Below the pieces are notes generated by a model that was not told where the DNA came from, searched no databases, and worked only from the letters and a program-made list of their open reading frames with translations. From positions 1 to 19,279 of the IMG/VR virus record IMGVR_UViG_2534681764_000019: 19,279 nt of DNA; one strand, given 5' to 3'. This document shows, one piece after another, positions 1 to 19,279 of the stretch. Positions within the stretch are counted from its first letter, which is position 1, and the number at the start of each line of letters is the position of its first letter. This stretch comes from a virus (lineage: Duplodnaviria > Heunggongvirae > Uroviricota > Caudoviricetes). A program made the position numbers and the translations under genes.

Positions 1-1284
1 TTACTTCTTCGCCTCTGCAACCACTTTACTACCCACGCCGCGGTTATTGTATTCCCACATGCGGTTGTAGTTAGTGTCATTCAGATTGCGCTGTATTTCG
101 TCGTTATCATCTACGCTGCCGGTATTACCCGCAAACGGACGATTAGAGATCACCGCATCGGCCCACGGTTTAGCCGTGTTAAAACCTTCGTTGATGGCGC
201 TATCACGGATCACCACCTGACCGTTGGTATTGGCATCAACATCCAGCGAGCGGCCCAGTTGCGCCACACCATCACCGAAAGCATTGAAACGGCTGTTTAC
301 GGCGAGGAAACCGTAGTAAATGTTGGACAGCGTAGCCGGTGCAAACACATACGCTTCTTGCTGAGTACGTGAGTTCACCACGCGGAATTCGGTGTTATCG
401 AACACCACTGCGCCGCGACCAGAAACGATATCCACATCCCCTTCAATGTAGCTGTTGGTCACCAGCGTACGCGGCTGACGGTTGGTTTCCAGACGGTTCT
501 GCACACCGCTGTTGGTGACAAAGAAGGTGTTCTGACGACCGAGAATGTTAACGTTGTTAATCTGTACCTGGTCACCATCAGTACGCAGTGCCACCGCCGG
601 ATGGTTACCTGCATCTACGCTATCGCCCAGCGTGTTTTCGATGGTCAGATTTTGCAGTTGCAGGCCATTGTTTTGTGACCAGAAGACCGCAGAGCAGAGA
701 ACACCGATACTGTCGCTGCGTTTGCTCTGGCAGCTATCGTACATATACCACGCTGGTTTACCTGGCATATATTTGCCGCGCGGGTTGACGTCGTGACGCC
801 AGTCGGCAGGGCTCATGCCACCATCAAGGGAAAGCCCAATCTTCACATCAATCGGTTTTTCACCTGTACCGTACAGAGTAATTCCACCCGGAGCGGCAGG
901 GACATATACCGTTCCCTGATACTCACCAGGCATCACGGCAATATACTGGCGCTTGTTGGTACGCTTGATAATTGCCGCATCTACCGCCGCCTGAATCGTG
1001 GTATGCGTTACACCTTGAGTGCCCGCCGGGCCGACAACAAAGTCAGGTTGCGCAGGCAGGGTAATCGGGGAAGGATTCCACGCTGCAGCACCTGGTGTCA
1101 GGGATGCAAAATAGTGTTGAGCATCGAAATTCTGCGCTTCTTTTGCCGACAGAATCGGGCGAGAAGAGGTACCAGGCGCGGTTTGATCAGAAGGACGTTG
1201 ATCGGGCGGGGTTGAGCTACAGGCGGTCAGCGTCACGCCAAAAGCCAATGCCAGCGCCAGACGGGAAACTGAAAATGTGTTCAC
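1..1284 (-). CDS. ybhC: YbhC-like lipoprotein (pectinesterase-family / acyl-CoA thioesterase), host gene flanking attB-lambda
   Basis: 427-aa ORF with lipoprotein signal and lipobox (MNTFSVSRLALALAFGVTLTAC); recognised from memory as E. coli ybhC, which lies on the gal side of the lambda attachment site; stop codon at window positions 1-3. Confidence 0.85.
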   Translation of the reverse strand: MNTFSVSRLALALAFGVTLTACSSTPPDQRPSDQTAPGTSSRPILSAKEAQNFDAQHYFASLTPGAAAWNPSPITLPAQPDFVVGPAGTQGVTHTTIQAAVDAAIIKRTNKRQYIAVMPGEYQGTVYVPAAPGGITLYGTGEKPIDVKIGLSLDGGMSPADWRHDVNPRGKYMPGKPAWYMYDSCQSKRSDSIGVLCSAVFWSQNNGLQLQNLTIENTLGDSVDAGNHPAVALRTDGDQVQINNVNILGRQNTFFVTNSGVQNRLETNRQPRTLVTNSYIEGDVDIVSGRGAVVFDNTEFRVVNSRTQQEAYVFAPATLSNIYYGFLAVNSRFNAFGDGVAQLGRSLDVDANTNGQVVIRDSAINEGFNTAKPWADAVISNRPFAGNTGSVDDNDEIQRNLNDTNYNRMWEYNNRGVGSKVVAEAKK

Positions 1285-1330
1285 AGGTTGCTCCGGGCTA
1301 TGAAATAGAAAAATGAATCCGTTGAAGCCT

Positions 1331-1345
1331 GCTTTTTTATACTAA
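1331..1345. other. attL core (B-O-P'), 15-bp lambda att common core
   Basis: Exact GCTTTTTTATACTAA; left flank GTTGAAGCCT is the bacterial B arm, right flank GTAGGCATTATAAAAAAGCATTGCTTATCAATTTGTTGCAACGAACAGGTCACTATCAGTCAAAATAAAATCATTATTTGATTTC is the phage P' arm as I recall it. Confidence 0.9.
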
Positions 1346-1390
1346 GTAGGCATTATAAAAAAGCATTGCTTATCAATTTGTTGCAACGAA

Positions 1391-1422
1391 CAGGTCACTA
1401 TCAGTCAAAATAAAATCATTAT
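1391..1422. promoter_or_regulatory. Int arm-type binding sites (P'1-P'3) in the P' arm
   Basis: Tandem CAGGTCACTAT / CAGTCAAAAT / AAATCATTAT motifs matching the arm-type consensus, directly upstream of the int 3' end. Confidence 0.55.
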
Positions 1423-2489
1423 TTGATTTCAATTTTGTCCCACTCCCTGCCTCTGTCATCACGATACTGTGATGCCATGGTGTCCGACTTATGCCCGAGA
1501 AGATGTTGAGCAAACTTATCGCTTATCTGCTTCTCATAGAGTCTTGCAGACAAACTGCGCAACTCGTGAAAGGTAGGCGGATCCCCTTCGAAGGAAAGAC
1601 CTGATGCTTTTCGTGCGCGCATAAAATACCTTGATACTGTGCCGGATGAAAGCGGTTCACGACGAGTAGATGCAATTATGGTTTCTCCGCCAAGAATCTC
1701 TTTGCATTTATCAAGTGTTTCCTTCATTGATATCCCGAGAGCATCAACATGCAATGTTGTTGGGATGGCAATTTTTACGCCTGTTTTGCTTTGCTCGACA
1801 TAAAGATATCCATCTACGATATCAGACCACTTCATTTCGCATAAATCACCAACTCGTTGCCCGGTAACAACAGCCAGTTCCATTGCAAGTCTGAGCCAAC
1901 ATGGTGATGATTCTGCTGCTTGATAAATTTTCAGGTATTCGTCAGCCGTAAGTCTTGATCTCCTTACCTCTGATTTTGCTGCGCGAGTGGCAGCGACAGG
2001 GTTTGTTGTTATATGGCCTTCAGCTATTGCCTCTCGGAATGCATCGCTCAGTGTTGATCTGATTAACTTGGCTGACGCCGCCTTGCCCTCGTCTATGTAT
2101 CCATTGAGCATTGCCGCAATTTCTTTTGTGGTGATGTCTTCAAGTGGAGCATCAGGCAGACCCCTCCTTATTGCTTTAATTTTGCTCATGTAATTTATGA
2201 GTGTCTTCTGCTTGATTCCTCTGCTGGCGAGGATTTTTTCGTAGCGATCAAGCCATGAATGTAACGTAACAGAATTATCACTGTTGATTCTCGCTGTCAG
2301 AGGCTTGTGTTTGTGTCCTGAAAATAACTCAATGTTGGCCTGTATAGCTTCAGTGATTGCTATCCTCCTGTCTCGGCCTAATCCAAACTCTTTACCCGTC
2401 CTTGGGTCCCTGTAGCAGTAATATCCATTGTTTCTTATATAAAGGTTAGGGGGTAAATCCCGGCGCTCATGACTTCTCCTTCTTCCCAT
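1419..2489 (-). CDS. int: Tyrosine integrase (lambda Int)
   Basis: 356-aa ORF MGRRRSHERRDLPPNLYIRNNGYYCYRDPRTGKEFGLGRD..., matches lambda Int in length and sequence as recalled; adjacent to attL. Confidence 0.95.
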   Translation of the reverse strand: MGRRRSHERRDLPPNLYIRNNGYYCYRDPRTGKEFGLGRDRRIAITEAIQANIELFSGHKHKPLTARINSDNSVTLHSWLDRYEKILASRGIKQKTLINYMSKIKAIRRGLPDAPLEDITTKEIAAMLNGYIDEGKAASAKLIRSTLSDAFREAIAEGHITTNPVAATRAAKSEVRRSRLTADEYLKIYQAAESSPCWLRLAMELAVVTGQRVGDLCEMKWSDIVDGYLYVEQSKTGVKIAIPTTLHVDALGISMKETLDKCKEILGGETIIASTRREPLSSGTVSRYFMRARKASGLSFEGDPPTFHELRSLSARLYEKQISDKFAQHLLGHKSDTMASQYRDDRGREWDKIEIK

Positions 2490-2685
2490 TTCTGATCCTC
2501 TTCAAAAGGCTACCTGTTACTGGTCGATTTAAGTCAACCTTTACCGCTGATTCGTGGAACAGATACTCTCTTCCATCCTTAACCGGAGGAGGGAATATCC
2601 TGCATTCGCGTACCCATCGACGAACTGTTTCAAGACTTCTTGGACGTCGCTGGCGTGCGTTCCACTCCTGAAGTGTCAAGTACAT
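2467..2685 (-). CDS. xis: Excisionase (lambda Xis)
   Basis: 72-aa ORF MYLTLQEWNARQRRPRSLETVRRWVRECRIFPPPVKDGREYLFHESAVKVDLNRP..., overlaps int start as in lambda. Confidence 0.95.
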   Translation of the reverse strand: MYLTLQEWNARQRRPRSLETVRRWVRECRIFPPPVKDGREYLFHESAVKVDLNRPVTGSLLKRIRNGKKEKS

Positions 2686-2712
2686 CGCAAAGTCTCCGCA
2701 ATTACACGCAAG

Positions 2713-2732
2713 AAAAAACCGCCATCAGGCGG
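2713..2732 (-). terminator. Putative intrinsic terminator (leftward) between small ORF and xis
   Basis: Minus-strand hairpin GCCGCC-tgat-GGCGG followed by TTTTTT. Confidence 0.35.
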
Positions 2733-2892
2733 CTGGGTGTTCTTTCAGTTCTTCAATTCGAATATTGGTTACGTCTGCATGCGCTATCTGCGCCCATATC
2801 ATCCAGTGGTCATAGCAGTCGTTGATGTTCTCTGCTTCGATAACTCTGTTGAATGGTTCTCCATTCCACTCACCTGTGACTCGGAAGTGCAT
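2725..2892 (-). CDS. Small hypothetical protein, positional equivalent of the lambda 55-codon ORF next to xis
   Basis: 55-aa minus-strand ORF (MHFRVTGEWNGEPFNRVIEAENINDCYDHWMIWAQIAHADVTNIRIEELKEHPAA) with GGAG-like RBS; same spacing from xis as the small ORF in lambda by my recollection of the map. Confidence 0.5.
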   Translation of the reverse strand: MHFRVTGEWNGEPFNRVIEAENINDCYDHWMIWAQIAHADVTNIRIEELKEHPAA

Positions 2893-2940
2893 TTATCATC
2901 TCCATAAAACAAAACTGGCCGTAGCGAGTTCAGATAAAAG

Positions 2941-2959
2941 AAAACCCGCACTCGGCGGG
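2941..2959 (-). terminator. Putative intrinsic terminator (leftward), about 280 nt downstream of the 80-aa gene
   Basis: Minus-strand hairpin CCCGCC-gagt-GCGGG followed by TTTTCTTTT. Confidence 0.4.
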
Positions 2960-3240
2960 TTCGCATTCGTTCAAATTGCGTTTACTTCTTGGCGTTCTGT
3001 TCATCCATATCGATATACCATGGGTTGCTTCCCTTGGGCATGTTTAACGACTGCTCGCGATAGTATCTGATGCGCTCCATGAAATACTCGCGTGAGTGCT
3101 CAGGTTGCTCTCATGATACCTGCTCAGTGATAACAGGTATGTTAAGGCGCTCTCTGTACTCCATGCCTGATGCTGCAAGGTCAACGTTTACCTTGTTCTG
3201 TTTTTCTTTCGATTTCTCGGCGATGTTATGCCTGACATTG

Positions 3241-3483
3241 TCAACCCGCCTCCTTCTGAACATAACGGTTATAAATCAGTCCCTGAGGGCCATAAGGAAG
3301 CGGGATGTGCAACTCCTCTGGTTCAGAAACTATCCATTCCCCGGCCATCTCCGCTGGAGAGGTAATGATAAGTTGTTTGCTAATAAAAGGACCACTCCTC
3401 TCAACAACAAGCTTACCATCTTCATTAATAAAAGCTTGGATGTCAGGTGTGCTTACACACTTGGTGATGCAGCGTTTGAACAT
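3241..3483 (-). CDS. Hypothetical 80-aa protein with its own promoter (moron-like)
   Basis: ORF MFKRCITKCVSTPDIQAFINEDGKLVVERSGPF...; G-rich RBS before the ATG; extended -10 promoter upstream; no family recognised. Confidence 0.55.
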   Translation of the reverse strand: MFKRCITKCVSTPDIQAFINEDGKLVVERSGPFISKQLIITSPAEMAGEWIVSEPEELHIPLPYGPQGLIYNRYVQKEAG

Positions 3484-3514
3484 TTTGTGTCCCCCCCATT
3501 TTATGTACGGGGTA

Positions 3515-3523
3515 ATTATAACA
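3515..3523 (-). promoter_or_regulatory. Extended -10 promoter (TGTTATAAT on minus strand) driving the 80-aa gene
   Basis: Minus-strand sequence TGTGTTATAATTACC lies about 35 nt upstream of the ATG at 3483 in an AT-rich gap; no good -35 seen. Confidence 0.45.
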
Positions 3524-3610
3524 CATTGAAATATAGTAATATTTGACGTAGATTTCTTTTGATCTATAAGCGATTTTTTAATGCTTTTAAGTTATAAATA
3601 CTTGTTTTCA

Positions 3611-4663
3611 TCACCCATCTTGCTGCGGTGCTACTATTGAAAAGTACTCACACCCTTTAGCCCAAATAGTTTTGATAGTTGTCCAACTGACTGGAACCTT
3701 GATTTCGATTCTCCCGCTGCCGTCACAAGTTTCGCAATCATCATCACCAAAGCATTCCGGGCAGCTTATAAACGTAGTTTCTGAAAATTCACCGGATAGC
3801 ACACCCTTAGCGCCATTCTCAGCGGTTAGTTTCTTCGGCACTATAACCCAACCATCCGGAGTTACCGGAGAGTTGCCCGATGGCTCGTTCAACTTGTAAT
3901 TCTGGCTTACAGGTTGGCTACCCTGAAGCATGGCGGCGAGGCAGGCGTTCCAGCCATGCATATATCCAGTAATAGACCCCATCTTATGCCACTTATCTGA
4001 ATGAAAAGCGCTCATGGCACCAAGATAGTCGATATATGAAATTTGTTTATACCTTTCATTTGGGGCTTTCTTTTCTGATGCAGCTACATCATTCTCTATC
4101 ATCTGCGCTTGCGTGATGCTGTGTCGCGGTATGTCTGAGTTGTTCATTCTCGCATCCACATTAGCATCAAACTCGTTATATTCCATCTCTGCCAGGTCAC
4201 CCCAACTAGCCAGCCCAGGTTCGTTTTCATCACCGAAAGCATCCTTGTCTCGCAGGAAACGATAGCGCAAAGCATCACGCTCTATGCTTAAGCGCAATAC
4301 CTTTTCGGCTGTCGCAGCATCGCGCCAGGTATTGAATCCATCTGGACCTTTAACTTCTTCGCGCAATTGATAAAGCTCTGCGTAGATTTCATCAGGCACA
4401 GATACCGTCGCTGGCGGGGCGGCGTAGACCTCAATAATTCCATTATCAATAGGCCATTCTCCATCCTTGAGGTAGTCACTTGTGCCGTCAACTTGCTGTT
4501 CTGCAATGTGGAATGCACCTATTGGTTTTGCTTCCAGCGATGCCAGAGCAATTCGTGCCAGTTCTTCCGCTTCTTCTGCTGGCAGTACAACGTTGCTACC
4601 AGGTCCGTATGTTTCGCGCCACTGCTTGATTGTCAGTAGTCGCTCTTTGGTCATAGTGGTCAT
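3611..4663 (-). CDS. Hypothetical 350-aa protein with C-terminal CxxC...CxxCxGxG zinc-ribbon motif; last gene of the leftward operon
   Basis: ORF starting MTTMTKERLL with strong RBS AAGGAGAG; ATG is 1 nt after the upstream gene's stop; C-terminus CPECFGDDDCETCDGSGRIEIKVP; no family recognised. Confidence 0.7.
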   Translation of the reverse strand: MTTMTKERLLTIKQWRETYGPGSNVVLPAEEAEELARIALASLEAKPIGAFHIAEQQVDGTSDYLKDGEWPIDNGIIEVYAAPPATVSVPDEIYAELYQLREEVKGPDGFNTWRDAATAEKVLRLSIERDALRYRFLRDKDAFGDENEPGLASWGDLAEMEYNEFDANVDARMNNSDIPRHSITQAQMIENDVAASEKKAPNERYKQISYIDYLGAMSAFHSDKWHKMGSITGYMHGWNACLAAMLQGSQPVSQNYKLNEPSGNSPVTPDGWVIVPKKLTAENGAKGVLSGEFSETTFISCPECFGDDDCETCDGSGRIEIKVPVSWTTIKTIWAKGCEYFSIVAPQQDG

Positions 4664-4664
4664 A

Positions 4665-5156
4665 TCACTCTCCTTTGATGCGAATGCCTGTTGCAATGCT
4701 GTTTATGATGCTGTCAGTGCATGGGGTAGAAAGCTGGGCATCTCCAGCAATTTTCATGACCTCAACATCTGCATATCGAATACCGAGGTGTATCAGACCG
4801 GCTATGCCTGACTTAAGCCGAGCATTTTCCATAAATAGAACTTTTGCCCGCTGTTTTTCTGCTTCAAGCTCAACGCGCAGCTTCCCTACCGTTAGCGCAA
4901 TTTCCTCGTTCTCCTGATCGCGGGATTTGATGTATTGCTGGTTCCTTTCCCGTTCATCCAGTAGTGCCAAAGCAACCTTTGGATTAAAGGCAGCAATAAA
5001 TTCAGCGTTGTTTTTCAGAACGTGTTGCGCAATGGCCTGACTACTTAGTCGGACCTCATAACCACGTGCGCCACGGTGTGGTTTATATGAGTCCCAGTCT
5101 CCCCACGTTGCTTTCTCTGCCGCCTCACGCAGTGCCTGATAGTTAATTTTGCTCAT
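4665..5156 (-). CDS. Hypothetical protein, tentatively Ead/Ea22-like; coiled-coil middle region
   Basis: 163-aa ORF MSKINYQALREAAEKATWGDWDSY...; the N-terminal ALREAAEKAT motif resembles prophage Ead/Ea22-like proteins as I recall them; translationally coupled on both sides. Confidence 0.55.
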   Translation of the reverse strand: MSKINYQALREAAEKATWGDWDSYKPHRGARGYEVRLSSQAIAQHVLKNNAEFIAAFNPKVALALLDERERNQQYIKSRDQENEEIALTVGKLRVELEAEKQRAKVLFMENARLKSGIAGLIHLGIRYADVEVMKIAGDAQLSTPCTDSIINSIATGIRIKGE

Positions 5157-5157
5157 G

Positions 5158-5457
5158 TCACATCACCCTGAATCCGTTGCATTTACGTAAGAAATCGCAG
5201 ATATAGCCCTTCATTTTTTCGTGCCAATCTCGATCATTCCCATTGCACCAACCATCAGGTGGAGTCCAGTTTTCTATCAGAGCAGCCATTTTCTTTGCTT
5301 TCGCCGGAGTAGCTGTTGCGGTATCGCAGTAATGACGAGTGTCAACCAACGCATCCATACCATCGATATCAAGTATGCAAAACCATGTGTGATTCGGAAT
5401 TCCTACAGGTGGTATTTGTTGCCCACGTCGGCGTTTATCAATGAGATATACACTCAC
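5158..5457 (-). CDS. Hypothetical 99-aa protein (GTG start)
   Basis: [36 protein letters not shown]...; GTG start overlaps the upstream stop (GTGA); 1-nt gap to the next gene. Confidence 0.5.
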   Translation of the reverse strand: MSVYLIDKRRRGQQIPPVGIPNHTWFCILDIDGMDALVDTRHYCDTATATPAKAKKMAALIENWTPPDGWCNGNDRDWHEKMKGYICDFLRKCNGFRVM

Positions 5458-5981
5458 TGGTTGCCTCCTTTGCGAAGCTGGGCGGCGAATCTCTCAGCAT
5501 CAACAGCGCTTCCGCAATAGGCGGCGCGAGTCATGGAATCCAATTCGTTGCGGTTTTTTCTTACGTATTCCTTCTGGCTTTCAGCAAACAACTCCACACC
5601 CTGCGCCCGTACTTCAGCCAGAAAAGCATCGGTGTCTGGGGTTTTTATTTCGTTAAGCGCATCACTGAATCCACCACGCTCCATACCTAGCTCTGCTTCG
5701 TAATCGGCATCGAATGCAGCGTCTTTGCAGAACTTCTTCAGCTTTGCATTCTCCGCCGCCAGCGCTGAAAACTTCTCGTGTGCCAACTTAACAGTCGAAT
5801 CAGCCTGCTTAATTGAATCAATCGCTTTCTGCTGGTCTTCGGACAGAGCCGAAATCTTGGCCTCCGCTTCAGCAAATTTACGCACCAGATATTCAGCGTT
5901 TGTTTCGTTAACCTTTAAATCTCGTGGGATGCATTTACCTTTTAGAAAACCATCCATCTCAATTAGTGACATTTGTTTCAT
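5454..5981 (-). CDS. Hypothetical coiled-coil protein (about 175 aa)
   Basis: [36 protein letters not shown]...; ATG at 5981 overlaps the upstream stop as ATGA; GGGAAG RBS; a GTG 18 nt upstream is an alternative start. Confidence 0.55.
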
Positions 5982-6160
5982 TTCTTCCCACTCCGCCACA
6001 TCGCATTCAGATATTTGTTTTGATTTACTGACGGAAAAGAATTTCTCTTAAGCAATTCCTCTCTCGATGGCATTGGCTTTACGCGTTGGCGAATAATCAT
6101 TTCTGCCGGAAGAATGCCGGGATTGTATGCAAGTCCTCTCATGGTAAATTCCTCAGTCAT
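5978..6160 (-). CDS. Small hypothetical protein (about 60 aa)
   Basis: [43 protein letters not shown]...; start overlaps the upstream gene's stop and stop overlaps the next start (ATGA); start choice is uncertain. Confidence 0.4.
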
Positions 6161-6446
6161 TACTGATAGCGCCATAGCGTGAGCGGTAATTACGCAGGCG
6201 CGGGTCAATTTCAGGGAAGTGGGTGTATGTGGCTTTGCGGAATGGTCGGATTGATGTCTGGTAAATTCGCTCTCGTTCTTCTTTCTCTGCAAGCCATATA
6301 CAATGGCGAAATTCCTTTTCCTCTTTCGTTTCCTGCGGTAGCGACATTATCAGGTCGTAGTTTTTTCTGAATTTATCCAGCACCTCCGATACGGAATTGC
6401 CGGAACAGCGGCGCGGGTCATCCGCACCATACTGAGGCGCTGGCAT
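6153..6446 (-). CDS. Hypothetical 97-aa protein
   Basis: [49 protein letters not shown]...; AGGAG RBS 7 nt upstream; 13 nt after the HNH stop. Confidence 0.55.
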
Positions 6447-6459
6447 GATTTTCTCCTGA

Positions 6460-6939
6460 TTAAATTGCGTGAATAGCGTGACGAGGGAAGGGGAGAGTTA
6501 CTGGCTCCTCGTCTGGGTAGATAGGTTTGTTATGTTTGTGCCACTCGACATGACATGACTTGCAGAGCCACATCACATCGGTTGGTTTGCTGTAGTCGCA
6601 TTGGTGCGCCTGTGGTTTACATTCTGATCCGCAGCACTCACATTGTGGTGGTCGGATTAGCTTACCGTCGCGCAAAAAATTACCCACAATGATGTGGGCT
6701 TTTCTTTTCCATGGGTTGCTCTGAATGAACCGCTTTTTGGCTGCGTTACACCGTTCTCTTCCGCGTTCCGATGATTGATATTCTCTCCTTGCTGATACTC
6801 GATGTGGCAATCCAGCGCGTTCTTTGTCGTATTCAGCCAGGCAAGCCCGGCAAGCGGCAGTTAATCCATCTCTGGATGCTCTTCTGATTTGAAAGTCCCT
6901 TTCTTCCTTCTGTTGATGGCATCTTGAGCAGACTTTCAT
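6460..6939 (-). CDS. Putative HNH (His-Me finger) endonuclease with Cys-rich zinc site
   Basis: 159-aa ORF MKVCSRCHQQKEERDF...; CxxC/CC pairs and a C-terminal AH...WLCKSCHVEWH pattern resembling HNH motifs; AGGAG RBS; directly downstream of ssb. Confidence 0.5.
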   Translation of the reverse strand: MKVCSRCHQQKEERDFQIRRASRDGLTAACRACLAEYDKERAGLPHRVSARREYQSSERGRERCNAAKKRFIQSNPWKRKAHIIVGNFLRDGKLIRPPQCECCGSECKPQAHQCDYSKPTDVMWLCKSCHVEWHKHNKPIYPDEEPVTLPFPRHAIHAI

Positions 6940-6948
6940 ATTCAGCTC

Positions 6949-7422
6949 CTAGAACGGAATATCCGAATCGTCGAAGTTCATAGGTGGTTCGCTGTGATTC
7001 CCCTGCTGCTGAGATTGCTGTCTTTGTTGCTGACCGTTATTTCGCTGATGTGAAGACTGTTCATTGCCTCCTTGTTTGCCACCAAGCATTTGCATGGTTC
7101 CACCAACGCCCACGATGACTTCGGTAGTGAACCGATCCTGTCCGCTTTGATCCTGCCATTTTCTTGTCCGCAATTTGCCTTCAAGATAAACCTCTGAGCC
7201 TTTTCGCAGATATTCGCTGGCAATTTCTGCCAGTTTCCCGCTCATTACCACACGGTGCCACTCCGTCTGCTCCTTTTGCTCTCCAGTTTGCTTATCACGC
7301 CATTGTTCTGACGTAGCAACTGTAAGGTTTGCAAATGCCGTTCCTGATGGTGAATATCTGATTTCTGGATCATGCCCAAGGCGACCAATAATGATCACCT
7401 TATTTACGCCTCTGCTTGCCAT
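6949..7422 (-). CDS. ssb: Single-stranded DNA-binding protein
   Basis: 157-aa [26 protein letters not shown]... with Gly/Gln-rich linker and acidic tail ending DDSDIPF, typical of SSB. Confidence 0.85.
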
Positions 7423-8130
7423 TTATGCCGCCTGTTTTAGCTCGTTAACTCTGATGTTCATTACCTGAACGCATTTAGCCTGCGCCTCCTCGTTTCCAGC
7501 CATTAATTGCCAGTCACGCTGATAACGCTCGATGAGTTTTTTCTTGTCAGTTTCTGTTGACGCATAATCGCTGAAGTCTTTCAGGATTTGTTCGCAGTCA
7601 ACCGATGGAGATTTCTGGTTGGTATTTTCTGGTGATGGTTTGTTATCTGATGCTGGGATTGCCCATCCCGGCAGTGATGGAGGGAGCCAGTAAAATCCTG
7701 TTCCATCCTTCAGTTTTGCCCTGTGCCACCCATGCTTTTTATCGAGAGATGTTTGTGCGAAACCTTCCTCAAGGTTATACAGATACCGACCGATTCCCCA
7801 CTGAACGGCAGCACGCTTCATTGCACCTGAACGACCACCTTTGACGGCTTCTACCTGCGTGTTTTCAGCAGCATCCCATTTGGTTACCCATTCGGAATCA
7901 ATCCTGATTGATATGCCGCATTCAACGCCGCCGTTGTTGGGAATATCGCGGTATTCATTGCGCCATCCTGCTTTGCCGCAAACATCGTCCAGGCGTTTCA
8001 TGATTGCCCTGTTCGTGACATAAGCCAGCACCATAGCCCACACTTTTCCATCGCGTGTTTTACCGCTTTGCTGTATTCGCCATTCGATATCTTCAGGGCT
8101 GAATGGCTCATCGAATTTATTCAAATCCAT
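7423..8130 (-). CDS. Single-strand annealing protein, Sak/Rad52-like (replaces lambda Bet/Exo/Gam)
   Basis: 235-aa ORF; central GGRSGAMKRAAVQWGIGRYLYNL motif resembles Rad52/Sak-family annealases as recalled; stop abuts the ssb start (TAA then ATG); GAGGTG RBS. Confidence 0.55.
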   Translation of the reverse strand: MDLNKFDEPFSPEDIEWRIQQSGKTRDGKVWAMVLAYVTNRAIMKRLDDVCGKAGWRNEYRDIPNNGGVECGISIRIDSEWVTKWDAAENTQVEAVKGGRSGAMKRAAVQWGIGRYLYNLEEGFAQTSLDKKHGWHRAKLKDGTGFYWLPPSLPGWAIPASDNKPSPENTNQKSPSVDCEQILKDFSDYASTETDKKKLIERYQRDWQLMAGNEEAQAKCVQVMNIRVNELKQAA

Positions 8131-8138
8131 AATTCACC

Positions 8139-8309
8139 TCAGAATGGACATGGCCCAAGGAAATAACGCTGGTTTAATACTTCGACTCTGGACAAATTAA
8201 GGCATACCCGCATTCCTTCGCGGTCACCATTATGGCGATACCAGAGAGCTTTCTGCGTGTACATGCGTCTCTGTAACTTGCTCTCCTTCACTGTGGTTGC
8301 AAGTGACAT
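8139..8309 (-). CDS. Small hypothetical ORF (56 aa)
   Basis: MSLATTVKESKLQRRMYTQKALWYRHNGDREGMRVCLNLSRVEVLNQRYFLGPCPF with strong RBS GAAGGAG; overlaps the next small ORF in another frame. Confidence 0.35.
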   Translation of the reverse strand: MSLATTVKESKLQRRMYTQKALWYRHNGDREGMRVCLNLSRVEVLNQRYFLGPCPF

Positions 8310-8388
8310 GAATATCTCCTTCGTTACCGATTAATTCTTTCATCTGACGAATGAATTCTTCGTCTGACCAGTTATCTGTAAAACTCAT
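8230..8388 (-). CDS. Small hypothetical ORF (52 aa)
   Basis: MSFTDNWSDEEFIRQMKELIGNEGDIHVTCNHSEGEQVTETHVHAESSLVSP; start overlaps the upstream ORF's stop as ATGA. Confidence 0.3.
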   Translation of the reverse strand: MSFTDNWSDEEFIRQMKELIGNEGDIHVTCNHSEGEQVTETHVHAESSLVSP

Positions 8389-8537
8389 TTCCTGCGATAC
8401 CACGGAAGGTTGATAGCTGATTTCATAGCTTTATTTGCTTCAAGCCACATTTTTGAATCACCAATAAATCTGGCTATTACTGCTTTGTTCTGTGCAGCAC
8501 GAAGCATCTGGTGATTAATGGCTATTTCATTGCGCAT
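8385..8537 (-). CDS. Small ORF (50 aa), Kil-like by position only
   Basis: MRNEIAINHQMLRAAQNKAVIARFIGDSKMWLEANKAMKSAINLPWYRRK with GGAGG RBS; overlaps the 3' end of the cIII-like ORF as kil overlaps cIII in lambda. Confidence 0.35.
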   Translation of the reverse strand: MRNEIAINHQMLRAAQNKAVIARFIGDSKMWLEANKAMKSAINLPWYRRK

Positions 8538-8656
8538 AACGCCTCCAGTTGTTTCTTTGCTGCTCTGATTAATTGTTTAACTCGGCGTGATAATTCAGAT
8601 TCGTGCGGGTAGAAAGCGGACATGACGCCGCTACCCGCGAGCTGAAAGTGCATCAT
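8522..8656 (-). CDS. CIII-like small protein (44 aa), divergent from lambda CIII
   Basis: MMHFQLAGSGVMSAFYPHESELSRRVKQLIRAAKKQLEALCAMK with AAGGAG RBS; resembles lambda CIII (MQYAIAGWPVAGCPSESLLERITRKLRDGWKRLIDIL...) in length, position and central basic helix, as recalled. Confidence 0.45.
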   Translation of the reverse strand: MMHFQLAGSGVMSAFYPHESELSRRVKQLIRAAKKQLEALCAMK

Positions 8657-8731
8657 GGGTAACTCCTTATATTTGATTGCATAACGAAAACGCCTAGAGT
8701 GAAGCGTTATTGGTATGCGGTAAAGCCGCGC

Positions 8732-9043
8732 TTAGGCGGCTGATGTTTCTTCTTTCAGGCTTTCGAGATATTTACGTGGGTCGTCGTAACATTGGCATTC
8801 GCTGTACCAATCCACCCAGCGATCAGTAAGCCCCATCTCTGATAAATCTTCATCGGTAAGGCTCTCATCCCACATCTCAAGGCCGTTAGCATTGCAGTAA
8901 TCAGGCTTGATGTTGTTGTCATACTGAAAGGCGTCATAATCAGCCAGTGCGTCCATCAGGCGAACACCCTCTTCAACACTTGCCACTTCTGCAATGAACG
9001 GTTTCATAGGTACTTGCGGGATATGCCAGACACGTAATTTCAT
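8732..9043 (-). CDS. Hypothetical 103-aa protein, positional equivalent of lambda ea10
   Basis: ORF MKLRVWHIPQVPMKPFIAEVASVEEG... with GGAGGA RBS; an upstream in-frame ATG at 9097 lacks an RBS. Confidence 0.55.
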   Translation of the reverse strand: MKLRVWHIPQVPMKPFIAEVASVEEGVRLMDALADYDAFQYDNNIKPDYCNANGLEMWDESLTDEDLSEMGLTDRWVDWYSECQCYDDPRKYLESLKEETSAA

Positions 9044-9218
9044 ATTTCCTCCGTCAAAAAAATTGCCCTCACACTGGAGGGCAAAGAAGATTTCCAATAA
9101 TCAGAACAAGTCGGCTCCTGTTTAGTTACGAGCGACATTGCTCCGTGTATTCACTCGTTGGAATGAATACACAGTGCAGTATTTATTCTGTTGTTTATGC
9201 TAAAAATAAAGGCCACCA

Positions 9219-9419
9219 TCAGGCAGCCTTGTTATTCTGTTTACCAAGTTCTCTGGCAATCATTGCCGTCGTTCGTATTGCCCATTTATCGACATATTTC
9301 CCATCCTCCATTACAGGAAACATTTCTTCAGGCTTAACCATGCATTCCGATTGCAGCTTGCATCCATTGCATCGCTTGAATTGTCCACACCATTGATTTT
9401 TATCAATAGTCGTAGTCAT
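9219..9419 (-). CDS. ral: Restriction alleviation protein Ral
   Basis: 66-aa ORF MTTTIDKNQWCGQFKRCNGCKLQSECMVKPEEMF...; matches lambda Ral in length and sequence as recalled. Confidence 0.8.
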   Translation of the reverse strand: MTTTIDKNQWCGQFKRCNGCKLQSECMVKPEEMFPVMEDGKYVDKWAIRTTAMIARELGKQNNKAA

Positions 9420-9489
9420 ACGGATAGTCCTGGTATTGTTCCATCACATCCTGAGGATGCTCTTCGAACTCTTCAAAATCTTCTTCCAT
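9403..9489 (-). CDS. 28-codon ORF (lambda orf28 equivalent), highly acidic
   Basis: MEEDFEEFEEHPQDVMEQYQDYPYDYDY with GAGGTGAG RBS; overlaps the ral start; same size and position as the small ORF beside ral in lambda. Confidence 0.45.
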   Translation of the reverse strand: MEEDFEEFEEHPQDVMEQYQDYPYDYDY

Positions 9490-9497
9490 ATCTCACC

Positions 9498-9824
9498 TCA
9501 AATAAGTGGTTTGCTGCCTAATTTCATTTTCTGGCGACCAACACAAGTCACACCCATTTCACTGCGTGGCTTGCTGTACCATGTGCGCTGATTCTTGCGC
9601 TCAATACGTTGCAGGTTGTTTTCAATCTGTTCGTGGTATTCAGCCAGCACCGTAAGGTCTATCGGATTCAGTGCGCTTTCTACTCGTAATTTCGGTTTGC
9701 GATTCAGCGAGAGAATAGGGCGGTTAACTGGTTTTGCGCTTACCCCAACCAACAGGGGATTTGCTGCTTTCCATTGAGCCTGTTTCTCTGCGCGACGTTC
9801 GCGGCGGCGTGTTTGTGCATCCAT
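9498..9824 (-). CDS. N: Antitermination protein N (lambda-type arginine-rich motif; C-terminus appears divergent)
   Basis: 108-aa ORF MDAQTRRRERRAEKQAQWKAANPLLVGVSAKPVNRPILSLNRKPK...; N-terminal part matches lambda N as recalled; about 200-nt leader containing nutL. Confidence 0.85.
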   Translation of the reverse strand: MDAQTRRRERRAEKQAQWKAANPLLVGVSAKPVNRPILSLNRKPKLRVESALNPIDLTVLAEYHEQIENNLQRIERKNQRTWYSKPRSEMGVTCVGRQKMKLGSKPLI

Positions 9825-10022
9825 CTGGATTCTCCTGTCAGTTAGCTTTGGTGATTGGATGGCCGGCGCTGAACCCCGGCTTACTGGTTAGAGCGCCCGC
9901 ACTACCAGTGACGCTGTCTTGAGGCGCAGATTGGTTACTGCTTGCCATGAGCGCTGTTTATACATTGGTCGAGCATCAGCCTGCTCATTCATCCAATCCC
10001 AAAGCCTTCTGCTTTGAATGCT

Positions 10023-10053
10023 GCCCTTCTTCAGGGCTTAATTTTTAAGAGCC
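10023..10053 (-). promoter_or_regulatory. nutL (boxB hairpin plus boxA-like element)
   Basis: Minus strand reads GCTCTTAAAAATTAAGCCCTGAAGAAGGGCAG; boxB GCCCTGAAGAAGGGC is at 10023-10037. Confidence 0.8.
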
Positions 10054-10092
10054 TCACCTTCATGGTGGTCAGTGCGTCCTGCTGATGCGCTC

Positions 10093-10155
10093 AGTATCAC
10101 CGCCAGTGGTATTTATGTCAACACCGCCAGAGATAATTTATCACCGCAGATGGTT
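10093..10155 (-). promoter_or_regulatory. pL promoter with operators OL1-OL3
   Basis: OL1 TATCACCGCCAGTGGTA (10095-10111), OL2 CAACACCGCCAGAGATA (10119-10135), OL3 TATCACCGCAGATGGTT (10139-10155); minus-strand -35 TTGACA and -10 GATACT. Confidence 0.9.
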
Positions 10156-10311
10156 ATCTGTATGTTTTTTATATAGATTTATTTTTTGCAGGGTTGCGTG
10201 GCTTGGGAGGTGATCGAGAGATCTGAATTGCGATGTTTAGTGAGTTGTATCTATCAATTTTTCAATAAATACAATTTGTTAAGGTGTTGTTAGGTGTGTG
10301 GAGCGAGAGGC

Positions 10312-10337
10312 AAAGAAAACCCGGCACTGGGGCCGGG
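10312..10337 (-). terminator. Intrinsic terminator downstream of the ParA-like gene (tImm analogue)
   Basis: Minus-strand hairpin CCCGGC-cccagt-GCCGGG followed by TTTTCTTT, 10 nt past the stop at 10347-10349. Confidence 0.65.
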
Positions 10338-10346
10338 TTGGTTAAT

Positions 10347-11369
10347 TTATAGTTTAACCACCATCCTATCAATGGCTTCTAAGCAAGATTGTTTATATGG
10401 GGCATTAACTTTTACCCTTCTGTTCATAACTCGTACGCTCCCTGTTGGTAGGATCGAAAATGGACATCCTTTAGCAAAGGCAACAACACCAGTTGTCTGA
10501 AAATCTTTAATATTTACCACTCCCTCTTCAATATTTTCGAAGTCGAAAATTTCAGGGTTACTTAGTAATAGTTGCTGAATATCATTATCGATTGATTTCA
10601 GAACTGCGGCATAGGCTGATGCAGGCCCCATATACTGTGTAAGACGGTTTTTTGCGATCATATGCACTTTGGGTAGTGGTCTGCTCACCGCGGTAAGTTT
10701 GTTTGCAAATGCGTAGGATGCATAAATATCAGATGGCAACTTTAATCCATAAATCAAAGAGAAAGCATTTTGAATGGCGCGACGAGAGGAATCATCAGCC
10801 ATAACTGGCAAGATGAGCTTTTCTACAGCAGCTAATGCTATTTGAGTATAAATTGAAAAACTAGGATTACAGTCAATAAATAAAACATCGTACTCATCAT
10901 TTAGATCTTTAATAAGATCATTAATCCAATCAATGATGCTTACCCATGCATTTGTTCCTGGAATCTGCTGATTAGCAAGAGTGTTGATGGCGTTTGCTTG
11001 AAGCTCAAGAAGCGGGTCACCGCATACCAACGATATATTGGCTGGAATATGTTCGTTGAATTTTTTTGGGTGTGTCAAATAATCGTGGGCATCAACAATG
11101 GGTTTTTGATAAGGCGTCGGGAGGCGCATTTGGAAGTAGCCACCCAAAGTACATCTATTATTTATATCATGCCTAGTCAATAAGTTTATGCTTCCATTAC
11201 CTATTAACCCCCCAAGAAAAAGCTCTGACAAGTTTGCCTGTGGGCACACATCAATAACCAACACGCGCTCAAGCGGGTGAATTTCTGCATATCTGCAAAT
11301 AGCTTGAAATGACAGGCTTGTTTTCCCTGTTCCTCCCTTGTTGTTCCATATAGCATATTTCTTCATCAT
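10347..11369 (-). CDS. ParA/MinD-family P-loop ATPase with about 80-90 aa C-terminal extension, in the position lambda uses for rexA-rexB
   Basis: 340-aa ORF MMKKYAIWNNKGGTGKTSLS...; deviant Walker A KGGTGKT, A' motif VLVIDVCPQANLS, Walker B-like VLFIDCNP; AGGAG RBS 6 nt before the ATG at 11369; an in-frame ATG at 11441 has no RBS. Confidence 0.75.
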   Translation of the reverse strand: MMKKYAIWNNKGGTGKTSLSFQAICRYAEIHPLERVLVIDVCPQANLSELFLGGLIGNGSINLLTRHDINNRCTLGGYFQMRLPTPYQKPIVDAHDYLTHPKKFNEHIPANISLVCGDPLLELQANAINTLANQQIPGTNAWVSIIDWINDLIKDLNDEYDVLFIDCNPSFSIYTQIALAAVEKLILPVMADDSSRRAIQNAFSLIYGLKLPSDIYASYAFANKLTAVSRPLPKVHMIAKNRLTQYMGPASAYAAVLKSIDNDIQQLLLSNPEIFDFENIEEGVVNIKDFQTTGVVAFAKGCPFSILPTGSVRVMNRRVKVNAPYKQSCLEAIDRMVVKL

Positions 11370-11404
11370 AAACTCCTGGTTAACGATGTCATTGCTGGTT
11401 AATG

Positions 11405-11486
11405 TTTTACCATTGGTAAAGTGGTGCACCAAGAGTGACACGGTAAACCAAATAGATCAAGACTTTTGGTAAACGATTTACCAGTG
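11405..11486. promoter_or_regulatory. Operator-like inverted repeats between cI and the ParA-like gene
   Basis: TTTACCA-T-TGGTAAA (11406-11420), GGTGCACC (11422-11429), half-site GGTAAAC (11442-11448), TGGTAAA-CGA-TTTACCA (11466-11482); a minus-strand TTGGTG-17nt-TAAAAC promoter-like element overlaps them. Confidence 0.4.
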
Positions 11487-11537
11487 GTGACATCGATAAC
11501 CGAAAAAGACTGCATTTCTGCAACCTGTTTCACACAA

Positions 11538-12254
<717 letters not shown>

Positions 12255-12261
12255 TTAAATC

Positions 12262-12327
12262 TATCACCGCAAGGGATAAATATCTAACACCGTGCGTGTT
12301 GACTATTTTACCTCTGGCGGTGATAAT
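12262..12327. promoter_or_regulatory. OR3-OR2-OR1 operators with divergent pRM and pR promoters
   Basis: OR3 TATCACCGCAAGGGATA (12262-12278), OR2 TAACACCGTGCGTGTTG (12285-12301), OR1 TACCTCTGGCGGTGATA (12309-12325); pR -35 TTGACT (12299-12304), -10 GATAAT (12322-12327). Confidence 0.9.
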
Positions 12328-12342
12328 GGTTGCATGTACTAA

Positions 12343-12552
<210 letters not shown>

Positions 12553-12559
12553 ATAACCC

Positions 12560-12592
12560 CGCTCTTACACATTCCAGCCCTGAAAAAGGGCA
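12560..12592 (+). promoter_or_regulatory. nutR (boxA CGCTCTTAC and boxB GCCCTGAAAAAGGGC)
   Basis: Both motifs present in order just downstream of cro. Confidence 0.85.
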
Positions 12593-12670
12593 TCAAATTA
12601 AACCACACCTATGGTGTATGCATTTATTTGCATACATTCAATCAATTGTTATCTAAGGAAATACTTACAT

Positions 12671-12949
12671 ATGCAACTTACAAGTACTCGCAAGAAAGCG
12701 AATGCAATTACAAGCAACATCCTGAATCGAATTGCTGTACGTGGTCAGCGAAAGGTTGCCGACGCGTTAGGGATTAATGAATCGCAAATTTCGCGATGGA
12801 AAGACAGCTTCATCCCAAAAATGGGAATGCTTCTGGCTGTTCTTGAATGGGGTGTTGAAGACGAGGAGTTGGCGGAACTGGCTAAGCAAGTAGCCAGAAT
12901 GCTGACAAAAGAAAAAGCCCCGAAGAACGGCGAATTCTTCGAGGCCTGA
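12671..12949 (+). CDS. cII: CII-like transcriptional activator, divergent from lambda CII
   Basis: 92-aa ORF MQLTSTRKKANAITSNILNRIAVRGQRKVADALGINESQISRWKDSFIPKMGMLLAVLEWGVEDEEL...; shares the SQISRWK and MLLAVLEWGV core with lambda CII but differs elsewhere; leader TTGTTATCTAAGGAAATACTTACATATG is lambda-like. Confidence 0.85.
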   Translation: MQLTSTRKKANAITSNILNRIAVRGQRKVADALGINESQISRWKDSFIPKMGMLLAVLEWGVEDEELAELAKQVARMLTKEKAPKNGEFFEA

Positions 12950-12983
12950 TGTAGAAAGACTGGATCAATCCACAGGAGTCATT

Positions 12984-13883
12984 ATGACAAATACAGCAAA
13001 AATACTCAACTTCGGCAGAGGTAACTTTGCCGAACAGGAGCGTAATGTGGCAGATCTCGATGATGGTTACGCCAGACTATCAAATATGCTGCTTGAGGCT
13101 TATTCAGGCGCAGATCTGACCAAGCGACAGTTTAAAGTGCTGCTTGCCATTCTGCGTAAAACCTATGGGTGGAATAAACCAATGGACAGAATCACCGATT
13201 CTCAACTTAGCGAGATTACAAAGTTACCTGTCAAACGGTGCAATGAAGCCAAGTTAGAGCTCGTCAGAATGAATATTATCAAGCAGCAAGGCGGCATGTT
13301 TGGACCAAATAAATACATCTCAGAATGGTGTATCCCTCAAAACGAGGGAAAATCCCCTAAAACGAGGGATAAAACATCCCTCAAATTGGGGGATTGCTAT
13401 CCCTCAAAACAGGGGGACACAAAAGACACTATTACAAAAGAAAAAAGAAAAGATTATTCGTCCGAGAATTCTGGCGAATCCTCTGACCAGCCAGAAAACG
13501 ATCTTTCTGTGGTTAAACCGGATGCTGCAATTCAGAGCGGCAGCAAGTGGGGAACAGCAGAAGACCTGACCGCCGCAGAGTGGATGTTTGACATGGTGAA
13601 GACCATCGCGCCATCAGCCAGAAAACCGAATTTTGCTGGGTGGGCTAACGATATCCGCCTGATGCGTGAACGTGACGGACGTAACCACCGCGATATGTGT
13701 GTGCTTTTCCGCTGGGCCTGCCAGGACAACTTCTGGTCCGGTAACGTGCTGAGTCCGGCCAAACTCCGCGACAAGTGGACCCAGCTCGAAATCAACCGTA
13801 ACAAGCAACAGGCAGGCGTGACAGCCAGCAAACCAAAACTCGACCTGACAAACACTGACTGGATTTACGGGGTGGATTTATGA
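12984..13883 (+). CDS. O: Replication initiator O
   Basis: 299-aa ORF MTNTAKILNFGRGNFAEQERNVADLDDGYARLSNMLLEAY..., lambda O as recalled; contains the ori iterons. Confidence 0.95.
   Translation: MTNTAKILNFGRGNFAEQERNVADLDDGYARLSNMLLEAYSGADLTKRQFKVLLAILRKTYGWNKPMDRITDSQLSEITKLPVKRCNEAKLELVRMNIIKQQGGMFGPNKYISEWCIPQNEGKSPKTRDKTSLKLGDCYPSKQGDTKDTITKEKRKDYSSENSGESSDQPENDLSVVKPDAAIQSGSKWGTAEDLTAAEWMFDMVKTIAPSARKPNFAGWANDIRLMRERDGRNHRDMCVLFRWACQDNFWSGNVLSPAKLRDKWTQLEINRNKQQAGVTASKPKLDLTNTDWIYGVDL
13332..13460. repeat. ori-lambda: four iterons plus AT-rich unwinding region inside O
   Basis: ATCCCTCAAAACGAGGGA (13332-13349), ATCCCCTAAAACGAGGGA (13352-13369), ATCCCTCAAATTGGGGGA (13376-13393), ATCCCTCAAAACAGGGGGA (13399-13417), then ATTACAAAAGAAAAAAGAAAAGATTATT. 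Confidence 0.9.
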
Positions 13884-14581
13884 AAAACATCGCCGCACAG
13901 ATGGTTAACTTTGACCGTGAGCAGATGCGTCGGATCGCCAACAACATGCCGGAACAGTACGACGAAAAGCCGCAGGTACAACAGGTAGCGCAGATCATCA
14001 ATGGTGTGTTCAGCCAGTTACTGGCAACTTTCCCGGCGAGCCTGGCTAACCGGGACCAGAACGAACTGAACGAAATCCGCCGCCAGTGGGTGCTGGCTTT
14101 CCGGGAAAACGGGATCACCACAATGGAACAGGTTAACGCAGGAATGCGCGTAGCCCGTCGGCAGAATCGACCATTTCTGCCATCACCCGGGCAGTTTGTT
14201 GCATGGTGCCGGGAAGAAGCATCCGTTATCGCCGGACTGCCAAACGTCAGCGAGCTGGTTGATATGGTTTACGAGTATTGCCGGAAGCGAGGCCTGTATC
14301 CGGATGCGGAGTCTTATCCGTGGAAATCAAACGCGCACTACTGGCTGGTTACCAACCTGTATCAGAACATGCGGGCCAATGCGCTTACTGATGCGGAATT
14401 ACGCCGTAAGGCCGCAGATGAGCTTGTCCATATGACTGCGAGAATTAACCATGGTGAGGCGATCCCTGAACCAGTAAAACAACTTCCTGTCATGGGCGGT
14501 AGACCTCTAAATCGTGCACAGGCTCTGGCGAAGATCGCAGAAATTAAAGCTAAGTTCGGACTGAAAGGAGCAAGTGTATGA
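13880..14581 (+). CDS. P: Replication protein P (DnaB helicase loader)
   Basis: 233-aa ORF MKNIAAQMVNFDREQMRRIANNMPEQYDEKPQVQQV..., lambda P as recalled; start overlaps the O stop. Confidence 0.95.
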   Translation: MKNIAAQMVNFDREQMRRIANNMPEQYDEKPQVQQVAQIINGVFSQLLATFPASLANRDQNELNEIRRQWVLAFRENGITTMEQVNAGMRVARRQNRPFLPSPGQFVAWCREEASVIAGLPNVSELVDMVYEYCRKRGLYPDAESYPWKSNAHYWLVTNLYQNMRANALTDAELRRKAADELVHMTARINHGEAIPEPVKQLPVMGGRPLNRAQALAKIAEIKAKFGLKGASV

Positions 14582-14868
14582 CGGGCAAAGAGGCAATTAT
14601 TCATTACCTGGGGACGCATAAGAGCTTCTGTGCACAAGACGTTGCCGCGGTAACAGGCGCAACCGTAACCAGCATAAATCAGGCTGCGGCTAAAATGGCG
14701 CGGGCAGGAATCCTGGTCGTTGATGGTAAGGTCTGGCGAACGGTGTATTACCGGTTCGCTACCAGAGAAGAACGGGAAGGAAAGGTGAGCACGAATCTGA
14801 TTTTTAAGGAGTGTCGCCAGAGTGCCGCGATGAAACGGGTATTGGCGGTATATGGAGTTAAAAGATGA
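14578..14868 (+). CDS. ren: Ren protein
   Basis: 96-aa ORF MTGKEAIIHYLGTHKSFCAQDVAAVTGATV..., lambda Ren as recalled; overlaps the P stop. Confidence 0.9.
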   Translation: MTGKEAIIHYLGTHKSFCAQDVAAVTGATVTSINQAAAKMARAGILVVDGKVWRTVYYRFATREEREGKVSTNLIFKECRQSAAMKRVLAVYGVKR

Positions 14869-14893
14869 CCATCTACATCACTGAGCTAATAAC

Positions 14894-14922
14894 AGGCCTG
14901 CTGGTAATCGCAGGCCTTTTTA
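14894..14922 (+). terminator. tR2-like intrinsic terminator between ren and ninB
   Basis: Hairpin AGGCCTGC-tggtaatc-GCAGGCCT followed by TTTTTATTT. Confidence 0.75.
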
Positions 14923-14941
14923 TTTGGGGGAGAGGGAAGTC

Positions 14942-15382
14942 ATGAAAAAACTAACCTTTGAAATTCGATCTCCAGCACATCAGCAAAACGCTATTCACGC
15001 GGTACAGCAAATTCTTCCAGACCCAACCAAACCAATCGTAGTAACCATTCAGGAACGCAACCGCAGCTTAGACCAGAATCGAAAGCTTTGGGCTTGCCTT
15101 GGTGACGTCTCTCGTCAGGTTGAATGGCATGGTCGCTGGCTGGATGCAGAAAGCTGGAAGTGTGTGTTTACCGCAGCATTAAAGCAGCAGGATGTTGTTC
15201 CTAACCTTGCCGGGAATGGCTTTGTGGTAATAGGCCAGTCAACCAGCAGGATGCGTGTAAGCGAATTTGCGGAGCTATTAGAGCTTATACAGGCATTCGG
15301 TACAGAGCGTGGCGTTAAGTGGTCAGACGAAGCGCGACTGGCTCTGGAGTGGAAAGCGAGATGGGGAGACAGGGCTGCATGA
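14942..15382 (+). CDS. ninB: NinB (recombination protein)
   Basis: 146-aa ORF MKKLTFEIRSPAHQQNAIHAVQQILPDPTKPIVV... with GGAGAGGGAAG RBS; lambda NinB as recalled. Confidence 0.9.
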   Translation: MKKLTFEIRSPAHQQNAIHAVQQILPDPTKPIVVTIQERNRSLDQNRKLWACLGDVSRQVEWHGRWLDAESWKCVFTAALKQQDVVPNLAGNGFVVIGQSTSRMRVSEFAELLELIQAFGTERGVKWSDEARLALEWKARWGDRAA

Positions 15383-16251
15383 TAAATGTCGTTAGTTTCT
15401 CCGGTGGCAGGACGTCAGCATATTTGCTCTGGCTAATGGAGCAAAAGCGACGGGCAGGTAAAGACGTGCATTACGTTTTCATGGATACAGGTTGTGAACA
15501 CCCGATGACATATCGGTTTGTCAGGGAAGTTGTGAAGTTCTGGGATATACCGCTCACCGTATTGCAGGTTGATATCAACCCGGAGCTTGGACAGCCAAAT
15601 GGTTATACGGTATGGGAACCAAAGGACATTCAGACGCGAATGCCTGTTCTGAAGCCATTTATCGATATGGTAAAGAAATATGGCACTCCATACGTCGGCG
15701 GCGCGTTCTGCACTGACAGATTAAAACTCGTTCCCTTCACCAAATACTGTGATGACCATTTCGGGCGAGGGAATTACACCACGTGGATTGGCATCAGAGC
15801 TGATGAACCGAAGCGGCTAAAGCCAAAGCCTGGAATCAGATATCTTGCTGAACTGTCAGACTTTGAGAAGGAAGATATCCTCGCATGGTGGAAGCAACAA
15901 CCATTCGATTTGCAAATACCGGAACATCTCGGTAACTGCATATTCTGCATTAAAAAATCAACGCAAAAAATCGGACTTGCCTGCAAAGATGAGGAGGGAT
16001 TGCAGCGTGTTTTTAATGAGGTCATCACGGGATCCCATGTGCGTGACGGACATCGGGAAACGCCAAAGGAGATTATGTACCGAGGAAGAATGTCGCTGGA
16101 CGGTATCGCGAAAATGTATTCAGAAAATGATTATCAAGCCCTGTATCAGGACATGGTACGAGCTAAAAGATTCGATACCGGCTCTTGTTCTGAGTCATGC
16201 GAAATATTTGGAGGGCAGCTTGATTTCGACTTCGGGAGGGAAGCTGCATGA
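15379..16251 (+). CDS. ninC: NinC (PAPS-reductase-like fold)
   Basis: 290-aa [41 protein letters not shown]...; SGGRTS P-loop-like motif; start overlaps the ninB stop. Confidence 0.9.
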
Positions 16252-16421
16252 TGCGATGTTATCGGTGCGGTGAATGCAAAGAAGATAACCGCTTCCGACC
16301 AAATCAACCTTACTGGAATCGATGGTGTCTCCGATGTGAAAGAACACCAACAGGGGTGTTACCACTACCGCAGGAAAAGGAGGACGTGTGGCTAGACAGC
16401 GACGAAGTATCACCGACATAA
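16248..16421 (+). CDS. ninD: NinD (small Cys-rich protein)
   Basis: 57-aa [60 protein letters not shown], translated by hand (below the ORF-track cutoff). Confidence 0.75.
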
Positions 16422-16570
16422 TCTGCGAAAACTGCAAATACCTTCCAACGAAACGCTCCAGAAATAAACGCAAGCCAATCCCAAAAGAATCTGACGTAAA
16501 AACCTTCAACTACACGGCTCACCTGTGGGATATCCGGTGGCTAAGACATCGTGCGAGGAATACAAGGTGA
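16388..16570 (+). CDS. ninE: NinE
   Basis: 60-aa ORF with GTG start ([36 protein letters not shown]...); overlaps ninD 3' end; same length as lambda ninE. Confidence 0.8.
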
Positions 16571-16737
16571 TTGACCCAAATCGAAGTTACGAACAAGAAA
16601 GCGTCGAGCGGGCTTTAACGTGCGCTAATTGCGGTCAGAAGCTGCATGTGCTGGAAGTTCACGTGTGTGAGTACTGCTGTGCAGAGCTGATGAGCGATTC
16701 GAATAGCTCGATGCACGAGGAAGAAGATGATGGCTAA
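16567..16737 (+). CDS. ninF: NinF
   Basis: 56-aa ORF from GTG ([44 protein letters not shown]...) with GAGGA RBS; same length as lambda ninF. Confidence 0.7.
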
Positions 16738-17341
16738 ACCAGCGCGAAGACGATGTAAAAACGATGAATGTCGGGAATGGTTTCACCCTGCATTCGCTAA
16801 TCAGTGGTGGTGCTCTCCAGAGTGTGGAACCAAGATAGCACTCGAACGACGAAGTAAAGAACGCGAAAAAGCGGAAAAAGCAGCAGAGAAGAAACGACGA
16901 CGAGAGGAGCAGAAACAGAAAGATAAACTTAAGATTAGAAAACTCGCCTTAAAGCCCCGCAGTTACTGGATTAAACAAGCCCAACAAGCCGTAAACGCCT
17001 TCATCAGAGAAAGAGACCGCGACTTACCATGTATCTCTTGCGGAACGCTCACGTCTGCTCAGTGGGATGCCGGACATTACCGGACAACTGCTGCGGCACC
17101 TCAACTCCGATTTGATGAACGCAATATTCACAAGCAATGCGTGGTGTGCAACCAGCACAAAAGCGGAAATCTCGTTCCGTATCGCGTCGAACTGATTAGC
17201 CGCATCGGGCAGGAAGCAGTAGACGAAATCGAATCAAACCATAACCGCCATCGCTGGACTGTCGAAGAGTGCAGGGCCATCAAGGCGGAGTATCAGCAGA
17301 AACTCAAAGACCTGAGAAACAGCAGAAGTGAGGCCGCATGA
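16727..17341 (+). CDS. ninG: NinG (Rap, recombination-associated structure-specific endonuclease)
   Basis: 204-aa [45 protein letters not shown]..., lambda NinG as recalled. Confidence 0.9.
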
Positions 17342-17397
17342 CGTTCTCAGTAAAAACCATTCCAGATCACAAGGGAGAAGGCGCATGGGCATAAGAG
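17338..17397 (+). pseudogene. ninH: Truncated ninH remnant (19 codons) at the junction with a non-lambda Q module
   Basis: [21 protein letters not shown] then stop; the first 10 residues match the lambda NinH N-terminus as recalled; overlaps the Q-like start. Confidence 0.5.
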
Positions 17398-17873
17398 AAC
17401 TAAACCTCACCAAAGAACAGCACGAGTGGCTGAATGGCTGGCTTGAACTGTGGGGCGCATGGGTTTATTCAGGTCGTCTGGAAAAGCGCATGAGCAGCGT
17501 AATAGCTAAGTTCATGGAGAGCGTAGAGCCGGGAAGAGTTATGACAAGGCCAATGTGTAATGATGATGATGGAATGTTGATTTCTCAGGTCGTCGATTCC
17601 GTCATGTACATTGACAAGAAAGCCTTTGGCATCCTCCTCAGCTACTACGCCCACGGCTCTTCCAAGCACGCCATTGCATCTTACTATCATCGCGTCGCAA
17701 GACCTCGCAAGATGTTATGCCGGGGCGGCGGGCGCATTCAAAAACCATCGCTCGCAACCTGTCGACGGGAAGTTGACGAAATCCTCAATGCCTCGTTGTT
17801 TATGATTTACCCGGCTCTGGATAGTGCGTTTAAAAATCGGAAACGTGTAGAGAAAATTAAACATGTAGCATAG
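17385..17873 (+). CDS. Late-gene antiterminator Q, short non-lambda type (possibly Q21-like)
   Basis: 162-aa ORF MGIRELNLTKEQHEWLNGWLELWGAWVYSGRLEKRMSSV... with AGGGAGAAGG RBS; not lambda Q as I recall it; position between nin and lysis genes; family assignment is from memory. Confidence 0.7.
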   Translation: MGIRELNLTKEQHEWLNGWLELWGAWVYSGRLEKRMSSVIAKFMESVEPGRVMTRPMCNDDDGMLISQVVDSVMYIDKKAFGILLSYYAHGSSKHAIASYYHRVARPRKMLCRGGGRIQKPSLATCRREVDEILNASLFMIYPALDSAFKNRKRVEKIKHVA

Positions 17874-17879
17874 AACGTG

Positions 17880-17908
17880 TTGACATCATTGAGCAAATGA
17901 GCAACACT
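17880..17908 (+). promoter_or_regulatory. Candidate late promoter pR' (-35 TTGACA) just after the Q stop
   Basis: TTGACA at 17880-17885; only a weak -10 candidate 17-19 nt downstream; placement expected from lambdoid organisation. Confidence 0.3.
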
Positions 17909-17920
17909 ATTGGCATAAGC

Positions 17921-17960
17921 TGCCGTTAGTGACTCTTAAGTTGCAACGGTGGCTTTTTTT
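17921..17960 (+). terminator. Candidate tR'-like terminator (weak stem plus T7 tract)
   Basis: GCCGTT...AACGG stem with a long loop, followed by GGCTTTTTTT. Confidence 0.4.
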
Positions 17961-17964
17961 ATTT

Positions 17965-18039
17965 GGGTCAGTCGTATAAAGGTCATTACGGAAGGCTGTT
18001 AACCTTCTTATCGTGGTTCGAGTCCACGCTGTCCCGCCA
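17965..18039 (+). tRNA. tRNA-like gene, anticodon GUU (Asn), two stem mismatches
   Basis: Hand-folded cloverleaf: acceptor GGGTCAG/CTGTCCC (one T-T mismatch), anticodon stem GAAGG/CCTTC with loop CTGTTAA, T-arm CGTGG-TTCGAGT-CCACG, encoded CCA; D-stem imperfect. Confidence 0.5.
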
Positions 18040-18044
18040 AATAT

Positions 18045-18120
18045 GCTGGTTTAGCTCCAATGGTAGAGCAGTCGCCTTGTAAGCGAATGGGTAGCGGTTC
18101 AAGTCCGTTAACCAGCACCA
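18045..18120 (+). tRNA. tRNA-like gene, anticodon UGU (Thr)
   Basis: Hand-folded 76-nt cloverleaf: perfect acceptor GCTGGTT/AACCAGC, D-arm GCTC-CAATGGTA-GAGC, anticodon loop CTTGTAA (one G-A mismatch at the stem base), T-arm AGCGG-TTCAAGT-CCGTT, encoded ACCA. Confidence 0.55.
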
Positions 18121-18362
18121 TAACTGAGCCGTAGCCACTGGCTATCCTGAATTCATCAGTGATAGTTACGCTGCGGCATTCTACGCATGACCTTCGTGAA
18201 AGCGGGTGGCAAGAGGCTGCGCTAACAACCTCCTGCCGTTTTGCCCGTGCATATCGGTCACGAACAAATCTGATTACTAAACACAGTAGCCTGGATTTGT
18301 TCTATCAGTAATCGACATTATTCCTAATTAAATAGAGCAAATCCCCTTATTGTGGGTAAGAC

Positions 18363-18686
18363 ATGAAGATGCCAGAAAAACATGACCTGTTAGCCGCCAT
18401 TCTCGCGGCAAAGGAACAAGGCATCGGGGCAATCCTTGCGTTTGCAATGGCGTACCTTCGCGGCAGATATAATGGCGGTGCGTTTACAAAAACAGTAATC
18501 GACGCAACGATGTGCGCCATTATCGCCTGGTTCATTCGTGACCTTCTCGACTTCGCCGGACTAAGTAGCAATCTCGCTTATATAACGAGCGTGTTCATCG
18601 GCTACATCGGTACTGACTCGATTGGTTCGCTTATCAAACGCTTCGCTGCTAAAAAAGCCGGAGTAGAAGATGGTGGAAATCAATAA
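18363..18686 (+). CDS. S: Holin/antiholin S (dual-start motif Met-Lys-Met)
   Basis: 107-aa [46 protein letters not shown]..., lambda S as recalled. Confidence 0.95.
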
Positions 18687-19146
18687 TCAACGTAAGGCGT
18701 TCCTCGATATGCTGGCGTGGTCGGAGGGAACTGATAACGGACGGCAGAAAACCAGAAATCATGGTTATGACGTCATTGTAGGCGGAGAGCTATTCACTGA
18801 TTACTCTGATCACCCTCGCAAACTTGTCACGCTAAACCTCAAACTCAAATCAACAGCAGCCGGTCGCTACCAGCTTCTTTCACGCTGGTGGGATGCCTAC
18901 CGCAAGCAACTTGGCCTGAAAGATTTTTCTCCAGAAAGCCAGGATGCTGTAGCGCTGCAGCAGATTAAAGAGCGTGGCGCTTTACCGATGATTGACCGCG
19001 GCGATATTCGTCAGGCAATCGACCGTTGCAGCAATATCTGGGCTTCGTTGCCGGGGGCTGGTTACGGTCAGTATGAACATAGAATCGGTGACCTGATTGC
19101 CCGATTTAAAGAAGCTGGTGGGGTGGTAAATGAAGCTGAGATATAA
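18670..19146 (+). CDS. R: Endolysin R (lytic transglycosylase)
   Basis: 158-aa [45 protein letters not shown]..., lambda R as recalled; overlaps the S end. Confidence 0.95.
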
Positions 19147-19279
19147 GCTGGTTATTGTTGCCTTCTTTGTTACCGTCATTGGTTCTTTTATCTGGTCTGC
19201 CGGGCATTACTACAGCAAATATCAGCACGAAAAGGAGCGTGCTGATGAGGCTGTACGAAATGCTGAATCTGCAACAGCT
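19130..19279 (+). CDS. Rz: Rz-like inner-membrane spanin, 5' part only (truncated by window end)
   Basis: [52 protein letters not shown] with N-terminal TM helix and GGTGG RBS; overlaps the R 3' end; sequence differs from lambda Rz as recalled. Confidence 0.65.
   Translation, partial: MKLRYKLVIVAFFVTVIGSFIWSAGHYYSKYQHEKERADEAVRNAESATA

Follow-up and report, generated by a model that had tools for sequence, protein, structure and literature searches.

Does the short segment that precedes xis in this lambda-like prophage carry an autonomous gene with its own promoter, or is it read simply as one more part of the early leftward operon? In its preliminary description, the segment was taken for a stand-alone 80-aa gene with its own promoter and terminator, that is, for a moron-like unit expressed from the lysogen, followed by about 280 nt without a convincing open reading frame, in which a small RNA or a decayed remnant of lambda ea8.5 might lie. 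Morons are defined by an own promoter and terminator, deviant GC content, presence in some and absence from other relatives, and expression from the prophage (PMC3594210). Here, the identity of the genes, the conservation of the region upstream of them and the spread of the segment among prophages are examined in turn. The window denotes throughout the whole stretch of DNA that was analysed, 19,279 nucleotides in length.

The variable slot between the ea22-like genes and xis-int

The window corresponds to the left end of a lambda-like prophage integrated at the lambda attachment site of E. coli, and it is 100% identical to NZ_CP141863.1, the genome of an E. coli isolate from a pigeon. The segment is framed by the following genes:

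1-1284, minus strand: ybhC
1419-2489, minus strand: lambda-type int
2467-2685, minus strand: xis
2725-2892, minus strand: homologue of lambda orf55 (lambdap35)
stop at 3611, minus strand: upstream leftward open reading frame, ending where it had been placed before

Homology to lambda amounts to 98% from att to position 2947 (lambda 29340), where it ends, and past this point it comes back only as patches in the ea22-like gene. The end of the homology at 2947 places the segment in a hyper-variable slot, located between the ea22-like genes and orf55-xis-int, which is filled by ea8.5 in lambda. The cassette found here has no counterpart in lambda and replaces ea8.5. Its coding GC content (0.46-0.475, versus 0.44-0.52 in the neighbouring genes) reveals no deviant composition. 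The AT-rich gap noted upstream of the 80-aa gene is real, with a GC content of 0.33 over its 126 nt (3484-3610) as compared to 0.46-0.50 on either side. On the plus strand, a 158-aa open reading frame (3070-3546) was taken as spurious, family searches in PHROG and Pfam being without match.

The 80-aa gene and the theta/Hot homologue

The cassette contains two genes rather than one, with the following features:

3241-3483, minus strand: gene for the 80-aa protein (WP_024167011.1), phrog_9613, without Pfam match
2982-3263 (PGAP coordinates), minus strand: pseudogene of DNA polymerase III theta/P1 Hot, PF06440 and PHROG 1105
3255-3249, minus strand: native Shine-Dalgarno AAGGAGG of theta/Hot
3238-3236, minus strand: native ATG of theta/Hot
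between 3231 and 3230, minus strand: 1-nt deletion in theta/Hot after ATGTCAGG, located by DNA alignment with intact 85-aa relatives
3111-3113, minus strand: in-frame TGA in theta/Hot, replacing a conserved Arg codon (VAREQPEH)

The 80-aa open reading frame holds as proposed. Its product matches phrog_9613 from end to end (E = 1.7e-49, PHROG search), an uncharacterised family of prophage proteins without assigned function to which the distant Pectobacterium-type homologues are also assigned. Models of Pfam, NCBIfam and PADLOC gave no match to the protein, nor did tblastn against 50,697 records of deposited phage genomes. Searches of 5.8 and 1.8 billion proteins recovered only about a dozen clusters of homologues, comprising the E. 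coli alleles, a relative with 69% identity (P0125, encoded at locus L045) and relatives with 45-52% identity, including one from Pectobacterium carotovorum; an exhaustive HMMER search returned only 10 true relatives. Another of the HMMER matches, P0134, is a spurious repeat protein. The N-terminus reads MF..C throughout the family, except for ML..C in P0135, and this common start identifies ATG 3483 as the start codon. A longer annotation of 94 aa was rejected, as its start falls inside the -10 element. Comparison with the gene of L045 yields a dN/dS of 0.19 at a dS of 1.3, which establishes that the 80-aa gene encodes a real protein under purifying selection, and the gene is intact in nearly all copies.

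The AlphaFold2 model obtained from an alignment of eight sequences (pLDDT 81, pTM 0.69) contains six beta strands, and the product is predicted to be a soluble, acidic, six-stranded beta protein of the small beta-barrel type. The best fold matches are PilZ and split beta-barrel proteins; the c-di-GMP binding motifs of PilZ domains, RxxxR and D/NxSxxG, are absent from the protein. Its pI is 5.3 and it has no hydrophobic segment, properties that extend to all members of the family (pI 4.9-6.1, none with hydrophobic segments). Such a composition is more expected of a soluble modulator that binds proteins than of a protein that binds DNA or resides in the membrane. Autoregulation by the 80-aa product was also considered, and is unlikely because of the acidity of every family member.

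The gene had been described as standing alone, a view that has to be abandoned, since a homologue of theta/Hot overlaps its end by 23 nt, which makes the locus a two-gene cassette. This homologue occupies the tail of about 280 nt that was thought to lack a convincing open reading frame. The frame from 3263 to 2982 translates as MFRRRRVDNVRHNIAEKSKEKQNKVNVDLAASGMEYRERLNIPVITEQVS, a stop and EQPEHSREYFMERIRYYREQSLNMPKGSNPWYIDMDEQNAKK. Its N-terminal 50 codons match PF06440 (DNA_pol3_theta) with E = 3.4e-15 and 56.0 bits, above the gathering cut-off of 34.6, and each of the two halves matches PHROG 1105. When the stop is replaced by Arg, the sequence aligns over its full length with P1 Hot (PDB 1SE7/2IDO; E = 1.3e-29) and matches E. 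coli theta with E = 5e-16. The alignment includes the conserved motifs KVNVDLAASG and REQPEH, the TGA falling on the Arg of the latter. The score against the NCBIfam model of host theta is 91.4 bits, below its cut-off of 97.

Intact relatives of this gene, at 70-79% identity, are common in enterobacterial prophages; they encode 85 aa starting with MSGHNIAEKS, from an ATG with a strong Shine-Dalgarno upstream. Compared to them and to P1 Hot and E. coli HolE, the gene in the window is broken: the deletion causes a frameshift at codon 3, so that the native ATG is out of frame, and the TGA introduces a nonsense codon at position 43 of 85. It also differs in its location, in the ea region behind a small gene and not in the nin region (as in L003-L005) or among the late genes, as in P1. 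The sequence belongs to the theta/Hot family, but no intact frame of some 76-85 codons opens at its native start; therefore, it is classified as a pseudogene, in agreement with the NCBI (PGAP) annotation of the same genome, which lists it as pseudogenic ('DNA polymerase III subunit theta', internal stop). Judged from the sequence, theta/Hot is dead in this lineage through the 1-nt deletion and the in-frame TGA, and binding or stabilisation of epsilon by the truncated product is not expected.

Two other interpretations of this part of the locus have been weighed. It is very unlikely that theta/Hot still functions, either by initiation at ATG 3263 and read-through of a TGA that would be kept on purpose, or through an active 50-aa N-terminal fragment. 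ATG 3263 is in frame and opens a 93-codon frame, the one used by PGAP, but it lacks a Shine-Dalgarno and lies inside the 80-aa gene, while the native ATG, which has a strong one, is out of frame. Similarly, the TGA is present in 29 of 33 related copies from several prophage types, yet these copies are 98-100% identical and the shared stop reflects identity by descent; the four others, from a lineage about 96% identical, carry CGA, and one metagenomic variant (P0001) has TGG (Trp) at this site. The stop also removes the C-terminal half of a three-helix protein. The 1-nt deletion is found in all 33 related copies with data, and independent additional lesions have accumulated in sister copies, namely a C-terminal frameshift in P0002, a 'frameshifted' annotation in L008, IS insertions in L009 and L010, and a 12-nt deletion with a truncated C-terminus in the homologue of L045. 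As judged from these copies, the pattern is that of a decaying, hitch-hiking gene and not of a recoded one. The probability left to a small RNA or a decayed ea8.5 in the tail is close to negligible, as the theta/Hot homology accounts for the whole of it. Although a 3'-derived small RNA might in principle be released from a long 3' region with a terminator at its end, Rfam 15 had no match at E <= 1 on either strand of 2600-3800, and tblastn with Ea8.5 returned at best E = 0.085 in 2900-3650 (48 residues, 19% identity) and nothing elsewhere in the window. What suggested ea8.5 was the position of a 32-codon fragment (2982-3080). The coincidence with the ea8.5 stop is real, since both frames occupy the same slot and end about 20 nt before a hairpin and T-tract, and it arises because the downstream terminator slot is shared; the fragment itself is the theta C-terminus, without protein-level similarity to Ea8.5, and the sequence becomes homologous to lambda only from the base of the terminator stem.

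The putative promoter region, its conserved box and the probable terminator

The region upstream of the 80-aa gene and the end of the cassette contain the following elements:

3484-3598, minus strand: AT-rich region that travels with the gene, including the 5' UTR; homology to L045 begins at 3598
3545-3553, minus strand: conserved 9-bp box ATCTACGTC, about -45 to -37 from the presumed transcription start
3515-3523, minus strand: extended -10 element TGTTATAAT, with TG at 3523-3522 and the hexamer at 3520-3515
3497-3491, minus strand: G7 tract, Shine-Dalgarno-like element (G6 in most relatives, G7 here)
2932-2962, minus strand: intrinsic-terminator-like hairpin GAACCCGC-CGAGT-GCGGGTTT followed by the T-tract TCTTTTATCT

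The extended -10 element that had been pointed out lies at 3523-3515 and consists of TGn directly upstream of TAnnnT, with no recognisable -35; a consensus scan called no -35/-10 promoter on the minus strand. It is the sole TGNTATAAT in the window, a single copy that is not significant by itself, as 0.67 are expected per window and at least one was present in 102 of 200 shuffles. Transcription would start near 3508. The evidence for a promoter comes from comparison. A non-coding gap of 126-595 nt lies in front of every homologue of the 80-aa gene, and the upstream regions were compared for eight divergent loci, situated either close to xis-int or within the nin region in prophages of E. coli type and of Pectobacterium. 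The proteins of these loci share 45-69% identity, and their synonymous sites are saturated. TGnTAnnnT is kept in all eight, as TATAAT, TATGCT, TATGAT or TATATT, with the TG, T-12, A-11 and T-7 invariant, whereas the -35 position is not conserved. The conserved core follows the order ATCTACGTC, 20-21 variable bases, T(G/A)TGnTAT(A/G)(A/C/T)T, a leader of 27-41 nt with a Shine-Dalgarno, and the ATG. The core from -50 to -7 is 68-82% identical between loci, as opposed to 37-55% in the 5' UTR and beyond -100.

The box is placed at the same distance from the -10 in the eight loci. In the Pectobacterium-type loci a second copy is found 21 bp upstream of the first, a spacing equivalent to two helical turns. 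The pattern of the promoter core occurs at 31 sites in IMG/VR, 30 of which belong to this gene family (the gene is visible downstream in 29 and cut by the contig end in one), and in 596 Gb of representative genomes it retrieves only 7 unrelated sites, considered chance hits. We know of no convincing fit between the box and those of MetJ, PhoB, LytTR, CRP or Mar, and a literature search for the string returned primers only. The window contains a single exact copy, with none elsewhere in the prophage, which makes a phage regulator with further sites of action in the prophage an improbable binding factor.

In one relative, L013, the neighbour upstream of the gene lies on the opposite strand, and no upstream operon can feed the gene there. 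The gene is found beside xis-int in this window and in Pectobacterium prophages, in the nin regions of L006/L045 and L015/L016, and behind the opposite-strand neighbour of L013; its promoter region therefore appears to move with it. This joint movement is the main support for the idea that the 80-aa gene, as it appears, has its own promoter, and at the level of sequence and comparison the locus possesses this property of morons. The hot gene of P1 is expressed both in the lysogen and during lytic growth (Chikova and Schaaper 2007, cited in PMC7556043), a behaviour that would fit a cassette of this kind preceded by a promoter active in lysogens.

At the other end of the cassette, the presence of a terminator-like hairpin followed by a T-tract was borne out (2962-2932), with a folding energy of -12.4 kcal/mol (z = -2.4), and a terminator function is plausible. 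In lambda two hairpins lie downstream of ea8.5, the first hairpin of the window differs from the one at that place, and the stretch homologous to lambda starts at 2947, within the 3' arm or base of the stem that adjoins the T-tract. Given that lambda also has a terminator at this slot, the hairpin may represent a backbone feature at the mosaic junction rather than the cassette's own, and no terminator directly follows the gene in the other members of the family. Between the upstream operon and the cassette no terminator was found, and N-antiterminated read-through from pL is for this reason also expected. The proposed promoter-gene-terminator unit survives in part: the promoter core is conserved and a putative terminator follows, but the unit has two genes, its terminator possibly belongs to the backbone and its GC content does not deviate.

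Spread of the cassette and its interpretation

The module that is shared among E. coli prophages extends from 2698 to about 3880-3935 and thereby spans orf55, both genes of the cassette (theta as the pseudogene) and the upstream gene's C-terminal part. Prophages that occupy four different chromosomal sites and differ in their integrases carry it with at least 96% identity: a lambda int is used at ybhC, TorI-type excisionases are found at two further sites, and another integrase lies beside sbcB. Of 5426 complete E. coli genomes, 101 contain the module. When one genome per species was scanned with a peptide pattern, no match was obtained, and this result, together with the chance nature of the seven promoter-pattern hits, shows that the module is strain-variable and absent from species representatives. 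The nin-region copy of L045 is homologous to the window from 3598, 13 nt after the upstream stop, to 3117, and it presents the same promoter region, followed by a 79-aa gene and a theta homologue. From this common order, the ancestral unit of the E. coli lineage is deduced to consist of promoter, small gene and theta/Hot. The downstream partner changes with the lineage: theta follows in the E. coli types, Pectobacterium has a phrog_1636 protein of 158 aa, and L015 has an HNH protein; only the promoter and the small gene form a constant unit across lineages.

The locus has in this way the mobility of a moron, as it is present in some and absent from other related phages and moves as a unit. Like the lambdoid morons of the HK97 gp15 type (Juhala/Hendrix definition, reviewed in PMC3594210), it combines an upstream promoter-like element with a downstream terminator-like hairpin, is absent from lambda, and occurs at two genome positions and in many prophage backgrounds. 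Unlike them, it is located in the early-left variable region and not within a late operon, the GC content of its coding part is that of the adjacent genes, and it replaces ea8.5 instead of being added between two conserved genes. By its sequence, the locus is a moron-like cassette, the activity of its promoter being presumed.

The most probable interpretation is, in our opinion, that of a mobile two-gene accessory cassette of lambdoid prophages, filling the slot taken by ea8.5 in lambda, which would be equipped with its own promoter and in which theta/Hot has died while the 80-aa gene is kept. On the minus strand, this cassette would begin with an AT-rich region bearing a sigma-70 extended -10 and the upstream ATCTACGTC box, followed by the gene for the putative small acidic beta-barrel protein, a theta/Hot gene that would be translationally coupled to it, and the presumptive intrinsic terminator. 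The promoter would fire on its own, and it would probably be modulated by a box-binding factor, for which a host protein is a likelier candidate than the acidic product of the gene itself, with pL transcripts additionally reading the cassette. The 80-aa protein may act by binding a protein of the host or of a competing phage.

It is also conceivable, if unlikely, that the locus is no autonomous unit and that the 80-aa gene is a delayed-early gene of the N-antiterminated pL operon, with TGTTATAAT and the block upstream serving, for example, as a linker for mosaic recombination. About one TGNTATAAT per window is expected by chance, the -35 is absent and the consensus scan silent, the upstream gene and the cassette are not separated by a terminator, and homology among E. 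coli prophages crosses the gap into the C-terminus of the upstream gene, up to about 3880-3935, all of which would suit such a gene. What speaks for a promoter instead is the focus of conservation, which keeps the TG, T-12, A-11, T-7 and the box within -50 to -7 while the spacers, the 5' UTR and the sequence beyond -100 drift, and the presence of the same block before the gene in the nin-region copies and in L013. A plus-strand, divergent promoter (TTGAAA-17-TAGATT, 3526-3554) that produces an RNA antisense to the upstream gene offers a highly improbable explanation of the conserved block: this site scores 9 of 12 matches in the consensus scan and its hexamers overlap the conserved TTTCAA and ATCTA segments, but in other lineages they degrade to ATGAAG, ATTAAA or ATGGAA and to TAGAAA or TAGGTT, at the same time as the CTACGTC core and the minus-strand TGnTAnnnT remain intact, and one such site is less than the 2.7 expected by chance in the region.

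Beyond the mobile cassette that we favour, a more far-reaching proposal can be formulated, to which we attach little probability. The ATCTACGTC boxes might constitute the operator of an unrecognised regulator that switches a mobile cassette of promoter and small gene across prophages of the Enterobacterales, and the small acidic beta-barrel protein might be a new inhibitor of a host protein. The target could perhaps lie in the proofreading module of Pol III, because the small gene is repeatedly linked to theta/Hot.

The findings do not challenge current ideas on phage mosaicism and describe a fairly ordinary case of it; their novelty is modest and resides in a family-specific mobile promoter with a 9-bp box and an uncharacterised protein that is predicted to form a small beta-barrel. 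If the promoter works as proposed, the cassette provides a clean example of a promoter and a gene that form one mobile unit, carrying a candidate regulatory box with them between the early-left and nin regions and among lambdoid prophages of different genera. The family phrog_9613 now has its start codon corrected, a structure model for further use and a promoter amenable to testing. Finally, the fate of theta/Hot illustrates that a dead gene, here one with two lesions, can become widespread among prophages when it hitch-hikes beside a selected neighbour.

The upstream ORF and the leader of the 80-aa gene

Several sequence features lie upstream of the 80-aa gene (3241-3483, minus strand):

3611-4696, minus strand: mosaic 361-aa ORF
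3526-3554, plus strand: promoter-like site TTGAAA-17-TAGATT, from a consensus scan
3491-3497, minus strand: run of seven G (G7) in the leader (5′ UTR) of the 80-aa gene, a Shine-Dalgarno-like element

In place of the 361-aa ORF, PGAP annotates two pieces, a DUF551 fragment and a hypothetical protein of 262 aa (3611-4399). The C-terminal 90-110 residues of the ORF, which contain the DnaJ-like zinc motif CxxCxGxxxCxxCxGxG, are common to upstream genes labelled elsewhere as DnaJ, Ea22-like, DUF550, DUF551 or dATP/dGTP pyrophosphohydrolase. The plus-strand promoter-like site is directed antisense into this upstream gene and overlaps both the conserved 9-bp box of the putative minus-strand promoter and the TTTCAA segment; its hexamers show no conservation in other lineages.

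The length of the G tract differs between relatives, most of which carry G6, while the G7 form is present in the window and in two homologous loci (L038 and L042) and one minor lineage has GGGGAG at this site. The G6 form places an upstream ATG (3499-3497) in frame with the 80-aa gene, giving a product that starts MGGHK-MFKR, and allows gene callers to start the ORF at an ATG within the -10 element, which lengthens it to 94 aa. This length difference could be sequencing noise, or it could represent a true length polymorphism in the Shine-Dalgarno-like element.

Hairpins around orf55 and the xis-int genes

Hairpins around orf55 were located in the following regions:

2717-2734, minus strand: window
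2893-2931, minus strand: window
1587-1674 of L007: lambda

In the window, a second good terminator hairpin (-13.6 kcal/mol) follows orf55, immediately ahead of xis. Lambda has two hairpins between ea8.5 and orf55, the second of which is weaker in the window, where GCGGGTT is replaced by GCCAGTT. In the Pectobacterium-type prophages (L012-L014, L018 and L019), the next gene after the small one encodes a conserved protein of 158 aa (phrog_1636, function unassigned), and xis and int come straight after it. No obvious terminator intervenes in these loci, so transcription from the conserved promoter might extend into xis-int there.

Allelic variation and rearranged copies

Close alleles of the 80-aa gene differ mostly by non-synonymous changes (Q16H, P32H, L58W, I60T and P61Q, among others), so that recent variation within E. 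coli looks relaxed relative to the deep divergence. Codon 10 (3454-3456) encodes Val in the window and Gly in all other E. coli copies.

Rearranged copies of the module are represented by three proteins (P0127, P0129 and P0130) and two loci. In the fusion ORFs, the C-terminus of the 80-aa protein is joined to either orf55 or the upstream gene, and the junction of the orf55 fusion falls near a GEW motif common to both partners. In L009, an IS3 element sits precisely at the boundary separating the 80-aa gene from theta, and in L010 an IS100 stands in place of the 80-aa gene.

Follow-up and report, generated by a model that had tools for sequence, protein, structure and literature searches.

An EaA/PHROG-60-type mosaic early accessory gene of a lambdoid prophage with a four-cysteine C-terminal domain

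The gene and its neighborhood

The stretch of DNA analyzed here (the window, 19,279 nucleotides) carries on its minus strand, at 3611..4663, an ORF for a very acidic protein of 350 amino acids (net charge -23, pI 4.6). Direct reading of the sequence places its ATG at 4663-4661 and its TGA stop at 3613-3611, and the product contains the motif CPECFGDDDCETCDGSGR, as the first-pass annotation had it. The upstream partner gene (4665..5156, minus strand) encodes a 163-aa protein with a Pfam match to Ead_Ea22 (5.8e-32). Its own TGA occupies 4667-4665, leaving the single base 4664 between this stop and the ATG, and a Shine-Dalgarno sequence read directly as AAGGAG (4670..4675, minus strand) falls within the 3' end of the upstream gene, 6 nt ahead of the ATG. 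The 1-nt coupling of stop and start and the strong ribosome-binding site claimed earlier are therefore both borne out. The same 1-nt junction was seen in six of six contexts of the exact ORF (5999/6001), and an Ead_Ea22 gene is immediately upstream in all six, one of which has a different recombination cassette.

Gene calls place the identical 350-aa product on 16 public contigs from at least three prophage backgrounds. Disruption of the ORF in relatives, an outcome for which the first-pass annotation had allowed, was not observed, the exact protein being intact on all 16. Because this protein recurs unchanged on 16 contigs, has more than 7,900 homologues and ends in a module with a dN/dS of 0.08-0.18 (at dS 0.7-1.9), the ORF is a real, intact gene, far beyond what chance would produce.

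An AT-rich gap of 127 nt (3484..3610, minus strand) separates the 350-aa ORF from the next ORF on its strand. No Rfam families, repeats or terminator-like features were found in the gene or just 3' of it, the gap included. Beyond the gap, and all on the minus strand, come an 80-aa ORF (3241-3483), a theta-like pseudogene (~2982-3263), a 55-aa ORF (2725-2892), xis (2467-2685) and int (1419-2489), the last of which adjoins ybhC. The gene is therefore not the last of the leftward operon, as had been proposed. Its placement in the int-proximal accessory region was correct, and the C-terminal module keeps this position in distant genera. The gene lies between the recombination genes and xis/int in the early-left operon, the location that is characteristic of EaA/PHROG 60. 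Its position and orientation are those of the lambda PL early-left operon in a lambdoid prophage, and we infer that it is expressed from PL.

The genome of E. coli 'numer 3' (NZ_CP141863.1) matched the window over 1-9578 only, at 99.83% identity. Since the match stops at 9578, the source of the window is a related prophage whose immunity region differs. The DUF7739 protein of the window was considered as a relative of EaE/Oad2 and rejected (E=0.15); the actual EaE/Oad2 relative in the window is the 181-aa ORF upstream of the DUF7739 gene.

Family, modules and origin of the allele

A match to the phrog_60 profile covered residues 1-349 of the protein (E=1.5e-49, 170.9 bits), and 7,948 homologues were retrieved at E<=1e-3; databases name them Eaa, DUF550, DUF551 or, wrongly, 'DnaJ'. 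These matches overturn the initial description of the protein as belonging to an unknown family. The N-terminal region that could not be placed at the time is the standard EaA/PHROG-60 head together with an optional 140-residue insert. Searches of the whole protein against Pfam, NCBIfam and PADLOC yielded nothing usable. The only PADLOC hit, PDC-M01B, had E=0.027 and 11.7 bits over 26 residues, with no significant match to a defense or anti-defense protein; Ead_Ea22 (PF13935) was not matched at E up to 0.1, nor was DUF551 (PF04448). A PDB search with the single 350-aa sequence returned only noise (topoisomerase IV at E=0.28). No characterized housekeeping family, another outcome that had been allowed for, emerged from the Pfam, NCBIfam, PADLOC and PDB searches.

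The modules, all encoded on the minus strand, follow one another as a series. The first is a helical family head (residues 1-45, 4529..4663) that is common to Eaa, DUF550, DUF551 and 'DnaJ' proteins. It reads MTTxTKERLL...ELARIALASLEA, so that the consensus of the EaA/PHROG 60 head, MTT.T.E....ELARIALASLEA, is present; it is 90-98% identical to many members of this family, and I38-A45 are nearly invariant among 80 sequences. Module 2 (residues 46-92, 4388..4528) is optional, being absent from relatives of 197-201 aa (P0064 and P0072), and ends in the Pro-rich linker VYAAPP, with match ends clustering at residues 87-92. Next comes an optional helical insert (residues 93-232, 3968..4387), its helices modeled at low confidence, with the sub-modules EIYAELYQLREEVKGPDGF... 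and RYRFLRDKDAFGDE..., whose order is swapped in P0045 and which virulent phages of Klebsiella and Hafnia carry apart from each other. A conserved junction and linker (residues 233-267, 3863..3967; GWNAC.AAMLQG..PVS....GNSPV), at which match starts cluster (residues 233-258), leads into an autonomous acidic C-terminal domain (residues 268-350, 3614..3862) of the pattern P.GW..VP..LTAENGAK..L.GEF - zinc knuckle - V.W..IK.IW.

Over the whole protein, the boundaries of homologue matches cluster at residues 45, 60, 87-92, 233-235, 250 and 258, and sequence comparison showed that modules are present, absent or reordered among relatives. The protein is thus built of portable mini-modules, and the conserved linkers act as in-frame recombination sites. 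An AlphaFold model of the full protein, made from an alignment of 80 sequences, reached a pLDDT of 49 and was unusable for fold search; with so poor a model, the picture of a flexible string draws in part on the low confidence itself. The protein shares with P22 EaA and PHROG 60 the head module, the linkers, the acidic modular build and the place between the recombination genes and xis/int, while differing from them as a particular combination of head, module 2, 140-residue insert and zinc module.

This combination has two sources. From 6000 to 3923 the window is 99.95% identical to a prophage (L047) whose gene ends in DUF551, and from 3877 to 2401 it is 99.05% identical to a prophage (L002) in which the corresponding slot holds a shorter gene; alleles of this slot encode a 413-aa DUF551 protein or a 197-aa protein. 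The intact 413-aa protein P0003 aligns collinearly with residues 1-269 at ~92% identity, and the DNA is 99.95% identical to the P0003 locus. As judged from these alignments, the allele is an in-frame chimera in which two prophage lineages meet at residues ~247-262 (between 3923 and 3877), within the junction module. The locus therefore offers a clean, dated in-frame domain swap at conserved linkers, with parents that are 99-99.95% identical and a junction of ~45 nt, and it illustrates how prophages make new effector combinations. It is fairly ordinary phage gene shuffling and not a new kind of system.

One possible objection is that the long ORF is a recombination accident, that is, a decaying fusion of a DUF551-gene fragment (4529-4663) and a separate 262-aa gene that starts at GTG 4399. 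PGAP annotates NZ_CP141863.1 in this way, the allele is demonstrably recombinant, and the full-length arrangement (head, module 2, 140-residue insert and zinc module) occurs in just one of 5,426 complete E. coli genomes. We find this scarcely credible, however, since the frame is unbroken and collinear with intact P0003 up to residue 269, a strong ribosome site precedes the ATG while nothing resembling AGGAG can be seen ahead of GTG 4399, and other gene callers give the 350-aa product on the 16 contigs, in several prophage backgrounds. Architectures that combine head, insert and zinc module are, moreover, common (P0016, P0047 and P0110). The DUF551 label on the fragment derives from the common head only. 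The locus exposes artifacts of PGAP in the splitting of the gene into a pseudogene and a 'hypothetical protein' and in the label 'molecular chaperone DnaJ' on sister proteins.

The C-terminal domain and its presumed zinc knuckle

The terminal ~80 residues form an independent domain (consensus LTAENGAK..GEF..CxxC-xn-CxxC..W..IK.I) that occurs alone or fused to many partners. Its homologues fall into 1,312 clusters at 50% identity and are spread across the Proteobacteria; the temperate phages that carry it include those of Enterobacterales, Pseudomonas, Burkholderiales and Vibrio. Stand-alone versions are 80-89 aa long (L018, L037 and L041), and fusions link the domain to dATP/dGTP pyrophosphohydrolase, Ead_Ea22, DUF551, DUF3850 and Lar-like ribbons. 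At 28 distant module loci the same-strand neighbors included integrases (12), C5 DNA methylases (11), Exc, ERF, YqaJ and SSB. The dN/dS given above shows that the domain is under strong purifying selection. It had no significant match in Pfam, PDB or fold searches, and in the literature on EaA/Eaa, DUF550, DUF551 and Ea22 in connection with anti-defense we found no study of it.

The motif CPECFGDDDCETCDGSGR (residues 301-318; 3710..3763, minus strand) contains C301, C304, C310 and C313, which presumably coordinate a single structural zinc. All 245 of 245 proteins with the module have these four cysteines, which are also found in distant phage and genome homologues. A model of the domain (pLDDT 71) has three strands, the zinc loop, a further strand and a helix; the zinc itself is absent from it, and both CxxC knuckles are placed, with moderate confidence, in a single loop that joins strands 3 and 4. 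The earlier term 'zinc ribbon' is imprecise: the two CxxC pairs, separated by 5 residues (4-20 in homologues), probably make a compact knuckle pair, whereas in a classical ribbon two separate beta-hairpins supply the knuckles, usually with more than 10 residues between them. The DnaJ-type CxxCxGxG likeness is real at the level of the motif, with a match to 1exk and a sub-threshold one to Anti-TRAP, but the GxG is lost in distant homologues. A homologue from Maribacter lacks the cysteines altogether, which means that at least one lineage can do without zinc for the fold. Given this and the loss of GxG, the knuckle decorates a larger conserved domain and is not its defining feature.

Against the PDB, the module profile found only the DnaJ cysteine-rich domain 1exk (whole-sequence E=0.0078, best-stretch i-E 1.2). 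Like the module, this domain has a CxxC knuckle pair in which the second knuckle is a perfect CxxCxGxG and leads into a strand; unlike the module, with its one presumed zinc site and a spacer 5 residues shorter, DnaJ has two sites. Pfam searches of three parts of the protein at E up to 10 gave sub-threshold matches at the knuckle only, namely GRXCR1-2_C (0.035) and Anti-TRAP (PF15777), the latter below the cut-off at E=0.083 and 13.3 bits (versus 32) with 12 residues aligned. An hhalign comparison with anti-TRAP gave a probability of 83% over 25 columns and is a lead only. Anti-TRAP of Bacillus, a 53-aa single-zinc DnaJ-like inhibitor, shows the same succession of strand, CxxC, short loop, CxxCxGxG, strand and helix, although it has no counterpart of the module's extra N-terminal LTAENGAK hairpin. 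It is a small acidic protein that forms zinc-dependent trimers or dodecamers and acts purely by binding another protein. As far as these alignments go, the similarity to DnaJ and anti-TRAP covers the zinc knuckle only.

Could the protein nevertheless be a DnaJ-like co-chaperone, whose zinc domain binds unfolded clients or recruits DnaK? PGAP names many relatives 'molecular chaperone DnaJ', and 1exk is the only PDB sequence match. We consider this exceedingly improbable, because the resemblance is confined to 20-25 residues with a 5-residue deletion, GxG being lost in distant homologues, and because the protein has two CxxC pairs, only the second of which is CxxCxGxG, in place of the four CxxCxGxG repeats of DnaJ. 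It has neither a G/F region nor a C-terminal client-binding domain; Pfam detected no DnaJ match at E up to 0.1 (whole protein) or 10 (three parts) and no DnaJ_CXXCXGXG match at E up to 10. Membership of the DnaJ family is effectively refuted by the lack of a J domain, of an HPD tripeptide and of the four repeats.

A four-cysteine zinc motif could also belong to a finger that recognizes DNA or RNA and regulates transcription, sRNA action or recombination. The neighboring genes function in recombination, replication and integration, a gene for a TraR/DksA-type zinc protein adjoins the module gene in Pseudomonas phage pAN, and the authors of the Ea22 study speculated on sRNA binding (PMC10834534). 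The charge of the domain makes such a function improbable, however: its pI is 4.4, all scored homologues are acidic (net -3 to -11, pI 4.1-4.9), the knuckle loop is full of Asp and Glu, and the protein as a whole carries a net -23. In addition, no nucleic-acid-binding family was matched in Pfam, NCBIfam or PDB. That the domain is a small enzyme is highly improbable. Its invariant Glu, Asn and Lys could form a catalytic or nucleotide-binding site, since E16, N17, K20, E26 and K65 (module numbering) are kept from Bacteroidota to Enterobacterales and the domain is fused to nucleotide pyrophosphohydrolases; yet a core of ~60 residues is very small for an enzyme, and no relation to any enzyme family was found in fold or sequence.

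Proposed role of the protein

The reading that we prefer, to which we give about even chances, is that of a very acidic 'beads-on-a-string' early protein of the EaA/PHROG-60 type, a polyvalent non-enzymatic binder with a structural-zinc tail. Its most likely role would be that of an early product that binds a host protein non-enzymatically, in the service of host takeover or counter-defense; an anti-defense or host-interaction role is plausible. The four cysteines would bind a single structural zinc and thereby staple their variable-length loop, as in half of a DnaJ cysteine-rich domain or in anti-TRAP. The C-terminal domain would be neither an enzyme nor a nucleic-acid binder and would bind a conserved host (or phage) protein through its invariant LTAENGAK/GEF/W..K surface. 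The whole protein may then act as a small polyvalent early factor, bringing several such binders into play together for host takeover, lysis-lysogeny modulation or counter-defense, and DUF551 (as in YfdS) would be an alternative warhead in sister alleles.

More tentatively, the LTAENGAK/zinc-knuckle unit could be an undescribed portable domain, without entry in Pfam, NCBIfam or PDB, that specifically inhibits a conserved host protein (for example, an immune, replication or recombination component), with DUF551 as its interchangeable counterpart, and that is carried by temperate phages throughout the Proteobacteria, alone or on EaA/Ea22-type carriers. The lambdoid region from recombination genes to int is known to hold anti-defense genes such as Oad2 (bioRxiv 10.64898/2026.07.10.737580). 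If the binder hypothesis holds, a widespread inhibitor family would be added to a region that has yielded Abc2, Ral, Gam, Kil and the anti-OLD Oad2; otherwise the locus is one more uncharacterized lambdoid 'ea' gene.

The C-terminal domain might instead serve mainly to dimerize, its effect (for example, a pro-lysogenic bias) coming from the multimer and not from a specific host target. Anti-TRAP, the nearest analogue of the motif, is an obligate oligomer. Among 145 representatives, 7 carry the module on an Ead_Ea22 coiled-coil head and 8 on a dATP/dGTP pyrophosphohydrolase domain, and self-interfaces can be strongly conserved too. Ea22 itself is pro-lysogenic, and its C-terminal domains, though variable in sequence, are consistently acidic and form dimers (PMC10834534). 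We nonetheless think a dimerization tail unlikely: stand-alone versions of 80-89 aa would be pointless as mere dimerization tags, and polar residues (E, N, K, E, K) that are invariant across phyla are more typical of a conserved external ligand. On the other side, lambda Ea22 yielded no partner in yeast two-hybrid surveys (PMC10834534), a warning that proteins of this kind may not act through simple binary binding.

The comparison with Ea22 of lambda and Stx phages extends to genome region (exo-xis) and to the plan of a conserved N-terminus with swappable acidic C-terminal domains (PMC10834534), and some database 'Ea22' proteins (H51-H54) carry the zinc module. The 350-aa protein, in contrast, does not match Ead_Ea22 in Pfam, lacks an obvious long coiled coil and has a head of a different sequence family. 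The preferred reading, a polyvalent binder, also recalls the polyvalent proteins of phages and conjugative elements that were reportedly described by Iyer, Burroughs, Anand, de Souza and Aravind in 2017, in which many small mobile domains are strung in one early-acting protein. EaA-type proteins here have 200-500 aa and not thousands, however, and the 350-aa allele has no recognized enzymatic anti-restriction domain; Lar-like restriction-alleviation ribbons do occur in a relative (P0045).

DUF551 has no sequence similarity to the zinc module and yet takes its place as the terminal module of the near-identical closest relatives P0001 and P0003, in the same slot. YfdS, a DUF551 protein, has weak phenotypes, including H2O2 sensitivity, and aids YfdQR in blocking oriC initiation when overexpressed (PMC4776307). 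Compared with the gene order of CPS-53 (PMC4776307), the zinc-module gene of phage PhiR40_1 lies downstream of yfdP, yfdQ and a gene for a YfdR-like HD-hydrolase, roughly in the place of yfdS, with eaE intervening.

Reading frame and family of the 350-residue protein

The prophage is lambdoid and its integration site adjoins ybhC (1-1284). The 350-aa ORF lies on the minus strand, from ATG 4663-4661 to TGA 3613-3611, with an AAGGAG ribosome site at 4675-4670 (minus strand) and the stop codon of the upstream gene (TGA 4667-4665, minus strand) one base ahead of its ATG. Initiation at an alternative TTG at 4696 would give a longer ORF overlapping the upstream gene, and this version is unlikely to be the real product. 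The ORF is preceded on its own strand by a PL-type operon, which comprises an N-like gene, Ral, a GP17-family superinfection-exclusion protein, CIII, Kil, a Rad52-type recombinase, SSB, a 159-aa Cys-rich ORF, Abc2, DUF2737, a 181-aa ORF, DUF7739 and, nearest the 350-aa ORF, an Ead/Ea22-like gene. Downstream, after a 127-nt AT-rich gap in which no terminator-like site was found on the strand of the ORF, are an 80-aa ORF, a theta-like pseudogene, a 55-aa ORF, xis (2467-2685) and int (1419-2489). The gene is therefore not the last of the leftward operon, where the first-pass annotation had placed it.

Searches of Pfam, NCBIfam and PADLOC with the protein gave no significant match. Among the PHROGs, it matched phrog_60 (E = 1.5e-49), and five smaller PHROGs matched one piece apiece. 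At least 7,948 homologues were found (5.8 billion proteins searched; 8,000 candidates scored), which are named in their sources as Eaa protein, DUF551- or DUF550-domain-containing protein, hypothetical protein or ‘molecular chaperone DnaJ’. The family, first described as unknown, is therefore known and very large, though uncharacterised, and the protein is a new allele of it.

When the protein was compared with 120 homologues by BLASTP, the ends of the alignments clustered at residues 45, 60, 87-92, 233-235, 250 and 258. Reading of the sequences resolved a head (residues 1-45), for which P0006 and P0110, two homologous proteins, have an alternative; an optional module (residues 46-92) ending in a Pro-rich VYAAPP; an optional 140-residue insert of two sub-modules (residues 93-232); a conserved junction, GWNAC.AAMLQG..PVS....GNSPVTPDGW; and a terminal module (residues 268-350). 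The two insert sub-modules are in reversed order in the homologue P0045 and occur singly in virulent Klebsiella phages and Hafnia phage Enc34. The insert is absent from two homologues, P0010 and P0016, which match at residues 1-92 and 235-350. P0001 and P0003 match over residues 1-269/284 (~92-94% identity), with DUF551 from there to the end. The whole protein is very acidic (net charge -23, pI 4.6), and AlphaFold modeled it as a mostly helical string with low confidence (pLDDT 49).

Origin and spread of the chimeric allele

A metagenomic prophage, L047, shares 99.95% identity with positions 6000-3923 of the window (2,078 bp); it has the same upstream cassette and carries P0003, a 413-aa DUF551 protein, in the corresponding slot. 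Positions 3877-2401 are 99.05% identical to a prophage of E. coli A134_1EC at the same ybhC site (L002), where the slot is occupied by a 197-aa protein named ‘DnaJ’. One parental identity runs to 3923 and the other from 3877, and the junction therefore lies within ~45 nt, a stretch that encodes a linker (residues ~247-262). The allele is an in-frame chimera, and the gene is real, mosaic and recombinant.

Of 5,426 complete E. coli genomes, one carries the full-length arrangement and 1,954 carry pieces of it. The exact 350-aa product was called on 16 contigs representing at least three prophage backgrounds: the ybhC site with a lambda-type Int, a second site adjoining the csc sucrose genes, and a prophage whose recombination cassette is of the RecT type. 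A 163-aa Ead/Ea22 gene lies one base upstream in all of them.

In NZ_CP141863.1, PGAP split the locus into a ‘DUF551 pseudogene fragment’ (4529-4663) and a 262-aa hypothetical protein starting at GTG 4399. We rejected this split because the frame is unbroken and a strong ribosome site precedes the ATG, while no AGGAG-like site is visible ahead of the GTG; it is an artefact of homology-guided annotation on a mosaic gene. In a second PGAP artefact, many sister proteins are named ‘molecular chaperone DnaJ’ despite having no J domain.

The C-terminal module

Residues 268-350 alone matched 1,312 clusters, 800 of them at E<=1e-10, in a search of 1.84 billion representatives; the match is usually C-terminal and sometimes internal. 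The motif CPECFGDDDCETCDGSGR, correctly noticed in the first-pass annotation, is at residues 301-318. Among 245 module-bearing proteins the four Cys are invariant and the knuckle is almost fixed as CPECFGDD[DE]C[ED]TCDGSG; C338, the fifth Cys of our allele, is replaced by Ile or Val elsewhere. More remote homologues, at 35-57% identity, come from phages of Serratia, Pseudomonas and Vibrio and from the genomes of Pseudomonas, Massilia, Burkholderiaceae, Xanthobacteraceae, Cellvibrio, Azotobacter, Nevskia, Erwinia, Smithella and Maribacter. Invariant across these are the A and K of LTAENGAK, GEF, W..(I)K.I and, with the exception of the Maribacter homologue, the four Cys; the CxxC pairs lie 4 to 20 residues apart, and distant homologues often lack the GxG. 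The exception, a 61-aa stand-alone protein of Maribacter sp. ACAM166 (L040, 6010-6195), keeps LTAENGAK, GEF and W..IK.IY but lacks CxxC pairs, so in at least one lineage the fold can do without the zinc knuckle.

Stand-alone module proteins of 80-89 aa are encoded at three other loci (L018, L037 and L041), and elsewhere its fusion partners are coiled coils, Lar-like ribbons, dATP/dGTP pyrophosphohydrolase, Ead_Ea22, DUF551 or DUF3850/ASCH. It is acidic in all homologues scored (pI 4.1-4.9). Compared with Citrobacter, Pseudocitrobacter, Trabulsiella and other genera, dN/dS was 0.08-0.18 at dS 0.7-1.9; the module is under strong purifying selection. A model of the domain alone (pLDDT 71; core 75-85) has three strands, a Cys loop, a fourth strand and a long helix. 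The domain is therefore autonomous, constrained, acidic and widely distributed, with four conserved Cys. We consider it the most interesting part of the protein; it is missing from curated domain and structure libraries, yet conserved across phyla.

Against the PDB, the sole match of the module profile was the DnaJ Cys-rich domain 1exk (whole-sequence E = 0.0078, best stretch i-E 1.2), with 23 residues aligned and a gap of 5 residues. The protein is not a DnaJ, since neither a J domain nor an HPD tripeptide was found in it and it has a single potential zinc site. In Pfam, the knuckle gave sub-threshold matches only (GRXCR1-2_C, 0.035; Anti-TRAP, 0.083). By hhalign, the module resembled anti-TRAP with a probability of 83% over 25 columns, an approximate value, and we treat this apparent likeness as a lead only.

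The four Cys are presumed to hold a single structural zinc, which would pin together a variable acidic loop, and the domain may bind a conserved protein through its invariant polar and aromatic surface; it would neither bind nucleic acid nor act as an enzyme. The whole protein may be a small polyvalent early factor. This mechanism is supported by three precedents. The C-terminal domains of Ea22 proteins are acidic, dimeric and swappable, and these proteins favor lysogeny (PMC10834534); overexpressed YfdS (DUF551), YfdQ and YfdR inhibit oriC initiation (PMC4776307); and the lambdoid recombination-to-int region is a proposed reservoir of anti-immunity genes such as the EaE-related anti-OLD Oad2 (bioRxiv 10.64898/2026.07.10.737580). 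The main rival, a pure dimerisation role for the C-terminal domain, is in line with the dimeric Ea22 domains; we think it improbable. The composite explanation, a mosaic gene with a binder domain acting as a polyvalent early factor, stands at about an even chance: its descriptive part is very likely, and its binder, host-takeover part is tentative, falling somewhat short of even. The putative role first suggested for the gene, in host interaction or anti-defence, is reasonable.

Genomic context and neighboring genes

At 28 non-enterobacterial loci, we used Pfam to survey the ORFs that share the strand of the module gene and lie no more than 3 kb from it. Phage integrases (12 ORFs), C5 cytosine DNA methylases (11), arm-type DNA-binding domains (8) and reverse transcriptases (4) were found, with one ORF each for Exc, ERF, YqaJ, SSB and NinX. 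The int-proximal accessory position of the module gene is therefore conserved. In phage PhiR40_1 the order is yfdP, yfdQ, HD hydrolase, eaE and then the zinc-module protein, whose place roughly matches that of YfdS (DUF551) in CPS-53. In six Pseudomonas prophages (L020, L021, L026 and L030-L032) the module gene usually follows a large C5 cytosine DNA methyltransferase gene directly, with an integrase usually 2-3 kb downstream; such a repeated association might point to a role against restriction.

Several other genes in the window were noted. The 159-aa Cys-rich ORF (6460-6939, minus strand), between ssb and abc2, matched PHROG 2340 (endonuclease; 1.9e-46) and, at its N-terminus, a Lar-like restriction-alleviation PHROG (6.5e-07), with no match in Pfam; it is unannotated by PGAP in the closest complete genome and called by other gene callers. 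The 181-aa ORF (5454-5999, minus strand; 175 aa by PGAP) is 53% identical over residues 9-72 to the PhiR40_1 ‘EaE protein’, while PHROGs of the Ead/Ea22 type match its C-terminal part. As the anti-OLD inhibitor Oad2 is reported in a 2026 preprint to be EaE-related and sometimes fused to EaD/Ea22 proteins (bioRxiv 10.64898/2026.07.10.737580), this ORF is a candidate anti-defence gene. The theta (HolE)-like DNA polymerase III gene (~2982-3263, minus strand) has an internal stop, and the annotations of two different prophages that share this attachment site both list it as a pseudogene.

A 364-aa AAA_31/ParA-like ATPase gene (10347-11441, minus strand) lies in a low-GC island (0.37-0.42) directly downstream of a cI-like repressor gene (11538-12251), a position equivalent to that of lambda rexAB. 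PADLOC gave no match for the ATPase gene, which may be either a moron or a defence gene of the prophage. Assembly GCA_000356105.2 (L053) carries this neighbor too; E. coli NZ_CP141863.1 is 99.83% identical to the window over 1-9578 only and has a different immunity region beyond. In the nin region, a 310-aa PAPS-reductase-domain protein (15319-16248, plus strand), presumably the counterpart of the PAPS-reductase-like nin-region gene of lambda, resembles DNA-modification or defence components (PADLOC SspD, 2.2e-14; BrxP, 1.6e-05). Just downstream of the Q antiterminator gene are two tRNA genes, Asn(GTT) and Thr(TGT) (17965-18120, plus strand); a phage-borne tRNA-Thr(UGU) can reportedly counter the OLD tRNase (bioRxiv 10.64898/2026.07.10.737580).

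Follow-up and report, generated by a model that had tools for sequence, protein, structure and literature searches.

The five genes at positions 6446 to 4665 of the window, the 19,279-nucleotide stretch of viral DNA analysed here (IMG/VR record IMGVR_UViG_2534681764_000019), belong to an ordinary region of a lambda-like E. coli prophage. They comprise abc2 and four catalogued, freely shuffled accessory genes, an already known type of region and not a new five-gene machine. Our data support, with a probability of about 85%, the reading that a lambda-immunity prophage sits at the lambda attachment site by ybhC and that the region represents the distal end of its N-antiterminated pL operon, where abc2 closes an ES18-type recombination module and is followed by non-essential 'ea' accessory genes in slots. 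The five ORFs, all on the minus strand, are followed by a sixth gene:

6446..6153, minus strand: gene 1, assigned as abc2, anti-RecBCD protein 2; 97 aa, ATG start
6142..5978, minus strand: gene 2, DUF2737, homologue of P22 orf56; 54 aa, ATG start, pI 11
5981..5454, minus strand: gene 3, assigned as an EaE-family modular coiled-coil protein; 175 aa, ATG start
5457..5158, minus strand: gene 4, DUF7739 gene, a sporadic insert; 99 aa, GTG start
5156..4665, minus strand: gene 5, assigned as an Ead/Ea22-family protein; 163 aa, ATG start
4663..3611, minus strand: sixth gene, with an EaA-like N-terminus and a C-terminal CxxCxGxG zinc-finger-like motif; 350 aa, phrog_60

These lengths, taken from the ORF calls, agree with those given in the initial annotation except for gene 2, which had been put at about 60 aa. 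The tight packing described there is present. Stop and start codons overlap as ATGA between genes 2 and 3 and as GTGA, with AAGGAGG just before, between genes 3 and 4; a 1-nt gap separates genes 4 and 5. The spacer between abc2 and gene 2 is 10 nt, and direct reading of the sequence places the TGA stop of abc2 inside the GAGGAA ribosome-binding site. A further 1-nt gap, preceded by AAGGAG and previously missed, separates gene 5 from the sixth gene, so that the tightly packed chain continues past position 4665. Geometry alone suggests translational coupling at these junctions. Scanning the minus strand from 6446 to 4665 revealed no sigma-70-like promoter or terminator-like hairpin. The packing was correctly observed, in a well-known type of region, and carries little weight as a discovery.

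The control elements of the operon lie upstream:

10121..10093, minus strand: pL promoter, TTGACA-17-GATACT, with lambda-type oL operators (promoter scan and direct sequence reading)
10037..10023, minus strand: nutL boxB, GCCCTGAAGAAGGGC (direct sequence reading)
9824..9498, minus strand: N gene (Pfam N36)
9419..9219: ral

The five genes are located about 3.6-5.4 kb downstream of the lambda-identical pL and nutL and would be transcribed from pL; this location bears out their proposed position among the accessory genes of the early-left operon. The surrounding prophage contains ybhC, int, xis, lambda oL/pL, nutL, N, Ral, gp17, Kil, cI, Cro, cII, O and P.

Sequence evidence identifies gene 1 as abc2, coding for the anti-RecBCD protein of P22. 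Its product matches Pfam PF11043 at positions 1-97 of 97 (E 4.9e-64, 213 bits, cut-off 25) and phrog_656, 'abc2 anti-RecBCD' (E 1.2e-54), and is 93.8% identical to P22 abc2. All 97 of 97 residues align with the Abc2 chain of PDB 8b1t_A (E 2.2e-58) at about 92-94% identity. Residues 3-66 of Abc2 form the RecC-contacting helical region in 8b1t, and Pro68 is the PpiB site (PMC9836394); within residues 3-66 the only differences from 8b1t_A are L5Q and A65S, and P68 is conserved. In this phage Abc2 would be expected to act on RecBCD, blocking its Chi-triggered switching by the published mechanism (PMC9836394). The diverted RecBCD would then work alongside the phage annealing system, favouring phage recombination and late replication. 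The genes that precede abc2 are:

8130..7423, minus strand: Rad52-type single-strand annealing protein with an Erf-like C-terminus (Pfam PF04098, E 8.7e-26)
7422..6949, minus strand: phage SSB (Pfam PF00436, E 1.7e-38)
6939..6460, minus strand: HNH-type endonuclease, 159 aa with 12 Cys (phrog_2340 'endonuclease', E 1.9e-46)

The C-terminal 79 aa of the annealing protein are 63% identical to P22 Erf, and homologues of the 6939..6460 product carry the RefSeq name 'HNH endonuclease'. Annealing protein, SSB, HNH nuclease and abc2 are contiguous, with gaps of 0, 9 and 13 nt. [quoted passage not shown] Thus, abc2 is the terminal gene of an ES18-type recombination module and not a separate cassette gene. 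The same study does not count orf56/DUF2737 as a member of the module, whereas here it is almost inseparable from abc2. Only six loci, all in Enterobacteriaceae, came out of a genome-wide scan for distant relatives of Abc2.

All of the genes have database family names, and with gene 1 being Abc2 the description of the set as five unknown genes does not hold. Gene 2 matches Pfam PF10930 (DUF2737) over positions 1-52 of 53 (E 2.6e-31, 107.7 bits) and shares 75% identity with P22 orf56, the gene immediately 3' of abc2 in that phage. Gene 3 has no Pfam match; it is covered segment by segment in PHROGs by phrog_14548, 614, 492 and 368 and shows 39% identity to P22 EaE over 76 aa (BLASTP, E 7e-6). 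Its similarity assigns it to the P22 EaE family. It has a conserved N-terminal head, a TPATDAFLAE motif and a conserved tail (AAQLRKG); the motif, in the form TPATDAFLAE(V/M)RAQ, and the tail flank a variable insert, and the gene lies downstream of orf56. Residues P115, T117, D118, A119 and E123 are invariant in 25 sequences, including P22 EaE and that of a distant siphovirus. Relatives of gene 3 fall into more than 7,978 clusters at 90% identity. The AlphaFold2 model is elongated and all-helical, with a single helix (residues 28-89) and a C-terminal helical hairpin (residues 117-170), at a pTM of 0.35. A PDB sequence search with gene 3 gave nothing usable. The NCBIfam coiled-coil match of gene 3 is spurious (20 bits, cut-off 450), and GTG at 5999 was rejected as its start codon; homologues and RefSeq begin at ATG 5981.

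Gene 4 matches Pfam PF24881 (DUF7739; E 1.3e-18, 67.8 bits, cut-off 27) and phrog_1239 (E 3.1e-54). AlphaFold2 predicts a small alpha/beta domain (pLDDT 86.5); a PDB sequence search returned nothing usable. The DUF7739 family is small: it has 45 clusters at 90% identity, and an exhaustive profile search yielded only 72 clusters at 50% identity; the few longer profile matches were discarded as fusion or assembly artefacts, or low-complexity noise. The gene is an optional, sporadic insert, present in 431 of 5,426 E. coli genomes, in none of six species-representative loci and in 9 of 80 EaE-anchored IMG/VR loci (here and below, these sets hold the best 80 matches per query with duplicates kept, and the counts are descriptive only). 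Of the immunity-protein and DNA-mimic folds (CdiI, DMP12, YfbM) considered for the gene 4 product, a DNA mimic, expected to have a strongly acidic surface, was set aside as improbable because the protein is basic.

As judged from its alignments, gene 5 is homologous to lambda Ea22 and P22 EaD but differs from them in its C-terminal domain. The Ead/Ea22-like motif noticed at its N-terminus corresponds to a Pfam PF13935 (Ead_Ea22) match with an E-value of 5.8e-32 (111.6 bits). Identity to lambda Ea22 is 51% over residues 1-103, with 37 of 43 residues identical in the coiled-coil core, and the 42-aa core is 76% identical to that of P22 EaD. The initial annotation had matched none of the five to a lambda gene, which gene 5 contradicts; its expectation of two coiled-coil proteins is borne out by this core and by the predicted helix 28-89 of gene 3. 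Beyond residue 103, gene 5 and lambda Ea22 do not align except in the last few residues. The terminal ...GIRIKGE is common to both, and P22 EaD ends in GIKVKGE. The C-terminal domain of lambda Ea22, solved by NMR as a mixed alpha-beta dimer, has no counterpart in gene 5, for which a sequence search of the PDB gave no match. The sixth gene has no Pfam match, and its N-terminus resembles P22 EaA.

Tetramerization and a pro-lysogenic phenotype are known only for the Ea22 proteins of lambda and phi24B (PMC10834534, PMC7093339). By analogy with lambda Ea22 only, the most likely role of the gene 3 and gene 5 products is that of oligomeric coiled-coil scaffolds displaying variable domains to host proteins and tuning the outcome of the lysis-lysogeny decision.

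Genes 2-5 and the sixth gene would represent the local version of the P22 'ea' region and of the exo-xis region of lambda. In P22 (NC_002371) the early-left order is abc2-orf56-eaE-orf45-eaF-eaD-eaI-eaA, followed by xis-int. Gene order and orientation are shared with the window, as is the position between the annealing-protein gene and xis/int. Abc2 is 94% and orf56/DUF2737 75% identical, gene 3 contains the TPATDAFLAE motif and AAQLRKG tail of EaE, gene 5 the coiled-coil core of EaD (76% over 42 aa) and the sixth gene the N-terminus of EaA. However, P22 has abc1 and arf and lacks SSB and the HNH nuclease, the reverse of the window; eaF (DUF5448) stands where the window has the unrelated DUF7739, and the EaE- and EaD-type proteins differ in their heads and C-terminal domains. 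Lambda shares the operon position between the recombination genes and xis, the Ea22 N-terminus, coiled-coil core and GIRIKGE end seen in gene 5, and int, xis and immunity regions like those of the window. In contrast, lambda has Gam/Exo/Bet in place of Abc2, the Rad52-type protein, SSB and HNH nuclease, its orf60a, orf63, orf61 and orf73 are absent from the window, and the NMR-characterized domain of its Ea22 is not found in gene 5.

The exact five-gene arrangement occurs in one of 5,426 complete E. coli genomes and in none of 50,697 phage records. At the family level, the order abc2, DUF2737, EaE-like, then Ead-like is kept, with diverged alleles in Stx2_716, UAB_Phi20, Shimwellia and Intestinirhabdus. 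In the mosaic depth profile, genes 3, 5 and 6 each contain breakpoints, and positions 5860-6440 form a conserved block. We reject the five genes as one unit because the exact arrangement is rare and the alleles assort independently; conservation as a unit is thus lacking at the allele level and partial at the family level.

A single anti-restriction or anti-defence operon dedicated to that task, with the five products working jointly, appears very improbable. The expectation of host-takeover genes holds for abc2, which falls in the PHROGs category 'moron, auxiliary metabolic gene and host takeover'. Genes 2-5 show no link to anti-restriction: they match no anti-restriction family (Ral, Ard, Ocr, Lar and similar) in Pfam, PHROGs or NCBIfam, and no PADLOC defence model is matched by genes 2-6 or the HNH protein. 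The recognizable anti-restriction gene of the operon, ral, sits elsewhere, at 9419..9219. Our literature searches found no anti-defence work on Ea22-like proteins and, for any phage, no demonstrated function of genes 2-5. Virtually no weight attaches to the idea that the ORFs include chance open frames or the decayed remains of genes in a defective prophage. Long ORFs are also found on the antisense strand (70% coverage), and the closest RefSeq genome lists both the sixth gene and a theta-like gene close by as pseudogenes. Against this, all five genes are intact in that genome and annotated as CDS, a 99.7%-identical copy of the region is annotated in RefSeq, each gene has a strong Pfam or PHROGs profile match, and every start has a ribosome-binding site at the proper distance. 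On the coding strand, 99.9% of the sequence falls within complete ORFs of 50 aa or more; in 1000 dinucleotide shuffles this coverage averaged 36% and never exceeded 87%. Median dN/dS against homologous alleles ranges from 0.14 to 0.29 (gene 1, 0.14; gene 2, 0.22; gene 3 segments, 0.20; gene 4, 0.25; gene 5 segments, 0.29), a coding signal in all five. All five ORFs are real genes under purifying selection.

A further alternative groups abc2, DUF2737 and the EaE-type gene into a conserved functional unit of three genes, with DUF2737, and possibly the EaE head, acting as a hitherto unrecognized accessory factor in the hijacking of RecBCD by Abc2, comparable to P22 Abc1 and Arf. DUF2737 follows abc2 in 78 of 80 IMG/VR loci and abc2 precedes DUF2737 in 79 of 79 (sets of best matches as above); the two are also adjacent in all six species-representative loci and in P22, UAB_Phi20 and Stx2_716. 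Phage records with Abc2 (225) and with full-length DUF2737 (223) are nearly equal in number. The 10-nt spacing, with the abc2 stop inside the ribosome-binding site of DUF2737, is kept in most loci (62 of 78 abc2-anchored and 79 of 79 DUF2737-anchored), and an EaE-type head lies directly 3' of DUF2737 in 48/77 and 75/77 loci. Even a bat-gut siphovirus whose Abc2 is only 33% identical has an EaE-like gene two genes downstream. However, the alleles are not co-adapted: an Abc2 at 61% is paired with a DUF2737 at 93%, and an Abc2 at 94% with a DUF2737 at 75%. A 300-nt insert splits abc2 from DUF2737 in 16 of 78 IMG/VR loci, and a distant siphovirus has DUF5405 instead of DUF2737 after abc2. The C-terminal half of DUF2737 occurs in about 480 records of lytic Jerseyvirus/Kagunavirus phages in which tblastn gives no Abc2 match; in the one locus of this type that we inspected it adjoins nin-type genes. 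Abc2 alone reportedly modifies RecBCD in plasmid experiments by K. Murphy, and the adjacency may simply arise because no recombination joint lies between them. On balance, we regard a three-gene unit as unlikely. The near-perfect adjacency of abc2, DUF2737 and the EaE head could nevertheless point to a functional tie to Abc2 rather than to independent accessory genes. As a speculative and rather improbable elaboration, the basic DUF2737 protein and perhaps the constant EaE head would serve as cofactors or regulators of Abc2-RecBCD-PpiB, and the hypervariable parts of EaE and Ea22 as arms-race surfaces binding host factors or defence proteins. If true, such a trio would enlarge the lambdoid recombination module, in which recent surveys see no unexplained genes. 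We found no discussion of the abc2-DUF2737 adjacency in the accessible recombination-module literature and no functional work on DUF2737 or DUF7739, the former being mentioned only incidentally. The near-obligate adjacency may be a useful by-product of our analysis.

Under the preferred reading, an early-left region of freely shuffled accessory genes, the slots would be joined by short conserved junctions, each made up of the tail of the upstream protein, a ribosome-binding site and an overlapping or abutting stop/start. Two such junctions are found in the window:

5454..5472, minus strand: AAAGGAGGCAACCAGTGA, which combines the gene 3 tail KGGNQ-stop with the ribosome-binding site and GTG start of the following gene, the GTG overlapping the TGA stop
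4661..4685, minus strand: GGCATTCGCATCAAAGGAGAGTGA(T)ATG, which combines the gene 5 tail GIRIKGE-stop with a ribosome-binding site and the following gene's start

These junctions would keep each inserted gene translationally linked to its neighbour. They would also offer homology for recombination among related phages and so account for the extreme mosaicism. The EaE and Ea22 families are built alike, with constant ends and a hypervariable interior. Junctions AAAGGAGGCAACCAGTGA and AAAGGAGAGTGA.ATG give a sequence-level picture of how accessory genes may be swapped in lambdoid early-left operons with translational linkage kept. The gene 5 junction is conserved in 31 distinct contexts with varied downstream genes. 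The gene 3 junction is kept in 108 distinct contexts, before at least eight different downstream gene starts, and is also found grafted onto the 3' end of DUF2737 where DUF7739 directly follows.

The prophage lies in an E. coli chromosome at the lambda attachment site. Past ybhC, the window carries a lambda-type int gene and an xis gene with 97% identity to lambda xis. The genes for N, Ral, gp17 and Kil lie upstream of the five genes along the direction of transcription, as do those for a Rad52-type annealing protein, an SSB and a Cys-rich HNH endonuclease.

Genes of the packed chain and landmarks of the prophage
6446..6153, minus strand: gene 1 (Abc2), 97 aa
6142..5978, minus strand: gene 2 (DUF2737), 54 aa
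5981..5454, minus strand: gene 3 (EaE-like), 175 aa
5457..5158, minus strand: gene 4 (DUF7739), 99 aa, GTG start
5156..4665, minus strand: gene 5 (Ead/Ea22-like), 163 aa
4663..3611, minus strand: gene 6 (EaA-like), 350 aa, 1 nt after gene 5, AAGGAG upstream
1..1284: ybhC, start of the window
10121..10093: pL (TTGACA-17-GATACT), with the oL operators, lambda-identical, upstream of the five genes
10037..10023: nutL boxB GCCCTGAAGAAGGGC, upstream of the five genes
17328..17873: antiterminator Q gene
18363..18686: holin gene

Because pL, nutL, N and the recombination module lie upstream, the five genes belong to the N-antiterminated early-left operon and lie 3.6-5.4 kb from its start. From this anatomy we infer that they are transcribed from pL. 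A scan of the minus strand from 6446 to 4665 found no promoter-like or terminator-like sites. Genes 2 and 3 overlap in ATGA, genes 3 and 4 overlap in GTGA, preceded by a perfect AAGGAGG, and the gap between genes 4 and 5 is 1 nt. These junctions, described in the initial annotation, are confirmed from the sequence with two refinements: a 10-nt spacer separates genes 1 and 2, with the abc2 TGA within the gene 2 ribosome-binding site GAGGAA, and the packed chain continues past 4665 into gene 6. Open reading frames of 50 aa or longer, counted only when complete, span 99.9% of the coding strand; in 1000 dinucleotide shuffles the mean coverage was 36% and the highest 87%. Median dN/dS against homologous alleles is low (0.14, 0.22, 0.20, 0.25 and 0.29 for genes 1-5 in order). 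Genes 1-5 are therefore real protein-coding genes.

Gene 1 matches Pfam PF11043 over 97/97 positions (E 4.9e-64), and its alignment to Abc2 in PDB 8b1t/8b1u runs the full length of the chain (E 2.2e-58). In Abc2, residues 3-66 are the part modelled on RecC, and Pro68 engages the host PpiB (PMC9836394). Gene 1 differs from 8b1t Abc2 over residues 3-66 only by L5Q and A65S, and Pro68 is kept. Judged by sequence, gene 1 is Abc2. It joins the annealing protein, SSB and HNH nuclease in a recombination module of the 'ES18 type', as defined in a 2025 lambdoid survey (PMC12315714). Since Abc2 completes this module, gene 1 is a member of it and not part of a separate cassette. In the best-supported reading Abc2 would block Chi-dependent switching, and through it the phage annealing system would be able to use RecBCD-processed ends (PMC9836394; PMC12315714).

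Chi (GCTGGTGG) occurs just twice in the window, at 18884-18891 and 19114-19121 on the plus strand; both sites are in the lysis region and none is close to the recombination module. This count is not significant, with at least two sites in 14/200 shuffles. The absence of Chi around the module matches the reported scarcity close to anti-RecBCD modules (PMC12315714).

Gene 2 is DUF2737 (PF10930, E 2.6e-31), a homologue of P22 orf56. Gene 3 has no Pfam family, shows segmental matches to several PHROGs and is related to P22 EaE. Gene 4 is DUF7739 (PF24881), gene 5 belongs to the Ead/Ea22 family (PF13935, E 5.8e-32), and the N-terminus of gene 6 is EaA-like. The same order is seen in P22 (erf-abc1-abc2-orf56-eaE-orf45-eaF-eaD-eaI-eaA-...-xis-int). 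Lambda Ea22 is 51% identical to gene 5 over residues 1-103 and P22 EaD has the coiled-coil core in common with it, whereas the C-terminal domain of gene 5 differs from both. RefSeq NZ_CP141863 carries an annotated 99.7%-identical copy of the region, naming a phage anti-RecBCD protein, a DUF2737 family protein, two hypothetical proteins and an ead/Ea22-like family protein. As a commonplace and previously catalogued part of a mosaic lambdoid prophage, the region is of low interest. Gene 6 is intact in the window and contains a DnaJ-like zinc-finger motif (CPECFGDDDCETCDGSGRIE); the NZ_CP141863 annotation has in its place a hypothetical protein of reduced length and a DUF551 fragment marked as a pseudogene.

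Whether the genes form a conserved unit depends on the level of comparison: the whole arrangement of alleles is rare, but the order of families is robust. The 1.78-kb five-gene region has 383 partial matches in 50,697 phage records, none covering 80%. A 3.35-kb query with flanks matches partially in 2,828 of 5,426 complete E. coli genomes and is covered to at least 80% in only one. Searched separately in these genomes, abc2 DNA occurs in 1,100, DUF2737 in 1,368 and DUF7739 in 431. There, 71/465 DUF7739-matching places are on plasmids, possibly phage-plasmids; abc2 and DUF2737 have only 9 plasmid places each. The mosaic structure is visible in a depth profile computed from 317 related loci. The block 5860-6440, comprising abc2, DUF2737 and about the first 40 codons of gene 3, travels as one. 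Depth drops sharply inside gene 3 (at about 5860, 5580 and 5460) and inside gene 5, where wide sharing is limited to the coiled-coil core (4860-4980) and the first 19 codons, with further drops inside gene 6.

Locus sets comprised the best 80 matches per query with duplicates kept, and because they are not deduplicated the following counts are descriptive: DUF2737 is next in 78/80 abc2-anchored loci, with window-like spacing in 62 of those 78 and a 300-nt insert in 16, and abc2 is directly before DUF2737 in 79/79 DUF2737-anchored loci. An EaE-type head comes right after DUF2737 in 48/77 and 75/77 loci of two sets, its place otherwise being taken by an Ead head, DUF7739 or another gene. DUF7739 is optional (9/80 EaE-anchored loci); where it is present, an Ea22-type N-terminus comes next in 64/80 loci. 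In contigs from one genome per species, abc2, DUF2737 and an EaE-like gene follow each other in 6/6 loci (E. coli, Escherichia sp., Shimwellia, Intestinirhabdus), with DUF7739 in 0/6. Phage records contain Abc2 in 225 cases and full-length DUF2737 in 223. Neighbouring alleles assort independently; relative to the window, Stx2_716 has Abc2 at 61% and DUF2737 at 93%, and P22 has 94% and 75%.

In the main alternative that is still live, DUF2737 would have a functional tie to Abc2, and perhaps the EaE head would as well. The near-obligate adjacency of the two genes speaks for such a tie, but their alleles assort independently and the most distant Abc2 is followed by DUF5405 rather than DUF2737. 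Moreover, because its C-terminal half is found in about 480 lytic Jerseyvirus/Kagunavirus records with no Abc2 match by tblastn, DUF2737 has, as far as homology indicates, a life independent of abc2. This half, residues 23-54, is about 70-75% identical in the small proteins of these phages. At the sole locus inspected (L322, Salmonella phage LSPA1, 2941-3096), the gene for the DUF2737 half is near a NinH-family gene.

In the best-supported reading, the genes downstream of abc2 would be accessory genes of the ea region. An alignment of 25 relatives gives the gene 3 family a nearly invariant head, a coiled coil whose length and sequence vary, an invariant P115/T117-D118-A119/E123 core inside a TPATDAFLAE motif, and a hypervariable insert with a conserved tail after it. 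These four-part features extend to P22 EaE and a distant bat-gut siphovirus, and the family exceeds 7,978 clusters at 90% identity. The AlphaFold2 model of gene 3 (pLDDT 73) has a single helix (28-89) and a C-terminal helical hairpin (117-170). The Ead/Ea22 family is built in the same way: N-terminus and coiled-coil core are conserved in lambda Ea22, P22 EaD and gene 5, and lambda Ea22 and gene 5 both end in GIRIKGE, P22 EaD in GIKVKGE. Lambda Ea22 forms tetramers and favours lysogeny (PMC10834534, PMC7093339), and lambda ea22 is not needed for plaque formation (PMC10695390). By analogy, gene 5 and probably gene 3 would encode coiled-coil scaffolds that assemble into oligomers, turn variable parts towards the host and tilt the decision between lysis and lysogeny.

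The conserved family tails double as the ribosome-binding site of the next gene. AAAGGAGGCAACCAGTGA (window 5454-5472; tail KGGNQ-stop, GTG start overlapping TGA) is kept in 108 distinct contexts with at least 8 different downstream starts, and GGCATTCGCATCAAAGGAGAGTGA(T/G)ATG (tail GIRIKGE-stop) is kept in 31 contexts before varied genes. Where DUF2737 directly precedes DUF7739, its 3' end has acquired the AAAGGAGGCAAGCAGTGA junction. We infer that these junctions are portable joints, which would keep any inserted gene translationally linked and offer homology for recombination between phages. This agrees with the 'linker sequence' idea for lambdoid phages, reportedly put forward by Clark et al. 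in 2001 for HK620. The second junction, AAAGGAGAGTGA.ATG at 4661-4685 of the window, combines protein tail, ribosome-binding site and stop/start as the first does, and both junctions recur before many unrelated downstream genes in the related loci L002-L317. The GTG start of lambda ea22 (VSEIN...) matches GTGAGCGAAATTA, one of the types of downstream start that follow the first junction in related loci.

DUF7739 is a basic protein (pI 8.3), confidently modelled as a small alpha/beta domain (pLDDT 86.5), with no Foldseek match at E <= 0.001 in PDB or BFVD. The family is very small, with 72 clusters at the 50% identity level in a set of 1.84 billion representatives, and consists of stand-alone proteins. 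An anti-restriction role had been proposed for the region; searches of Pfam, PHROGs, NCBIfam and PADLOC give it no support, and the Ral gene sits elsewhere, outside the five genes. The initial annotation was correct in what it observed. Of its interpretation, the tight packing and one host-takeover gene, abc2, stand; an anti-restriction function lacks support, and abc2 is no part of a separate cassette.

Between the lambda-type cI and the lambda-identical oL/pL, in the slot occupied by rexA/rexB in lambda, the window has a gene for a 364-aa ParA/AAA_31-like ATPase (PF13614, E 1.3e-16) overlapped by a 67-aa ORF, the two together at 10347-11602 on the minus strand. With no PADLOC match, the ATPase gene is a candidate for a still uncharacterised exclusion or defence gene of the prophage. 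Two tRNA genes (Rfam; 17965-18117, plus strand) lie between the Q and holin genes, the same place as in Stx-type lambdoid phages. Between xis and the ea genes, a HolE/Hot-like DNA polymerase III theta subunit gene (about 2982-3263, minus strand) is interrupted by an internal stop and annotated as a pseudogene in NZ_CP141863.

Follow-up and report, generated by a model that had tools for sequence, protein, structure and literature searches.

The window analysed here, the whole 19,279-nt stretch of a Caudoviricetes virus record (IMGVR_UViG_2534681764_000019), opens with the E. coli gene ybhC (positions 1–1284, 100% identity) followed by int and xis, and the prophage is therefore integrated, as a previous sequence-only reading had supposed; the site is att-lambda. 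The replication genes of the prophage are lambda O/P. In the immunity region, the interval between the cI repressor gene and the OL operators with pL contains a single credible open reading frame (ORF), which encodes a ParA/MinD-type ATPase and lies 168 nt downstream of cI on the same strand, without a partner gene (Table 1). Both the stand-alone gene and the lack of any other ORF in this slot had been recognized in that reading. The gene is foreign in composition to the phage: its GC content is 39.5% and that of its leader 39.9%, versus 47.6% for the remainder of the window, which bears out an impression of AT-richness first formed by eye, and its GC3 is 0.35 versus 0.43 for cI.

Table 1. Features of the ATPase cassette and its borders in the window (coordinates are those of the 19,279-nt stretch).
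Feature	Position	Strand	Basis or remark
OL operators and pL (TTGACA-17-GATACT)	10093..10190	-	Downstream border of the slot; context only
Intrinsic-terminator-like hairpin (AACCCGGCCCCAGTGCCGGGTT then TTCTTTG)	10318..10339	-	8 pairs, 6 of them GC, T-rich tail; 8 nt past the ATPase stop codon
Solitary ParA/MinD-fold ATPase gene, clade A of the GiPD474-related family	10347..11369	-	ORF, motifs, homology, fold
Conserved leader, 168 nt	11370..11537	-	Moves with the gene among prophages of different immunity types
Leader motif, inverted copy	11378..11392	+	Motif scan; abuts the Shine-Dalgarno sequence (AGGAG, 11377-11373)
Leader motif copy 2 (GGTTTACCGTGTCAC), degenerate in the window	11435..11449	-	Comparison of leaders
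Palindrome 7-N3-7, TGGTAAA-TCG-TTTACCA, candidate operator	11467..11483	-	Most conserved leader element
Leader motif copy 1 (GGTTATCGATGTCAC)	11487..11501	-	1 mismatch to the consensus
Hairpin and T-run, possibly a leaky terminator between cI and the ATPase gene	11507..11526	-	Directly past the cI stop codon
cI repressor, lambda immunity, 237 aa	11538..12251	-	Upstream of the ATPase gene, same strand; context only

The slot is an accessory hot spot. A survey of the cI-to-OL interval, which the sequence-only reading had proposed, did find relatives of the ATPase gene in the same repressor-linked position in ~25 IMG/VR prophages of enterobacteria, whose immunity alleles are of many kinds, but 604 E. 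coli records match the flanks only and carry other cargo (e.g., HicAB, P63C, or an SDH protease). The ATPase gene is missing from most related phages and is therefore dispensable for their life cycle. The hairpin just past its stop codon, at first taken for the gene's own terminator, does have the form of an intrinsic terminator and ends the immunity-left transcript, but it belongs to the slot and not to the cassette, because the flank that contains it (10200–10341) is common to HK97, mEp234, and HK106, each with different cargo. The cassette itself (about 10342–11537) was acquired horizontally as an accessory ("moron") unit and occupies the hot spot between cI and pL in a lambda-immunity prophage.

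The ATPase gene encodes 340 residues, beginning MMKKYAIWNNKGGTGKT. An AGGAG sequence lies 3 nt ahead of the first ATG and 6 nt ahead of the second (11366), at which translation may start to give a protein of 339 residues. A GTG start at 11441 (364 residues) was considered and rejected, as the homologues begin MKKY or MMKKY and the AGGAG immediately precedes this shorter start. The three motifs by which the protein had been identified are located at residues 11–17 (KGGTGKT), 38–45 (IDVCPQAN), and 163–169 (LFIDCNP). They contain Lys11 and Lys16 of a deviant Walker A motif (NNKGGTGKT), Asp40 of Walker A′ (IDVCPQ), and Asp166 of Walker B (FIDCNP), all of which are invariant in 37–40 diverse homologues, and the ATPase is, judged from these motifs, predicted to be catalytically intact. 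The three-dimensional fold is that of ParA/MinD (deviant Walker A, SIMIBI ATPase superfamily), and the best structural matches are DNA-segregation ATPases, namely the DNA-binding ParA, McdA, delta, and pNOB8 ParA. Profile searches, as had been suggested from the sequence, returned ParA-type families only in Pfam and PHROG (AAA_31), and the partition ParA models of NCBIfam were matched only below threshold (35–40 bits versus cut-offs of 180–348). No recognizable effector domain is present in the protein. The protein is ~90 residues longer than Soj-type ParA; the extra residues had been described as a single C-terminal extension of 80–90 residues but in fact form two sets of insertions, ~48 residues between residues 60 and 155 and ~42 residues in the C-terminal half.

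The lack of a ParB and the integration of the prophage in the chromosome make a classical partition role for this ATPase unlikely. Among the partition ATPases, type Ia ParAs employ an N-terminal helix-turn-helix, and those of type Ib depend on ParB. No ParB-, ParG-, or omega-type partner gene lies in the slot, and PHROG and Pfam detected no ParB in the 19-kb window; the absence of a partner first noted in the slot thus extends to the window. The window protein differs from type Ib and chromosomal ParA/Soj, from McdA, and from delta of pSM19035 in having no ParB, McdB, or omega partner, in its additional residues, and in the location of its gene in a prophage integrated at att-lambda, as opposed to the extrachromosomal replicon of type I partition.

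The protein is homologous over its full length to GiPD474 (gipd474, STM474_RS13505), a single-gene prophage defence from Gifsy-1 of S. Typhimurium 4/74 (Bosma, Noireaux & Bowden, AEM 2025, PMC12724215). In Salmonella and E. coli K-12, deletion and complementation of GiPD474 showed that it protects against T4, Alf5, and Felix O1 by roughly 5 logs (PMC12724215). Residues 4–339 of the window protein match residues 21–359 of GiPD474 at 32% identity (E = 6e-54; E = 4e-51 for the E. coli variant). Both are solitary ParA/MinD-fold ATPases with AAA_31 matches, and their homology includes the family-specific insertions and the C-terminal region. The two genes also share their setting, a prophage immunity region beside repressor, cro, and cII with no partner gene (GiPD474 occupies the corresponding slot of Gifsy-1), and their spread by horizontal transfer. 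However, the identity of 32% is far under the 70% cut-off that the authors set for "homologs" (PMC12724215), and the window protein is therefore a divergent relative, outside their defined set. It lacks the ~17-residue N-terminal extension of GiPD474 and belongs to a separate clade that spans many phyla.

Because it encodes a distant full-length relative of GiPD474, the window gene is most likely a defence gene. We consider that the ATPase probably has a lysogen-expressed anti-phage (or anti-mobile-element) function and not one in DNA partition; defence remains the best reading of the locus, as it had been from position alone. Further support comes from the repressor-linked position of relatives in distant phages, the accessory character of the slot, the invariant catalytic residues and purifying selection, the foreign composition, the absence of ParB from an integrated prophage, the kinds of neighbour found outside the enterobacteria, and, as described below, the partial homology to RemA and the HEPN operon of clade B. 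The phenotype itself has been demonstrated for GiPD474, at 32% identity, a distance over which function may have diverged. Also against defence, the closest structural relatives are those segregation ATPases, and a scan with PADLOC-DB v2 (2023), a library older than both GiPD474 and RemAIN (see below), gave 0 families at E ≤ 1. Lambda RexA-RexB, the textbook accessory exclusion system of this locus, is reminiscent of the cassette in its cI-to-OL/pL slot and in its orientation. RexAB is expressed with cI in lysogens and is a two-protein system composed of a sensor and a membrane channel. Only the position is held in common, as the window protein is one cytoplasmic P-loop ATPase with no sequence or fold relationship to RexAB.

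In average-linkage identity clustering, by which the relationships between clades are approximate, the window protein falls in clade A, whose members hold 55–70% identity across bacterial phyla (including Actinobacteria, Cyanobacteria, and Bacteroidota) and one archaeal MAG. The ATPase gene is under strongly purifying selection (dN/dS = 0.04); in the cross-phylum comparison, dS is saturated yet dN is only 0.07. Clade A is solitary in all of ~67 distinct sequences examined, and all-versus-all neighbour clustering together with Pfam on 149 neighbour ORFs revealed no conserved partner gene for this clade in a search of ~170 loci. The neighbours outside the enterobacteria are integrases (the commonest), phage genes, Mrr, methylases, and BrxL, and a ~5-kb element of Streptomyces, inserted in ligA and equipped with two tyrosine recombinases, carries the gene as its sole cargo. 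Pseudomonas phage phi297 and a Klebsiella phage encode more distant relatives (35% and 31% identity, respectively), in each case immediately after a cI-type repressor gene that is read in the same direction.

A gene in this lysogenic-conversion position could also encode a modulator of host physiology, a ParA/MinD-type positioning or regulatory ATPase that acts on cell division, nucleoid organization, or transcription to a benefit of the lysogen unrelated to phages. A gene conserved, as in clade A, in Actinobacteria, Cyanobacteria, Bacteroidota, and an archaeal MAG cannot rely on a host partner specific to one lineage, and the nearest characterized relatives are defence genes, which together make such a role very improbable. 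The same conservation also speaks against defence, since identities of 55–70% across phyla are unusual for immune genes and suggest a host-independent target such as DNA.

The leader travels with the gene. It is 86% identical in two prophages (L013 and L017) and 73–79% identical in four others (L021, L023, L029, and L032), all downstream of unrelated cI alleles, and a portable conserved leader of this kind appears to be new. At its upstream end, the hairpin with its T-run has a stronger version in relatives, GGTCGCAGAAATGCGGCC followed by T7. Because of this hairpin (11526–11507) and the 168-nt conserved leader, simple read-through from pRM is not assured, and the co-transcription with cI that had been expected is uncertain. 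Within the leader of the enterobacterial cassettes, no sigma70 promoter could be placed with confidence, which is a point against the lysogen-expressed defence reading. A promoter-like site at 11392–11365 was rejected as the promoter of the gene, as its -10 element overlaps the start codon.

The leader motif has four matches where 0.45 are expected, three of them in the leader. As RNA, the leader has a fold z score of -3.0, and the predicted fold pairs the inverted motif copy with motif copy 1; alternatively, the two copies form a distant inverted repeat on DNA. RNAalifold on the leader repeats gave three pairs changed on both sides (one of which was checked, columns 78/194), a pattern that does not separate the two readings, because a symmetric protein that binds an inverted repeat on DNA would leave the same trace. 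A search of the cassette against Rfam yielded no family match, with only a chance-level hit to P9 at E 0.7.

Leaders from outside the enterobacteria contain a sigma70-type promoter whose spacer holds a 13-bp palindrome, GTCCA-N3-TGGAC, and the TGGTAAA-N3-TTTACCA palindrome of the window shares this arm-N3-arm layout with relatives in other phyla. The placement of the palindrome in a promoter spacer suggests that the gene may be autoregulated by the ATPase itself. Where two palindromes are present upstream, they are 21 nt apart, and some relatives carry tandem arrays of 9-nt half-sites (~74 units in L035 and 10 in L037). About half of the clade A loci lack the operator or have it in a form too diverged to recognize, and no operator or leader of the clade A type (GTnnA-N3-TnnAC) was seen upstream of GiPD474-type genes.

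These repeats and arrays, which are centromere- or operator-like, fit a DNA-handling or maintenance role and in this respect speak against defence. In a self-contained maintenance or anchoring module, the ATPase would bind its own repeated sites and the nucleoid and so tether or segregate the element when it is excised or replicates; integrative elements and phages would have in it a partition-like system made of one protein. Such a module would be in keeping with the conserved palindromes and their 21-nt spacing, with the half-site arrays, with the structural matches to ParA, McdA, delta, and pNOB8 ParA, with the frequent integrase neighbours and the Streptomyces element, and with a cross-phylum conservation expected of a DNA target that does not depend on the host; the phi297 authors, for their part, raised unstable lysogeny as a speculative connection (PMC3564109). 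We nevertheless regard it as unlikely here. The prophage is integrated at att-lambda, replicates by lambda O/P, and has no ParB-type adaptor, and the gene is dispensable for the life cycle of the many related phages that lack it. The surveyed enterobacterial prophages usually carry the gene in a lysogenic, repressor-linked slot that is elsewhere home to exclusion and toxin–antitoxin genes, and the defence phenotype of GiPD474 was seen from a plasmid clone without any cis array (PMC12724215). Given their place inside promoters, the repeats can be read as an operator no less readily than as a centromere.

For the ATPase as a defence protein, the same palindromes raise a tentative possibility, which we hold with rather low confidence, that the ATPase itself binds DNA in a sequence-specific manner. 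Bound to ATP, its two-fold dimer would recognize the 13-bp palindrome (or, in the enterobacterial cassette, TGGTAAA-N3-TTTACCA) in the spacer of its own portable promoter, and the same DNA-reading switch would sense or block invading DNA and, in sister clades and RemAIN, control HEPN RNases. If so, gene and operator would constitute a minimal, host-independent one-protein module, and we know of no described ParA that resembles it. The promoter-embedded palindrome thus leads to a hypothesis open to direct testing, namely that a ParA lacking ParB binds specific DNA sites in an ATP-dependent manner and regulates its own gene.

The HEPN RNases come into the family through a sister clade, clade B, with 33–40% identity to the window protein over the full length. 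In 17 of 18 clade B loci, a gene for a ~200-residue RiboL-PSP HEPN protein with an invariant RHSFAH begins 4–10 nt past the ATPase stop codon. The arrangement is that of the ParA/Soj-ATPase and HEPN (MAE_18760/RiboL-PSP) dyad predicted to be a toxin–antitoxin or defence pair (Anantharaman et al. 2013, PMC3710099); the existence of a sister clade in an operon with a RiboL-PSP HEPN RNase appears to be new. A HEPN (Rx4-6H) partner is absent from the window and from all clade A loci examined.

A second association with HEPN is that of RemAIN from Gifsy-1 of S. Typhimurium 14028 (STM14_3218-3220; Sargen & Helaine 2024), which, in the passages of PMC13043305 and PMC9879122 that describe it, consists of the RemA ATPase, the RemI immunity protein, and the HEPN anticodon nuclease RemN. 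The RemAIN locus, recovered here as L228 9574–11454, occupies the same slot, directly downstream of the prophage repressor. With RemAIN (2024) placing a ParA-like ATPase in this slot and GiPD474 (2025) acting as a single gene, the statement of the sequence-only reading that no single-gene ParA-type defence had been described is outdated. RemA is a protein of 279 residues that lacks the C-terminal third of the window protein's family, and the match to it is limited to the N-terminal ~200 residues (residues 6–195; 28% identity, E = 4e-14, hhalign probability 99.1%). Whereas RemAIN comprises three genes with a HEPN tRNA nuclease as effector, the window cassette consists of the ATPase gene alone, with no RemI or HEPN (RemN) gene in the slot or elsewhere in the 19-kb window; moreover, RemAIN worked only in a host-specific background, which the solo GiPD474 did not need. 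No relationship between RemN and the clade B HEPN was found in a viral scan, a large protein search, or hhalign.

An ATPase descended from ParA–HEPN dyads could act as an orphan antitoxin or anti-defence factor that neutralizes HEPN RNases of co-resident elements (RemN-like or of the RiboL-PSP type) and thereby protects the induction of its own prophage. For HEPN dyads, the predicted antitoxin is the ParA/Soj partner (PMC3710099); at the 40%-identity clustering level, the phi297-like clade C, which is solo, joins the dyad-bearing clade B; and RemAIN, as far as those accounts of it go, shows ATPase–HEPN modules at work in inter-prophage competition. We judge this explanation to be decidedly improbable: solo GiPD474 defends by itself in E. 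coli K-12, clade A is solitary across phyla with no evident cognate HEPN, and the sequences of RemN and the clade B HEPN are unrelated.

Returning to defence, the following sequence of events can be proposed. The lysogen would produce the ATPase, with transcription either starting in the gene's own leader or reading through from cI. In the ATP-bound state the protein would dimerize into the two-fold-symmetric sandwich known from deviant Walker A ATPases, and this dimer would bind DNA, including the palindromic sites of its own leader, and so regulate its own expression. Upon infection by certain phages, the ATPase switch would block a post-adsorption step, alone or through a host factor. In the sister lineages, the same ATPase is wired to a HEPN RNase, the RiboL-PSP neighbour in clade B and RemN, alongside RemI, in RemAIN.

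If clade A also defends, the one-gene ParA-fold defence of Gifsy-1 would be not an enterobacterial curiosity but a branch of a large cross-phylum family. Its members would come as solitary genes, as pairs with a HEPN RNase, and as the three-gene RemAIN, three formats whose comparison could help to show how a ParA-type ATP switch becomes an immune sensor or effector. The cassette is common in Salmonella Infantis and is also found in E. coli prophages, and it could therefore affect host ranges in phage therapy and biocontrol, much as GiPD474 does in the case of Felix O1.

The ParA/MinD motifs quoted in the sequence-only reading are all present in the 340-residue ORF between cI and OL/pL; its second ATG is better spaced from the AGGAG, so the protein may have 339 residues, the length of most database homologues. 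In terms of family, the protein matches the Pfam models AAA_31 (1.1e-16) and CbiA (1.8e-6) and PHROG_164, "ParA-like partition protein" (7e-39), and NCBIfam partition models match it far below their cut-offs. The Walker A residues K11 and K16 as well as D40 and D166 are invariant across the homologues aligned. Comparison with a 98.5%-identical copy gives a dN/dS of 0.04; with 90%-identical copies, saturation has been reached at synonymous sites and dN is only 0.07. What had been taken for a single C-terminal extension is split: beyond the ParA core there are about 90 residues, ~48 of them between residues 60 and 155 and ~42 in the C-terminal half. The AT-richness judged by eye was borne out by a GC content of 39.5% for the gene and 39.9% for its leader vs 47.6% for the rest of the window.

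A single-gene ParA-type defence had been thought undescribed, which no longer holds: GiPD474, a single ParA/MinD-fold gene in the Gifsy-1 immunity region of S. Typhimurium 4/74, was published from the rexAB slot in 2025 (Bosma et al., AEM 2025, PMC12724215), and the ParA-containing RemAIN system was reported there in 2024. Deletion of GiPD474 restored plating of Felix O1, and a low-copy clone protected both LT2 and E. coli K-12 by ~5 logs from T4 and Alf5 and not at all from T7, SP6, or S16; expression is high in exponential growth (PMC12724215). The GiPD474-type genes that we recovered from IMG/VR, one of which occupies the Gifsy slot, encode 361 residues with GGVGKT at residues 29–34, matching the paper. 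GiPD474 aligns end to end with the window ATPase (window residues 4–339 vs 21–359) at 32% identity and E 6e-54, and its E. coli variant aligns with E 4e-51. The published homologue survey was limited to at least 70% identity (PMC12724215); the window ATPase, a divergent relative, thus lies outside that family definition, and its clade is far wider in distribution.

Database relatives number 5,312 at E <= 1e-5, and 102 clusters at the 50% level score below 1e-30 with full-length coverage. Proteins of 339–340 residues with 55–70% identity occur in Streptomyces, Micromonospora, Mycobacterium, Cellulomonas, Stenotrophomonas, and Novosphingobium, and also in a cyanobacterium, Clostridiaceae, Chitinophaga, Planctomycetota, Acidobacteriota, Saccharibacteria, and a Methanosarcinales MAG. 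Clustering by identity, applied to 137 distinct sequences, separates clade A, which holds the window ATPase (~67 sequences, all solitary), from clade B (18 sequences), the solitary phi297-like clade C, several members of which lie downstream of a cI-type repressor, clade D, and several small groups. One small group holds the protein of Klebsiella phage ST11-VIM1phi8.2, which shares 83% identity with the GiPD474-type proteins. Some 25 enterobacterial IMG/VR prophages have the gene 160–490 bp downstream of an S24-type repressor, with many different repressor alleles among them, and the homologues of Pseudomonas phage phi297 (35% identity) and ST11-VIM1phi8.2 (31%) occupy the same position. Outside the enterobacterial prophages, no conserved neighbour gene of clade A was found. 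Pfam matches among 149 neighbouring ORFs comprise integrases (6), S24 and HTH repressors (3 each), Mrr (2), methylases (2), BrxL (1), and phage structural and lysis genes. In Streptomyces sp. DK15 (L008 7273–14381), a ~5-kb insert whose sole contents are the ParA-like gene and genes for two tyrosine recombinases (800 and 415 residues) splits ligA, the NAD-dependent DNA ligase gene, into a 528-residue N-terminal part and a 183-residue HHH/BRCT part. A 74%-identical homologue in Hafnia paralvei (L004 1–2366) sits in a small, defence-island-like neighbourhood with an integrase, a truncated S24 peptidase, a GmrSD_N protein, and an AAA_15/AAA_21/DUF3696 ATPase.

Clade B is the ParA/Soj–HEPN dyad predicted in 2013 to be a toxin–antitoxin system (Anantharaman et al. 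2013, PMC3710099). Its ATPases share 33–40% identity with the window ATPase, and in 17 of the 18 loci a ~200-residue RiboL-PSP HEPN gene with an invariant RHSFAH starts 4–10 nt past the ATPase stop codon. These operons occur in cyanobacteria, Poribacteria, and proteobacteria; the Poribacteria loci also carry a conserved ~900-residue gene upstream on the same strand. RemAIN consists of three proteins: the ATPase RemA, the immunity protein RemI, and RemN, a HEPN anticodon nuclease. Their genes, STM14_3218–3220, immediately follow the Gifsy-1 repressor gene of strain 14028 (Sargen & Helaine 2024, via PMC13043305, PMC9879122). We recovered the locus with a 31-mer from the Gifsy-1 flank. RemA aligns with the N-terminal two thirds of the window ATPase only (28% over residues 6–195, E 4e-14; hhalign 99.1%), RemN is unrelated in sequence to the clade B HEPN proteins, and Pfam gave zero matches for RemI and RemN, though RemN is published as a HEPN nuclease. 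Together, clade A, clade B, and RemAIN present the ATPase module in three formats: solitary, dyad, and three-gene. That the solitary window ATPase is an orphan antitoxin or an anti-defence factor seems to us quite improbable. A search of the 19-kb window for a HEPN gene, a ParB, or a plasmid replicon found none, in agreement with the earlier statement that a ParB partner is missing between OL and cI.

The 168-nt leader (11370–11537), which the sequence-only reading did not mention, stays conserved along with the gene even where the upstream cI alleles are unrelated. Its palindrome is nearly invariant, its ~15-nt motif does not occur elsewhere in the window beyond chance, and the predicted RNA fold (z = -3.0) pairs the inverted copy beside the SD with copy 1; the enterobacterial leader may have an RNA-level role. 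In clade A members from other phyla the upstream regions are unalignable apart from GTCCA-N3-TGGAC, found within 120 nt of the start codon in 19 of 42 loci (24 sites, where the remainder of those loci predicts 0.38). The spacer is 3 in every site, and paired sites are 21 nt apart wherever two occur. Among 20 loci, 13 have the palindrome occupying the 16–18-nt spacer of a TTGACA/TATAAT-like promoter, most with an extra GTCC directly after the -10, and other members have variant arms (GTAAA, GTAGA, GTCCG). Directly upstream of 74–76%-identical homologues lie half-site arrays of 9-nt tandem units, GTCCACGAY/CACGATGTC; they may act as centromere-like sites or titration arrays, or be products of slippage. 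Clade D has its own conserved motif, TTAACAGTAATAG, placed ~60–90 nt before the ATPase start, a hint that operators are specific to each clade. The simplest interpretation of a solitary gene that keeps this element across phyla is that a dimer of the ATPase would itself bind these sites and autoregulate. The cis sites may also have a centromere-like role, and the repeats, like the structural neighbours, also fit DNA maintenance, which counts against a defence role. A one-protein anchoring or partition module strikes us as unlikely. Three things appear to be new: how widely the clade is spread, the candidate palindromic operator embedded in the promoter with its half-site arrays, and the connection of solitary ATPases with HEPN dyads and RemA.

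Accessory genes collect in the cI-to-OL slot of lambda-immunity-type prophages, a hot spot in which the ATPase is rare cargo in E. coli. The gene is present in 0 of 5,426 complete E. coli genomes; queries with window 10200–10341 and 11533–11600 gave flank-only matches in 604 E. coli records, the slot being filled by, among others, HicAB, a P63C-domain protein, an SDH-family Clp-fold protease, or hypothetical proteins. Such diverse cargo merits a systematic survey. The terminator-like hairpin at 10339–10318 does follow the ATPase stop codon as first described, but belongs to the slot: the flank around it is also conserved in HK97, mEp234, and HK106, whose cargo is different. The exact window protein is encoded on 29 contigs of E. 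coli assemblies. In Salmonella, members of its 90% cluster are common in serovar Infantis, with 424 contigs, and are also present in Kentucky, Typhimurium, and further serovars; Salmonella phage S.Inf 5-2 carries a copy of 98.5% identity.

By analogy with GiPD474, the window ATPase probably provides a lysogen-expressed function against phages or other mobile elements. This reading draws on homology to a tested single-gene defence, repressor synteny in distant phages, the hot-spot position, an intact and strongly constrained catalytic site, foreign composition, and sister ATPases wired to HEPN toxins. An ATP-dependent dimer switch would bind DNA, its own operator included, and upon infection by particular phages the ATPase would block a post-adsorption step, alone or via a generic host factor. 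Counting against defence, no effector domain was found in the protein, a PADLOC scan gave no match, and conservation is unusually high for an immune gene. A modulator of host physiology is very improbable in our estimate.

Coordinates of features in the window and in compared loci
Feature	Position	Strand	Remarks
ybhC	1-1284	-	E. coli chromosomal gene; 100% identical to E. coli genomes; pectinesterase fold
int	1419-2489
xis	2467-2685
Abc2	6153-6446		P22-type anti-RecBCD
SieB-like	8732-9097		superinfection exclusion
Ral	9219-9419		antirestriction
N	9498-9824
ParA/MinD-type ATPase ORF	10347-11369	-	340 aa, starts MMKKYAIWNNKGGTGKT
~15-nt motif, inverted copy	11378-11392		adjoins SD
~15-nt motif, direct copies	11501-11487 and 11449-11435
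7-N3-7 palindrome	11483-11467		TGGTAAA-TCG-TTTACCA
Hairpin + T-run	11526-11507		directly after cI stop codon
cI	11538-12251	-	lambda immunity
Ren-like	14578-14868
RemAIN locus	L228 9120-11454		IMG/VR UViG_2648501477_000001; includes 131-aa HTH repressor
RemA	L228 9574-10413		279 aa
RemI ORF	L228 10400-10792		overlaps RemA
RemN	L228 10792-11454		220 aa
Half-site array	L035 4313-4978		~74 units
Half-site array	L037 2615-2706		10 perfect units
Clade B HEPN operons	L070 4914-6646		also L116, L118-L120, L125, L127, L128, L132, L138, L142, L147, L168
Conserved upstream leader/operator			L009, L012, L008, L043, L047, L049, L054, L064, L096, L102, L106, L109
Clade D motif			L069, L072, L076, L084, L124, L130, L133, L134

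By gene annotation, the 19 kb span the left and central portions of a lambdoid prophage. With ybhC at the window start, followed by int/xis and the other prophage genes, the prophage is integrated at att-lambda, its attL falling at ~1285–1418, and it replicates by lambda O/P. Int and xis are followed by Ea22-like, Abc2, endonuclease, SSB, Erf, SieB-like, Ral, and N; past N come OL/pL, the ATPase gene, cI, cro, and cII, and to the right of cII O, P, Ren, nin genes, Q, and lysis genes. SieB-like, Ral, Abc2, and the Ren-like gene are further conflict genes of this prophage. PHROG_12036, of "unknown function", matches ybhC, probably due to host DNA inside prophage calls. Two sizeable ORFs lie between xis and the early-left genes: a 158-residue ORF on the strand opposite to its neighbours (3070–3546, +), with no PHROG or Pfam match, and a 361-residue ORF (3611–4696, -), with no Pfam match and with PHROG matches confined to families of unknown function (best phrog_60, 2.5e-50). 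Both are possibly more accessory cargo.

Follow-up and report, generated by a model that had tools for sequence, protein, structure and literature searches.

The type Ia members of the ParA family, such as P1 ParA and F SopA, repress their own promoter through an overlapping inverted-repeat operator, and read DNA with an N-terminal HTH domain of ~100 aa. Those known ParA proteins that lack an N-terminal HTH show non-specific DNA binding. Type Ib and type II partition loci typically have short-repeat arrays upstream of parA. In pSM19035, heptad arrays upstream of the delta (ParA) gene are bound by omega; in both the omega/heptad and the iteron parC/parH systems, the array is recognized by a small RHH-type protein whose gene lies beside parA. 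The slot between cI and OL/pL in phage lambda holds rexAB, which is co-transcribed with cI from pRM/pRE.

A single-gene ParA/Soj-like anti-phage ATPase, GiPD474, has recently been described in the immunity region of the Gifsy-1 prophage; it has 361 aa with GGVGKT at residues 29-34, and membership of its family is defined at ≥70% identity (PMC12724215). The protein P0138 fits this description in both length (361 aa) and motif position (GGVGKT at residues 29-34). GiPD474 surfaced in our full-text literature searches, which returned no description of the ATPase family considered here or of its operators.

Here, we analyze a cluster of TGGTAAA/TTTACCA repeats located between the cI repressor gene and a ParA-like ATPase gene of a lambda-like prophage. 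From a comparison with ~200 related loci, we consider it probable that the cluster forms an array of operators through which the ATPase, as their reader, represses its own gene, and that the gene is an insulated moron largely independent of pRM. The proposed mechanism would work like type Ia autoregulation and the array looks like the arrays of pSM19035, yet the system fails the defining features of both.

Genomic setting of the ATPase gene

The window (the whole stretch of DNA analyzed, 19,279 nt) is a lambda-like prophage. In addition to the genes listed in Table 1, it carries cro, cII, O, P and ren. The ParA-like gene lies in the slot of lambda rexAB, and the first-pass annotation had correctly given the length of the spacer that separates it from the cI stop codon.

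Table 1. Features of the prophage and of the cI-ATPase spacer, in window coordinates
Feature	Positions	Strand	Remarks
int	1419-2489	minus	lambda-like, 356 aa
xis			present in the window, with int
N	9498-9824	minus	
OL/pL	10095-10155		beyond the 3' terminator of the ATPase gene
Intrinsic terminator after the ATPase gene	10318-10339	minus	AACCCGGCCCCAGTGCCGGGTT then TTCTTTG; 3' boundary of the cassette
ParA-like ATPase gene	10347-11369	minus	340 aa, ATG at 11369
Spacer, cI stop codon to ATPase ATG	11370-11537		168 bp
Shine-Dalgarno AGGAG	11373-11377	minus	sequence motif
Unit 3	11378-11412	plus	inverted relative to the gene; box A GGTTAACGATGTCAT, TGC, box B TGGTTAA-TGT-TTTACCA
Unit 2	~11414-11449	minus	degenerate; box A GGTTTACCGTGTCAC, TCT, TGGTGCA-CCAC-TTTACCA
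Predicted -10 CACTCT	11432-11437	minus	weak; inside unit 2, 17 bp after the -35
Predicted -35 TTGATC	11455-11460	minus	read from sequence; conserved position in the clade
Unit 1	11467-11501	minus	box A GGTTATCGATGTCAC, CAC, box B TGGTAAA-TCG-TTTACCA; upstream of the -35
Terminator-like hairpin after cI	11503-11526	minus	AGGTTGCAGAAATGCAGTCT then TTTT; 5' boundary of the cassette
cI repressor gene	11538-12251	minus	237 aa, lambda-immunity type, nearly lambda cI
OR	12262-12325		

The cI gene is an upstream neighbour and stands outside the ParA-like cassette. In approximately 1000 E. coli genomes, LexA-family (cI) genes match its 3' end at 96-97% identity, and the similarity to those genomes breaks off precisely at the cI stop codon. 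The cassette is absent from the E. coli complete genomes searched, where only a 37%-identical ParA-family gene is found, in an ICE of LF82-like strains and without an evident array. Operators of lambda CI/Cro do not occur in the spacer, and their matches are confined to OL and OR. The immunity locus is a hot spot of gene swapping: in L002, a 3' remnant of cI is found downstream of a heterologous repressor.

Architecture of the repeat array

The repeats of the spacer resolve into a 35-bp unit, which consists of box A (GGTTAACGATGTCAC), 3 bp and box B (TGGTAAA-N3-TTTACCA). Three units, two direct and one inverted, span positions 11501-11378; a repeat search returns the outer two as a 35-nt imperfect inverted repeat (11378-11412 versus 11467-11501) with 80% complementarity. 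Unit 2 occupies the promoter spacer, the -10 element and the start of the 5' UTR, and unit 3 ends one base short of the Shine-Dalgarno sequence. Expressed as half-sites, the unit takes the form GTTA-N5-GTCA-N6-GTAA-N5-TTAC, with neighbouring elements approximately one helical turn apart. Read along the spacer, the three units contain twelve GTNN half-sites with a period of 9-10 bp, broken only around the -35 element. No further copies of the 35-bp unit were found in the window outside the spacer.

The shorter repeats listed in the first-pass annotation are all present: two inverted repeats with 7-bp arms, TTTACCA-T-TGGTAAA at 11406-11420 and TGGTAAA-CGA-TTTACCA at 11467-11483, a GGTGCACC palindrome at 11423-11430, which extends to TGGTGCACCA, and a GGTAAAC half-site at 11442-11448. 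The cluster is also non-random within the prophage. TGGTAAA occurs 11 times in the window as compared with 2.44 +/- 1.58 in shuffled sequences, and four of these copies fall within 78 bp (11406-11483); the spacer is the sole location in the window of the 17-bp pattern TGGTWAA-N3-TTWACCA, and it contains three copies of the 15-bp box GGTTAACGATGTCAC at ≤3 mismatches. The anatomy originally proposed has to be redrawn, since the real repeat is the 35-bp composite unit in three copies. Of the two 7-bp-arm palindromes, the one with the 3-bp centre is retained as box B of unit 1; the one with the 1-bp centre marks the junction where the box-B arms of units 2 and 3 meet, and is no site itself. GGTAAAC is a piece of box A of unit 2. 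The GGTGCACC palindrome is a degenerate box-B arm, and we dropped it as a site because it is not conserved in relatives; Salmonella phage S.Inf 5-2 has TGGTTAACTA at this place.

Conservation of the cassette in close relatives

Scans of viral, genomic and metagenomic data yielded approximately 23 distinct upstream regions of genes encoding proteins 86-100% identical to that of the window. They display one plan: a terminator GGTCGCAGARATGCGGCC with a T-run, unit 1, the -35 element, unit 2, inverted unit 3, the Shine-Dalgarno sequence and ATG. The distances of the units from the ATG are fixed in the clade (-135/-115 for unit 1, -83/-63 for unit 2 and -47 for unit 3). Relatives keep an intact unit 2, which in L095 is identical to unit 1 as a direct repeat; in Rahnella, all three units have one orientation. 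Information content is 1.55 and 1.25 bits per position in the box-B arms and 0.45-0.48 bits in the linker and N3 spacer; the information score of box A is biased because box A served to find the units. Conserved arms combined with variable spacers are the pattern that would be expected of protein contacts. The array is found beside many different repressor alleles, and S.Inf 5-2 has the equivalent gene and spacer (86.5% identity) beside a different repressor.

The predicted promoter lies under the array, with the transcription start predicted near 11425. Its -35 element is TTGATC or TTGACC across the window clade, at a position that matches TTGACA/TTTACA of distant family members, and relatives show CAYCAT in the alignment at the position of the -10 element; the -35/-10 pair of the window is homologous to TTGACA-17-TATAAT of distant relatives. 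The first-pass annotation had the repeats overlap a promoter-like element on the minus strand; the promoter scan does not report the promoter with the weak CACTCT -10. The only match of the scan in the spacer, ATGACA-16-TATGAT at 11392-11365, was rejected: it cannot serve the gene because its -10 overlaps the start codon.

The cassette is bracketed by terminators. In most clade members, a hairpin GGTCGCAGARATGCGGCC followed by T5-8 stands at the place equivalent to that of the post-cI hairpin of the window, downstream of many different repressor alleles, and the window hairpin contains a compensatory C-G to T-A change. Its persistence behind many repressor alleles, together with the compensatory change, argues that the hairpin is functional and part of the cassette. 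With a terminator at either end (hairpins at 11526-11507 and 10339-10318), the cassette has the form of a moron, in which the terminator is followed by unit 1, the -35 element, unit 2 with the -10 element, inverted unit 3, the Shine-Dalgarno sequence, the ATPase gene and the second terminator. Regulation independent of pRM, as originally suggested, appears to hold in outline: a conserved terminator hairpin precedes the array, and the array is kept beside different repressors.

The ATPase and its family

The ATPase has a deviant Walker A motif, KGGTGKT, at residues 11-17, and both this motif (KGGxxK[ST]) and a Soj-like fold place it in the ParA/MinD/Soj superfamily. Pfam identifies an AAA_31 match (E = 1.1e-16). 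The AF2 model (pLDDT 88.8) has the ParA/Soj fold, and its best Foldseek matches are Soj, McdA and ParA with probability 1.0. The model opens with the first strand of the ATPase core and displays a confident C-terminal beta-hairpin (residues 310-321) and a helix. No classical or otherwise recognisable DNA-binding domain is found by Pfam, in the AF2 model or by Foldseek. PADLOC v2 gives no match to the ATPase, and NCBIfam gives only sub-threshold generic ParA and RepA matches.

We found 5338 homologues of the ATPase, many of them 63-68% identical, in Actinomycetota, Proteobacteria, Cyanobacteria, Acidobacteriota and archaeal MAGs (DPANN-type). Family members are single genes on chromosomal contigs of diverse genomes. 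No neighbour gene of at least 60 aa is conserved across 80 genomic loci that cover many bacterial phyla and a few archaeal MAGs; clustering of ORFs of this size at 87 loci revealed none conserved beyond close relatives, and the same holds for small flanking ORFs when all ORFs of at least 25 aa are compared at 129 loci. No conserved protein other than the ATPase accompanies the cassette.

Operators of distant family members

Palindromes with a common geometry are also found upstream of distant homologues. In members with 63-68% identity, the 100 bp upstream contain 97 palindromes of the form GTC[CT]-N4-6-[AG]GAC versus 4.8 in shuffled sequences, concentrated between -100 and -20. Among 91 distinct canonical loci, a GT..-N3-7-..AC palindrome lies inside the promoter spacer in 32 and directly 3' of the -10 element in 29; the typical layout is TTGACA-[nnGTCCAnnnTGGACGn]-TATAAT-GTCCnnnnnGGAC. 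In the Hafnia and Serratia relatives (74-76% identity), GTGTCCATAATGGAC covers the -10 element and 3 to 11 tandem CGATGTCCA repeats are present in addition, the Hafnia-type operator being GTCCATAATGGAC. In the window clade, box A (…CGATGTCAC) is similar to these non-coding tandem half-sites of the Hafnia-type clade.

The spacing between half-sites is the same in both groups: in GTCC-Nx-GGAC, x is 5 in 61 of 68 cases, and in GTWA-Nx-TWAC of the window clade, x is 5 in 42 of 54. The half-site dinucleotides are cleanly different, with CC 179, CT 59, AC 39, AA 8 and TA 0 in distant loci versus AA 66, TA 21 and CC 1 in the window clade. Because of the shared spacing and the clean dinucleotide difference, box B is, judged from sequence comparison, the family operator with a specificity changed from GTCC to GTAA.

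Covariation between the ATPase and its operators

As the operator type shifts while no other gene is available as a reader, we examined the covariation of the operator with the ATPase sequence. When protein positions are ranked by their mutual information with operator class, seven of the top 17 are located in residues 306-320 (p = 1e-6), in the region of the C-terminal beta-hairpin. Of the 171 informative distinct loci, 139 have a basic residue 311 (K/R), and 123 of these have C at half-site position 4; of the 32 loci with a non-basic residue 311, 30 have A at this position. At residue 317, H goes with C at half-site position 3 (81/85 loci) and R with A (31/42). Among non-window loci, GTAC-type operators are associated with Q317 (Fisher p = 8e-4); taken together, Q, K or R at residue 317 has a loose tie to the half-site type.

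GTAA-type operators at canonical promoter positions coincide with S/T at residue 311 in three lineages that are not closest to one another. One is the window clade, which has GTCC-type loci at 74% identity as its nearest relatives; the other two are the L120/L249-252 group (56% identity) and L121 (54% identity). A fourth case, L314 (N311, GTAA type), is weak, since its upstream region is very AT-rich and the sites lie outside the canonical promoter positions. With only three well-supported independent lineages and the weak L314, the covariation is partly confounded by phylogeny. It constitutes the main support for the ATPase as the reader of the units, and this support is correlative and partly bound to phylogeny.

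In the mechanism that we propose, the repeat cluster would serve as the operators of a moron, a self-contained cassette with one gene in the rexAB position, and the ATPase is the most likely reader of the units. A dimer or higher oligomer of the ATPase would set its C-terminal beta-hairpins (310-321) on half-sites 9 bp apart. Thus bound, it would lie across the -35/-10 elements and the first part of the transcribed region, and its own weak promoter would be repressed. The post-cI terminator would shield the gene from pRM read-through, so that the level of the ATPase would be set mainly by autoregulation. The anatomy, its conservation, the geometry in common with the GTCC-N5-GGAC operators of the family and the covariation of protein and operator are observed, and from these we infer promoter activity, binding of the ATPase to the units and repression. 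The original idea of an operator array that the ATPase may bind is retained in outline on the comparative evidence, with the anatomy revised as above. In outline, the evidence supports a self-operator for a ParA-family ATPase whose candidate reading head is unusual and whose genes occur singly across prokaryotes.

Occurrence of the unit without the ATPase gene

The unit is not restricted to the cassette. A scan of viral contigs for box A or part of the unit identified approximately 12 viral loci with a full 35-bp unit and no ATPase gene. The exact box A scan returned 96 matches, most of which are probably due to chance according to a rough estimate of the collection size, and only those with an adjacent box B were used. 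Several of the ATPase-less loci have the unit in frame within long ORFs, with (P)VNDVTxGKxFT as its translation; one of these ORFs contains a DUF551 domain, and others share a C-terminal …LPDISSKAFWSG…VEVK module. The ORFs with in-frame units are DUF551/Ea22-like early genes of other lambdoid phages, and in L144 an entire box A-box B-box A' palindrome is in frame. In L190/L198, L157 and L247, the unit is followed by a cassette-type terminator with no gene in between, which looks like a deletion scar; the scar in L247 adjoins a Hafnia-type cassette.

All ATPase-less copies retain GGTAAA and display no synonymous variants. Together, these observations suggest DNA-level conservation or recent spread. 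Possible interpretations of the copies are captured operator DNA, mosaic joints and genuine ATPase targets. Since the unit is present in phages that lack the ATPase, and partly inside ORFs, it has a life of its own that goes beyond what the autoregulation model accounts for. A more far-reaching reading is that the ATPase is a new kind of sequence-specific ParA-family reader, with hairpin residues 311 and 317 setting the half-site code, and that the unit is more than a self-operator. Unit-bearing DNA of incoming phages would then be sensed or obstructed by the ATPase, or would titrate it, and the array upstream of the ATPase gene would have a second role as set-point or self-recognition element in an anti-phage system of one gene. 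We consider this reading unlikely.

Alternative explanations for the units

The units could be operators of another trans-acting protein, either a host factor or a protein of the prophage, with the ATPase as regulated cargo. Such a factor outside the cassette would fit the viral loci that hold the unit without the ATPase gene, and would also account for an ATPase with no recognisable DNA-binding domain. Against it, the cassette and its operator geometry are kept in widely different hosts, among them Actinomycetota, Cyanobacteria, Acidobacteriota and DPANN-type archaeal MAGs, and the cassette contains no other conserved gene, large or small. The operator type follows the hairpin residues of the ATPase, the units are retained beside many different repressor alleles, and lambda CI operators do not resemble them; a separate reader therefore seems rather unlikely. 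The units could also be scars of recombination or modules at the mosaic joints of lambdoid phages, in which case they would be DNA-level linkers that module exchange has distributed, with no regulatory role here. The in-frame VNDVTxGKxFT copies in DUF551/Ea22-like ORFs, the unit-terminator remnants of L190/L198, L157 and L247, and the propensity of the immunity locus for swapping (the cI remnant of L002) agree with this explanation. Passive scars are nevertheless disfavoured, because one would not expect of them three phased copies at fixed distances to the -35, -10 and ATG in ~23 diverged relatives, conserved arms with variable spacers, or a geometry common to the non-lambdoid family operators. 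The likeness of box A to the Hafnia-type half-sites points to an operator origin as well, and we regard the scar explanation as distinctly improbable.

The outer inverted repeat (11378-11412/11467-11501) might instead act as an RNA hairpin in cI read-through transcripts, where it would mask the Shine-Dalgarno sequence or give rise to a processing site. The read-through RNA folds at -48.1 kcal/mol (z = -4.0) with the GGAG of the Shine-Dalgarno sequence paired to a U-tract in the predicted fold, and some linker changes in S.Inf 5-2 and Pectobacterium look compensatory. However, unit 1 is no closer to inverted unit 3 (25.9/35) than to direct unit 2 (26.9/35), and the same is observed at variable positions (2.0/6 inverted versus 3.0/6 direct). 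Units 1 and 2 of L095 are identical direct repeats, and the single orientation in Rahnella makes a hairpin impossible there. Moreover, distant relatives place one palindrome in the untranscribed promoter spacer, a terminator stands upstream of the array, and an Rfam scan of 9800-12600 gave no match at E ≤ 1. On the direct-versus-inverted similarity and the Rahnella orientation, we reject the RNA hairpin as the primary function, which makes this explanation highly improbable; the hairpin may be a side effect that silences read-through messages. A partition centromere (parS/parC-like), by which the ParA-like ATPase would segregate the element, was among the roles initially suggested, and it draws on the ParA/Soj fold and on the short-repeat arrays of type Ib and type II partition loci. 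The element is an integrating prophage with int and xis, though, and has no ParB, ParG or ParR gene, large or small; a terminator stands directly 3' of the ATPase gene, and family members are solitary chromosomal genes in all kinds of genomes. A centromere role is extremely unlikely.

Comparison with described systems

The preferred reading, an autoregulatory array read by the ATPase, shares with type Ia ParA the proposed self-repression through an inverted-repeat operator over its own promoter, as the units overlap the conserved predicted -35/-10. The type Ia proteins have an N-terminal HTH; here it is absent, with Walker A starting from residue 11, and the candidate reading head is the C-terminal beta-hairpin. 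Type Ia loci also possess parB and parS, whereas the ATPase is encoded by a solitary integrated gene with a terminator directly after it. The likeness to the omega heptads of pSM19035 and to type Ib/II parC/parH lies in the phased direct and inverted half-sites over the promoter of a ParA gene, which here form a short-repeat array of twelve GTNN half-sites upstream of the ATPase gene. Those systems encode an RHH protein, but no such gene is present or conserved here among flanking ORFs of at least 25 aa; the half-sites differ in their 9-10 bp period and GTNN core, and there is no plasmid context. Nor is there an extrachromosomal replicon in need of segregation, given int, xis and the chromosomal location of family members.

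With lambda rexAB, the cassette shares the slot between cI and OL/pL. Unlike the co-transcribed rexAB, the gene is parted from cI by a terminator, and the ATPase has no sequence similarity to the Rex proteins. The likeness to phage morons consists of a terminator-bracketed gene with its own promoter-like element. GiPD474 offers a lone ParA-like ATPase gene directly downstream of a prophage repressor, and the window gene is likewise a single gene beside a CI/Cro/CII module. A member of the GiPD474 family from Klebsiella phage ST11-VIM1phi8.2 is a full-length homologue of the window protein with 33% identity (E = 4e-53). This is below the ≥70% that defines the GiPD474 family, so the window protein belongs to a homologous sister family; the GiPD474 family has an N-terminal extension and GGVGKT, the window protein GGTGKT. 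The Klebsiella phage member has a terminator ~50 nt before the ATG and no operator array evident by eye upstream. Comparable ParA-like genes also stand behind cI in Pseudomonas phage phi297. The rexAB position and the 33% identity to the GiPD474 family make an anti-phage role of the window ATPase plausible.

Implications

If the proposed mechanism is true, it would represent a third route by which ParA-family ATPases reach specific DNA, the known routes being an N-terminal HTH and a partner protein (ParB or RHH). In the proposed recognition code, half-site position 4 would correspond to residue 311 and position 3 to residue 317. The cassette would be compact, portable and self-regulating, spread over bacterial phyla and archaeal MAGs at 63-68% identity with its operators intact. 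For lambda-immunity prophages, it would mean that the rexAB slot can house a gene whose expression is not coupled to pRM. For a relative of a recently described defence ATPase, an operator, candidate specificity residues and candidate target sites would thereby become available.

The TGGTAAA motif and the 35-bp unit outside the spacer

Outside the spacer between cI and the ATPase gene, the window contains seven isolated TGGTAAA heptamers, against 2.4 expected for its entire length. None of the seven forms part of a box-B-like palindrome, and codon usage (GGT AAA) may be a sufficient explanation for their excess. The whole 35-bp unit, box A through box B, is found in frame within long ORFs of other lambdoid phages, all of them lacking the ATPase gene (L144, L206, L165 and L194); in L144 the entire box A-box B-box A' palindrome is also in frame in a long ORF. 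Within these DUF551-type or Ea22-like mosaic ORFs the unit translates as (P)VNDVTxGKxFT. GGTAAA is kept in every in-ORF copy, with no synonymous variants among them. Copy number of the 9-bp half-site repeat varies between Hafnia-type cassettes, from 3 in Hafnia to 11 in L247, where the array opens an in-frame upstream extension of the ORF (MSTMSTMST...).

Distribution of the ATPase

Conservation of the window ATPase family (10347-11369; compared loci L008-L086) is unusually high for a solitary accessory gene. Identities of 63-68% are retained between Enterobacteria, Actinomycetota, Cyanobacteria, Acidobacteriota, Parcubacteria and archaeal MAGs (Woesearchaeota, Micrarchaeia and Methanosarcinales), and no conserved neighbour gene is found across these loci. 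In Klebsiella phage ST11-VIM1phi8.2 and Pseudomonas phage phi297, more distant homologues immediately follow the repressor; in E. coli LF82 another forms an insert in opposite orientation within an ICE. The Klebsiella-type homologue matches the published GiPD474 defence family (PMC12724215). Inspection by eye of the regions upstream of the distant homologues in L139, L140 and L141 revealed no evident operator array.

Features of the compared loci
Feature	Location	Remark
Isolated TGGTAAA heptamers	window 6142, 6259, 9240, 10513, 11882, 15668, 19124	
35-bp unit and box A-box B-box A' palindrome in frame	L144:4957-5010	
11 tandem copies of 9-bp half-site repeat CGATGTCCA	L247:2615-2700 (= L109 upstream)	directly upstream of ATPase start
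Distant full-length ATPase homologues	L139:2453-3529; L140:2459-3511; L141:2481-3542	31-37% identity
Unit and cassette-type terminator remnant	L190:9564-9760; L198; L157; L247:2398-2560	ATPase gene absent between
Lambda cI 3' end remnant GGACTGAAGGGATGTTTGGGTAA	L002:2185-2225; also L001	compare ...WPEETFG*

Apparent exchange of the cassette

Comparison of window positions 11300-11620 with 5426 complete E. coli genomes showed that the 3' end of cI is 96-97% identical to prophage cI in about 1000 of them. The cI stop codon is the precise point at which homology to the E. coli prophages ends; the cassette is present in none of these approximately 1000 genomes. In the assembly collection the exact ATPase protein appears in 212 blocks; lambda-type cI and cro adjoin it in all five places shown.

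In L002, the cI remnant is situated downstream of a heterologous 236-aa repressor, immediately before the cassette terminator. This remnant is apparently a footprint left by recombination, the cassette having once followed a lambda-type cI there. The remnants that combine a unit with a terminator look like deletion scars. In L247 an intact Hafnia-type cassette follows such a remnant ~300 bp downstream, so repeated swaps have taken place at this locus.
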